Below are positions 1 to 64,000 of a stretch of DNA of 64,000 nt, piece by piece. Within the stretch, counting starts at the first letter, position 1. Each line of letters begins with the position of its first letter. This DNA comes from Hydrolagus colliei (lineage: Eukaryota), in contig CM068750.1 in the NCBI GenBank assembly GCA_035084275.1, positions 7,688,001 to 7,752,000 on the forward strand, written 5' to 3'. The notes beneath the pieces were generated by a model that did not search any database, was not told where the DNA came from, and saw only the letters and a list, made by a program, of their open reading frames with translations. Position numbers and translations under genes: made by a program.

Positions 1-109
1 AACTTTGTTTTTCCATTAGCAGCAACAACAATATAAATTTGTATTTATATAGCACCCATCACGCAGGGGTTTGTCCCGGATCGCTTAACCACCACGCATT
101 AGAAATCAT

Positions 110-260
110 TCTAATGGGACTCTGCTGTGTGCAATTAGCTGCCATGTTTCGCCCACATATATGCTGTCAGTTCACTTTACAGTATATTCTGTGAAGCGCT
201 TTGATACTTCTAGAAGACGTGAAAAGCGCTTTATCAAATGCAAAGATTATTATTATTATT
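110..260 (+). mobile_element. 3' half of the same SINE. Similar 3' fragments at about 4735-4825, 6150-6245, 7385-7515, 7575-7717, 13215-13340, 13855-13960(-), 50660-50810, 53105-53215, 57780-57900, 60885-60987
   Basis: gggactctgctgtgtgcaatt...cactttacagtatattctgtgaagcgctttga...aaagcgctttatcaaatgcaaagattattattatt. Confidence 0.85.
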
Positions 261-2969
261 CTTTAGTGCATTTTTAATGGAAAGGAAGGATATACCATTT
301 GGACAATTGAATCCTGAATCTGTATAACTTCTAACTCCTATGTTTATGCTTAACTCCCATATATGCTTCAACAAAGTGCATTTTAATCCAAAGGCCAGAT
401 GCTATTATTGGCATCAGACTTGACAGATGCATCTTCGTATTAGACAGTGGCAGTCTGCTGTAAAATGTATTTGTGTATCTAGTGCTCATCTCCAGTGTAA
501 GTATAACTGCTAGTCAGGAAGAAAGTGTTGAACGTTGGCCACAAATGATAAACAGATTTGACAGACACACACAGAAATTTGCAAATACAACTTCTGAAGA
601 CCTATAGAGTTATAAACAACGGACAGAATTTATCATTTAAAAGCAAACATCAAATGTAATGCCAAATAAGCAAAAGTGCCCATTCTCATTGCAAAACACT
701 CAGCCTAAATAACCTGCAGATATTATAAAACAGAAGAGAGGGAAAATTTCTGCAGTTATTAATGTAAATTGCATTTGAATAGAATGCCTTCCAGTCTAGT
801 GAAGTATATATATTTGGAAGCATAATTCATGAGCAAAGGCAATGTACTGCTGATTAACACAGATAAAGGATCCTGTTTGTAAGTCCTTTTAAAATTGAAG
901 AAATATTATTCACATATTTTGAGCAATTTAAGAGACACCATGTTTTGCATCACTATGACCAAACAGTAAATTAATGTTGCACTAAATAATTTCAGCCCAG
1001 TTTGTGAGTTAATCTGTTAAATTTGTCTGTGTATATTTGTGACACAGAGCTATTTCTGCTTTAAGTAAAGTTGGTCTAGGTTTCAGTATGGTTCATAATT
1101 CTGTATTTATTCGGATTCAAGAGAATAATATTTTCAACCATATTTTCCCAAGCACTTTTTAAACTCTACGTTTTACATAATAATATAATAATCCTTGCAA
1201 GGTATTACAGTATTTGGAGTAGGTTCTACAGAGAGGAGTTACGTTCAATTGCCAAAGTGCTGTTTTGTAAACTGCTTCTGGGGGGAAGGGGGAATCAAGC
1301 CTGAGCGAGTAGCAGAGCAACTCAGAGAGCAGATAACTCAGCAGCTGAAGCAATCAGAATAATGTTTAAAAGGAACATCGTTTTAGATCTGTTGAAATGT
1401 CTTGGTACTGCTCCACCGAAGGCCCGATAAATAAGGACACTATCTGGCACATAGAAAGTTGGTTTGGTGGCCTAAGCTGAGCTCCCTGATCTCAGCTGGA
1501 AATTTCCAATTGTTTCCATCGCCTCTTAGTATAATGGCGGGGTGTGGGGAGAGTGGGGGAGAGACAGCAATTCAACTCTTGACCGGTACCTATCCCCTGC
1601 TAGAAGATGAGTGGATGAGGACAGGATTGGGATATGTTGCAATAAAGAGCAGGATCATTCGGAATACGTATCTTATTGATTCTATCTCATTCAATTACAC
1701 ACAGAATTACATAGACTGCACACCACGGAACCATCCAACTTGCACAACTAGTCCGCGCCTGTAGTTATACTCCACATGAGCCTCCACCCATTTTAATCAC
1801 CTCTTCCCGTTCCCCTCTATTGCGGTCTCCTTCATTTATGCAGTCTGTATCCTGGCAACCCGAGCTATCGAATTATATTTGATTGATATGCATTGCGCTG
1901 TCCAATAATTATGTTTCACATTTAGAAAAATCATTGATTCTACTTTTAAGGAGAGCACTGTCAAGAACGTTAATTCTTTGAATTCAATCTTCACTTTAAA
2001 GTTGCTTTTCTCTACGTTTACAGAAAATCAGCTTCAAAATTAAGGCCATATTTTAAAAATTGTCAAATTCTGGATGCTATGAAATGCTAAGTAAAGAGAA
2101 AATCTAGACCCAGGTGGAATGCTTATCCATAAACTGGTATACAACCTTGAAGTTCTTTGGAAACCAAGTTTCCAAAACAACAAAACATGAAAATGTGATG
2201 ATTCGCGATTACAATCATACTGTCCGAAGGTCAGCAATCAGAATTTCAAAACATTTACTGAGCGCCAAAGAATTATTTTCACTCCATTATGCTGAAATGC
2301 TTAGGCCAACCTTCGTTTGAAAGCAACATTCAAATTCTCCTGTTGATTTATATGTTTAAATTGCACATGAAAGGCATCAACTAGAAAATGAAAGATTCAA
2401 TTATCTTCAAAGAAATGGAAAGCTCTGAGGAAATGTTGCAATTTTGTTACTTGTACTTTCAGGAGCCTAATCTAGATAATTAAATTCCTAACAATCTGAA
2501 AGATTGTTCTCTTGGGTACTGTACTTTAAAAGCCCTCCAGCTACAGTCATGACTGATAGTTATTTTGTGAAATGCTCCCAATGGAGGGATTGGTACACAG
2601 CTACTTTATTTGATTTCTTTTATTACAGTCGCCAAACGCCAATTTCAACATTACAATCAAATAGCTTCACAAATATTGGTTGTTGGCCATTTGGGCTTTC
2701 AATAAAATTCAATCAACTCTAAGACGTCTGCCACCTTTCAAATGTTCAAGTTCAGAAAAGTCTGGTGAGTTCCACTGAAAAGCAACAGAAATGTGAAACA
2801 CTACTACCAATAGTAATAAAATCACCCTTGCATTTGATACAGTGCCAATAACATCGACAAACTGTATCCCAAAGAAATTCACAGGATTTGATGTCAACTA
2901 TAGTGACCACTTCTCCTTCATCCACCTTCGTGGGATTTTATACCCCTGGTTCGAGTCCTACTAAAGCAA

Positions 2970-3290
2970 CATAAATAGCGCCTTATCATATCATTGAGAC
3001 TTCTCAAATTGTTTCACGGAATATATTGTAAAGTGAATTGGCTTTATATTTTGTGGGTGAAACATGACAGCCAATTAGCAAAATAGTGTGCCACAAACAG
3101 ATTGAGTGAACAATTTTTTTTAAAAAGGGATTATTACCCCTGGAAAAGCATCCGCCAATTGACTAACACACCAAGTTCAACTTACTGCTAGGTAAACAGA
3201 GCCATGTGGAGGAAGGAAACTTGCCCAAAGTTTCACCCTCCAAGGAATTGAACCCAGGCCTTCATACGTGCAAGGCGAGTGCTCTAAATT
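2970..3290 (-). mobile_element. Diverged SINE copy, same family
   Basis: atagcgccttatc...ggaaacttgcccaaagtttc...ttgaacccagg...gcaaggcgagtgctctaa. Confidence 0.75.
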
Positions 3291-3532
3291 GTAAATGTGT
3301 TAATTTTTCCATGCAAGGTATGACTTTCATTCTCCATATTTCCTTACTTATTTGTTCTGATAATTTTACTTTTTTTTAATAAGTCAGTTACAGTACTGAC
3401 TGTTGTAAAGTAGAACACTGGACTTTGTTTTTCATTCCTAAGCCAGTTTAATGTATTACAGTCAGCTCACATTATGTGGTTTCTCACCAGCTCTCACTAA
3501 CTAACTGCAAACACTGTTGCATCAAAGAAAAA

Positions 3533-3745
3533 AGCAAAACACTGCAGATGCTGGAAGTCTGAAGCAAAAACAGAAATCGCTGGGAACACTCAGTAGGTCA
3601 GGTAGCATCTATGGAGAAAGGAACGTGACAATGAAGGGTTGTGGACCTGAAACATTGATTTACTTTCTTTTCTCCACAGAATAGCATAGCACGCCTGACC
3701 TGTTGAGTATTCCCATCGATTTCTGTTTTTGACTCATTTGCATCT
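3533..3745. mobile_element. Palindromic Penelope-type terminal-repeat element
   Basis: 38-nt arms at 3565-3602 and 3694-3731 are reverse complements with 4 mismatches. A partial copy lies at 13631-13715. Family assignment is from recall of shark repeats. Confidence 0.65.
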
Positions 3746-4987
3746 GGCTGATGATCCTCATGTCACTTCTCAATAAGTCTTACCAGCCTAGAGAACATTT
3801 TCTGTGAATAATATTCAGCAAAAAAAATTCAGTTCAGCATCAAGATGTCACAATATTTGACTCTGGTTGCCTTTGTGTTAAAAGGTATTCATATGCATTC
3901 CAGACACAAGTCATTAATCCAATAAAAATCTCCTCTTGCTTTAAAAAGCTATTTTATTTTTGTGTGTAAATGGGAAACTGAATGTTTTCCGTCCACAGCT
4001 GGAGTCTGTTCTATAACTTAATGCATTATTTTGCATGCTAAATGTAGACAATTTCGAACAGACTGTCTCCAAGAGATTAATCTGCGTCTCCAGTAAGAAT
4101 AACTCAAAATACAACTTACACAAATGTAAAGTAAACACCGGTTTAAGATTTCTTTTTACGGTTAATTAAAACCTAAATTTAAAATGAGAAATTGCTGACA
4201 TAATAAAGTGTCCATAGCACCTTTACCTCATTTATAACACATCTAAACTTAGGAGATGCTTAGATCTTGACAGTAACCTTTGCTAAACGCCACGCTCTCG
4301 AAATGATTAAAAAATAAACCAAAATATAGAAAAACCTATAACTCTAATTACTAAATAATTCAGCATCATCAGCTCTTCGGAATGTTAATCCTGACCAAAA
4401 TTATATGGTCTAACACCTTGAAAGAGCCAGATACAACTTGTAGGTAAGTATGAATTTTTAACTGTTTTGGAAAGAAACCCAGACAACAGAATTCATTTGC
4501 TGACAATGATTTAAGATTGGAAATTATTATGATTACCTAGAGATATTTGGGATGATTAATGTAGCCGTTGATATTTAAAAACAAAACCTTGCTCCTTTCC
4601 TTTGATGCTCAGGGGTTTAAGGGACAGGGCAAATCATTTTATGCCACTTGCAACTTGGTTTCAGCAAATGGACATTTTATTTCTGGGCACTCAATCGTAA
4701 CCCTTCTCATTGATCCGATATGTTGAAAATTCAGTTATAAAATACACAGTCACTACACTTTATAGTAAGTCCTGTAAATACTTTTGAGACTTCCTCCAGA
4801 CATGAAAGGCAAGGATTATTATACAGTACCTACAACATATACTGTATACAGTATTTGGTTTTATCTTAACAATATGCCTTAACTCAACATCAGACCAGAA
4901 CCTACCCTTTGTATTGGATGTCTCTTGTCCACATAAACAATCCTCATGACTTTTGGAGCAACATTGGCAATTTTAATGCTAACTGTG

Positions 4988-5345
4988 ACATAAGAACATA
5001 AGAACATAAGAATTAGGAGCAGGAGTAGGCCATTCGGCCCTTCGAGCCTGCTCCGCCATTCAATAAGATCATGGCTGATCTTCTCACCTAACTCTGATTA
5101 CCTGCCCTATCCCCATATCCCGTGATCCCTCTATTTTTCAAAAATCTATCAGTCTCAGCCTTAAAAATGTTCAAGGACTGAGCATCTACAGCCTTCTGCG
5201 GTAGTGAATTCCATAAATTCACTACCCTCTGAGTGAAGAAATGTTTCCTCAACTCTGTTCTAAAAAGCTTACCCTTAATTTTAAGACTGGTTATAGACTC
5301 TCCTACCAGGGGAAACAGTCCCTCAGTGCCTACTTTATCAACGTG
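4988..5345 (-). mobile_element. CR1 LINE 3' end (ORF2 C-terminus, 3' UTR, 8-nt tail repeats)
   Basis: ORF 5088..5435 contains LKIKGKLFRTELRKHFFTQRVVNLWNSLPQKAVDAQSLNIFK, the CR1 ORF2 C-terminal motif. (ACATAAGA)x3 tail on plus at 4987-5011. Confidence 0.92.
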
Positions 5346-6623
5346 TTTTGTTTTCAAGATGGACATTACCCTAAATCGTTTTGTATAGCGTTTATAAAGC
5401 AAGCAGACAACACAAGCTTTAATTCCATCAATCAATTCAGATCCCAGAAATAAAAGAATAATGTGATAATGTTTTGAATCACTCAGTCGTCATTTGCTCC
5501 TAGCCATCCACTCATCCTGCAATAATGAGCAGATGGGATGTGCTGAGAGCCAGTGCACACAATGATAACGTTTTGGACATCCAACCTTGAAACAGTGACA
5601 AAAATGGCAATCCTGATCTGAAGACCAGGCGGTTTGGAACAAGTTTTCTGAAAATAATAAATTCTTTCTTCAACTGTATTGGTGCCTAGTTTGCATTGTA
5701 AATAGAGTATGGGCAATTATAACCAGACTCCCACTGAGGCTGCTACAGATTTGATTTGGACCAATGCAATAAGAACGCATCAAGCTTATTTTTTGGCCTG
5801 TAAATGAAATTACATGAATGTACGCAGAAAGATAAAAGCACATAATTACCAAGCACTCTTCACACTGTTATTCACTGAATTCAGTCAACAAAGCTCTTCA
5901 AGTACAATTACAGTATACTGGTGCATCTGCTTGGAAAAAACAAATGCTTGATTGAAAGCATATTTCTTCCACCCAGCTGAACAGAGGAGTTTGTCCAAGT
6001 AAGCACCCTTTGTTCCTGTTCCCAAAGCAGTAATGTTATGCCCTTCTGAGACATATCGCTTCAACTACATTTGCTCAGATTACTCACAAAAATTGTGCCA
6101 GAATTGGAACTAGCTAATCAAACATTAACTCATAGATTCACCCACCATAAATGCACAGTCACTCCACTTTAGAGTAAATCCTGTGAAGAGTTTTGAGATG
6201 CCCTCACCACGTCTAAGGCCCAATACAACATGCCAGGATTATTCATACTATTCAATAGATCAGATTAATTGATTAGGACGCTAAACGGTACAAGCATGTA
6301 ACCAATATTGAATAATAGCTAATAGCATTTGGTATGTCAATGTTGTTTCAGCTCACCTATAATCAACAACAACAACTTCAATTTATAGAACGCCCTCCAC
6401 GCCGGATGGTATCTCAGTAATGAACGGTAACGATAATCGCTAATGAACCAGCACATCTAAACACCTAGAATCTAATTATTTCACATACATATGAAGTTCA
6501 GAAGGAAAGTGAAGGATAAGCACATGTTCCTGATTTAAACACTCACCCGCACAGTCCACACACACATAATTTTCACTGCCCACCCAGTCTAGGTGCAACA
6601 AGAAGAATATTCCACTCCAAACA

Positions 6624-6962
6624 TAATAATCTTTGCATTTGATATAGCGCTTTTCATATCTTCTAGTCAACAACACCAAAATTACCTTGATGGAGTGTCT
6701 TTCACGTTTCAAAGTGCTTCATAGAATATACTGTAAAGCGACTTGACTGTATGTAGGTGCGCAAAACGTGGCAGACAATTGTGCACTGCAGTGTCCCAGA
6801 AACAGTTGTGGATTGAGTGACCAAATTATTATTGTTTATTTTTGGAGGGATTATTATTAGGCGTGTGGAGTAAGGAAATTTACCCAAGGTTTCGCGCTAT
6901 CTGGGATTGAACCCAGCTCTCTTGCTTACAAGACAAGTGCTCTAACCACTGAGCTACATGCT
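6624..6962 (-). mobile_element. Full-length tRNA-derived SINE, same family, with a short insertion near its tail
   Basis: Same head, core and tail; extra sequence at about 6668-6705. Confidence 0.88.
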
Positions 6963-9900
6963 ACTGAACAAGATGTGCTGACTTTTCACTTCCAACAAAA
7001 TACCATCATCCACTGAACCAAGAGAGGCAAAACTAATAGACGTGACTAAGCCAAAAAGCTCTTTGAATCAATCCATCCCCTTGTAAATGCTTGTGAAGCA
7101 AATTGCACAAATCCAGTAATCAAAAAATAGTTTTAGATTTTTCAAAAAAAAGACAGGATTCGCATCACATCCACAGTACAAATCAGGTCAAATATCATCA
7201 GAAATATAATGCTACTATTAGATACACCACTTCAAAGCAAACAATGTGTGAAGCAAGATTTAAATAACCCAAAATTTAGTGTGTTTGTTTCTATTGAATT
7301 AAAGGTCCATTCTCCCCTCATACTAATGCAATTGGAGCTTCAATTTATTGCGTTTCATTAGTGTGTTTCACATCCATGGGTTACTTTATGCATAAATTGC
7401 TTCCTGTGTTTGCCTACAAAAATACACAGTCGCTGCACTTAACAATGATTCCGAGCAAGCACTCTGAGGTGTTCTCATGACATGAAAGGTACGATATTAA
7501 AGGTAAGGATATTTTTTTACTATTATCTTAAAATCATAATGTTGAAATTTGTCAATGGCTCAAAGTACAGAGAATGACAACTGCTATGTGTCACATTTCG
7601 CCCACAATATACAGTATCGTCAATTCACTTTGCAGTGTATTATTTTACTGTGAAGCGCTTTGAGACATCTCAATTATGTGATAACGTACTATATCAAATC
7701 TAAGGATTATTATTATTATGACAGATTTGAAAACAATGAATCCATCAGCATTACTTATTTATATTACGTTATACAATGGTTGTGCTTTGTTTGGCAGGAT
7801 AATACATGTTTATTCATATGCTCACGTGATCACTGTTGACCATGAATTAAGAAGTTTTGCTCAAGGCTGCCAAAATGTAGCAAAATTGTTCAAATATGAT
7901 GTAAAGGTTGTAAACTAGAAACTAACCATCTCTTCAAAGTTGCGGCAATCCGTAAGTATCTGATTATCAGACCTCTGAGAAATGGAACTTCAAATGTAAA
8001 CATCACATCTTAGATACCTCTAACATGTCCAAGCTGAAAGAAAAATGTGCTTGTGTACTACAATTTTCAAAGGTAATTTATTATTTCAGGTGGTAACTTG
8101 ATGTGGCTAACATACATTCATCTACAGGTAGTTTGAAGTTTTAAATTGTCACTTATATTGGATGAGACCATTATCTTCAATAAAACACTGAGCATTCATT
8201 TTCTTTGGCTGATTTACCAAACTTTAATGAATCATCTGCAAGCCAGAAAGCCAACATTTACAGTGTTAATTAAAAGGGCTCAGTTGTTAGTCCAGTCATT
8301 GCTTTCAGCTGTTTCTATTTTACACAAATCTATTTGAAGTTTACACATGAGCGGCACTGAAACAAAACGTCAAACTTGTGTCATTTGACAGTTTTACAGA
8401 GACTTTTGGGATCAGTAAGAAACCCCAGTTGTTTGAACCAAGAGGTCTCTCATCCTCCAAATGTAACAATATGCAACGTACAGATGCAAAACAGCCTGTG
8501 TAGTTATGAGCTCGTCTCACGACACATTACATCCTGATACCAAATGGCTATGAGAATAAGTACAAATATAGATTATTGGAGGTTGTCCAGAAGATGATAG
8601 TTCCCTACGATGCTAGAATCTTGGACTATCGAGCCAAGAGTTGCAACTAGCCGCAGAAGAGCAATGCAGGTTTGAAAATATAGACTGGAAAAGCACATAA
8701 ACCTTAGCTGAAAGGAACATTAGACAGGTTAGTAAACGAGCCAAGAAAATGAACGCTCAGTCTTTTATTGAAGTCAATGATCTCACCCAATATAAATGAC
8801 AATAAGAATATAGTGGGTTCTATTTAGTTGGTGAGACAACAGGGCTTAATGGACTGAATGGCCTTTCTTCCTCCACATCTGATTACACGCATTAGTTAGC
8901 AGCCACCATCATGTTTTGTACTACATCAACCATTACTGTTTATCCGGGTTCTTTCATTACAAACGACTCCAAGCAAACTTTAATCTATTATGCACAATAT
9001 GTGCTCTGCATTCAAATGTAATTCAGAAGCCAGAAATATACCTAGCTAGGAAATTACAATGGAAACGGGACAGAATGAATAAAGGCTGGAATAACAACAA
9101 AAATAGTGTTTGTGTTTGGGCCATTACAGTATTTGGACAACCGTGTTTTATTATTGTACCAGTTTCCTCCGCAACATTGCTTATTTATCTTTGGTATTTA
9201 TGAAGGCAAATACACATCTCCTCGAGTGAGTCAATCTGAAAATTAATAGAAGAGGGTGATTGCACCAGTTGGCTGATACGTTTTATATCACCAGGAGGAG
9301 AGCATGTTTGGTGTTCTTAAGTATATCTACTTGCCGGATTTCGGTCTGTAGCTAAAGATAACCACAGTCCAGTCTCCTGTTGTTTTTTCAATGCACTGAG
9401 TCATGCCTCTTGGCACAAGACCTCTGGGCTTTCTGTCGTGAGCACAGGATACAGAAGTGAGCAAAGGTATAATCAGAGGCTACTGTAAAAACATCAATAC
9501 AGAATGTTAATGGAGCAAGTTTTTGGGTTGGCGAGGAATCTGACACTGAAGAGAGAATGGGGCCAGTGATATGCAGGTACAGGCTTTTGCAAAACAGTCA
9601 GCCACAGAGGAGGCAGCATGTAAAAGGGGTCTTTGTGAGACGAAGGCTGGAAACTCTACGAGAGGGAAATGACTGTTTTCCAGGAGAGAACGTCCAATGC
9701 TCACAGTACAATGATGTCACTGTAATACTGAATGAAAGGTAAATAGAGCCAAGAGTAAATCTTTCAAATCACCAGCGCTAAATTAAGCTGATCTCTAAGT
9801 TCAGCCAGAATGTAAAGCTATAAAATAATGCAATTTATGCAGCGCTTCTCCATTTTATACTTGTTTTTTTTTTTCATCATTTTTTTAAAGAAGAATAATC

Positions 9901-11409
9901 GTTGATTTTTATGAGATACTATTAAATGTTGGACTTTGCAGCTTGCTACATTCAGATTGATTGTTCACATGAAAATAAATCAAAGTGAAAGTCAAAAATG
10001 AAAATATACTTTACACATTAAAAGGTTTTTTTCCTTTGGTCAGCTGGGTGTCTGACACAAGCGGAAACCATCATCATGGCTAAACAGTATCCAAACCAAA
10101 CTGAGAATTACATTAAAGTTTTGATTCACGTTTGTGCTGTGTGGTCTGTGTTCAGCTTCATTCCACAACTTTAACAGGTGAATCAAGTCATTGATACATC
10201 AGACTTATTTTCCTCCTAGCTTTTGTTTCACTTATTGCAGGTGGAAAATCCTCTTTGAGGATTCAAAATTTCTTCAGTTAATTTACAAGAGATTGCGGGG
10301 GGGGGGGGGGGGAGAAATATATGTACAGATGCATTTCTTCCTTTGAAAGAGAACTGATTCCTAAGCCTACTACAGAAGTAAGGTAGGAAATCTGTTACAG
10401 AAAATATTGATCCTAACTTGAGAGGATTAGAAGAAAACACTCTGCAAAGTGTTTGAAATTATAGATTTGGACACTATTTAAAGTTTGACTGAAATGCATT
10501 ACCTCATCACAGACTGCCTTGCAAGGCATCTGCAATGAATGAACCATCTGCTCCAGTGTTTGCTATCTTGTCGAGACAGTCAGCCGCGGCATCTTTGGGA
10601 CACTTCCCGTTCATGCCTGAAACCTCGACACAACAGTGGGAAAGTCGAACTTTCTTTAAACCCTCAATTCATGAACAGGAGTTATCTCCAGCAAGAATGA
10701 AAGGCAGAACAAGACTCAAAGAAAGAGGGAAACTATTACTCTGTGACCCATGCAAGATCTAGAACGTTATGGGCCTGTAGCATAGCACCTTTGTAATCTA
10801 TTTAACTCATCTAAACAAATCTACTAATGCTCAATTTAGTGATACAGTACCTACAAATGTCAGACTTCCCTTATTTTTCGAGTTTATTGAACTGAATTTG
10901 ATTGATATTTTTAGCTTTCCAAGCACAGTCTTGTTTTCACTGTCACTGGAAAATGTGGATCCGCATTTATTTCCATTTTTACAGCTATCCTCAATTGAAA
11001 TCCATGGCCTACGCTATGCAAATTGATTACTTTGTCAGCAGTATAAAACAACTCTTTTTTAATCCCATTTTTCATCTTGAAATTAGGTCTAACACAAGCG
11101 TACACCAAAGTGTGTACAGTACAGGTATCCTGTCCCAACCATGGCCTTGCCAACCACGAAACTCATGCATCCACGGTTTGCTAAATGCGACAACCCTCGT
11201 AAACCGCGTTTTGCGCATCCGGGATTTAAATCTGCGGGTTTAAATTTTCAAGTTTAACATAGCGTACAGTACTAGGACCCAGTTTCTATGTCGCAATCAA
11301 CCAGCGAGATGTCGCTTCTCTTTTAGGATTAAGGAAATCTCCGTTGATTTATTTCTCTCTCTCTCTATCTCTCTGTGTCTGCAGATCCTGGCAGCCATGC
11401 TCCCAAACT

Positions 11410-11600
11410 TACTCCCCCTGTCAGCATGTCACACACCACACCACCTACTGCATACCCCAACCCCCTCACCCTTCGTGTCATCCATCCCCCCACCCTCAGT
11501 GTTACCCAGCCCCCACCCTCAGTGTCACCCACCACCCTCCATGTCACCCACCCCACCCCTCTCCGTATCACCCACCTACCCCCCACCCTCCGTGTTCACC
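11410..11600. repeat. Degenerate C-rich minisatellite, unit about 20-26 bp (CCCCACCCTCMGTGTYACCCA)
   Basis: At least 6 imperfect units visible; explains the Pro/His/Thr-rich ORFs in several frames here. Confidence 0.8.
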
Positions 11601-13594
11601 AAATTTGCTGAATTTAGACTTTCACTTTTTGCAGCATTTATTCAGAACTCAGACTGAGTATTCTGTCCCACTTGATGTTTATTATCAGAGATTTGTTGGT
11701 TCAATGTTTGCCCAGCAGGGCTGTGGCTTCCTGCTGAGTTATTGTTACCATTTGTTCTTTGATTAAATCCATTCTTGCAAAATAAGGCAATTGGTACATG
11801 TTTCCCCCACATTCGGTTAGAACAGATTCAGTGACTAAAGCAGCCAAGCAAGACTGAGCCCCATCTATCAAGTATTCAGAGGCCTGAACCTCACACAGAT
11901 TCTATTAGAAAATTGCCTTTGAAAGCGGTTCCAACTAGAATCGGTCGGCAGGTGAGGATTGCATAGAATGAACAAACCATTCAACCCAACTAGTCATGCC
12001 AATGTTCATACTCCACATATTCCATCACACCTCCTATTCCACTCTCCTGTATACCACGGTTCCCTTCTAACACATACGAGCATCAGGGTCTCTTTAAAAT
12101 GCTGTAATGCTTTTTACTTCAACCATATTAGTAGATTAGAAATACAATACTATACTAACTTTTTAACTTTGGTTGCAATTAGAAACTTATTTATGAATTC
12201 ATCTTTCTTTCTGTTGCTTGCAATGGTGAGTCACTGTTCCTACCTTCCTCTCCAGGTCTTTAAATCAATGACCCTTTTGCTAAAACCAAGCTGGCAGGTC
12301 TCAGCCTTTTAATTTGCTAGACTTCAACCAGTGCATGCTCCTTCCTTCCTTTGTTCGAGTCTGAAAGAAAGAGCAGTTGTACAAGGATTAGTGTGTGTAT
12401 CCTTGCCATGGCTTGAAGGATAATGGAAATGGCGGAGAGTGTAACTAAGGCATAATGACTGGAAAAGAGAGTCAAAGTTGTGGGAGCATGAAGGAGAATG
12501 TAGCTCGCGAAGGAAAATAGCCTCAAATATACGACCTAAGGAGATGAGGGCAGGATTGACGAAGTGTGGCTGGCACATGAGGATACTCTTAGATTGGATA
12601 AGAGTATCCAATCTAGACTGGGTTTCATGAATGCCACCCACCTATGAAAAATCCCATGTCTGGAAATGGAATGTGTACTCGCTCCCTGGAGGGACATATC
12701 CTGCTTCTCTAATTCTGGGTATTAGAGTATTAGATACAGGTTTCCGAGAGCCACAGCTCAGGGATCTGTATGCGTTGGGGTACCGCTGGAGGCTAAGTAG
12801 CTACAACTGCATGACTCTTGGTTGAAAGCAGTCTAAGCTGTTTCTGCTACTTCTGTCCATACACTCGTTGCCTGCATTTCAGCTGGAATTCTCCCTCTCC
12901 TCATCTTGATTCCCAATTTTATTGCAGCATACAGGGAACCTCAGCAAAATTTACCTTTCTTTTTCAATTTCCCATTGTTTTTTCTGAGACTGTCTGTGCC
13001 AAACCTTTCCCAGACCAAAACATTCTTATGCATTCTCCTGGGACAGCTGGTGTTGCAGTATTTTAATTACATGTCAGGCACACACGCACTTCATACTCAA
13101 CACAGATATAAAATCTTTCCACAACTATAACACAAACTCATAACTCTCAGCTTCTCCGTGTTTCAGTGTCTGGGAACTCAACTCATTTGTCTCCTCAAAC
13201 TGTCAATCATTGCTTAAGTGGGAACTCTGCTCGTCTCCCCTACAAATACAGTCACTACGCTTCACAGTCAATATCCTGCGAAGCGTTTTGAGACATTGAG
13301 ATGACATGATAAAGTGCTGCATCAAATGCAAGGATTATCATCTCAATTCCATCTGGCAGATTCTATTTGTTGAAATTTGCTGATCTTCAGACAAGTCTGT
13401 AAAAGCGAAAAAAAAATGCCCCAGTTTCACAATTATTTGTCACCATCAAAAGGATTTATAACTTCAATTACAATTTTATTTTATTTTATAAATTGTAAGC
13501 CGCCGACTCCCTCCAAGTACTTCCTTCAAAAAGCAGAAAGTAATGGAACTGATCACTGTATTTTTTATATATACAGTACTATATATATATACAA

Positions 13595-13625
<31 letters not shown>

Positions 13626-13630
13626 ATATA

Positions 13631-13715
13631 AACGGAAATCGCTGGGAACACTCAGGTCAGGCAGCATTTATGGAGAGAGGAAAGTGAATTAATGTTTCAG
13701 GTTAATGACCTTTAA
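13631..13715. mobile_element. Partial copy of the Penelope-type element, next to a (TA)n/(GATATA)n microsatellite at 13566-13630
   Basis: ggaaatcgctgggaacactcaggtcaggcagcatttatggagagag...gtttcaggttaatgacctt matches the left arm at 3570-3620. Confidence 0.65.
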
Positions 13716-14749
13716 GAATGTTTTCTTTCTTGTAAAAAAAATGCTTGGGAATTATTTTCCTCAGCTATTGTCACATTGAAAAATGAACTAGCTGAACAAA
13801 TTCCTTAAATCTCAAAGTTACCACATGTAGTTTGACAATTGTTACGAGGACCTTATAATAATAGTCCTCACATTTGATATAGCGCCTTATCACATCATAG
13901 AAATGTCTCAGTAGTACTTAGCCAGATTTACTGTAGAATGTAGTGACTGTGTATTTTGTACTTTATCTTTGTTTACTTAAACCGTTAGTTAAAGACCAGA
14001 CATTATGTGTCTGAAGTGAGCTGAAATGCTGATTTTGAGAACTTAGAAGGGCAAAGTTGTAAAACAATGTTCTGCAGTGGGAATGTCTACATATCTGGAA
14101 TAGTTGGGGGATTTTGAAGACAAAACACACAGACTAACTTTTATTAGAATGAGTCTAAATGATATTACATTAACAAAAACATAGTACATTCACGCACCGA
14201 TATTTCTTTGAGATAAATGCTTTGAAACATACATGACAAGTGGACAATGTCTTTATACTACTTTTCAATCAATGTTACTGCGTGGTAACCTAAGTCTCCT
14301 TTGCCTCAGTGGAATCAGCCTCCTGCTACCTTGGCAGTTTCCTCTCTGTGCCTAACTCCTCAATTCATTTTGACTTTCATTATTAGGTGCTCAAAACATG
14401 GTGGGACATACAGTGAAAGGCCAAGAAAATAGCAGCCAAACTTCACACGGCCAGGCTCCTCGTGAACCACATCCATCAAATGGTAATTGTTTAGCATCGG
14501 CACATCAAATCAAACGGAAAAAAGTCACAAACTTATTAAAAAGGCTTCAAAAGAGGCATAAATGTCAATCCAGTCCATACTTGGCACAAGGCAATTTATG
14601 TAGGTAGAGAATGGGCGTCAGGAATTTCACCCGAGTCAAGATTTACTGTATTTACGTAGCATTTTTGAGCATCTCGAATCCGTCAAATCTTAAATATAGC
14701 CTTAATTTTGCAGACGGTTTTCCTGTAGTTCTACAGAAAAGCAATTTAA

Positions 14750-15012
14750 ATAATAAATAATAATCCTTGCATTTGATACAGTACTTTTCACGTCTTCTGG
14801 ACGTCTCAAAGCTCTTCACAGAATATGCTGTAAATTTTATTAACCGTACATTTGTGGGCGAAACGCAGCAGCCGATTTCCCGCAGCAGTGTCCCACAAAC
14901 AATCCTGGATTGAAATGACCAATCCATTCTTTTTTTGAGGGATTATTATTAGGTGTGTGGAGTAAGGAAACACGCTCAAGATTTCGCCTTGCAGGGAATC
15001 GAACCCAGGTCC
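14750..15012 (-). mobile_element. SINE copy, same family, head truncated
   Basis: taatccttgcatttgatac...gggaatcgaacccaggtc; retains many CpGs. Confidence 0.88.
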
Positions 15013-18000
15013 AATTTCAATGTGAAGACTGAATTTATCAATTTGCCAAATCCTGAGCATTCCAAAATACTACATAGAAGTCCAGATCCGGGAGGAGGAA
15101 TCCCTGTGGCATTTAAATGCATCTGAATGTGCTGATTGATGTTCTTCACTTAACTGTACGAGCAGTTTAAGGTGTGCAAAGGTGGTCACCAGGTGGAGAA
15201 TTTTGCCCACAGAATCTTCTAAAGCTGGCAACCTCCCCTCCAATGCAAGCACGCAAGTATACACACACACATGCACGTACTTATAGACATACACCTACAC
15301 CTTCCTTTAATTGTGGATCACTCTTCTTTTCAATTAAAATAAGATTTAGGTTTTCCTAAACCTTTTAAATGACTACCAATTTACATTTGTAAACACCTCA
15401 AAATGGTTAATGATGCTGTAATAGTTGATAAGATATATACTGTAATTGAATAAACATGCTGGGAATATTGTGGGTTAAAAGTATTAGCGTGTGCCTTCAA
15501 CCCACACTTTTTATTTAATCTTCTAGCAATTTACAAGTCGGATTTAAGTTTTACTTTTAAAGTGGCTGCATTGGCACCAACTCACATATTCTATTTGCAT
15601 ACAGTCTGCTGGAAGAGCAAACTTCATTTGTGTCCATATTCCCTAGATTAGCAGAGAAAATTCATGTGGATCATTGGCAGGAAGAGTAAGCCTATTGCAA
15701 CACTATGACAACAAGGCCAGGGGATATAACGGGGACAGCTGATCGGAAGGGAATGGTTTAACTGGGAAATACGAGCTACTTTACAGATACATCATTGAAT
15801 TACAGCTGTGAAACAGCCCCAGTTACTTGTGAAATTCCGGAGTACGGTAGTTTGCGTTTTGTTTGGGCTTATCGTCTGCTCCAGTCTCAGAAAGCAGCAG
15901 AACACAAATCTTACAATATATCTAGATTATGGACTTGTCTTGTCACAATACTAAGACCTTTGAACTCCTTGGTACTTACTTAACTTATTGTAAATTACCC
16001 AAGTCATTTGAAAAATGACAGTTGCCCAGGGATTTAATAAAAAAAAGCTGTCTGTGCAATTAGAGCTCACTGTACATCATTCCTGCAACCCTGAAGGCAC
16101 TGTCTGCACAGTTCTGTCTTAAATGCCAGTGCACATTTATATGAAATGAGCAAAATTAGTCTACAAAGTCAATGTTTATTTCTTATTCTTATCTAGATTT
16201 TAACGATTGGCATTTTGACACATCATAAATGAGTATTTTGAAATTAAAAATTCAAAACAAAAAGTATTCTTTATAAAGGTCCTCGAGTGATTCAATGGGG
16301 CGAATGCCATCATACTTCTGAGAATGGGGTTCAGCAAAAATTCCTTTAAGTCAGACAACCACATCATATCTTGCTGTCGAATGATTGATAATGCTGTAAT
16401 CAACGTGGTTGATTACAACCACGTTGAATCCACGGCTGTTATCACAGCACTGGTGAAAAGAGGAGATAAACATTGGTGGTAAAACTTCTGAAAAGGAAAA
16501 CATTATGTACTATGAACATTTGTGAATGTATTCAAGACTTGGTTAAAGTTTGTTCTGTGCATAAATATGATGCTGCTATTTAACAAAAAAAATCCTAGTC
16601 ATCGTTTACTCACCGCTTCAACAAAGTATAGAATGAACAAAAATCACATGCCACCATTCAAAAAGAGAATGGGATTTCTGACTGTGTCCTGGCTAACAAT
16701 TCTCTAGATTAAATCAATAATTCAGTTCATGACTATTCATGAGATACTTGTCAATGCAAATGGATGCTGCTTTAGTTTACCAGCCCCAACTTAGGTTCAA
16801 AGCCAATATTGTTGGGACACAACCTTGGGATGTCCTCCTGATGTGAAAGGCACTGTATAAATGTAAATTGTATTGTATTTTGTATTGTACATAAGGAATT
16901 GCTTCATTTCAAAGTAAGGACATCTGAAGCATTTCCAAGATGCAATAGACTTGATAAAGATACTATAAAATGCAAGCTCTCTCTTCATTTCTTGAAATTT
17001 GAGATTCAGAAGATCTTAACATGAAAGAAAGAAAGAAACCAGAATGGTTGTATCTCCCTGGAGTGACCTTGATAGGATTCTAAGCCATTTCTCGCTGTTT
17101 CCTGCATTTCTATTTGTGTAGAAGTGAGATTTAGGATGGATCAGATGGTGAGTCATTAGTGCTTGCTAACAGGATACTTGGCCCATCTATTTTCCAAACA
17201 AAAATCAGACTCGATGGGCCAAACATGCTCATTCTGTGCTACGCTATACATTTTTATGAATCTATTCCAATGGATAACAATTCCAGTTTTGGTAAATTGA
17301 CCCATTATTATTTTTACAGAAAACCTTCTTATGAAGAAATAGCCACCAACTCCTCAGTCAGTGGTCCATTTCTGCAAGCAATAAATAAACCGAAACCTCA
17401 TCTAATTTGGGGCATATCTAAAGGACTGACAATAGAAAGTGAAGAATTCTGTAACAAGGATTTTAATGATAATTCAAATAACCTTTGGATAAAGCAGTAA
17501 AATCATTAAAACAAAATACTGAGCAAAGGGCTGTGTTCTCAACAATCTACCCACTGATGTACATATGCACATATGCCTGTGGCATCTTGTTCCATGCTGG
17601 TTGGAGTTTGAAATGCCATCGGCATTTAACGTCACATAAACCTTTGACAATACTCACCGAGCCATTCGATGGAGAATTCTAGGGTTGCAAAGGACTCATG
17701 CAAAATTCAAGCAAAATACAATGAAGCTAAGTGTTGTGGCTGCTGAATCCGACCGGTTGACTGGGAGACCCTTGCTACGGTTCAGAAATGATGTGCCAGA
17801 TTTCTTTTTCTTTATATAAAAAAAAGGCACATTGTAGTACATCTTTGTATGTGAGCAACTGCGCGAGGAATCATTAACATATTTATATATACACACATTT
17901 GTAATGATATGTACAATTGCAGTTGCCATCTCTTTAGTGTTTGGTAGGAACTTTCCCTGTATATTCTTTCCTTTGCTTCTTACTGACTCTTAATATAACT

Positions 18001-20021
18001 GTCTGGTTTAGATTGCCACTTAGAAGTCTCTCAGCATGCAGGAGCATTCCTGAGTTTCTGATGCATACCACTGACATCTGGTTTTGTATATGTGTTGTGC
18101 ATTACTATTCATCAAGGTTATTTTCAATGGAATCAATAGGTTAATGAGGGATTTTAACAGCGAGGGTTTGTTGCTGAAAACATTGCAAGAAATAAGATAG
18201 TCAGCCCAGAGACTTTGCAGTTAATATTTGTGAATGAAACGGACAGAAGTGGAGAAAAGGTATGTTCAAGAAAACGGGAGTCGACTGGTTACTGAGTGTT
18301 CAAAAATGCACAAACAAAGTTTGATCAAGAACCAAGGACTGGGAAAAGATTCATTTCAAAGGCTTCATTGAACCTGGTTCAGTGATTGGAAATGTGCAAA
18401 CTAATGAAGACCAGCATGTGATGATACATCCTGAAATATCAGGGAGCAGGAAAAAAGTTGCTGCTATTTATTATTCTGTCCATTTAATTCTTGCAAACCT
18501 CTGGAAACCATAATATAGTTTTCCAATCCTGTACACTCTTGCGTGCATCCCCGCCCGCCTGCCCACCCACTCACCCACTCCCACCTATACACACTCCGGG
18601 CATTTTGTCCAGCAGTTTTAAAGTGACTTATGTTATACACTGGGAATCCAAGAAGGTTTGAAGCTTTTCTCATTATCCTAACATTTACCCACAAACTGGA
18701 TTTATTTGTATTCCTTACAACCCCCTTAATATAAGGCCTTTCCCTCTCCAGCTACTTCCTAACACCATTCTGACTGAATCAGATGGCAAAATCTGCCCCC
18801 TCAAATTCATTTCAAAACATCGAGAGATGTGACAAATTTCACATTATGAGCGTGAACACCGGCTGAGCGGAATTTAGATATGTAACACCTATGTTAAGGA
18901 TCTATCAGTGGAGCTTAAAGACTGCAATGTTGCCACTTCATTCGCACATCACACAGGAGGATGGTGGCAAGATACCTTTCTGACCTACCTGTGCATTCTC
19001 TGCAAAAGCATTGTTGCAGCTTAATTGCTGATCCTTTAAAACTGATCTGAAGCTAAAGTTCGGGCTAATATTGAAGCAGCTTGCTGGATTTCAGGTAAAA
19101 TGTGACAAATGATTATACATTGGTTCTCACTGCAAGATTTCCGCCAGCTATGAGAAAATCTAACACTTTCCCTCAACCCAAATCTCTTTGACTCAAGTTC
19201 TGCTCACCACTTAAATAGATTGGACCCTATTTTGTAGGATAAAATATTGGTCATAAAAAGGGACACCTTTTTCTGAAACACTTTAAGATCACTTATGAAC
19301 AAAAATATAAGGTGGCCACAGTAAACTTGAACTGCACGGTTAGACTAGTTCACATTTGAGCAATTGTGGACAGAAGTTTTTAATGAAGAAATATTTAGTT
19401 TGAACAAGTTAAAAAATTTGTTCCACAGATTGTGAAACACAGCTTTTTTTTGAAGTATGTTTTCCATAAAATAAAACTATTTTCCCTTTGCCTTCAGCCC
19501 AAATACCCTGCAATAAACAAATGAAGACCAGGGATCAGGGCTTTTCATGTCTTGGGTTAGTACAGCTGCTGGCATTTCACTAAATTATTCTTTTAATCAT
19601 CATTACCATAACAAGCCTGTGTTTTCTTTTAACAAGACTGCTGCTGATTCACTGCCACACTAACTGCCTCCAGCCAGCAACACCGCACAACTTTCTAAAG
19701 TAACAAACATGACTACAATCCATTACGAATTTTTGTCACAATCCAGCACAGGCTGTAAATCCAACACACTCCACCTTGTGCTATATCAACTGCAAGAATT
19801 ATATTTCAATATTTTCTATAAGTATTCTATTATCGTTGAATTAACACACACTAATTTCCTAAATAATTAATAAAGCTTATAATTGGATACATTTTCTCCA
19901 GGAGCTAATGTGCGAATTTGAAATATAAGCTTGATTTCTTCCATTTACAATCATTTTATTATTAAAAGCACTATCCGTGAAGAAATATGTCTTACCTTTC
20001 TACAACGCCCCATTCATGGAG

Positions 20022-20334
20022 ATAATAAGAATAATCCTCGCATTTGTTATGGTGCTTTTCATGTCTTCTAGATGTCTCAAAGTGCTTCACAGGATATATA
20101 GTACTGTGAAATCAATTGACTATATTTTGTGGGTGAAACAAGGCAGCCAATTGCACACCGCAGTGTCCCACAAACAGTTGTAGATTCGAATGACCAATTT
20201 ATTCTTGTTTTTTTTTAAGGATTATTATCAGTGGTGTGGAGTAAGGAAACTTGCCCATGGTTTTGCCCAGCCTGAAATTGAACCCAGGTCTTTCGTTTGC
20301 AAGACAAGTGCTCTAACCACTGAGCTACAGGACT
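20022..20334 (-). mobile_element. Full-length tRNA-derived SINE with L2-type (TTA)n tail
   Basis: Minus-strand head AGTCCTGTAGCTCAGTGGTTAGAGCAC...CTTGCAA...GGTTCAA (Pol III A/B boxes, Ala-TGC-like loop), shared core, tail ...AAATGCGAGGATTATT. Many homologous copies in the window. Confidence 0.9.
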
Positions 20335-23300
20335 AAATGGTCTCAAAGACTGCGCTTTGACTATTTGCACAATTATTTCGTATTAAATTTGCTGACACCC
20401 CTCCTACCTCCCATCACAAATGTTTTCAGGCCCTCAGTGTTCACCCACCTACATGCTATCACAGGGGCGATAACATTTAAAATATATATATATACCTGTG
20501 TACACATCCATCCATCAACAGACGTAACAATACACATAACTTAAAGCCCAGATCTAGAAAGATTAACAATTTTAAACACTCAATGAATATAGTGTCAGAA
20601 AATATGAAATATCTTTTGCTGGCAATGGGCGTCCTCCCAATGTGAAAGGTACTATATAAATCTAAGTTTGTTGTTGAGGTGGTTTTAAAATTATTATGTC
20701 AGAGAGGCTTAGTCAGCATTCAGCAGGCAGTGTGATTTTGTTTGACTCAACAAATGAGTGTGATGCTGATTTTTTAAAAAATATACATAAATAAATAAAT
20801 AAAAACACAGCTCATCTGATTTCAATCCAAACAAAGCTTGGTTTTGTGCTGTCACCGTCAAAAAACAAAAAATGATTTCAAATCATCTAAAGCCATGACC
20901 CAGATTTGAGCTCATCTCTTGGAATGTGATCCGACTTATAAAATGCACATTTCTTTAAAGTTTTTCTGAATGCTAACATCTGCGTCGTGGAAGGAGCTTG
21001 GCATTGACCTGTTAATTTCTGTTACTCTTCCTTTTTACTCTAAACAACAGTCATAACAAAAGCAGTACAATTGTAGCACTGAAACAAATGGCCTCAGAAT
21101 GTGTTGCATTTAATAGGTGACAGGTTTCAGGAAAAAATTTGATTTGTTTTAGCAAGTCAGTGAGAGAGCAGTCTGATTGCCAAATTGCTCCATCTGTTTG
21201 GCACTGGTTAAAGCTCCTTTGGGATTTTCATTGGTATGAAGACTTATCATCCTCAATACAGCACTTTTACATGAGAAAAAGAATCACTCAATATCATAAA
21301 TTAAGTGACTAAATTATTTCTTCACCTCTGGTTGGCAAGACGCTTGACTCCTTGAATGACAACTAGATAAATCTTGCAGAATCCTATCAAAAATTTGGTA
21401 AACAAATACAACTTTATAACTTGTTAGTTGGGTCTGGAAACGATTATTATAACGCTGGATGTTTACCTGCTTAGAATTCCTTCTAGATTACATTCAAGTT
21501 GATTGTCCATTACCCAAGCAAAGCCTCTCTGGTATACTGCCTGGATCAATTTGTATTACTCATGATTGAGTCAAATTCCTTATTCAGCACTGGGGTTTAC
21601 TGTTATCCTCTGAAGTGTGACGTGTTGGTGTGCAAGAGAGTGGATGGTGTACAACATGGTGGTGTGGTGGGGCAAGAATTTACATTGAGAATCTTCCATA
21701 CACTGGCTGACCTCCATTCTCAGCTATCGTGCCGTGGGTAAGGGCAAAGCAGAGGCCAGATGCTTCCTTACAAGAAGGGAGAGAAATATCATAGCGAGAG
21801 TCATTGCGCATTCCCCTTGTAGACTAGCAAACACTCAGCCTCTGACTATACATGATAGAGGGCATGGAGTCCACCCATTCAATCTGTCCAAAGAGGGCAG
21901 TGTGCAACATGGTTCATGAAACGTACATTAAATAATACATTACATATAAGTTTGAGATTGAGTGTAAAAGATAAATTATCTGAATTTGCATAAAAATGTG
22001 ATCTTTTGGGAAAAGTTCATTAAGATGTGCTCATTAGTAAATTATACTCCAGGCTCTGAAGTTAATACTCAGATTTTGGATTTGCAATGTAAAAGTTGTC
22101 ATTTCAAAGACTAACTTGTACGTGCAAATTAGTTCAAACTGCATAATTCATCAATATCCACCTCCATTTGCCCTTACACTCCCAAATCGCTCTTGCCCAG
22201 GCATAGAAGAAGTTATATTTTATACTTAATTTCTGGATGTAAAGGATTTATTCTGCATATTTTTTGATTTGTAGCTTTAGTTTCAAACACCAAGGGCCTT
22301 GCTAACACAATTACCTAACAGACTATTCAAAATAAAGCAGATTAAATGATTTAGATTGTCATTAAATGATACTGATCACAAACAGATGGCATATGTCAAA
22401 CTCAAAGCATTCCTATTTTTTTCAGAGACAGTTGCAGATGCCAGGAGGGGAAAGCTGTGTCTGATTCCAAAGCTGAACTCAATACTTTTTTTTACTTTTT
22501 TTTTTACTGTTACAGATTTGATCACACGGGGACATGCTTATTTGGAAAATTAACTAATTAGAAAGCAAACCTTGCCTCATGTTGCCATAAACATGAAAAA
22601 AATAGCTCCTTCTTTATCAGTGTCCTCGGTTGCCCTTTATTCAATGCTTCCCATTGCTTGGCAAGCATGCACATTGGAAATGTGAGACACACGACACAGG
22701 CAGTAAAATGATCCTACTGTTTAATCTTTGTAATCTAACTAAATAGTGGTGGTATTAGTAACCAATGCAAGGTGAATTCCACTTTACCAAAATAACGTAT
22801 TTAATAGACCCGAGACGTAGGTTTGCCTACAAATACGGAGTCACTACATTCGCTCTGAGACGCCGTCCGGCATGGAGGGTGCTATATAAATCGAAGTTGT
22901 TGTTGTTGTTGACAGCAACTCTGCCATCCCGTGAAGTACTGAGAAGTCTCAAATAGAAGCATTATTAAATATTTTTGCACAAATTTGCTGTTGATCTCAA
23001 TCAGGACTCCGAGATCAGCAAACACAGTGAGCAGGTAATTTAATACTTCCAGGAATATGAATATGGATCTCATTATAACCATGATCCAAACTGACTGCCA
23101 TTTCCTCTTGAAAAAACTAAATGTGATCAACAGAAAATATGATTGTGGCTTCAGTTTTTCAGTAAAAATCTGCAACAGTTTCTAAAATGATGATATAATT
23201 TGTAGTTCAAGTACTTAACTAGTTCAGTTCATCTTCTTCACCATTTATACTCCCTTTAATTTAAAGATGGTATCCTGTGAAGTGGTATTAAAACACCACA

Positions 23301-24039
23301 ATCCACAGTCAAAGGCTAGCAATGAAACTGCTAATGCATTTGACAACTACAATGACTGTCAGTGAAATCTTCGGGCCATATCAGGCCTAACCATTGCACC
23401 ATTTGTCCCTACAGAGCCAATTCCTAAACAATTGACTGGCCTAACTTCAACCTTAGTCACTAATTAAGAATCACATTACACTTCATATGTAAAATAATCC
23501 AAACAGGAACTGTGAAGAAACATGATTAAACTAATATCAATATCGAGCCTCGATCCTTTCCAACCAACCGTTTAAAAGCAAATTATATTAACCGTACATG
23601 TTATTTTGAAAATCCTCACAACTGATCACTCCGTCGTTGAAACTCGGTGTGAAATTTAGATTGCAAATTGTGTTTTTGTTCCTCCCTTTTTGCAGAAACA
23701 ACTGCACCACTGAATGATGCCATGAAATGAAAAGGCAGTGTAAGGAGCAGAGCAGAGATTCAACCCTAGACACAATCGGTGAAGACATCCATTGAAAACG
23801 AGCCAAAGAATATAGGTAACAACACTGAAGACACACGCATCGGATTTCAGAGACCTGGAGCGTAGTCTGAATCTTTCAAAACTTATTTCAAAAGTTATTT
23901 CTATTCTCTAAGCAGAACTCAAACCCTTCCAGACTAAAAACGGAACAGATCCTTACAATGTAACTGAGACGTTCTTCATGAACACATAGCAACTCTGAGC
24001 CATTCGCAAGTGCTGTATCTGTGTAGAGAAGAAGGAGCT

Positions 24040-24176
24040 ATTGGTCCAACGTGACTTCAACTTGCACCAAACATAACCTGGAATCTGCTTCGCCTCTTGG
24101 TGATAACTAAAATTATACAAACACATGCCAATAAAAAACCCCATAAAAGGGCACATTTAAAATGCTCTCACCGCCC
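24040..24176. promoter_or_regulatory. Candidate cis-regulatory cluster: CArG box, GC box and two CCAAT boxes
   Basis: CCATAAAAGG (CC(A/T)6GG) at 24141-24150, CCGCCC at 24171-24176, CCAAT at 24128-24132, ATTGG at 24040-24044, ACGTGAC at 24049-24055. Motif presence only. Confidence 0.4.
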
Positions 24177-25971
24177 CCTACCCCTCTCTCCCTCTCCCGG
24201 GCAAAAAAAATTAAAAGATAACAGGCTATCCTTACTCTTGAAGCTTTTAGTGACTTGACATATTGCAATAATATTTGGATGAAATCTATTTTCTTTGATT
24301 GCAATCAACAGTGAAAAACAGACAGCTTTGTGAAATTATTTACATTAACACCCATAGCTGCTGAAAGCTGACAGTTAGCAGGTTCATATGTCAAGGAGCT
24401 GAATTTGCTTTAAGGCATCTGCAGTCTTCCCAGCTGCTGAAGAAACTTATCTAATTCAATCGCACATTTAATTCCAAGATAATGCTGTGTGACTTGCCAA
24501 TTCTATGACAGTAGAATATAGAAAAGCATATATATGCCACAAGCTCTTGGTTAAGAATTATTGACTTTGAATTAAACTATTTGCATGTTTATCTAAAACA
24601 GAATCTCATTTTATATATCCCTGACTTAAATTAAATTATACTAACTTGTGGCATACTGGTTAGTGTGAGAGACTCATTTATCAATGTTGCTGGGTGCCAT
24701 AAACGCACAAGTAATTTGATATACAGTATAGTACAATACATGGGTACACATTGCACTCAGTGAGGGTTTTGGTGGGCCGTGCAGTAATGTTGCTACCCAC
24801 TTACCCATGAAATTTTCTTTTATCAAATCAAATAGCTGACATACAGCAGAGCCCTAGTATAAAAACGATAGTTGGGATCAACAAAATCCCAAATAACATT
24901 GTAACACAAGGCATGATGGCTGCTCTGGGTTTCCACAGTTATGTGCAGAAAGCAGGCCAACTTCCCGTGCTAAAAGGTGTCTGATTTCTGGATCATAGGT
25001 TTCCCATAATGTCCATTTATCTGCAATGCCTGGGTTGTAATTGCACTCAGACAGAAATTCTGGCTAGCCGACCTTTATCTGCACAAGCGAAACCATGTTA
25101 CTGTATATTAAAACACATTATAACAGGGTTCCACTATATGCATCAGAAATACTATATAAAAAGATATTGGCATCAATCTCAGGTTTGGCTACATTACATG
25201 TGGCTGTTATTTATAATCAGAGATTGACATGATATAATTTCCCAGAACACAGGGAGTAGCTGTGATCTGCACCTTCCTCAATGCTAAATATAGAGACACT
25301 CTCTATCTAAGCTATGGCCATTATATTTTCCTCAGTGGCACTTTCAGATCCTTACTGTATATAACATCTTGAAATATGCCACCGGCTCAAAACAGTGTTC
25401 TAGCAGAATAACCTTATCAGTATCCCTGGCAATGCATGACACTTTACTTTTGATCTAGTCCAGTACAACTATCTTGTTGCACAGAAGTTACTGATGTTTC
25501 ATCGGAGATGCAAGATAATCAACTCTTCTGGTGTCATTTCAGGAATTGATATCTATAGACTCTTCCTTATGAAGCCGCTGATTTGAGTTTGAATCTGAGC
25601 AAAATTTGAGTTTAAATGCAGTTTTCTTCATATATGCTCCAAGCTGCAGGGATTCATAACGGTCACAGAGCTTGTTACTTTTGATTAAGTGGCTCGATTT
25701 ATGTTGCTTTCAGGTAACTTTCTTTCCATTGAATGTCTCACAGTCAGCAATAAAATATAATGTAATCAATGGGATAAAAGTAAATATCACACTCCACCAA
25801 AAGCGTAATCTCTCCTCATTCAAAATAAATACCTTCAGTAGGATTGTAATGACTCTCAGCAGAAAATTGGATCATTTCAGATGAACTTCGCTCGCTGGAT
25901 TCATTGCAAATTGAATTCCATTCAGAGATATACAACTTATTCTATTTTTATTGAATCAAATAGTTGTTTAA

Positions 25972-26243
25972 TTAATCCTTGCATTTGATTTTGCACATTT
26001 CATTATCTTTTAGATGTCTACTTCACAGAATATACTGTAAAGTGAATTGACTTCATAAGTGTGGGTGAAATGTGGCAACCAATCGCATACAGCAGTGTCC
26101 CACAAACAATTAATCGTGGATTGAAATGACCAATTTGTTATCTTTTTTTTCTTGAGGGATTATAATCAGGTGTGTGGAGTATAGAAACTTGCCCACGGTT
26201 TTGCCCTTCGTGGAATCGTACCCATTTGTTTTGCTTGCAAGGT
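25972..26243 (-). mobile_element. SINE copy, same family
   Basis: taatccttgcatttga...cagcagtgtcccacaaac...gaaacttgccc...gcttgcaagg. Confidence 0.85.
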
Positions 26244-27189
26244 GTAATTACTAAAATTAAGTAGCAACACTCAGATTTAAAATGTGACTACAGTATTGCA
26301 AACCTGAGGTTACTACACTGATCATGATTTTTGTTTTTCAAAAGCACATTTTTCAACCTCATTCTGAAGTGTGCAGAATTCATCAGTTAAATATTAACCA
26401 AAGGTTCATTTCAACACTTTCCAATTGGAGTAATCTTTTATTTAAACAATCCAGGCAGAGTGAATCATAAGAAGATTTTGTCAGCACTTTCAGCAATAAA
26501 TACATGAAGCAATAGAAAGCTAACACGTGGAACTGCACGGCTGAATGTTCAAATTAGTTTGGGACACTGTGATTAGCAGTGACGAATGGCAAACATTTCA
26601 ACCTGCATTTCCACAACAAGAGTCAGTCACTGTCAAACTTTGTCACATGTGTGAAATGGACGTTCTCACTCTTCTGGTCAGTATATAAATAGAATGCAGC
26701 ACAGATACTCTTCCCTGGTAACAAGGATATTACCCAGGATGAGTGGCTGCAGACATCAATAAATATAAATATAAACACAGTGTATATACATCTATATATA
26801 TATACATATTTAAAAATTACACACTCACACATAATATATAAAATGTAATAAAACTTCACAATGATGCCAAATGTTGTATTTTATCACATCAATTTGACAG
26901 TTGATCAATTGCAAACTGGTTCCTTTTGTAGGAAATATCAAACTGAACAATGAACCAGAAGAGGAAACTAAAAGTCCATTTTAATTTTATCGGAGTCAGC
27001 AGCTGACCTATATGAATATAGGAGTTGTATTTGGTTGGAATCGAAAATAGAAAAGGCAAACAAGCCACAGAGAGAAAGAAATCTGTTAAAGTCCAAGGTC
27101 AGCAATGTCACTGGCAGACCACTGTATGTGCTAATATATTTGTTATGTTCATGCCATAAAATTGGCAGTTTGGAATCTGCAACCACATA

Positions 27190-28217
27190 CAGTAAAAGCC
27201 CGTTTATCCGGCACCCGATCAACTGTAACTTCCGTATAACTGGCATTGCAAAAAAAAGATCCAAATTCGATTAACCAGAATTTATCCGAAAAAATGCATT
27301 TTTTTTTTTTGACGGATGCACGCACGCACTCACTGACTGACGTAGCAGAAATGATTATACCTCATCTTACAGTTCCTGCTACAGTGGATAACCTCAATGT
27401 CTGTGTTCCTACATTCCGTGCTCACCAACTCTACTGTCAACCCATTCTGTGAGCTACACATTAATCTAGCAACATCTCCCTCATCCTGTCCCCTTCAAAC
27501 CTCAGCCTCTGTTCCTAACCACTTCCCTTCTCGACCTACAATGTGATCCAGACATTGGCTCATATGTGTGGATGTCGGACATCCTGCAGGGAGTCCACGT
27601 AGTGTTGCCAAACCTCTGGAGTGTAGAAAAATGCCAAAGAGAGAGAAAAAAAGTGTAATAGCTTCAATTGCCACCGTAAGGTTTCCACTATTACACACAC
27701 CATACACACCAGACTAAGTAATAACAGATAATAACAGAATATTATATGGGTACTTATTGTTAAAACTACTCTCTTGCGCTTCTCACCTTTACTGATTGAG
27801 GTTTACAGTCCAGCGATTCTTTTTTAAATGGAGCGGGTGAAAAAAACGGCAGCGCGATTTTAAAGTTGTGCGACTTTACTAGCTGCAAGCCGAAGCCCTA
27901 GACTCTGCTAGCGGCAAACCAAAATACTGCACCTGCGCGACAATGTGGGTTATCGACTAGCGTTATTGGCTTGCCGCTAGTATGACTAAATCTCAACTGC
28001 AGCATCATGGCTTCAAGCGCAGCATCTGCCAGCAAAGGTAAAAAGCACAAGAAAGTAGTTTTAACAATAAGTACCAATACAATATTCTATTATTATGTTA
28101 TTATTTATGCATTTACAAATGCTCCACTGCTATTGTTCCGGATAAGTTCCTTTTTTTGGCGTGCCGGTTATACGGAAGTGCCGGTGCATTGAGTCACAGA
28201 TAAACGGGCTTCTACTG
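27190..28217 (+). mobile_element. Non-autonomous Tigger/pogo-type (Tc1/mariner superfamily) DNA transposon, about 1.03 kb
   Basis: TA|CAGTAAAAGCCCGTTTATC ... GATAAACGGGCTTCTACTG|TA terminal inverted repeats with TA duplication. Internal ATG at 28007 gives MASSAASASKGKKHKKVVLTIS, like the KRKxVVLT start of Tigger/pogo transposases. Confidence 0.85.
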
Positions 28218-28219
28218 TA

Positions 28220-28591
28220 TAAAGGTATTGAGGGATGTGGGGCTAGGGTGGGTAAGAGGAATTAAGATACAAGGTTGAGTTCATTCATGGCTAACTAGAG
28301 TAGTTAGGGAAAGATAAAATTAAAAGAAAAGGCCCATAAAACTGCCAAAAAGAGCAGCAAACCTGAGGACTGGGAGTGTTTTAGAGATCAACAAAGAAAA
28401 CCAAAAAGGTCATTAAGAGTGAGAAAATGGATTATGAGGGCAAGCTAGCTAGGAACATTAAATCAGATTGTAAGAGTTTTTATAAATACATTGAGAGGAA
28501 TAGGCTAGCAAAACTAAATGTGGGTCCATTACAGGCAGAGACAGGAGGAATTATAATGGAGGATAAAGGTAAGGCAGAGTCCCTAAATAAA
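28220..28591 (+). mobile_element. CR1 LINE fragments: a 3'-end piece followed by an ORF2 endonuclease-RT linker piece
   Basis: Translates with frameshifts to WLTR..KEKAHKTAKKSSKPEDWECFRDQQR / DYEGKLARNIKSDCKSFYKYI..NVGPLQ.ETG.II..DK.KAE.LNKY, typical of CR1 ORF2. Confidence 0.85.
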
Positions 28592-28593
28592 TA

Positions 28594-28805
28594 CAGTAAA
28601 AGCCCGTTTATCCGGCACCCGATCAACCTTAACTTCCGTCTAACCGGCATTGCAAAAAAAAGGTCAGCATTCAATTAACTAGAATTTATCTGGAAAAATG
28701 CATTCAATTTTTTTATTTTTTTTGCATTTTCAGCCGAATATCTGGCAGGCGCTTTAACTGGCATTAGGCAGGTCCCGAGGGTGCCAGATAAATGGGCTTT
28801 TATTG
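28594..28805 (+). mobile_element. 212-bp MITE of the same Tigger-type family
   Basis: TA|CAGTAAAAGCCCGTTTATCCGGCAC ... GTGCCAGATAAATGGGCTTTTATTG|TA. The first ~110 nt closely match 27190-27300. Confidence 0.9.
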
Positions 28806-31800
28806 TACGTGGAGCAGTCTATGCCATTAATCTCCAAAGATTAAAATACGTAGCAAAAAAATTGCACAACAAATTCAAAAATAAGTCCACCAAACAGCTT
28901 TTTAACTGTTCAAAGTCATCACACTGAACTTTTAATTTCCAATTGGGACAAACAATAAATGACAATTCACATATTTGATGTAGGCTTCATTCAAATCAAA
29001 ACATTTCAAAATACTTCACAGGAATTTCCTCCAAGAGTGTAGCCATTGTGTATAATGTGACCACTATATACTGAGGGTGAAGTAGGTATATTTTCATGTT
29101 AATCTTTAATAAACCTTCAGACAGCCTGTCTATTTTTGCAATATTGAGACATGTTGGTGAAGCACCAAGCAGCAAGTTTGAAAATGCTGCAAACAGGTAG
29201 ACATTGTTGAGAGAAGAATAGCATTTGGTGTAAAAGCTTCTTGGGAGAGATTGATCAGATTTTAGTTGAATTTATGTTGTTTAAAAACAATGAGTTAAAA
29301 ACTACAGGGAGTCAAGTATCTGCCTGATCTCCAGCCAGCAGAAAGTTGGACCTCAATTGAAAAATGTTTTGATAAGTTTGAAACTTTTGAGGGTAAAAAA
29401 TGCACCTTGTAAAAATTATCACTCGCCACAGTTTAAAGTCTATTCTTGATTGACTCAGATGAAGTCTATGAACCAAACACAATATTTACAGCAAAAAAGT
29501 AAAATCCAGTTTAGAAAGAAATTACACTAAAAAGGAATTTGCTGCTTTCCCTCCAATTGTAAACCATGATATTGGTAAACTACCGAGAGGTTCATTCACT
29601 GCTGAGTGCTACATACTCCCACCAAATAAATCTTTCCATGCAATTCCATACAGTTTTATTGCATAATAGTAGGAATGAGCGTCTTTGCAAAATATGCTCC
29701 TGTTAATTTATGGCGTCCATGTTAAAGAAAGACAAGTAGTAAAATCCAAACCACATGTCACACATCATACAATTGGAGGCAGATTTGATGCATAGGAAGA
29801 TCATGAGCAGCAGATAATTTCATAAACTAGACAAGCAAGTCCTATTTCAGACTGGATTTGCTAGGTTGGGACTGACCTTTTATTATTCATTTTAATCTGA
29901 GCTGACAGTGAAATGGGAAAACACAATCTTTGTTGTGTGTCAAAATAATGCTGATCTGAATCAGATTCCCAGGTGATCTGGGGTTATTTTTCTCTCAGTC
30001 TAACAAGAGCTGCAGGCTGGCATATGGTTGACAGGACCTTAGATTTGGTTCAAGAAGACATGACCTTCAAGGGCCCTAAGGGGTAAAGTTAAACAGCCTG
30101 ATGAAATGTTCATTAACATGCATAATTTCTGTGAAATGGCTACCTTGTTCTGGTATATTGGTCTGACACATAAGATTTCCAGAGTTGTGTTTCTCCCCCA
30201 CCACCCACCCACTTCATCTTACAGGGAGGTCATGAATAATACGTCAATGAGAATATTTATGAACCTTCATTAAAAAGCCAAATCTTCCAGGGAAGAGCAG
30301 TGCTCATCAATGGGAAAACGGATTTGGGTGTTCTTAACATCTTGTGTCAAAGTGGTTTAAGTGTCTTAATCTTCTGGTGGTGCTCCATAACATAGTCCTG
30401 ATATAATCTACTGGTAAGTTGTTGCAAGGCACGTTGGTGGCAAATGTACTGAGTAGTTATAGAGGAGATGACTATGACTATATAATAAGCATGACTATGT
30501 AATGAGGTGTTAAATGGTGGACAGCTAGCCACACACAAACACCCAAAACAAATCACAAATTACACTTTCTCTGCAATCCCAGAATGATTCAATCAAGAAG
30601 TAAAAATCTCCCTCAACAATGAAAACAGGAATCTATTCATAATTTTTATTTTAAGAAGAATTTGTACAAAAAAGCTAAATGGCGTTGGTTTCTTGGCCAC
30701 AGTCGTCTGTGTTCACTAACTCACGACAGTGATCCATGACTAACAGCACTGACAGTGTTACATTTATAGCACCAGAGTAGCAAAGAACCCACCAAAGAAC
30801 CCATGTAGGTATGGTTTCATAATGGCATGGAGTTCATTTCTAGTGACAAGGTTCTAAAGTCAATGGCAAACTGTACTTACACACACAAAAAAGTGCACTT
30901 TATACTAGTACAAAAAGCACCGGTGTTAGCTTAAGGAGTCCGATGATTTCCCTGTTCCCTGTAGCCTTTCCCTGAGACATCTGAGACTTAAGACGCCTCA
31001 TGCTCTTAACTTTAGAATGTTAGAATCATTATAACATTTAAGATTTTGCAGAATTTTAGATGAAAAAAACTCTTAAAATTCCATACAATCCATAAATTTG
31101 CAGACTGTAGCCTTCAGGCTAAAAAGCTGAGAAATGTTAGGCCTCTGGAGTTTTCAAATACTAAATTCCATTGCAAACATAATGCAAAAGGCTGAATGTG
31201 ACCTTTTGATAACACTGAAAATAAAACAACCTTCCATTTTGACTTGTCAAAGCCGCTATGACCACAGCAATTTACATTTATTCAGTACTGTTCACTTCAA
31301 GAGGACATCAAAAGAGTGGCTCATTATACATTTTAGAAAAGGAATTGGTTTCGCCCACAAAGTATGACTATCATAGAATCTTACAGCACAGAAGGAGGCC
31401 ATTCAGCCCACCATGTCTGTCCTAGCTGTCCAAATCAATCCGTCTCTCCCGCTCTCTTAAGTGTCCTCTTAATCTTCTCATCTTTAAGGTGAATAACGCA
31501 CACCTTTCTGAACTTAAAAGAAAGCCAAGAAGACAGTCATTCACTACAATTATCAGAAAACAATGAACCCAATAATATTAAGAGTTCTTTCTTTCGAGTA
31601 GCGGGCAGGAGCAAGAAAAGGTAACCAGTTACATTTGGTAAAAGAGCAAGTCATTCTGCGATTGCTATCACTGCAGCAATTGCTGATCCATTTTGCTCCA
31701 GGGTGTAGTCTAGCAGGTGTAGTCTAGTTATTTTAATGTTTATAGATATAAAATAGTGTCTAATTTAGCCTGGAGTTCAACATCTGCCATGAAAACATTC

Positions 31801-33520
31801 TTTGGATCAACGTTTGAGAAAAAAAAGAGAAACTATTAACAGCTTAATTGTCATCTGATGAGGGACACGAATACCTCCGACAGGCGTGCTTGATAAACGA
31901 GGTGGTGCAAAATCCAAGGCCTGTTGCCACACGCTCCATCCAGCTGGGAGGTAAACCGAGAGATTTTATTTAATTGCAATAATTGAGAAAATGAAAATTA
32001 ATGCAAACGTTCACGGTCCAATGCTGATCAGAACCCAAGTGTAAATATTTGGATTCAGTTTTTCGTCTTCGTGGGCAAGAATGCTGAATCTGTTGTGAAA
32101 TGTGTACGGGTTGGAAGGAGAAGTTAAACTGACTGCATCGTGAAGTATAATGGATAGGTTTGTTTGTTCATATTTCAATCTGAGAATATTTTGAAGGATA
32201 TGGTGGTGAGGGTCGTGGGTTGGTGGGGGCGGTGGGGGAGGAGAAGGGAAACAGAAACTAGGTTGCAACCCTTTGGTTTGATGTCTAAGGCATACAGTAG
32301 CAGCTTGTTTGTTTGCTGTTGCCATAGATTCCTGTAAAGATAATTATAGCAGATGATGGATGCCGGGAAATGTAACATCTCACTCTATATTTATTTTACA
32401 TCAATAAAATGTACAAGGCAAATTTCTGTTCCACATTAACATCTTGGGAAACCCAACTGGAGATCTGAAGGGTGAGCAACATAGCGCATTTAGAGATCAA
32501 ATTAATTTGACCTACGGTATGTGAACGACTGCAGAAAATGCCATCGCTCATGTGGTTACTGCAAAAGTGCTCAGTGTGTGAACATCATAAAGAAGACACT
32601 CAAAGAAATATTCAAAGAAAATGCGGCTGAGCCCTTTCAAAGACTTGCACATATGTAGGTTGTAAAGAAAAATGTGAAACATCATGGATCAAAATGCGCA
32701 GTGCTAAAAGTATTTTATTATCTTAACAGCAGGCTGTGGGAAATAATTTAAAAGTCAGCTGCGTATATACAAGCCCCGGAAAACAAATATAAAAAAACAT
32801 TTAAAACACATTTACAGGAGAAAAGGTTACTTCAATATTTTCAATTCCCCAGATTTTGCATAGGCAAAAAAACATAAGACAAAAGTAATTGAAATACCAT
32901 CCCCTCAAAAAAACTCAACATAAGATTGGGTCTGCTGGGAACCTGAAGAACTAAGGCATTCAGTAATAAATTATTATGCGTCAAACTGGAGTCTGGAGAC
33001 TGATTGCTTTCTAGAGGTCAGTGTGAATAACTAAATGTAGCTACCTATCCTCTGTGTAAATGCTGTATTGTGTTGTGCTTCAGGAGCAATACAAGAAGCA
33101 CACAGCACAAAAATGGCCTATTGCCACCATATTTTAGATGGACTTTCTTTCAACAGTGTGACTTTTGAATGATAACAACAACAAGAACAACAAAATTTGA
33201 CTTGTATAGCACTTTTCAAGTCAGGAGGATGTCCCAAGGCGCTGGACGGTTACTGCTTCAGTAACAACAACTTGCGTTGCCCTTCACACCAAGCGGCATC
33301 TTAGAACATTCTAATCAAATTAAGTTACTCAACAGGAAATGTACATCAGCAGATGATCACCCTGGCGAATTTGTTCCAGCGGCACAAAATAGGACCATTT
33401 GTTTGCTGGTGTATTGCACACACCAAAGTCCCAGGCCTGATCTCTGGCCTGTGTCAAGTTGCCTGATCTCAGGTAGGTAATCCTGGGCCATCAAAATTAG
33501 CATCCGTGCCTATTGAATTC

Positions 33521-33578
33521 GGGGTGGCAGGGAGTGGGGGGAAGGGGGTTGGTGGGGGGCGGAGGAAGGGGGAAAGGG
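33521..33578 (+). repeat. G-run tract (G-quadruplex-capable). Also G16 at 10297-10312 and a G-rich tract at 32200-32250
   Basis: ggggtggcagggagtggggggaagggggttggtggggggcggaggaagggggaaaggg has more than four G3+ runs with short loops. Confidence 0.6.
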
Positions 33579-36500
33579 AAAAGCAATCAGTGAGGTTATG
33601 GCCCTGCATCACTGTTCAATGACCATTGCTGGCATAAGAGAGAGAAAGACAAAGAATCAAATAGCAACACCATATTTGTATCCATGTACATGCATTTTCC
33701 AGCAGCAGTTACTGGCTAGCAAGCAGGAATTGGATATGTAACAGATATTTCCTTTCATTACTTGGGACAGTTCTAGTGTTCGTAGTGTTTCCCCAATTGG
33801 GAATCAAAAATTCACTAAGCATCCTGAATCAACAAATTGACCACAGACCTGTTCAAAACCACAAGCTGCTCAGATCTGTGAAGCTGTTTTTTTTACACCA
33901 CACAGTGGCTTTGAAAGCAACACAGAGGTATTCATTTACACATTTATATCCAAGAGACACCCATCTACAAAATGTATTTAGCAAATTCATTTGGTGGGAG
34001 GGGGGTGGCGGTTTAAGGCAACAGACGTCATTTGTGTCACAAATTTACGTCACTTGTTTACATCCAACACCAACACAATAACAAAATCACATTTCTAGAG
34101 CGCCTTTCACGTTGGGAGGACGTCCCAAGGCACTGCGAAATGACAGTTTGTTCAATAGAATACCCTCCCCCTCTCCATTGCCCTTCAAAACTTCTTTAAG
34201 CATTGAAATTAAAACAAATATCCAGATTATTACTTGCAGACTTAAAGCGCTCCTCAATTTTTTTTGACAAGTCACCAGCAGTTTAATAACTAAGCTTTTA
34301 AGTCCATGGCTGAGTGTTCCAATATTAGTAATGCAGATCATGCTGCCACCTGTTGACTGTTTTAAAAACTTACCAAACCTTCATGGTCGCAAGCCTTCCT
34401 CTGCAAACAGTCATACAGTAAAATCCCTGCACAGCTTTGTGTTTGCAGTACAATATCTGTCAAATCTTGCGTCATTCTTATTGGAGCCCATCTGTTTGCT
34501 TTGCTGTTTGGCATCACGTTTCATGAGAGACCAACTTTCCACAAACATTCAATAGTTAGCACATCAAAGGTCACATTTTTCACAAGATTGAGTCACTGCA
34601 CTCTATGGTAAATTCAAGAGAAGTTTTGACATAAGTCACTACATGAAACACATTATTCTAAAATATTTTCATTGATAGGTTTTTAAATAGTGTAGCCCAA
34701 TTTTGGAAGAAAACATTTACTGGCAGGTGTCAATTGGCAGCTTAATGGTTACAAATCAGCACCTTGCTGATATCCGATCAACCACAGCAGCCACTTGACT
34801 GCCTCGAGAAGCACAATTGAGCTGCTCAGGGAAAAGCAAAGTACAGTACAACTAATATACACTGTGCCAACAATCATGAGCTGCACAAGAACAAAATTCG
34901 CTCATGCCAGCACAGAGTTAGGCCCTTGGCTTGTGAAAGGATGTGATGAATGTCTACTTTGTTTGTCATTATTACTTAATTAAATGCTTCTATTTAAAAA
35001 AAACACAGAATAAATTGAACTCAACAAACATTATTTAGTGTGAACCAGCGCTCTGTGTTACGTTGCTGGAAAATAGATGCCTGTAATTAAATTGAGAATA
35101 TACTGAAATAGAAAGAGCAATTTACAGTTTGATTGGCCACAAAAACAATGAATAACTTGTTCCTTTCCCTCTCACTGTATCAAATCCGCTTATTTAAGTT
35201 TGCCCATCTCTGTAGGGTTTTAAAACATGTGCCACAAAGTAACAGTGATTCTTTTGGGGGTCTAAATTGCACGAAACACCATTTTATACCTGTGTTGAGA
35301 CTTGGGAGCTCAAAAATTCTCAAACTTACAGGCAAAGGCATTTTACTAAATCTTTGTTTGGAAAGTGCACACTGCATTACCCCTAGTAGAATACACTAAC
35401 AAAGAATATACTAATGAAACATGTCCATCCACTTTAAGGGATTTTACTGTAAAGTCTAGTGACTATATTTCTAGGCAAACAACGCAGCTAATTTGTCATA
35501 CAAGAGTAACAGAGTAACCACAGATATTTTGATGCCCAAATACTGTGGGACGTTTGGGAGGCAATACAATGGACATTCCAGGGAATGTCGAAGACCAAGA
35601 TCTGGCAATAACGTAAGAGTTCAACATTGCTGAAATGAAAAACAAATCTTGACTTCTTTCACGGTTCAGTTTTATCAGATTATGGTTTGCAATCTGTCTT
35701 CATAACACACTACACCACTGTACAATTAAAGGTTTCATTTTATAAACATTGCCAGGGTTTTAAATGTAGGAGTTACTGGAATGCTTGCACTTAGCATTTT
35801 CCTGCCAATTAATAAATCAACACGTTCCGATATCATCTCCAGTAAATGCCCAACAGGATAGTCCATTCCTCATCAGTATCCCAACTTCTAAGAAGTTAGT
35901 TCTGCCAGACTAGGTTGGGTGTTCAGCCCATCACATGGTTTGGCAATGGATGACACAAGCGTTGAGATTTTTATGCTTTTGTGGCTGAGCAAAATAGTCT
36001 CGCAATCAAAAGGCACAACATGCTTGAGTTGTTTCAGACAGGGAAAGAGATTAGGTCAACAGCGCACATTTCATTATAACTTTGCATGAAGAAAAACAAA
36101 GATGTTCCTGGCTCAGATTCCGGTTATGAAGTTTGGCTAAAAGGAAATGTTGATTATTCTCTTCAGAAACAGGATAGTCCTTTAGTTGGGGGTGGGGGGG
36201 AAATTGCTTCTTGGCAGGTTTCTCTTCGTTCCTGATAGAATGGGGGTGGTCAATCTAGCAGATTATCACATGCAGGATAAAGAGTGATTAGCCACTGGCC
36301 AGTCAAAACATATTCCAAGGCATCGGATAAGAAGGGCAGGGTTGGAGATGCGTAGGGAGTTGGGAGAGTTTAAATGGGTCAAGAGTAGTTTTCTGAGGAG
36401 TAAGGTGTTGATGGGGGTTTTGAAAGCGAGGGAGATAAGTGTTGCAAGATGAAGAAAGCTGTCAGCAAGTATGGGGCATCTGTGATGTTGGGGAGGATCG

Positions 36501-39214
36501 AAGGAATAGGTAGCAGGGATTTCATGTGGGATATTTGGATGGAGAGGGCGAGACAGGGGCATGGGTGCAGTGTACTGACATGGGGAGGGGATCAAGGAGG
36601 AATCCTGGGGTGGATTTTGTTGACTTTTCTTCAAGCTGGATGTGAAACTCTTTCAGCAATTTGCAGTAAATACATTTGCAGTAATGAACACTAGTTCGAG
36701 ATCAGACCCTCCAGTGGCCTCCACTCACACAGCTCCCTCAATAACACTGCGAAATAAGTAACATTTCCAATTGTATGCAAACATTGAATCATTTATTTTG
36801 AAATCAATCAAGCAATATAAAAAGAAAAGCCAACTTTTTTTTCTGCAGAATTATACAACACGACATTTACTGAGGTACCGGACAGACACCGTACAAAAGG
36901 AAATATTGTTTCAGAGTAATATTTGGTCACATATACTTTAATTTATGACCCCAATAGATTATAGAAACACTCCAGAAGATTCAGGGAGTCATTGCTTTGC
37001 AATGTAACGCACAATACTGGACTTAGAAGTGCTTTAACTCATCATTCATTCAATTGACAGATGGAGAAACAAAAGCAGGGGTCTGCATTTCAAATGCATT
37101 TCAACCCCCCCAAAAAAAATGCTGCTTGGTTAAATATAAGATCTGATAAATCATCCTATTCTCGTAGGAAGGGCTCGGAGCTCACTGAAAAAACGTAAGC
37201 TCTGCGTGCAGAAAGCTGCTCACATTGAACTGTGGTGATGCTGGTATGGCACAGTCCATTACAGCACTAGTTCGCAATGCCCCAGGACATTGAGCATTTG
37301 CTGGCGATTTTCCACATGGCAGGTTTGCAACCATTAGGACAAAATGATGAGCAGAAGTCAGGCATTTCTGCCCACCACACACATAATATCAGAGCCCAAA
37401 TACTCTCATGCAATTCCCAGCAGCTGGCGGAAGGCTGGAGAACATAGTGCAAAGGAGGAGAGAATAAAAATGACAAGCATTGATCGAGCATTCACTTACA
37501 CAGAGAGGTAGGTCCCTGTGTGTATTACCCTTAACTGCTCCCATCCTCCCCACCTTGTGATTGCAGAGCAGCATAGGACAAGGTGAACATTCACAACAGA
37601 AACATAAAAAGAAACCCTAAAGCATTAAGTGTTAAGAAGATGAGGAGTCAAAAGCTTCCAATAAATCTGGGAGCTGGGTTTAAAACTCCTCCCAACATGA
37701 AAGGTGTTATATAACTGCAAGTTGCTGCTGTTGTTGTTGTTGAAAGGAAGCATCAAAAAAAAGAAAATTGCGGCCGTCATTTTAGAACAAAATATTAGTT
37801 CAGAGACATTTCTGTCCTGAAATGAATCAAAATACCACAAGGCATCTTTGCATTAGTGCCAAGGGTGTATATGTTGGACCTGGAAGAAAGTAGTTGTGTG
37901 TATCCGTGGGAGTGAAGCTTGGCAATGGGAAAGATGCAATTGAATCACAAGATGGTCTGATTCAGGCACTAACTGAAATCTCAATGGAAAATGAAGTGGT
38001 AGTAGAAAGTAATAAAATCTAATAAACTTGCATATATATGTACAGTATATATATATGTATAGAATATATATTTTATATAGTTCTAAGTGATTGGACACTG
38101 AATTATTTTCATATAGATCATATATTGAAAAAGTACTCAATGCCTTCATGCACTGTCATTTCATTTGTGGAAAAAAAGGCTTGACCTCTATTATAGTAAC
38201 ACTGACATAATTAAATAAAACATGGATTCAATTAATATTAAAAGATTCTTTGCAAAGCTATCACTTGCCAGATTTGTTTTTAAAAAATGCAATGCAACTC
38301 CATCTGAGAGGGATTTCCTCAGCAATTAGGCTGATTATGAATCAGCTGCATTAAAATGAAATGAAGACCAACAGAGGTAGCAATTTAGGAACAATTTTTT
38401 TCCTTTGATATTCTGAGAAGGACTAATTGAGCAAAAGCCTGTTGCAATTGTGGGTCATAATGGGATACAGGCTGAGCAACACCCTGCCCCCCACAAGCCC
38501 CATCATAGGAGTCCTGTGAACCTGTTGCTTTGCAGCTTAAATGCCACTGAGAAGCACACAAACTTGTATTAAAGTGAAATGCAGAAGGTTTGGCTTTATT
38601 GCTATTAACCCATACCCAGGGCAGAATTGGCAAGATAGCTAAAATCCATTGGATAACTCCAGTTTGGACAATGTGATCAATCCCTTGGTATTATGTAACT
38701 ATTATCCCTAGAACATAAAGACAGAACTAACATTATTGAACAAAGGTTTATGAATGATAACCAACGTCTGGCTATCATTAATACATCTAACCTCAGTATC
38801 TAACCTTGGGGAATTATCCACATGTGACTTGAACAAAAGATAAAAAGATTTAGCTGCATTGACTTTGCATTCCACTAAAAATGGGGAAATGGATATCAAT
38901 AACATCAAAGGTTCTTCCTGACTAAAGTCTTACATGCACTTACAAAGGTAGATTCTCTTTATTATATTATCATGTGGAATGGATAAAAGGCAATTCAGAT
39001 GAAGAAAGCCCTTCAACCCAGTTCCCATTCTTTCCACTATACCAACACTGCAGCCTTCACATTACAATAGCAAAGTTTTTCTAAATGTGTTCAGTGTTCT
39101 GGTCTCACTCACCCTTCCTTATAACTCATTCCAGATATTGATGACTCTCGTTGTAAAGAAATACTTGCTCAGCTGCCCTCAATGGTCTTGTCTTGTGTCT
39201 AAAACCACCAAATC

Positions 39215-39350
39215 ATTACAGACCAGGAAGTTGCTGGTTTGATTCCTGGTTTATCTTGAGTTAACTGATTTCAGGATGTGGCACTAAAATTGGTCACAGA
39301 GGACCTGGGTTAGGTAGGGAAAATCAGCCAGTGTTCATTCTCCTGGTTGC
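39215..39350 (+). mobile_element. Old SINE-like repeat of a second family; related copies at about 1455-1650 and 33400-33640
   Basis: The three loci share a decayed motif order: cagaccaggaag..tgattcctgg..tgagttaactgatttcag..aaaattgg..ggg..aaaatcagccag. Resembles the UCON3-type SINE from memory only. Confidence 0.45.
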
Positions 39351-42300
39351 GAGACAACAACAACTTGCATTTATATGGCAGCTTTCACACAGGAGAACAT
39401 CTCACAACACTTCATAAAGATGGATGGGTGACACCGGGCTTGATTTCAGGGGATCTTAACTAAACTTGTTGGATACAGTGAACAATTACTTAAATAACAG
39501 CCCCAATCTATAATATCCATGGAGTACATATGTATGTTCACTGAGAATATACTCTACCTTATATTTGTCTGGATGGATGTATTATATATTTACAAATCAG
39601 TACAGTCCAGAAGTTTGGTCAGGGAGTTAACACATTTATAAAGCTGTGTCAACTGTAATTTATTAGGCCATTTTCACTCTACCATTTTATTTTTGATAAT
39701 TGCATTAGTTTTCTAAGTGCACCTGGAGTTACTTATCGGGAATGACTGCCACTGATCATGAATATGAAAACTGCATTTTATTGCCATTGTGTTAGGGAAC
39801 TCTCCAGAATGCAATGACTCCCTCAAATTGACTGTGAATGCTGGATCAATTTGATTAATGTAAATTATTGCAAGTCTATTCTGGTTATTGAGTCACTACG
39901 TTTTTCTCACTGTTGTGTTTTCCTTATAAAATAGGAGCTTATTTGGAATAATGCCCAGTTCCAGAATTGCATATAACGGCAGACATGGGATTCGAGTTCT
40001 TATTTCCAGTGGAAAATTAATTAATTTGACACCCATTTTTCATCTGATTATTGTTTGATGTTCCATATAAACCCACACAAAAATATTACTTGCAACTCTT
40101 CACTGAATCTGTAAGGAACATAGGAAGACCACATTAATATTTCAAAAATCTGTTCTGTAAATATACAAGAATATCAGAGAGAAGAATTCTTTTCATCGAG
40201 ATTTTAACTACAGCAGTGTTACTATAATCTAGAAAACAGATATGAGAATGGTCATTTGTAACTAAATTATGTAAACAAGGTCAAAAGAGTTCTTATTCCG
40301 AGCAAAAAATCACAGCAGCTTCATTGATAATCAGTAAAGATTCCAAATGTAGCCCCATAGCTTTTTCCTTTCAGGAGGAAACCAGTTTCGCTGGTTAAAC
40401 TCCAGCAGTACCCCAACGCACACTCTGGTGTCCCCAAGCCTTGGCTCTTGCCAACCTGCGCCTAATATTTTCCAGAATTAGGATAAGCAGGATGCGTTCC
40501 TCCAGGGAGAGAGTGCACATTCCATTCCAACAACCCATCTCTGTGATTTCCACATGTAGGTGGGATGAGTGGAAATCTCAGCTTGGTTTGGAAATTTGTA
40601 AGCACAGTGATGGGTTTCTGCAAATATCAAACACCCAGCTGACCAATAAAAAATTAACTCATATTTCATTTGCACCATCAGTTCTAGAAACTTACGTTCA
40701 ACAAAATCTCAAACAAGTGCGTTGAATTGTGCTCCAATTCACATAAAAGGTACACGTAAAGGAAACTGAACAGACGAAGCATGAGTCATTGTTTTTCCAA
40801 GGGTTAGATTTACAAAGAGGTGCCAGTGTGTGACTTACACCTGCATGTGCTCAGTGAATAGAAGTTCACCAAAATTATTCAACACTGGTAATTTTCTCCA
40901 AACCACAACCGAGGCGAATGCACGAAACAAAAAGATAAAAAGGAGTAAGAGTATGAGAGATGAAACTTAAACCAAAAAAAGTGAAACAATAAAAGCATAA
41001 ACTGCTCTACCTTTGAAGGCAACTGCTGTAAACCCTGCACCTCTTCCCAGAAAAGAGGATCCTAATTCAAAAAATAGTTTCTAAATGAACAGAAGGATAT
41101 ACACTAGATCTATCTAGTTTGATTCCAACATCATTGAGCAATAGTGCAGCTAGGATTGTATCAAAACCACAATGGGAGTTTAAAGCGATCATGATGAGGA
41201 AAAACAAATTTGCCTTTCCGATTTCAAAGAGTTCACACATCTGCGCTCAATCTTTAATTATTGACTGGTTGGAACATGATTTGACGAGGATTATTATCAC
41301 ATATGTTGCATTTTTTACCCCTTGGGGTGTGTTATAATTATACAACTGTAGAATAACATGTTGAAATCAGCATGCAGCTGATTAGGACTGTGATGATTAT
41401 TCATGTACATCAATGATTGAATTGGATGAGGAGAACCATATTAAGCACAAAGTACACCAGGATTTCAATTGGTTCAAGTTTCTAGGATTACAACACGCTT
41501 TAGCACTCAATAAGTGTATAAGTAGAATCATTTTAAATTGATTTAAGTTTCAAATAGGATTTAAAATGAATTCTTGTGTACTTGTAAGTTGTTTTTCAAT
41601 GTGTATTTATCAACTATGATCCCAGTCAAATAATTACTTATTTTGGTAATATCAATTGATCAGAATTAAAACCAGATTCTATGTTAAAAATAATTACTGT
41701 ATATTGAAATATTTAGTCTGGAAAGGTTATTACTGTGATGTTTCCTATTTGGTGGTTTGCCAATCCTGGAGCACACACCCACTACCTGGAGAGGACAGCC
41801 TCTGCTTTTTATGCCTGAAGAATGTAGGTGTTTATCAGTATAAGGAAACCTAAAGTGCCAAATTGGAATTTAAGAAGCTAACATCACACACCATCAAACC
41901 AATGGTGACTTCTATCTAGTACATGTCCATCCAGGAACACTATCTAATCAGAAATATAAGATTGCAGATTTATCAGGTGCAAAGTAGGAAAAATCATTGC
42001 TCTCAGCAACATATCCTTCCCCTCCAAGAATCATTGATGAACCGATGAGGATGGACAATCTCAGAATTACACCGTCCGACTTACGTCAGGTATCAGTTCA
42101 CAGAGTTTGCCAAGGAAAGTTGATTTGGCTTCACTTTTCTTCATCAGACACAATGATTCTCAAGAGATCAGACTTACCTCCATCCCCAAGTAAGATAGTT
42201 ACAAGTGGGTCACAACTGTCTTAAGCTCTTGCTTGGTAGATATCAATTCCTAGGAATTTCAACCCTGTGGTATGATGAGCACCACTCACTGTAAAGTATG

Positions 42301-44706
42301 GTATATTGGCACCACTCTCCCAAATATAGCAATAACCCACAGTTGGAAGTATGATACTTCCCCAGTTGTTATTTACTACTCTTTAAAGAATTGTTTGGAC
42401 ACATCTTTTGCTTGAATTGAGTAGAGAAACTTTATCTTTATTGTAGTTCCAGGAAATTGCTTCCGATCTTAAATTGATATCCACCCCTAGATATCAATAC
42501 AATTCAACAGCAGGATCTGGCACCTTTGCATTTTCTATTTTGTAATGTGTGACACTTGAGGTGGGAGATACCTTACCAGTTGTCTCATTGTCCCAAGCCC
42601 GTAAAGATCTTCCAACAAGACACGAGCAACAACAAGCAGTCCCATAATTCCGTCAGACTCATTTGTAACTAACTGCCCTTTTTTTGTACCCACAAAAACC
42701 AGTGATGAAGACATCAAGTAGAATGGGTAATCATGAGCAATCTTGTATCACTCTTCTTTTGAGGATAACAACAACAACAACTTGCAATTATATATATTGC
42801 CCTTCAGGCAGGGTAGCATCCCGGAGAGCTTGCTGAGGATTTGATGACTTACAAGGATCTTGAGACTGCAGTGCACAATTAATTGAAATCCAGGATTCAA
42901 TCATGCATCCAGCTTCTTTTCAAGGGTAGCATGAAGGTTTGAATCAAAGGCCTTCCAGAAGTAAATGAGAGAAATGTAAGAGAGTTTACCCAAACCTCAT
43001 TGCATCTTACAATCATGTAGAATGCACAACTTGTCCATGCATTGCTTACTGGAACAGAAGGAGCCAGCTAAGACATTCTGATCAGCCAAGGATGTAAGGT
43101 GCACCTTATTGTATGTACAATGATTATGAAAAAAAATCGTCTTCAGACCCTAAACAAGAAAAAAAAATGCTCGGTAGATTTTAATCTCTCTTGTAGATAG
43201 AAGCCACAAATACACTCTGGGCTACAGAGTTGTGTCTATTTCCAAAAGAATCATTCGCCAAACTCAAGAGAGCAATTAGAAGGCAAGTCAGCAATTTATG
43301 GCACTTGCAATAATTTGCTTGAAAATGTGTCAGGAGAAAACCTACACATTTACAAAACAGTATTTTCTTGCTTTCCCTCCCCCACCCTCACATTTGGCAT
43401 CCGCATATTTGAAGGTTTGATTTTATGGAAGACTAGTTTGGACAACCGTCCCTGACTCATTTGTGGCTTTTAGAGAATCAAAGCAATTAAGTCGAGTCAG
43501 AATTCAGCTTCCTTTCATTTGTCGGACAAGTTCTCTTTCATCTCTTGGCCTTTGGTAACATACAAGCAGACTACAAAAAAGTGTTTCTTCTGCTTCTTGC
43601 AAGAGTCCTTGACAAAGAGCTGAGATGCTCGCTTGTTTGTTTATATCAGTCAAGGACAAATGTAACTCAGCACTATATAGACCTTCAAGTGTTTAGAAAC
43701 TCAATCCGATTCTGAGTGGGGGAAGGATAACAAGAGTGAGCAAAATGACCTTTTAATGAGAATAAGTGGTATTGGAAATATAAACATTGAAGGTGCCTGA
43801 ATGACACAAAGGGTTATGTATACTTCATCTTCCTTACTGGGACCAGGATTCAAATCCATGTGAAAAAAGTCCCAATTCTTTTGTTGGTGACGGTAAGTAT
43901 GACTGTCAGTCTAAACGAGATCTGATTATGCAAAGGTACTCTTATGTGGACATCGGAGTTAAGATGCAATCTTGGGACAGAGAACTGAAGACTCTTGTTA
44001 GTTTGGACTGTAACTATAAATACAACTAGGCACCACAATGACCAGTGGTGACCAGCAAAATAAATTTTCTTATTGAATATTTCTCAATTTATGATATGAA
44101 TCTATGCTGCTTTGTTATTTCTATGATCATTTTTTTGGTCATCTAAAATGGTTAGGCCACTAATGTCATAGATCTTTAAAATAGTTTACAGATCATTTGT
44201 TACTTATGTTATTCCATTCATCTCACCGATCTTCGGCTTATGATAACTGATCATTTACTAGTTATCAACGTGCAAATTAATTTCAGGAATATCCAAGAAG
44301 GTTTATAATGCAATAGGAAATCAAATTAAACTCTCTCGGATATCCAGGCATAGCTATATAGGTACGTAAAGATTGTATCAAATAAGTTGTAATTGTTGCA
44401 TCTCAAATATTCACTGAAGATCCAGTTATACCTAATTATTAACAAACTCCATTATCACAAGGCTTCCCTCCATAACTACCCTTTTCCCTTAATCCTGGCT
44501 GAAACTCATCTGGCTGAACCTGCCCATAGTTTCAATCTAATGGCAGCTCCAATAATACATTGAGTCAGACTTAAATCTGCCTGAGCTTCCTCCCATCCAT
44601 ACAGACTGAAGGTAGTCCTAAATGTGCTAGTTCTGGACTAAGTCTGAAAATGATGAGGTATGAAAAAATACTTTAAAAAGTATAAATCTAGAATTTGTTG
44701 TAAAAC

Positions 44707-46014
44707 TTTATTATCTAAAGAAATCCTCATTAGGAATTATAATTTGATAAGGAGGGGAAAGGGGGCAATGCATAGATTTGGGTAATTTAATGTTTTATTA
44801 ACACCCCCCAGTGCCCTCCCCCCAAATTAAACATTAAACTTTAAAAGCACAATAGCTTGCCACATTTCCCTGCCATTCACTTAGACCACAAGCTGTCAAA
44901 TGAAAATATTCAAACAGGCTGAAAAGATAACAGAAATGATCATTATGATTGAAACAAAAATAGAAAAAAAGTTTTTTGAGGGTATGTATGTGAATTTAAA
45001 ATTAACACAAAGAAATGTCAGATTCTACAGGTTGCTAGTTATGACTTCTGATTCAATTAAAATACTGAGAACATCCGCAACACTTATATTCCAAGAGCAC
45101 CAGGTTGAAAATATTGTTTAATATCTTGGAAACAAATGTGTTGTTTAATGCAATGTTGTGTATTATATAAAAGAGCCCTTTGTGTATAAGCAACAGCCCA
45201 ATAAGACTGAATTAAAATAACTCAAATAAACTTGTGTAGGCAGTTTGTCTCAAGAGAAAACTTATACAAAGTGCGATAAAAAAATTCTCAATTTGATAAT
45301 CTCATAAAACAATCTATGGAAACACTGTAGCTGCAAGAAAACACATGCCAAACATGTACAGAGTATATGCATTCAGCTTTAGGGGTTTACAGTACAAACG
45401 TGGCACTCTTAACCACTTCCAAGATGCATCTGTCGTGTAATTTATCAATTTTACACTGTTATCTAACCTGTTGTACTATGGTTTGAAAATTTAGGCTTCT
45501 GCTTAGAACTTTTAAACTTTTTTTTAAAACTATAACTTTTAACATTCTTTGGTAGCAACAATTTAATTTAATTACGGTTTTGTAGCCTTACTAGAGTCCC
45601 ACTGTTTGTGCAACCAGCCTTGTACAAAATAATCGTACTGTAACATGCGATGGCTGAATAATAAACAGAGAATGTGTTTGAGTACCTGCTGTGATTTTTA
45701 AAGCTCCAATTTCAAAGTTCGATTTGAGCTAAATCTATGTTTCTCAGCCAGTAACAAGGACCGTAAGAACCTACATTGGAAAGGATACATCTAAAACTGA
45801 AAATCACTTCAAAAATAGTCATTCATATTTTTGGGATGGGTTGAAATGGGCACATATTAAGTAAATTAAAAAAGTTACTTTCCCATCACACCATAACGGT
45901 GAAATGTATATTTACATTTACAATAACTGATTTTCCCCTGTTTGGTGCAGTTTAAGAAATGCCACCAATTTTAAATTAGGCACTGAGACATTTTTCTCCC
46001 CACATTTTCTCTTT
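44707..46014 (-). other. SPTB: Probable SPTB 3' UTR with candidate poly(A) signals
   Basis: AU-rich stretch with no repeat I could recognise, downstream of the stop. Minus-strand ATTAAA at 45144-45149 and AATAAA at 44794-44799 and 44707-44712. The true 3' end is not determinable from sequence. Confidence 0.5.
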
Positions 46015-46206
46015 TCATTTCTTTTTTGCAAAAAGGCTGAATCTTTTCTCCTTGTCCTTTTTGCCAGGACTTGTTTCAGGAGCAATGGTGGGTGGGAGTG
46101 GTAGGGTATGTGCCCTGACCTCCCCTTGTCCTGCGCTTTGGAGCTGTGGTTCATCATTCTCCGCGATGGCTGCGGTCAGATTCTGGATCCAGTTATTCAT
46201 CTCCTC
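46015..46206 (-). CDS. SPTB: Terminal coding exon of long (PH-containing) beta-spectrin isoform
   Basis: ttgttcttctag|GAG GAG ATG ... TGA. Encodes EEMNNWIQNL...KKDKEKRFSLFAKKK*, the canonical beta-spectrin C-terminus. Confidence 0.95.
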   Translation of the reverse strand, partial: EEMNNWIQNLTAAIAENDEPQLQSAGQGEVRAHTLPLPPTIAPETSPGKKDKEKRFSLFAKKK

Positions 46207-46458
46207 CTAGAAGAACAAAAGAGACATTCAAAATACAAAATGTGCCCTGGTTATATTCCCAGTAGATCTGCAGTGAAGGACTTCAATATCTTTCATTCGA
46301 TTGATACTATTCTAACAACAAATGCAAATTATTCACAAGGAAAAAAAGCATTCCATAGCTTCCTACGAGCAACAAATCTGAAGTGTGCAACTCATTCACT
46401 CGCATTTTATACATGAGTTTTTTTTAAAAAAAGACATAGGAATGACCAAGTTACTCAC

Positions 46459-46501
46459 CTCATCCTTGCCGTGGAACAGGTATTCACTTCCACTGCTCAA
46501 T
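46459..46501 (-). CDS. SPTB: Beta-spectrin PH-domain exon (43 nt, phase 2/0)
   Basis: Not in the ORF track: gtattgcag|A TTG AGC AGT GGA AGT GAA TAC CTG TTC CAC GGC AAG GAT GAG|gtgagt = LSSGSEYLFHGKDE. Confidence 0.93.
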
Positions 46502-46571
46502 CTGCAATACAAGCCCAAGCATTATTATTTGAAAGCAGATGCTTCTGCATTGGTTATAGTTGAACTTGAGT

Positions 46572-46665
46572 CATAGGAAACATAGGAATGGGACAAGACC
46601 ATTCAGCCCCTCAAAGCTGTCCTGCCATTCTATTAGATCATGGTTGATCTGTACCTGAACTCCAA
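46572..46665 (-). mobile_element. Short CR1 3'-end fragment. Others at about 1700-1860, 8600-8890(+), 11958-12330, 17060-17260(+), 31370-31490, 38980-39200, 51190-51310
   Basis: catagga...gaccattcagcccctcaaagctgtcctgccattc...agatcatggttgatc, homologous to 5000-5085. Confidence 0.7.
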
Positions 46666-47623
46666 ATAAATAAGGAACATTCAAAATAAATACACCTTCC
46701 TTATTTGCCTTTATATCTCTGCTGTTGCCTGACTGATTCGCTGTTTTAAAATGTTCTTACATTTCGGTCCTGAATTGAATAGGTTACATGGAAAACTTTA
46801 AAAAAAATACACTCAGTTTGTGAAAAATAATCTGATACTGAGTATAAAAATTCCAAATTATTTCAGTGACATATTTAACAGCAGTTATAATGGGGACTAG
46901 TCTCTGATGCTACCAATCATCTAACTTTCAACACTGTTTTCTCCTGCAGTACTGTTTTCCTATTTTTCCAGCACAGTAACCCTGACTTGCAAACTTGTGC
47001 ACAAATCAATTACAGTCAAATGTTTGTCAAAAATCTCCCCAAAAAAGTAAAAACTATGCAACAATAATAGCATCCGTAGGGATGGAACTATTCCATTATT
47101 TAGCAAAAAATACTTGCATTTTGCATCGCTCAACATCAAATGGACATCACAAGCACAATCTATAATAACAATTTTATATGGTAACCTCAAAACATGTACG
47201 CCATGGACTAAATAATGTATAGGGATAGAACTCACAGAATAGATGATGATTTTCACTCTATTGAGAATCTCTGATATATTGCAGTTATTACAGGTCAATA
47301 GCATTAGCAGGTCAACAGAAATTCAATTCCAGATCGATTTTACAACACTATTGTCCTTGCAGCTCAAATTATGAATTGTATGAATGAAACATAAATATGT
47401 TTGATGTTTGGTGTAAGTTTAAAAGTGCTCGATTAAGCACTACTTTTGGACTTGTGACATACAACCTCATTCATAAATGTCCATAAGAGGTATCATTTCT
47501 GGAAATTTGTGACGTCCTCCCGATGTGAAAGGTGCTTCATACGTGTAAATTCTATTGCAATAAACACCTACCACTTTGCAGTGTGTTGAATCTTCCAATT
47601 GGATCTGTCTTGCAACTACTCAC

Positions 47624-47797
47624 CGGAGTTTAAACACATGTTTCTTCTTCTTATAGTCAGCAGCCACTTCACATGTGGCACCTTTCAGATTCAAAGGTTC
47701 CGCTCCGTGGTATGTTACACCTGCGCTACAGTTCTTTGGGTCCTTATAGAAGCTAAGTTCTCCTTTCTTCAGGGCACAATATAAGGTAGTCCAGGAT
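47624..47797 (-). CDS. SPTB: Beta-spectrin PH-domain exon (174 nt, phase 2/2)
   Basis: cccag|A TCC TGG ... CTC CG|gtgagt. Encodes SWTTLYCALKKGELSFYKDPKN...YHGAEPLNL...YKKKKHVFKL(R). Confidence 0.95.
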
Positions 47798-48073
47798 CTG
47801 GGTTTTGATACAGAAAACATGAGATGAAAAGACCGAAAAGTGAATTAAAAAAAAATTCAGAACTAATTGAATCAGAATTTTAAAAAAGTTTTACATTTCT
47901 TTCCTTAACAGAGACTGACAATTTATTGTTAGGGTATGGGCCATCTTATCCTATAGGCCTACCAAGAATTAGTACAAGACTAACCAAACTAATTTTACAT
48001 GGGCTTTGAGAGCACATGGCAGAGGGGAGATTTACATCCCTGAGATGAACACAATTAGAAAGCAGAAATTCAC

Positions 48074-48348
48074 CTGTTGGATGCCTTCTTATTTGGTCCA
48101 TCTAGTTCATGCTTGCGTCCCAGGTATCCCTCCAATTGGGCAGTGTGGTCTCTAGGTGTTAGCACTGGCAGTGTAGATGCAAATCTAGATGTCTCAGGTC
48201 CCTGTTCTGGCAATATCAAGGGTGGGGGCCTCATGGCCTTTTCACGAGGTTTTTCTTCAATTTCCGATTTATCTTCAGTCTCCAATGTCTTTTCTTCTGG
48301 ACTGTCAGTGCCATTTACTAGGACGGAAAGAGTTTCTGATGTCGTTAC
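48074..48348 (-). CDS. SPTB: Beta-spectrin exon (275 nt, phase 0/2), linker and start of PH domain
   Basis: tttttccatcag|GTA ACG ACA ... AAC AG|gtgaat. Encodes VTTSETLSVLVNG...PRDHTAQLEGYLGRKHELDGPNKKASN(R); EGYLGRKH..GPNKKASNR is SPTB-type. Confidence 0.92.
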
Positions 48349-51300
48349 CTGATGGAAAAATTATAGAACAAGATTAATAATCCCCAATGCTGAGAATTTA
48401 AATGACACCAGCAACTCGTGTTATTTATAAGTTACCTCTCAGAGTCATGCACCTTAATGATGAATCAAACAGAATTGTATTATTAAGGATAGTGTACAAA
48501 GTACTGAATACCCAACAAATCAATATCTTGTCAGAGCACTGTTAACTTCTATTTAGTCATGCTGCATGCAAAGTAATGGAAGGTGAATAAGAAAAGCACA
48601 GTAAAAGGAACATTTGCAGATCAGTTTCTAGAAGTAATGTTAGCCTCCACGTTTTCATCTAATCTGCTTCCCCTTTTAGTATCTCTCCTAGGTTGTGTAC
48701 CTCCCCATTGCCAAGAGGGCAGACTATTCTCAGGATACAACTTCCTATTCTAGATATACAATTGCGCACAAATTGTGTCTTCCCTGTTGGTTTTCTCTCC
48801 TCCCCCACTACCTTGGGAAAGCATGCAACATCTCTCTTCTCCTGCCAGCTGCATAATGGATGAGATCAAGTTCTCAGAGGAGAGGGAAATTGTACCCAAG
48901 TTCCATTGCCCCACAACAATTGAACAAAATTCCTAGAGAGGAAACATCGACCCACTTGCCAAACGCACTACACACCAGGTGAAAGCCAACAACTCGTTCA
49001 CATCAGGTACCATATGAGCTGATAAATGTGAGTTTGCAACTTGGATGGTGTAGATTGGGCAACTTATTGGAATCAAGGAGAAAGTTTAGAAAGGAAGACA
49101 AGCTATGATGGTGACTTAGGGGCTGATGTGGCATCACAAAGTTGATATGTATCATTTGCCCATACAAATGGCATGTGTCTTCTGCACAAGAGGCACATAG
49201 CTCCTGTATGGTACAAATATACCAGTGTCAGCTTTTACTCAGTGTGTACTGCACATGATTAGTCTCAGCAGAGTCCTGTTTGTGGAGCAACTAAACAGCT
49301 CACCTTCGCCCACCTCGCACTTGCTGTTTTTGTTTCACATCCTGTGGATCACTGGATAATATTGTAATTCTTCAAAAAAACAAGGGTCATTAAATTGCAC
49401 GACCAGAAGCAGCTGAAGAACAGGTAACTTTCATTTTGTTTTTTTTGGCAGCATTTTTTTTTTTAAAAAGTGCGGAAAAGTAGCTTCCTTATAAAATTAA
49501 GGCTGAATTTAAGAATTTTCCACAATTTTCCCTAATTCTGCCCATTCTTCGTTCGAAGACTTTAAATTTGATGCTTGTACAGGCTAAGTCTCGATGAACT
49601 TTGCAGTTTCACATTGTATTGTCTTTTAAATGACATGGGTTGTAATCAAAGCTTTTTCTCAAAAGCTTATTTTTTCAGCAAGTGCTCTTAATGGTGTATA
49701 AATGACCAATTGAAAATGTGATAGTTCGGAAGTAAAGTCTTAGAAGTTCAATCATGTAAATATATGTGAATAGCTTTGAACTGTGGAATTGTATTCCCAG
49801 AAACAGTTTGCAATCATTTCTTTCAAATTAAAGCTTAGGAGAGTGATATACATCTGGCCATGTCTGGGCATGAGGAGTCCTGATGAGAGCACTAATGGAA
49901 AGCATCTGCTGAAATCAAGAATCATTAAGAACATCTTTGCAGCCAAATGGCTGGAACCCCAAACAAATAACCAAATGGAAGTCCAGGGCGCAAAGCACTA
50001 CAGAATTGCCAATTAAAACCAACACGTCAAAAATCAAAATCTAGATACTGCTGCCATAATTCCTTTTACAAGCCCATGCCTTTGCTTCTGCTTTGAAATG
50101 TTCCTAGTTAAGGAATGTGATTCATTTGTCCAATCTGACCTGTCTGTGTCCTGCCATGTGGCTAACTCTCAAAGCTATCTTCGTGAGTGTTCTTCAGTCA
50201 CCACTTTTCCTCTTCATTCATACTCACATGCCTCACCCACCACCACCAGCAACCTACTTTCTCCCACTCCCTCCTGCTTAGTCCCTCTCAAATGATCCGC
50301 AGACCTTCTTTGTCCACAGACCATACTAACTCCGCTTATATCCTATGAAGCACTTTGGGACATCCTCCTGACGTGAACGGTGCTATCCCAAATGTAAGGA
50401 TTATTATTATCAATATATTCTCCTATAGCTACAGACCTAGAACTTGGAATTGGAATAACTGATAAATTGAGACAGGAAAAAAAGTAAAGAGGTTTGAAGG
50501 AAGAAAAAGGTAAGAAATTGAAGGAAATATGATATATTTGATGTTTAAATAATATTGTACATTATGGAAATAAAATACAAATTCATAACGTAGAAAGATC
50601 ATACTTTAAAATAGGAAAAAGGCGGTATCATACACCAGGGTGATTTAATAAACCCACGACGGTTTGTGAGACACTGCTGTGCTCAATTAACTGCCAAGTT
50701 TCGCCCCCCCCCCAAATACACAGTCAATCCACTTTACAATATATTCTGTAAATTCTTTGAGTCGTCTCAATGGCATGATAAGGTGCTATCAAATGCAAGT
50801 ATTATTAGTATCATTATTATTAACATCAACAGTTGGAGCTATTATGGCATTGTACATAATTGCCCAACAATTCCCTTCTCAAAGCAATCAAGAGAAATAA
50901 CGTGCTTTATTCAAGGGTCACTGTTGATTCCAACAAATGAATCTCCTGGCAGCACAAACTCAATTTCCTGACAGCTCGAATGTCAGAAAGTTCAAAAACA
51001 TCATTATTCAGCAAAAATACATAAAGGCCACACAATTAACCTGCTTGTTGTTGTATATCCTTCCATTATATTTAACCTACACGAAATCATTTACTTTCAT
51101 ATTCTTGCTGTTGCAATAACGAGTGAACGAAGCCAGTAAAAGTGTCCAAAGGGAAATGTGGAATGTCATCACAATATTTATTATAGAAATTATAACATAG
51201 GTGGAGACCATTTGGCCTATTGACATTATGCTGGTGCTAACTTCTCCATAGGGGCTTGCTCCTCTGGTCCCAATTCCCTGTTCTTTCCCTGTAATTATTT

Positions 51301-54300
51301 GCTCCTCCACATGTTTATGTTTAAGTGCAAGGCAAAAGACTGAAGTGGATTAAGAGAACACGAGTTGCTCCATTAACAGAGCAAATAACAAGCAGTAATT
51401 TTTAGTTTAATGATCTTGTTCTTTCAGTGCTAACAGGTGTGAAAATATTTCTTTTCATCAATACTTTTAAGCTCAAAATAATGATGTTTTGCAATGTCCA
51501 TTACTAAGACAGGTTAATGTTTCAAGTAAGGCTATTCAACAGAGCTGGATTATTCCTGAAGTATTATTCCAACATGTTCTATTTTTAACTAAGCTTTCCA
51601 ACATTCTTGTATTTTCTTTTCATTTACAAGACTGCTTAGAATTACACATTAAATTGTCAGTCTCCAACTAAGGTGGATGCCTAACTGGTCAGAAATAGGA
51701 ATGGCAAACGGGTACAGTGGAGGAGGCCAGATGAAGGCAAATTGCTTAGCCAGAAGGTGCTATACTCAGCCAATCTGATTTTACTTTACTGTTTATATGC
51801 AGGAATGTATTTATATATATAGCAATAACATTAAATTCACATTCCTTTTTATCCTTTGAAGTTCTCCCTTTCTTATCCTCTGTCAGAATATACATATCCC
51901 TTCCTTGGGTTTTACTTTTTACTTGACATCTTTCTTGCTTTTTGTCTTTCTTCTTTTTGCAGTCAGTTCCCCCCCTCCCTTCCCACCCATCTTGTTTTGG
52001 ATTGCTTGTTTTCTTCCCATCTATCTCGTTTTCTACAAGACCTCTTTGGAGGTGTCCGTTGCAGTATCAACATTCAGACATGCATGATTGCGGCTAATTT
52101 CACAGAGCCACCAAGTTCCAGCTTTCTGCTGGAAATCCTGCGTTGCATATCACTGAGAGAGGGGAGGCAAGCAGAGTAAAACGAAACGTTGAATTTCTAT
52201 AACCAAAATGACCCGTTGTCTTTTTCCTCCGTAATTCACAATTTCAATATCATCTCTCTCTCTCTCAACTATGAGCCAAGGATCTCTCCAGAGTGATTTT
52301 TTAAACTACTTTAAAACTCATCTCTTTGAGAAGCAGGCCAAGAAAATAGCGAAGCAACACTCAAGAAAGTCAAGGAGTTAATTCTAGTTCCCACCTACAT
52401 CTGTAGCTAACCTCGGGGGTGTTGTAAATACAGAAACCTTGCTTGTAACACTAAATCTGATAAAGTGAAAATAGAGGCCAGAGTCATTCAGAAATCTGGC
52501 TTCCATTTGCTACTAACAGCTCTGTGGAATATGAGTGCTACCATAAGGCAGACCCATCTTAGTGTCAGGTCTCAGGTGGTGCTGACACAGACACAATGCT
52601 GGTAATAATAGAGGCAGGGATTGAGCCAGCTGCATCCTTTTCTATCTCGTATCCCACCCCAATTGGCTCCTTCAAACTTTCCTTGCACCACAAAGTGCCA
52701 CAATAGTGGGGTGGGGGGGAAGAAGAAATCAAACAATAAACCTGCACCAAATGGCACACATTTTGTCTGCATGCACAGTCTGGCATGCACACATGCGCAA
52801 ACACATACAGTTTAATTCTGATGAAACAATACTAATGCCTTAGTGAATGAAACATTATTTCGATATGAATAGGCCATTCCACAAATCCATCCACGTAGAT
52901 TCAATTGCTAAGTCCAGGCCGCTAGATTCAATCTCTGCACAAGGAAGTTAGACTACGGCTTTGTGTACACTTTAAGGGGTGCAGTTCATAACATCGCAAG
53001 CTTTCTCAGTAATGTAAAAAGCATATTATATGTCCATATGCAAGTGCGACATCTCAGGAGGGACTCTACACCCTATAAAAGCTGCCACATCTGCATCAGT
53101 CAAGTGATGTCCACATATTTTCAGTCAATTCACTTCACTGTATATTCTATGAAGTGCTTTGAGATGTCTAGAAGATGTGAAAAGCGCTATATCAAATGCA
53201 AGGATTATTATTAACAGATTCACTTTAACACCTACACTCTCAATCGCTTCCACCACAATGTGCAATTAGCTCAACTAAACATTTGGCTAAATGAGGAATT
53301 GAAATGGAAAAAAAGCTTTCAACCATTTTCTCCTGCAGTAAAGATATCATGGGCATCCCTAGGGTACAGAATGCAATTCACGGCTACCGAATAACACACA
53401 TAAACCATCTCCACTAAGACTAATCGCTTGGCAATAGATTTAAAGATTTACAGGTAACAGTCAAAACAATGCTACCAAATTACATTAAATAGGTCAATGA
53501 CTGGATTAGCTAGGGCTCTTTGGCCTCAAAATATGAGATCTCAGGGGGAGCTCTATTCAGATATTAATAGTACAAAATGTTGTAGAGAAAATAAACCCAG
53601 AACATTACTGGCATAGATTTGAAACCCTCCTTCCCACTCTATGTTGACACTTCTATGAAAAAGGTGCAATTTTTAGGTTTTGTATTTCACATTTTTACAG
53701 TGAAACTCGAATAAGTCTGATCTGTATAGTTTGTATAATCTCGTAAATCTGCTCCAGAGTTTATATTCCATACACGTTTGTCATCATTCATACTTTGCTG
53801 AAGTCACATTAAATATATGGTCCCAACTGATGCGATCTATGTGAGATTTACTGTATATTTTCCATAATGCAATGCAACATTTTGAAATACTGCACAGTTA
53901 CACAACATCAAACACAAGTGCGAGCCACACCAGAGTGAAACTCAGTTTCCAACAACTCAGCTCAGCCGGTGGGGGGCGGGACAGGGTGCTTTTAATACAT
54001 ACACACACAAAAAAAAGAATTTGAGGATAAAAAGACTGGTCTTTATTTCAAACATTTGGAAAAAGAAAAGATCAGAAAAAGTCAATGAAAAGAAACGCGG
54101 CGCCTAGATTGCAGATACACACAAAAATATAGAGGAGAAAGACCTTGTGGGAAAACAAAATACCAAAGGCACAGAAAAAGGACACAACAGGAATATTGCA
54201 GAACTGTGCACATGTGTATCATATAAAAGTAGGCAGGCTACATCAACCTATAGCCTGTAGAACACAAACAGCAACACTTATTTCTGGACCAGTTCACACC

Positions 54301-55494
54301 CTCAGTTCTGACCCACGTCACAGTCTGCAATGCGTGGAAAGGGAACACACTGACACCTTGTGTTAAAGCAAAGCTGTGCAACTGAACCTGACATTAATTA
54401 GTGTTGCAGCATTCCCCTCCGTTGCCCTTTTCAGTTAATGGTACAATATTCCATTCAATTAGGTTAGGAATCCAGAGTTAATTCAGGTCGATGCATTCCT
54501 CAAACCCCTGGTTATATTTCTGGAACACGAGTCATTGACGTTCCGCTACTTTGGCAATACTTTGTGCAGGGTTCGTGCAGTGCCACACCAGTAAATAACA
54601 TTCGAACTCATTACTGGGCTCACCCGTTGTGATAGAATGTCTACAATATGACTGTATACTCTTTTGCTCCCTACTCTTTGCAAGATTCTCATAAAGGCCC
54701 GTCACTTTAACTACCACAATCTGCATTTATATTTAGCGTCCTGCGCGTTGGGTAACATCTCGGAGAGCTTTAGACAGGTTAATTAACACAGGTTAAAAGA
54801 ATGCTACATGCTAATTAACACAGGTTAATTAACAAGTAAAGGATTCAAATTCATCTCAGTGAAGCGCTCTGAGACGTTACCCAATTGTTCATTGTTAATT
54901 AACACAGGTTAATTAACAAGTAATGTCTTTAATTAACTTTTTTTTTAATTCACACAATTGGGTCTAACATGCTATCTAAAAATAGTGATTTTTTCACTTA
55001 ATCTCTACAATGTGAAATCCCATTAAAACAACATGACTATTTTTAGCTATCAATATAAATTCAACTCCAAAGCTACTAAATGACATTCATAAAATAATAC
55101 TGGAGCAAGTGATACATTTTCCCAAGATAACACTTGTTAATGATAATCCTTAATAGGGAAAGATTAACAAGAAGATCTTTATGTGGAAAGATATTTAAAA
55201 ATCTCAATAAAATAACTGTTCAATAACTGTGAGGAATTTTCAGTATAGAATAATATAGCTCCCGACTTGTTATAAGGGAGAAGCAATGAGAACAGAAGGG
55301 TAAATATCAGGGAACAACAATGTATCACACTATGTGTTGACCTAACAATTAAATACTCTACTTTCTTCTGCCCCTCTAGTGGAAGCACAATCTACGAGAA
55401 CAGAAATAACCAGTTGCATGCAACATGCCGATTTGTCTGATAGCAAACAAACTGTCTCTAAATAATCTATCCAAACCAGTCATTCAAACAAAAG

Positions 55495-55813
55495 TAATAA
55501 TAATAATCCTTGCATTTGATATAGCACTTTTCACATCTTATCGACGTCTCAAAGTGCTTCACAGAATATACTGTAAAGTGAACTGACTGTATATTTGTGG
55601 GAGTAATGTGGCAGCCAATTGCGCACAGCAGCGTCCCACAAACAGTTGTGGATTGAAATGATCAATTTTTATTATTGTGGGGATTTTTTTGGACAGATTA
55701 TTATCAGGCGTGTGGAGTAAGGAAACTTGCCCAAGGTTTCGCTCTGATCCGCCCTGATCTGAACACAGGTCTCACATTTGTAAGGCGAGTGCTCTAACCA
55801 CTGAGCTACAGGA
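55495..55813 (-). mobile_element. Full-length tRNA-derived SINE, same family, in SPTB intron
   Basis: Plus strand runs from taataataatccttgcatttgatatagc to gtgctctaaccactgagctacagga; collinear with the 20022 copy. Confidence 0.9.
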
Positions 55814-57170
55814 GTTACATGTGCACGTGTCAGATGAAACCGGATACAAATTTCGACATTGAAATCAGCCTTTTATAAGAATCCACGCATAGGAAGTAGT
55901 TTGCTTGTGTTACTCTCCCCACACAGAAGAACAAAGTGATGTTAACATGTGTTAAGTCAAAGCAAAAGTCAAATCAGGACTACATACAGTTAGATAGGGA
56001 ATAGCAAAGCAGACTGAGAATGGGAATTTGAAGGGTATTATCTCAATAGTGGATTCTCCACCAAAATCTGTTCACCAACCATTACATCAAAGGTCCCAGT
56101 AAACATAACTGCTTAACAAGCAACCGTTTTATATTGTATCTACCAGTCTTTATATCCCAGTGGGATTACATGAAGTGTGATTTGCTCGCTGTTTGTGTGA
56201 AGCATTCTATAATCCTAACAAACTTCGGTGAGTTTTAAAATGCAATGTACCATATGTGTAACACGGGCACTAAGAATCATCAGGCAGTTCAGTGGCTTTT
56301 CTACTGGAAGATGACCTTTATGCTTTTATAATTAACTCATATCTTATGTTAATTTCTACAATTTAAAAAAAAAAGTCTGAAAGGATATACCAATCAGATT
56401 GAAACCAATCCAGCTCCGGGCACATTTTCTGGTTTTATTCTATTGCTCTTGGTTTCTTTGAGTAACTCTTCCCAAAGATGGTGCATCATTGGTGTTAGTG
56501 TTTCTATAGTGTTGATGGAGTGGATGTATACAATAAGAGATCCCATCATTTGTTCACTTTCAATGCTATCAGTACATGGATATACTAAGCGACCTTGTAA
56601 TATCAAGTCAATTTTCCTTAACTGGGGGGAACGGAGAGAACTGAAGTGCTGTTACACCAAAGCCTCACAGAGTTCATACAACAATATTCATCAATCAGGT
56701 GAATAATCAATTAACAACTCTGTCTGCAATGTGGAAGCTTCATAAAGAGAGTAGAAACTTGTTATAATGAAGTCGGAGCAAGTCCTTAAAATTCCAACCC
56801 AAAGTTTTAATGGGCAAGATCACTTGTCACACCACACCGCCTTTTCAGCAGCCTCATGTTATAAAGTACAGTAGCACACTTATTACAGGGTTCTACTGTA
56901 ACAATGTTTGAGTCAGGCAGCTGTCTGACGGGCACATGAACTCAACACCATACTAAAAGAGTATCCCACCAAGACAGTGTTCAACATAGGTATACCAGCT
57001 ACGTATGAAAATATTCCACTGTAATCATTCAAGCATTACACACTCACTCTGGTTTGGTTTAGACCTGATTTGTACATCCATAAATTATACAACAACGAGC
57101 CCATGAGAGATGGATGAAAAGAATGAAACAAAAGGGGATAAGTGGTGCACAGAAGAAAATGGTTGGTACT

Positions 57171-57224
57171 CTACAATGCCTTGAAACGCTGGGAACTATG
57201 ACAGAATTTGGATTGGTAACTGAC
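57171..57224 (-). CDS. SPTB: Putative short-isoform C-terminal extension (donor read-through), VSYQSKFCHSSQRFKAL*
   Basis: In-frame continuation past the GTCAGT donor to TAG at 57173-57171. Same position and VS start as the human erythroid beta-I tail, as recalled. Confidence 0.65.
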   Translation of the reverse strand, partial: VSYQSKFCHSSQRFKAL

Positions 57225-57303
57225 CAGTGATTGTTCTTCTACTGTGTGAGGGGATGTTTCTGCTGCCTCTTGGGCTTCTTTCTTCCATTCTTCTCCTGGT
57301 GTC
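57225..57303 (-). CDS. SPTB: Beta-spectrin linker exon (79 nt, phase 2/0) carrying the isoform-switch donor
   Basis: Not in the ORF track: ctttatctttcag|G ACA CCA GGA ... TCA CTG|gtcagt = (K)TPGEEWKKEAQEAAETSPHTVEEQSL. It supplies the phase 2-to-0 change needed between the 58176 and 48348 exons. Confidence 0.82.
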
Positions 57304-58175
57304 CTGAAAGATAAAGTGAATCATTAACTTGTACGGCAATAGCATTGGCTTTTTCCCCAGGGTATGCTACTCTCTGTAAAAAGTGGAAAAATCTCATCTT
57401 GAATTATTTTTTGGCTTTGTGCTGGGTATGTTACCTCATAAATAATACATAAAAACAGAGAAGAAGCTCTTTGTAGCTCTACTGCAAACCTGCCTCATCA
57501 GCCAAACTATGCTTTGATGACTGAAGAGTACATGTCTGTGGATAAGTAAAAGCGTCAAACAGGATCCCCCTAATAATGACGGAATCCCTGGGGACGATTT
57601 GAAACTTTGGTCGCTGGTAATGCATTTGTATTTATTAAAATTTTATGCATGTGATTTTTCATGCAGTTTGTGAATACAAATGCTCAGTCAATTTAAGCAA
57701 GACAATCAAATACTTGTCTGAGTCACGCTTACCAAATGTGATTAACGCAAACAAAAAGCCACCTTGAACTAGAGGGAAATCTGTGGCAAACACTTGCCTA
57801 CAAAGTACAATTACTGCCCTTTACTGTGAATCCTATGAAGCATTAGGAGATGTTCTACTGACATGTAGGATGCAATATCCAATGTAAGTATTATTATTTA
57901 TTGAGACTTTTCATGAATGACCACAGGTTGCCATGATATCCAGCATGTAAACTGCTTCTTTTTTTAAAAAAAAACAGGCTTTAGGTTGTAGCATTTAATG
58001 CAATTGTTACCCACATTGAATCATCTTTGCTTGCTACCACAAGATCAACTTCTAAAGGCAGCCTAATCTTAGTGCAAGTGCAAATCCAGGGGAAGAACTG
58101 GTTGACGTCAAGCAAGTCTCCCTTCCTGCTTATTTAGCTATACCACTGAATGAAACATGAAGCACAGACACTCAC

Positions 58176-58285
58176 TTTTCTTGCTGAATCTCCTCAGAGG
58201 ATTCATGCTCATGATCTTGTTGGCGTTGATCTTCCATGCTCTGTCGCATAGCCTCTTGCTGTTTTCGAATCTCCAGCAATTCCAA
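58176..58285 (-). CDS. SPTB: Beta-spectrin exon (110 nt, phase 0/2), start of post-repeat linker
   Basis: cttgcag|TTG GAA TTG ... GAA AA|gtgagt. Encodes LELLEIRKQQEAMRQSMEDQRQQDHEHESSEEIQQE(K). Confidence 0.9.
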
Positions 58286-58739
58286 CTGCAAGACAGTAAT
58301 AGCCCCGGTGTTCAGCATTAAAAGCCTTTGGGACGGACAATGAATGATGCAATACACACACTTGAACTAATGAAATGGGTCGGTCAATCATAAGAGGGAA
58401 CGGAAATCCAGCAGGTCTTTACATCTTTGACAGAAGTCTACATATTGGTTCAGATTTCCTGAGGCCTCATCAAGCACAGCAGCATTACAGCTGGTTACTG
58501 TATTCAGTGACCAGCATGAAGACCCTGGTAATAGGGCACTGAGCAGCCGGATGTAAACAAAAAGCAATTGCTCTGAATTCCTGTCACAAACTTTCCATCT
58601 CAACTTGACAACTCAAGAACTAAATATGGTTTGAATTTTAGTTACTTAATCTGATAATGACTTAGGAACAAAATAGAACGCTGAAGGGCAAGAGCTATAT
58701 TTCAATATATTCCTATGACAGGAAGACAAATACAATGAC

Positions 58740-59170
58740 ATTTCGCGCAGCAACATCTCACAGCGATTTCGCAGAAACGGTCCCAGATACCAAATACGTG
58801 TGAGGGGAGGAGTGGAAGGGTTTGTAGGCTTTTCATGAAATAAATAGGGAGGGGCAAGGTGGTAGGGTTAAGGAAAGGTGCTCCAAAGTGTGGAGGTTTA
58901 GTGGTTGAGGACTCAGTCCTCAATAGTGAGTTGGGGAACGCACAGCAGATCCAAGACTGTCGAGCAAAGGGGCAAGTAGAAATCTGAGGCTGCAAAATAT
59001 TCCAGAGGTAGACTGGTGCAAAGTTGTGAAAAAAATTATGATAGAGTATCTTGAAGTTGATTCTGCTGGGAGACAGGGTGCAAGTGAAGCCTGGCGAGGA
59101 TAGGGGTGTTGGGCATGCAATGTTTTGTGTGGGTAAGGATGTATGAGCCAGACTTTTTCGATGAAATTAT
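58740..59170 (-). mobile_element. Decayed L2 LINE 3' portion. Similar remnants at about 12330-12580, 36270-36620, 50200-50410
   Basis: Purine-rich plus strand; the minus-strand translation has eroded L2 ORF2 C-terminal character (..P.LW..LP....SL..FK..L.T.L-like), followed by an L2-like tail. Confidence 0.55.
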
Positions 59171-59677
59171 GGGTGAGGTTTAATCACTCACACTCTATAC
59201 ATCTCTCTACATATTCCCTGTGTGTGACACCCTTTAACTCATTTTTGTTTTAGTTCTACGTTACCTCCCACTATAACATTCACTCACATTTGTCTTCCTT
59301 ACCTTCCCACCCCTCTCTCCCACTCTTCTCCTCTTTCCTACTTAGTTTCCCTCTCCAGTTCATTCTCCCTTTCCTTTATTTCCCCTCTCTCTCTTGCTCC
59401 CTCTCTGCCTTCCCTTCCCCTACATTCCCATCCCCCTTCATCTCTTGTACACAATTAACACAAGCTGTAAAAATGGTAACATTTATTACAGCATTATCCC
59501 TTATATGGCATATCATTGTGGTTTCAAAGGAATGGTACATTAATGTCATTCCATCCAAATCACTACCTACGCATTAAAATTGGCTCACTTCATAAACGCA
59601 GCGTAACAGCAATCATCCGTCAGCCAAAGGCAGCTGTTTATTCCTGGGAAGCAAGTGCTCAGTTTAGATCTACTTAC

Positions 59678-59874
59678 TGTGGTGAGTCTCTCCAGTGCGG
59701 AGAACCTCTCATCCCAAGTGGCTGTTGATTTTTCAAAAGCCTCGTGTCTCTTGATCAGCTTCTCAACTTCATCTACGTTGCCACCCATATCACGGCTGTT
59801 AAGATAGGGCTCCTGAGCAATCAGCCAAGCCTCAGCAACTGAGGCATCTCTTGCAAACTGACACACTTCCAACA
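59678..59874 (-). CDS. SPTB: Beta-spectrin exon (197 nt, phase 1/0), partial repeat 17 (alpha/beta tetramerisation site)
   Basis: ctctag|TG TTG GAA ... ACC ACA|gtaagt. Encodes [25 protein letters not shown]...[27 protein letters not shown]. Confidence 0.95.
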
Positions 59875-60586
59875 CTAGAGAAATTAGAGAAACACAATGA
59901 CACAGAACTTGATCTACCCTAACATCCAGTTACATAACAATCCCCATATGCAATGTACTGTATCTACAAATATAGATCCGACAGAAATAAATGACTCCTG
60001 CACCAAGCTATTTATATTTTCTGTAATCAGAATGCCATCACTTGTTAAGTGTATAATAAAGTCCCAACAAGAATGAATGAAGATGGGAGTCATCTTAAGT
60101 TTATCATTTTTGCAAAAGGGTTTTTTTTGGCCTCAGCTTCACTGTGCACATACCTTAATTAAAATATACTTTAAGTGGGAATTGTTGTTGCTAATAAAGA
60201 GGCTGGGAAAGCTTTGGCCACTGTTTATAAGCACATACTGTACATTCCATAAACTGGTAGAACTCTTGATGTGTTTCTAGCATGCAATGGAGTTTTTTTT
60301 AAAATGCTGTTGAAATCCTCCAGGATTATTCCTTTTCTGAAACATTGCCAAGATGTTAAATGTATGCAGTTTAAGAACCTTCATAGTATTTAGTAAAGAA
60401 ACTAAACTCTTGTTGCATTTTTGATTATGGAGCAGAATTGCCACCATAATTTCCCAAAGGCTTCTATTAATGATTGTGTCCAATTATATTTTTTAATTAG
60501 CAGAGTGTGGCAGGAAGCTTGGATTTCAGCAAGCATTTAAAAAATATATAAAATCATGATTATACAACAGAATATATCTGACTTAC

Positions 60587-60671
60587 ACAGACGTAACCAA
60601 TACCAACGTTCATCCCATTTATCCATCATGCCTGTTCTCTTCTCTGCTAGTTGGACCAGCTTTTCTTTTAT
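60587..60671 (-). CDS. SPTB: Beta-spectrin exon (85 nt, phase 0/1), end of repeat 16
   Basis: Not in the ORF track; read manually: tttttag|ATA AAA GAA ... CGT CTG T|gtaagt = IKEKLVQLAEKRTGMMDKWDERWYWLRL. Confidence 0.93.
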
Positions 60672-61183
60672 CTAAAAATGACAAGATCAGTAGGCAATTA
60701 ATACCTGCCTGAACAACCTCTGTTTTAACACTACTACCTTGTCCACCGGAGAAGGTTTATGTGGAAGCTGAAGTTATGTCTCATAGACTGTAGGTGTAAG
60801 CGTTTAGCACTTTAACTTTAGTTGTAACTTATCAGAACAGAAAACAATGTGCTTTGGAGTTAAGGTCACCAAATTTCAGACTCCTCTGTTTTTACCCACA
60901 AATATACAGCCGATTCACTTTACAGTATATTCTGTGAAGCACTTTGAGACATCTAGAAGTGCTATATCAAATGCAAGGATTATTATTTACAAGCATGCTG
61001 AAATTGTATCACAAGATAAAAACTCAGCATTGCATAATTGAAGATTTTAGATAAATACCAGTTAGGTTTCACAATACAAACAGCTATTTGATAACTAGTG
61101 CTGTCAATTTCAACAAACACTGCATTTGATGTCAAATCACAAAGTGAAATTAAAATGATAGCAATTTCTGTGGCTAAACTTAC

Positions 61184-61322
61184 CTCCACAGAGGCGTGAT
61201 GCTGGTGGGCTAACATTGCCTTGCCCAAATCAATGCAAGAGGTGAAACTTTTATTCCTGGCATCAATCTCTGCCCTGATTCCCTGATGGTACTTCATCAA
61301 TAACTCCACAGAAGAGACATCT
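61184..61322 (-). CDS. SPTB: Beta-spectrin exon (139 nt, phase 2/0), repeat 16
   Basis: atgacag|A GAT GTC ... GTG GAG|gtaagt. Encodes (R)[46 protein letters not shown]. Confidence 0.95.
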
Positions 61323-61553
61323 CTGTCATTAAATAACAGCAATTGATTCATTTTAGTACAAAGAATTTGCATTTCGTGTCAAATCTATGGACATGCACAC
61401 ACTCATTCTCTCTACACACATGTGTATTCTCGTTCTTATGATTCAGAACAGAAGCTACAGCCTCTGGCTATTGTTCTTCCCATTTCCTGAAATGTTAGCA
61501 GTACATGTTAGCAGTTAAGCTTCAAGGCGATCCAATGCGGTATTCTAACATAC

Positions 61554-61798
61554 CGTGGTTTCTCTTCCGTTTCAATCTGCCTCATGATGTTCTCCATCCA
61601 GGACATCAAGTCTCGGACCATGCTGAAGAAGCGGAATTTGTCCGCGGTGTCAATCAGCTGTGTGCGTCGACCGTCACATGCATCGAGAAGAGCTTTCCAG
61701 GCCTCAACCACCTCCTGCTCTTGTTTCTGGATTGCTGTGGCTTTGTCTCCCGCGTACGCTGTCTGCAAACGACCTGCGTCATCCTGAAACTGTTGTAC
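61554..61798 (-). CDS. SPTB: Beta-spectrin exon (245 nt, phase 0/2), repeat 15-16
   Basis: ttgcag|GTA CAA CAG ... CCA CG|gtatgt. Encodes [20 protein letters not shown]...[32 protein letters not shown]; VQQFQD and [11 protein letters not shown] are SPTB-like. Confidence 0.95.
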
Positions 61799-62437
61799 CT
61801 GCAACCAAAAAATCCAATTACTTATTCGTGCTAAATAAATGGGAGGATGTAGTGCTGTTCAACACACTATCCTCTCTCAGGTGTACTGGGTGTCAATATC
61901 CACTTTCAATCTGTGCACATACTTTTTAAGGTCACTCCACTTTGAAGCCAATTTCAGATTTATTACCGGTCATAAAACTACGACCAGGTAAAATTATTGC
62001 AGTGAGCAATGTACTGTTGACCGGCTCCATTTAGGAAGAATGGACTCGCTTAGCCCATGGTAGCTTTGAAGGCAACTATACAAGAGGGGAAAATATTGGC
62101 CAACCAATAGAAAAAACTAAACGAATGACTGCATTTACTGAGATTGAATAATCTAAAAGTCTAGTGGGGAAGTTACGAGTCCACAATGACAGTTTTGAAG
62201 AGGATACAACCAAGATGCTTGTTTTCTAAATCAACAAGAGAAAATAGTAAAATAAATTAAATCAATGCCATCTGTGATTTCACGATGTATAAAACTTTCG
62301 GGCGGAACAAAAACCAATCAGAATTTCAACCAAAGTTTGTGCATCAGTCACCGGTTCCTGCAGGGTTTGTGGAAGTTTCGATAACACATGCACCAGTGGG
62401 AGTAATTGTGACATAAAGTGCTCAGTCGCTCATGTAC

Positions 62438-62812
62438 CTGGATTCCGAGGGCGTGGATATCCCTTTCGAATGTGTTGTGCATTCTGTGAAAAGACTCTGC
62501 TGTGTTTGTGTCACGGCCCAGGTCCTCTGGCAACTCCTTGTGCTTGTCCTGTATTAAGCTCAGGAGCTCTTTGCCGTCGTAGAAGAATTTGTGGAGTTCG
62601 TAGGAGGCAGCCAGCAGCTGTGTGCGGGTGTCTATCAGTTCCAACAGATCGGCCCAGGCCTCGTTCAAAGTGTCTTTCCAGTCGGCAATGTCAGCTGCTT
62701 CCGAATGACCGGAATCAATGAGATCATCTATCAGCATGTTCACACTGTCCATTCTCTCTTGACCAATTGTCCCCGTCTCCCGGGCGAACTCACGGAATTT
62801 TTCTCTCAGCAA
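62438..62812 (-). CDS. SPTB: Beta-spectrin exon (375 nt, phase 0/0), repeats 14-15, ankyrin-binding region
   Basis: tctttcag|TTG CTG AGA ... ATC CAG|gtacat. Encodes [20 protein letters not shown]...[17 protein letters not shown]...TAESFHRMH...LGIQ; LLRxKF and TAESFHR are beta-I (SPTB)-type rather than SPTBN1-type. Upstream exons lie outside the window. Confidence 0.95.
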
Positions 62813-64000
62813 CTGAAAGAGAATACCGAAACACACTCAAACATGGCTGTTATACGTTTTCCACACATAGATTTAAAAAAAACGAGGGAACAAAGAAAGC
62901 CGTTTATCACCTCTGGAATATGTTGCCAGAGACGAATTTCAGTAAAAATTGGGGTTGAAGGGCACATTAGTACCTTTCTTGGCAGAAAGGAGTAATCAAA
63001 TTGAAATTATGAGTTGGGGTTGAGACTTATCAAAATGCCCTGGTCTTATTCATTTTAATGTCATTTTTATGTTCTTGAAAATACTATGCTCGCAAACAAA
63101 CAACTACATTTCAGCTTCGCTTTGAGTAAAAAATATTGTAAAGAACGATCTGGCAAACGGTTTTCCTTTCTCCTTGCACATCTCTCCCCTCCATCACCAG
63201 CGAGGCCAACTTGTATCTCATAATTTCATCAACTGCAATGAACAAATTGTGTTCAAATCTGAGCAATGGCAGAACTCAAACAAACATGATATCCAAATTT
63301 GGAATGGAACTCCAGCAGATTTGGATGGAACTGAGCCCTCTCACCCCATTCCAAGGGGTCTCCTGTGAGAATAGGGCAGATGGACTGTGTTAAGAGAATG
63401 GTGGCCACTGCCTCTACTAAAAATTGAACATTTTTGATGCAAAAAAAGGAGTCTGAGTAAGGAGTAATTTCCGAACATTCATTCAAAGTAAGAAGTGGCC
63501 CCTTACACATGTGATCTCTGCAATAATAAGGATTAATGTTTCTTTTGATTGAAGAGGATGTATTTGTCTTTACCCGAACACGCTGACACTTGTTGACAGG
63601 TATACCTAAATATAGTAGAAGCCTGTTTATCCAGCTCTTTAAACTAATGCAAAAGTTACACGTCAGAATGACACTGATCTCATCGGGGGCAGAAGAGAGG
63701 AAATCTTGTGTTATTGAGAAAGCAGAGAGTGAGTGGCGGCTGCTCAGTTCAGTTAACTTTCTTTCCAAAAAGCCTTGCGATGCCTGTGCGCGTGTGTGCG
63801 CATTAAGTTGAAACACCGCACTCTGTAAAATGAGCATTGCAGGGATGAGTCTTTTTTTATTAAAATAAAAGCCGATGAATTGATCTGCAAGTTTTGCTCA
63901 GGGTGTGTTTTGCTGTTTTTTGGCTAAATTAAATCTAAATTAATCAACTCACCCCACTCTGCCTCTCAAAGAGTACACTCCGGAAAGTGCATTGCTTTAC

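What the first reader, a model, noticed from the sequence alone, without database searches (positions are those of the whole stretch)
57171..57303. Erythroid-vs-muscle beta-spectrin C-terminal switch apparently present in a cartilaginous fish, with a tail that looks like a beta-I/beta-II hybrid
Seen: the linker exon ends CTG|GTCAGT. Using the donor joins in phase to the PH cassette 8.9 kb away, while ignoring it gives VSYQSKFCHSSQRFKAL*. Candidate poly(A) signals follow at 56806-56811 (ATTAAA) and 56434-56439 (AATAAA). Established: human SPTB makes PH-less erythroid betaI-Sigma1 by reading through the equivalent donor (tail starting VSL) and PH-containing betaI-Sigma2 by using it. From recall, the short SPTBN1 (betaII-Sigma2) tail starts VSYRSQ. 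Inference: the non-consensus GTCAGT donor and the VSYxS start suggest one ancestral switch predating the SPTB/SPTBN1 split and enucleated red cells.
Basis: partly seen in the sequence, partly recalled or inferred. Interest (0 to 1): 0.7.

Follow-up and report, generated by a model that had tools for sequence, protein, structure and literature searches.

The report
Ancient short-tail switch in beta-spectrin
A cartilaginous-fish red-cell-type beta-spectrin gene carries a splice site that, in RNA of a related species, is either used (long, lipid-binding form) or read through (short form), the known mammalian switch, and its sister gene carries a matching switch, so the switch likely predates their duplication.

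Summary
The gene is the SPTB (beta-I spectrin) ortholog (tree support 100/99).

In 4 of 4 RNA-type runs of a related species, the contigs fork exactly at the donor. One branch splices to the PH cassette and the other reads through. The 17-residue tail is 14/17 identical to a whale-shark RefSeq model (XP_048456403.1), so the short form is already annotated.

The same genome's SPTBN1 has the switch at the same exon end and phase: donor GTTAGTTAC against GTCAGTTAC, with a tail 19/28 identical to the mammalian short beta-II tail. A shared ancestral switch is likely (about 0.75).

- The tail is not a hybrid: turtle and lizard SPTB also end SL|VSYQ.
- One RNA contig runs about 3.2 kb past the donor, through both proposed poly(A) hexamers.
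- Erythroid versus muscle use could not be tested.

PH-less beta-I and beta-II forms are long known in mammals. The scan had not noted this before. Verdict: a new member of a known kind, with modest evolutionary interest.

The parts
61554..61798 (-). SPTB rod exon (spectrin repeats 15/16 region)
   Evidence: tblastn with P0100, 87%; boundaries read
61184..61322 (-). SPTB rod exon
   Evidence: tblastn 83%; boundaries read
60587..60671 (-). SPTB exon, end of repeat 16
   Evidence: AG/GT and frame; joint 59874/60587 in 4 of 4 runs
59678..59874 (-). SPTB exon encoding partial repeat 17
   Evidence: Matches PDB 8IAH_M and 3LBX_B beta-spectrin; spliced in 4 of 4 runs
58176..58285 (-). First linker exon (110 nt, same length as in the SPTBN1 paralog)
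   Evidence: joints
57225..57303 (-). Second linker exon; its 3' end is the switch point (phase 0)
   Evidence: contig fork at 57223 in 4 of 4 runs
57216..57224 (-). Dual-use donor GTCAGTTAC: splice donor, or codons V-S-Y of the short tail
   Evidence: the paralog has GTTAGTTAC at the same position
57171..57224 (-). Read-through coding tail of the PH-less isoform, 17 residues plus TAG
   Evidence: 14/17 identical to whale shark XP_048456403.1
54037..57170 (-). Extended 3' terminal exon (likely 3' UTR) of the short isoform, about 3.1 kb; its far end is approximate
   Evidence: One 2,928-nt contig in run X1 aligns 57252 to 54037 in five pieces; shorter contigs in X2, X3 and X4 cover parts
56806..56811 (-).
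   Evidence: X1, X2 and X3 contigs run through it
56434..56439 (-).
   Evidence: X1 record 2, X2 record 7, X3 record 14
54042..54047 (-). AATAAA followed by U- and GU-rich sequence; best candidate poly(A) signal for the short isoform (weak hint only)
   Evidence: the X1 contig alignment ends at 54037
48074..48348 (-). First exon of the PH cassette (long isoform), acceptor partner of donor 57225
   Evidence: Loose end at 57223 in 4 of 4 runs is the reverse complement of 48346-48317 with 2 differences in 30
47624..47797 (-). PH-domain exon (174 nt)
   Evidence: Pfam PH E 2.5e-5 and PH_9 E 6.8e-6
46459..46501 (-). PH-domain exon (43 nt)
46015..46206 (-). Last coding exon of the long isoform, to the stop codon

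Best explanation
This is the beta-I spectrin (SPTB) gene's C-terminal switch: a donor that, in RNA contigs of a related species, is both spliced to the PH cassette and read through into a 17-residue PH-less tail, and it likely descends from one switch present before the SPTB/SPTBN1 duplication. Shown: gene identity, both RNA forms in organism A, tail conservation in whale shark, and the same exon end, phase and near-identical donor in the genome's SPTBN1. Inferred mechanism: splicing at a donor weakened by a pyrimidine at +3 competes, across an 8.9-kb intron, with cleavage and polyadenylation inside that intron, probably near 54040. If 3'-end formation wins, the linker exon becomes a terminal exon of about 3.3 kb and the protein lacks the phosphoinositide-binding PH domain. 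By analogy with mammals (not tested here) the short form would be the red-cell form, and its four serines would be kinase sites. The tail is best read as a retained ancestral beta-I state, not a beta-I/beta-II hybrid.
For: Orthology: window gene inside the SPTB clade at 100/99, sister to whale shark 98/95 (23 rows, 400 columns). The repeat-17 plus PH tree agrees at lower support, 94/91, and puts the C3 paralog with SPTBN1 at 94/86. RNA: in 4 of 4 runs from 3 studies one contig carries the upstream spliced exons and ends at 57223, where two contigs continue it, one on the genomic read-through and one into the PH-cassette exon. That upstream contig crosses introns without a break (joints), so unspliced forms did not split it there. 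Conservation: whale shark tail 14/17 identical with the same length, against 14/26 for the linker before it (Fisher p 0.054). Paralog: exon sizes 197, 110, 79 vs 64, 275 vs 242, 174, 43 with identical phases, and donors GTCAGTTAC vs GTTAGTTAC. Tail codons 3-17 against the paralog's tail: 4/15 residues, BLOSUM62 14, 21/45 nt, reached by 0.17% and 0.15% of 95,948 local stop-free 17-codon stretches. The paralog's tail is 21/28 identical to sturgeon and 19/28 to bat short beta-II tails. Turtle and lizard SPTB end SL|VSYQF. The 2,148-residue chain of PDB 8IAH diverges from the long lynx form at TSP|VS, leaving a 22-residue tail.
Against: The RNA comes from organism A, whose read-through contig differs from the window at about 10 letters in 100, not from the window's species. 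'RNA' is the tool's guess, although the contigs are spliced. Contigs show neither strand, level nor true 3' ends; the four alignments stop at 54037, 54105, 54170 and 54105. 'VS' is forced by a GTNAGT donor, and 13 of the 14 BLOSUM points between the two tails come from positions 3-6, so common origin rests on few residues. The tail-versus-linker excess is not significant (p 0.054, or 0.089 without VS). Among 231 SPTB-type proteins fetched, 155 were long, 15 ended by VS read-through at this exon end, 46 had other short ends and 15 were apparent mis-models stopping after repeat 17, so the route to a PH-less form is labile. No teleost read-through form was in the set. No lamprey, hagfish, SPTBN2 or SPTBN4 locus was examined.
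Confidence: 0.8

Rival explanations
1. The switch is real in both genes but arose twice. Each paralog independently recruited the intron behind the same inherited donor as a terminal exon, and the likeness of the tails comes from the donor consensus plus chance.
For: VS is forced by GTNAGT. Only 4 of 15 further residues match. Sauropsids reach PH-less ends by several routes, and betaIV-Sigma4 loses PH through an extra exon (PMC2174349, passages).
Against: Both donors share the rare pyrimidine at +3 and the TAC that follows. In fixed register the match is reached by about 0.2% of local controls. VSY persists in shark, turtle, lizard and kiwi SPTB and in the full-length SPTBN1 short tails compared.
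Confidence: 0.17
2. The read-through contigs are unspliced pre-mRNA or DNA from a long, slowly spliced intron, and the short protein is not made.
For: Only contigs were available, the run type is a guess, and no poly(A) end was seen. Run X3 has low-level cover across all introns.
Against: The upstream contig joins across its introns unbroken and forks only at this donor, in 4 of 4 runs. The tail keeps its length and 14/17 residues in whale shark, where RefSeq models it as a protein end. Mammals make the equivalent protein (PMC11333264, passages).
Confidence: 0.06
3. The tail is a true beta-I/beta-II hybrid, made by gene conversion or exon exchange from SPTBN1 in cartilaginous fish.
Against: Nucleotide identity to the genome's own SPTBN1 tail is only 21/45, and the genes lie on different contigs (C17, C3). 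SL|VSYQ is shared with turtle and lizard SPTB. The tail ends at residue 17, before the RRT motif at 17-19 of beta-II tails is complete.
Confidence: 0.03

Closest known systems
Mammalian SPTB betaI-Sigma1 / betaI-Sigma2 (alternative processing from within exon 32; PMC11333264, passages; PDB 8IAH chain M)
   Same: Orthologous gene. Same divergence point at the end of the linker, short tail beginning VS, long form with a PH domain.
   Different: Tail of 17 versus 22 residues. If the human tail is also 22 long, the published terminal phosphopeptide (PMC3558407 table) covers positions 7-22 and matches the window tail at 1 of 11 overlapping positions. Red-cell specificity and phosphorylation are not shown here.
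SPTBN1 betaII-Sigma2, short C-terminal variant (PMC4016758, PMC2174349, PMC7757025, passages; Hayes 2000 and Bignone 2007 seen only as citations)
   Same: Same exon end, phase and donor type in this genome's own SPTBN1; tails share VSY-x-S and residues S10 and F14.
   Different: A different paralog. Its 28-residue tail is conserved 19-21/28 from this fish to sturgeon and mammals and carries an RRT motif that the SPTB tail lacks. That this threonine is the regulatory phosphosite is from recall.
Whale shark RefSeq model XP_048456403.1 (named 'spectrin beta chain, non-erythrocytic 1-like')
   Same: The same short isoform: tail of equal length, 14/17 identical.
   Different: A partial computed model of 432 residues whose name points to SPTBN1 although it groups with SPTB.
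betaIV-Sigma4 spectrin (PMC2174349, passages)
   Same: A PH-less conventional beta-spectrin ending shortly after repeat 17.
   Different: Made by inserting an extra exon (30B), not by donor read-through.

Membership tests
SPTB (beta-I spectrin) ortholog | Groups with named SPTB, apart from SPTBN1, in a tree of the rod | tested here: met
   100/99; 94/91 with repeat 17 plus PH
SPTB (beta-I spectrin) ortholog | Partial repeat 17, linker, PH domain and basic C-terminus in order | tested here: met
SPTB (beta-I spectrin) ortholog | Conserved gene neighbourhood | tested here: inconclusive
   28 of the open stretches in window 1-46000 scanned against Pfam gave no match above cut-off; neighbours were not identified
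betaI-Sigma1/Sigma2-type switch | Two transcripts diverge at a donor at the end of the linker, at the position equivalent to the mammalian one | tested here: met
   Fork at 57223 in 4 of 4 runs of organism A; mammalian TSP|VS versus TSP|GE
betaI-Sigma1/Sigma2-type switch | Short form ends in an intron-encoded tail without PH | tested here: met
betaI-Sigma1/Sigma2-type switch | Short form is polyadenylated inside the intron | tested here: inconclusive
   A contig reaches 54037, beside AATAAA 54047-54042, but contigs do not show true ends
betaI-Sigma1/Sigma2-type switch | Short form predominates in red cells, long form in muscle and brain | not testable with these tools
   Runs carry no tissue record; each holds both forms
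betaI-Sigma1/Sigma2-type switch | Short tail is poly-phosphorylated | not testable with these tools
   Four serines in the tail (sequence); mammalian feature from PMC11333264 and PMC3558407
betaII-Sigma2-type tail | About 28 residues with VSYRSQ start and an RRT motif at 17-19 | tested here: not met
   Window tail is 17 residues, 3/15 identical to mammalian beta-II tails beyond VS; the C3 paralog meets it (19/28)

The most novel reading that the evidence does not exclude
One dual-use nonamer (GTYAGTTAC: weak splice donor and codons V-S-Y) set up the PH-on/PH-off switch in the single beta-spectrin of early vertebrates. It has been kept in both SPTB and SPTBN1 since before the split of cartilaginous and bony fishes. 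Cartilaginous-fish SPTB keeps a near-ancestral tail that turtles, lizards and birds cut to 2-5 residues or replaced, and that mammals rebuilt into a phosphorylated tail. The 'erythroid' isoform would then be an old general switch later tuned for red cells, in which losing PH matters more than the tail's sequence.
Probability: 0.65. Interest if true: 0.4.

Novelty: new member of a known kind. Interest (0 to 1): 0.27.

Why it matters
It dates a textbook red-cell isoform switch to at least the common ancestor of jawed vertebrates, and probably to before the SPTB/SPTBN1 duplication. It also separates two things: loss of the PH domain recurs across vertebrates, while the beta-I tail itself runs from 2 to 22 residues. 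That argues against an essential ancient role for the mammalian phosphorylated tail, and contrasts with the strongly conserved beta-II tail. The interest is limited, because both mammalian switches have been known for decades and the shark short form is already a RefSeq model.

Tried and rejected
- In X1, X2 and X4 the unique parts of the intron beyond about 54000 had little or no contig cover. This is recorded here only, as cover cannot prove an end.
- Contig depths at the fork (read-through vs spliced: 63/166, 12.5/32, 7.9/13.9, 5.5/5.2) were not used as expression levels.
- The amino-acid tail of organism A could not be read: 7 of 47 differences were not shown, and no indel is listed in the tail.
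- A homolog search with the 43-residue read-through frame found no candidate. PDB and Pfam searches with it were also blank.
- Three searches of the own genome found only two conventional beta-spectrins. The C32 hit is an alpha-spectrin. The second C17 hit (L006, L011) was fetched but not analysed. SPTBN2 and SPTBN4 were not found, which does not show absence.
- The representative search gave no full-length shark SPTB. The third homolog search was filled by birds and reptiles, so amphibian, coelacanth, lungfish, teleost and cyclostome short tails were not sampled.
- A three-row alignment meant to display the mammalian tail from PDB aligned badly and was dropped.
- The tree used a C3 protein with one mis-set 43-nt exon, corrected. 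In the tree two invertebrate rows dropped out, several rows were cut at offsets that do not match fully, and SPTBN1 is unresolved there.
- Hayes 2000, Bignone 2007 and Salomao 2006 are not held. Ten paper searches showed no listing on this switch in cartilaginous fish or on its common origin. Most subscription papers, including the Baines reviews on spectrin evolution, are outside the library and may say so. No supplements were read.

Full report
Observation. On the minus strand the window holds the 3' end of a beta-spectrin gene. The exon 57303-57225 ends CTG|GTCAGTTAC in phase 0. Ignoring the donor gives VSYQSKFCHSSQRFKAL and a TAG at 57173-57171. Using it removes 8,876 nt and keeps the frame open through exons 48348-48074, 47797-47624, 46501-46459 and 46206-46015; the second of these matches Pfam PH.

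Which gene. The window lies on contig C17 of a 1.0-Gb genome. A tree of about 400 rod columns from 23 rows puts the gene in the SPTB clade at 100/99, sister to a whale shark protein at 98/95. A tree of repeat 17 plus PH from 24 rows agrees at 94/91 and puts the paralog on contig C3 with SPTBN1 at 94/86. The cartilaginous-fish reading is therefore supported. A genome this small would fit a chimaera rather than a shark (own knowledge, not tested).

RNA. No RNA run of the window's species is listed. Four RNA-type runs of a related organism A, from three studies, held a small share of the words. Laid on the window, they show the joints 59874/60587, 58285/59678 and 57302/58175 in 4 of 4 runs. In all four, the upstream contig ends at 57223 and two contigs continue it with a 30-letter overlap. 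One follows the genome through the stop codon. The other leaves it, and its loose end is the reverse complement of window 48346-48317 with 2 differences in 30, which is the start of the PH cassette. The fork sits two letters inside the intron because both continuations begin GT. The end of organism A's first linker exon resembles the window's and differs from the whale shark model, so it is a third sequence.

3' end. In run X1 one contig of 2,928 nt aligns from 57252 to 54037, across both proposed poly(A) signals; contigs of X2 and X3 also cross them. An AATAAA at 54047-54042 is followed by U- and GU-rich sequence. The four alignments stop at 54037, 54105, 54170 and 54105. Contigs do not show true ends, so a 3' UTR of about 3.1 kb is a weak hint, and use of the proximal signals by some molecules is not excluded.

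Conservation of the tail. RefSeq model XP_048456403.1 of whale shark ends in a tail of the same length, 14/17 identical, against 14/26 in the linker just before it (Fisher p 0.054). The short form is thus already annotated, under a name pointing to the wrong paralog.

The paralog. SPTBN1 on C3 has the same exon plan (197, 110, 64, 242, 174, 43 nt against 197, 110, 79, 275, 174, 43) with the same phases. At the equivalent exon end its donor reads GTTAGTTAC. In each gene this is the only donor read with a pyrimidine at +3 (1 of 10 and 1 of 6). Read-through there gives a 28-residue tail, 21/28 identical to sturgeon and 19/28 to bat and hamster short beta-II tails. In the register fixed by the donor, and leaving out the forced VS, the two tails of this genome share 4/15 residues and 21/45 nt. 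About 0.2% of 95,948 local stop-free stretches do as well. Nearly all of that score comes from positions 3-6, so common origin is likely but rests on a short match.

Not a hybrid. Among 231 SPTB-type proteins fetched, 155 were long, 15 ended by VS read-through at this exon end, 46 had other short ends and 15 stopped after repeat 17. The sample is mostly birds and reptiles, and most entries are computed models. Two assembled turtle-like transcripts and a Podarcis model end SL|VSYQF, Phrynosoma SL|VSY and kiwi EP|VSY. So SL|VSYQ is the old beta-I state. Many squamate models end SL|A or similar, and palaeognath models leave one exon earlier: the PH-less outcome recurs, while the route and tail vary. 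The mammalian chain in PDB 8IAH diverges from the long lynx form at TSP|VS and has 22 tail residues. The human terminal phosphopeptide printed in PMC3558407 (table passage) would match the window tail at 1 of 11 positions, if the human tail is also 22 residues long.

Mechanism. Shown: two RNA paths from one donor in a relative. Inferred: competition between a slightly weak donor, across a long intron, and intronic 3'-end formation decides whether the protein keeps its phosphoinositide-binding PH domain. By analogy only: red cells favour the short form, and its serines are phosphorylated. Tissue could not be tested, and each run holds both forms.

What is known. PMC11333264 (passages): Sptb makes betaI-Sigma1 (red cells, short poly-phosphorylated end) and betaI-Sigma2 (PH) by splicing from within exon 32. 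PMC4016758 and PMC7757025 (passages): long and short betaII variants. PMC2174349 (passages): betaI-Sigma1, betaII-Sigma2 and betaIV-Sigma4 all lack PH. PMC3249148, PMC2174577, PMC6546920 and PMC4735681 (passages) gave background only. Hayes 2000, Bignone 2007 and Salomao 2006 were not held and were seen only as citations. Ten searches showed no listing on this switch in cartilaginous fish or on a common origin, but the main reviews on spectrin evolution are outside the library. Four look-ups of earlier scan notes found nothing on this gene.

Verdict. A real, expressed and conserved switch of a known kind. The added value is RNA support in a cartilaginous-fish relative, a corrected 3'-end candidate, and a case that the beta-I and beta-II switches are one ancient feature. 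Interest 0.27.

Noticed in passing
window 55495-55925: A high-copy repeat of about 430 nt lies in the short isoform's likely 3' UTR and is absent from organism A's contig (11 nt there). It carries an AATAAA at 55673-55668 that could give this species an earlier poly(A) site.
   Followed up: partly
L007:2183-2333 (G000:C3:109453182-109453332): The SPTBN1 paralog has an intact betaII-Sigma2-type read-through tail of 28 residues with the RRT motif; AATAAA hexamers lie 1972, 2876 and 3902 nt into its intron. Its expression was not tested.
   Followed up: partly
P0451, P0453, P0459, P0460, P0462, P0464, P0497, P0500, P0504, P0505, P0512 (squamates): Lizard and snake SPTB models lose the PH domain with ends of one or two residues (A, MA, LD) after this same exon end, which suggests a spliced alternative last exon rather than read-through.
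   Followed up: no
P0121, P0317, P0322, P0515, P0519, P0521 (palaeognath birds): PH-less SPTB models that leave the long form one linker exon earlier, with related 7-residue ends in kiwi, ostrich, emu and tinamou.
   Followed up: no
P0100 (XP_048456403.1): The whale shark model is named 'non-erythrocytic 1-like' but groups with SPTB; several teleost entries such as P0008 and P0026 look mis-named in the same way.
   Followed up: partly
P0127, P0133 versus window 57245-57225: Teleost SPTB long forms keep EEQTL where the window's linker exon ends EEQSL, so the exon end is conserved there although no teleost read-through form was fetched.
   Followed up: no
L009-L010 (G000:C32:3629000-3648800): A compact alpha-spectrin (alpha-II-like) gene, 3' half with EF-hand exons.
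   Followed up: no
window 1-46000: No clear protein-coding exon was found downstream of the long isoform's stop; 28 of the longer open stretches had no Pfam match above cut-off.
   Followed up: partly
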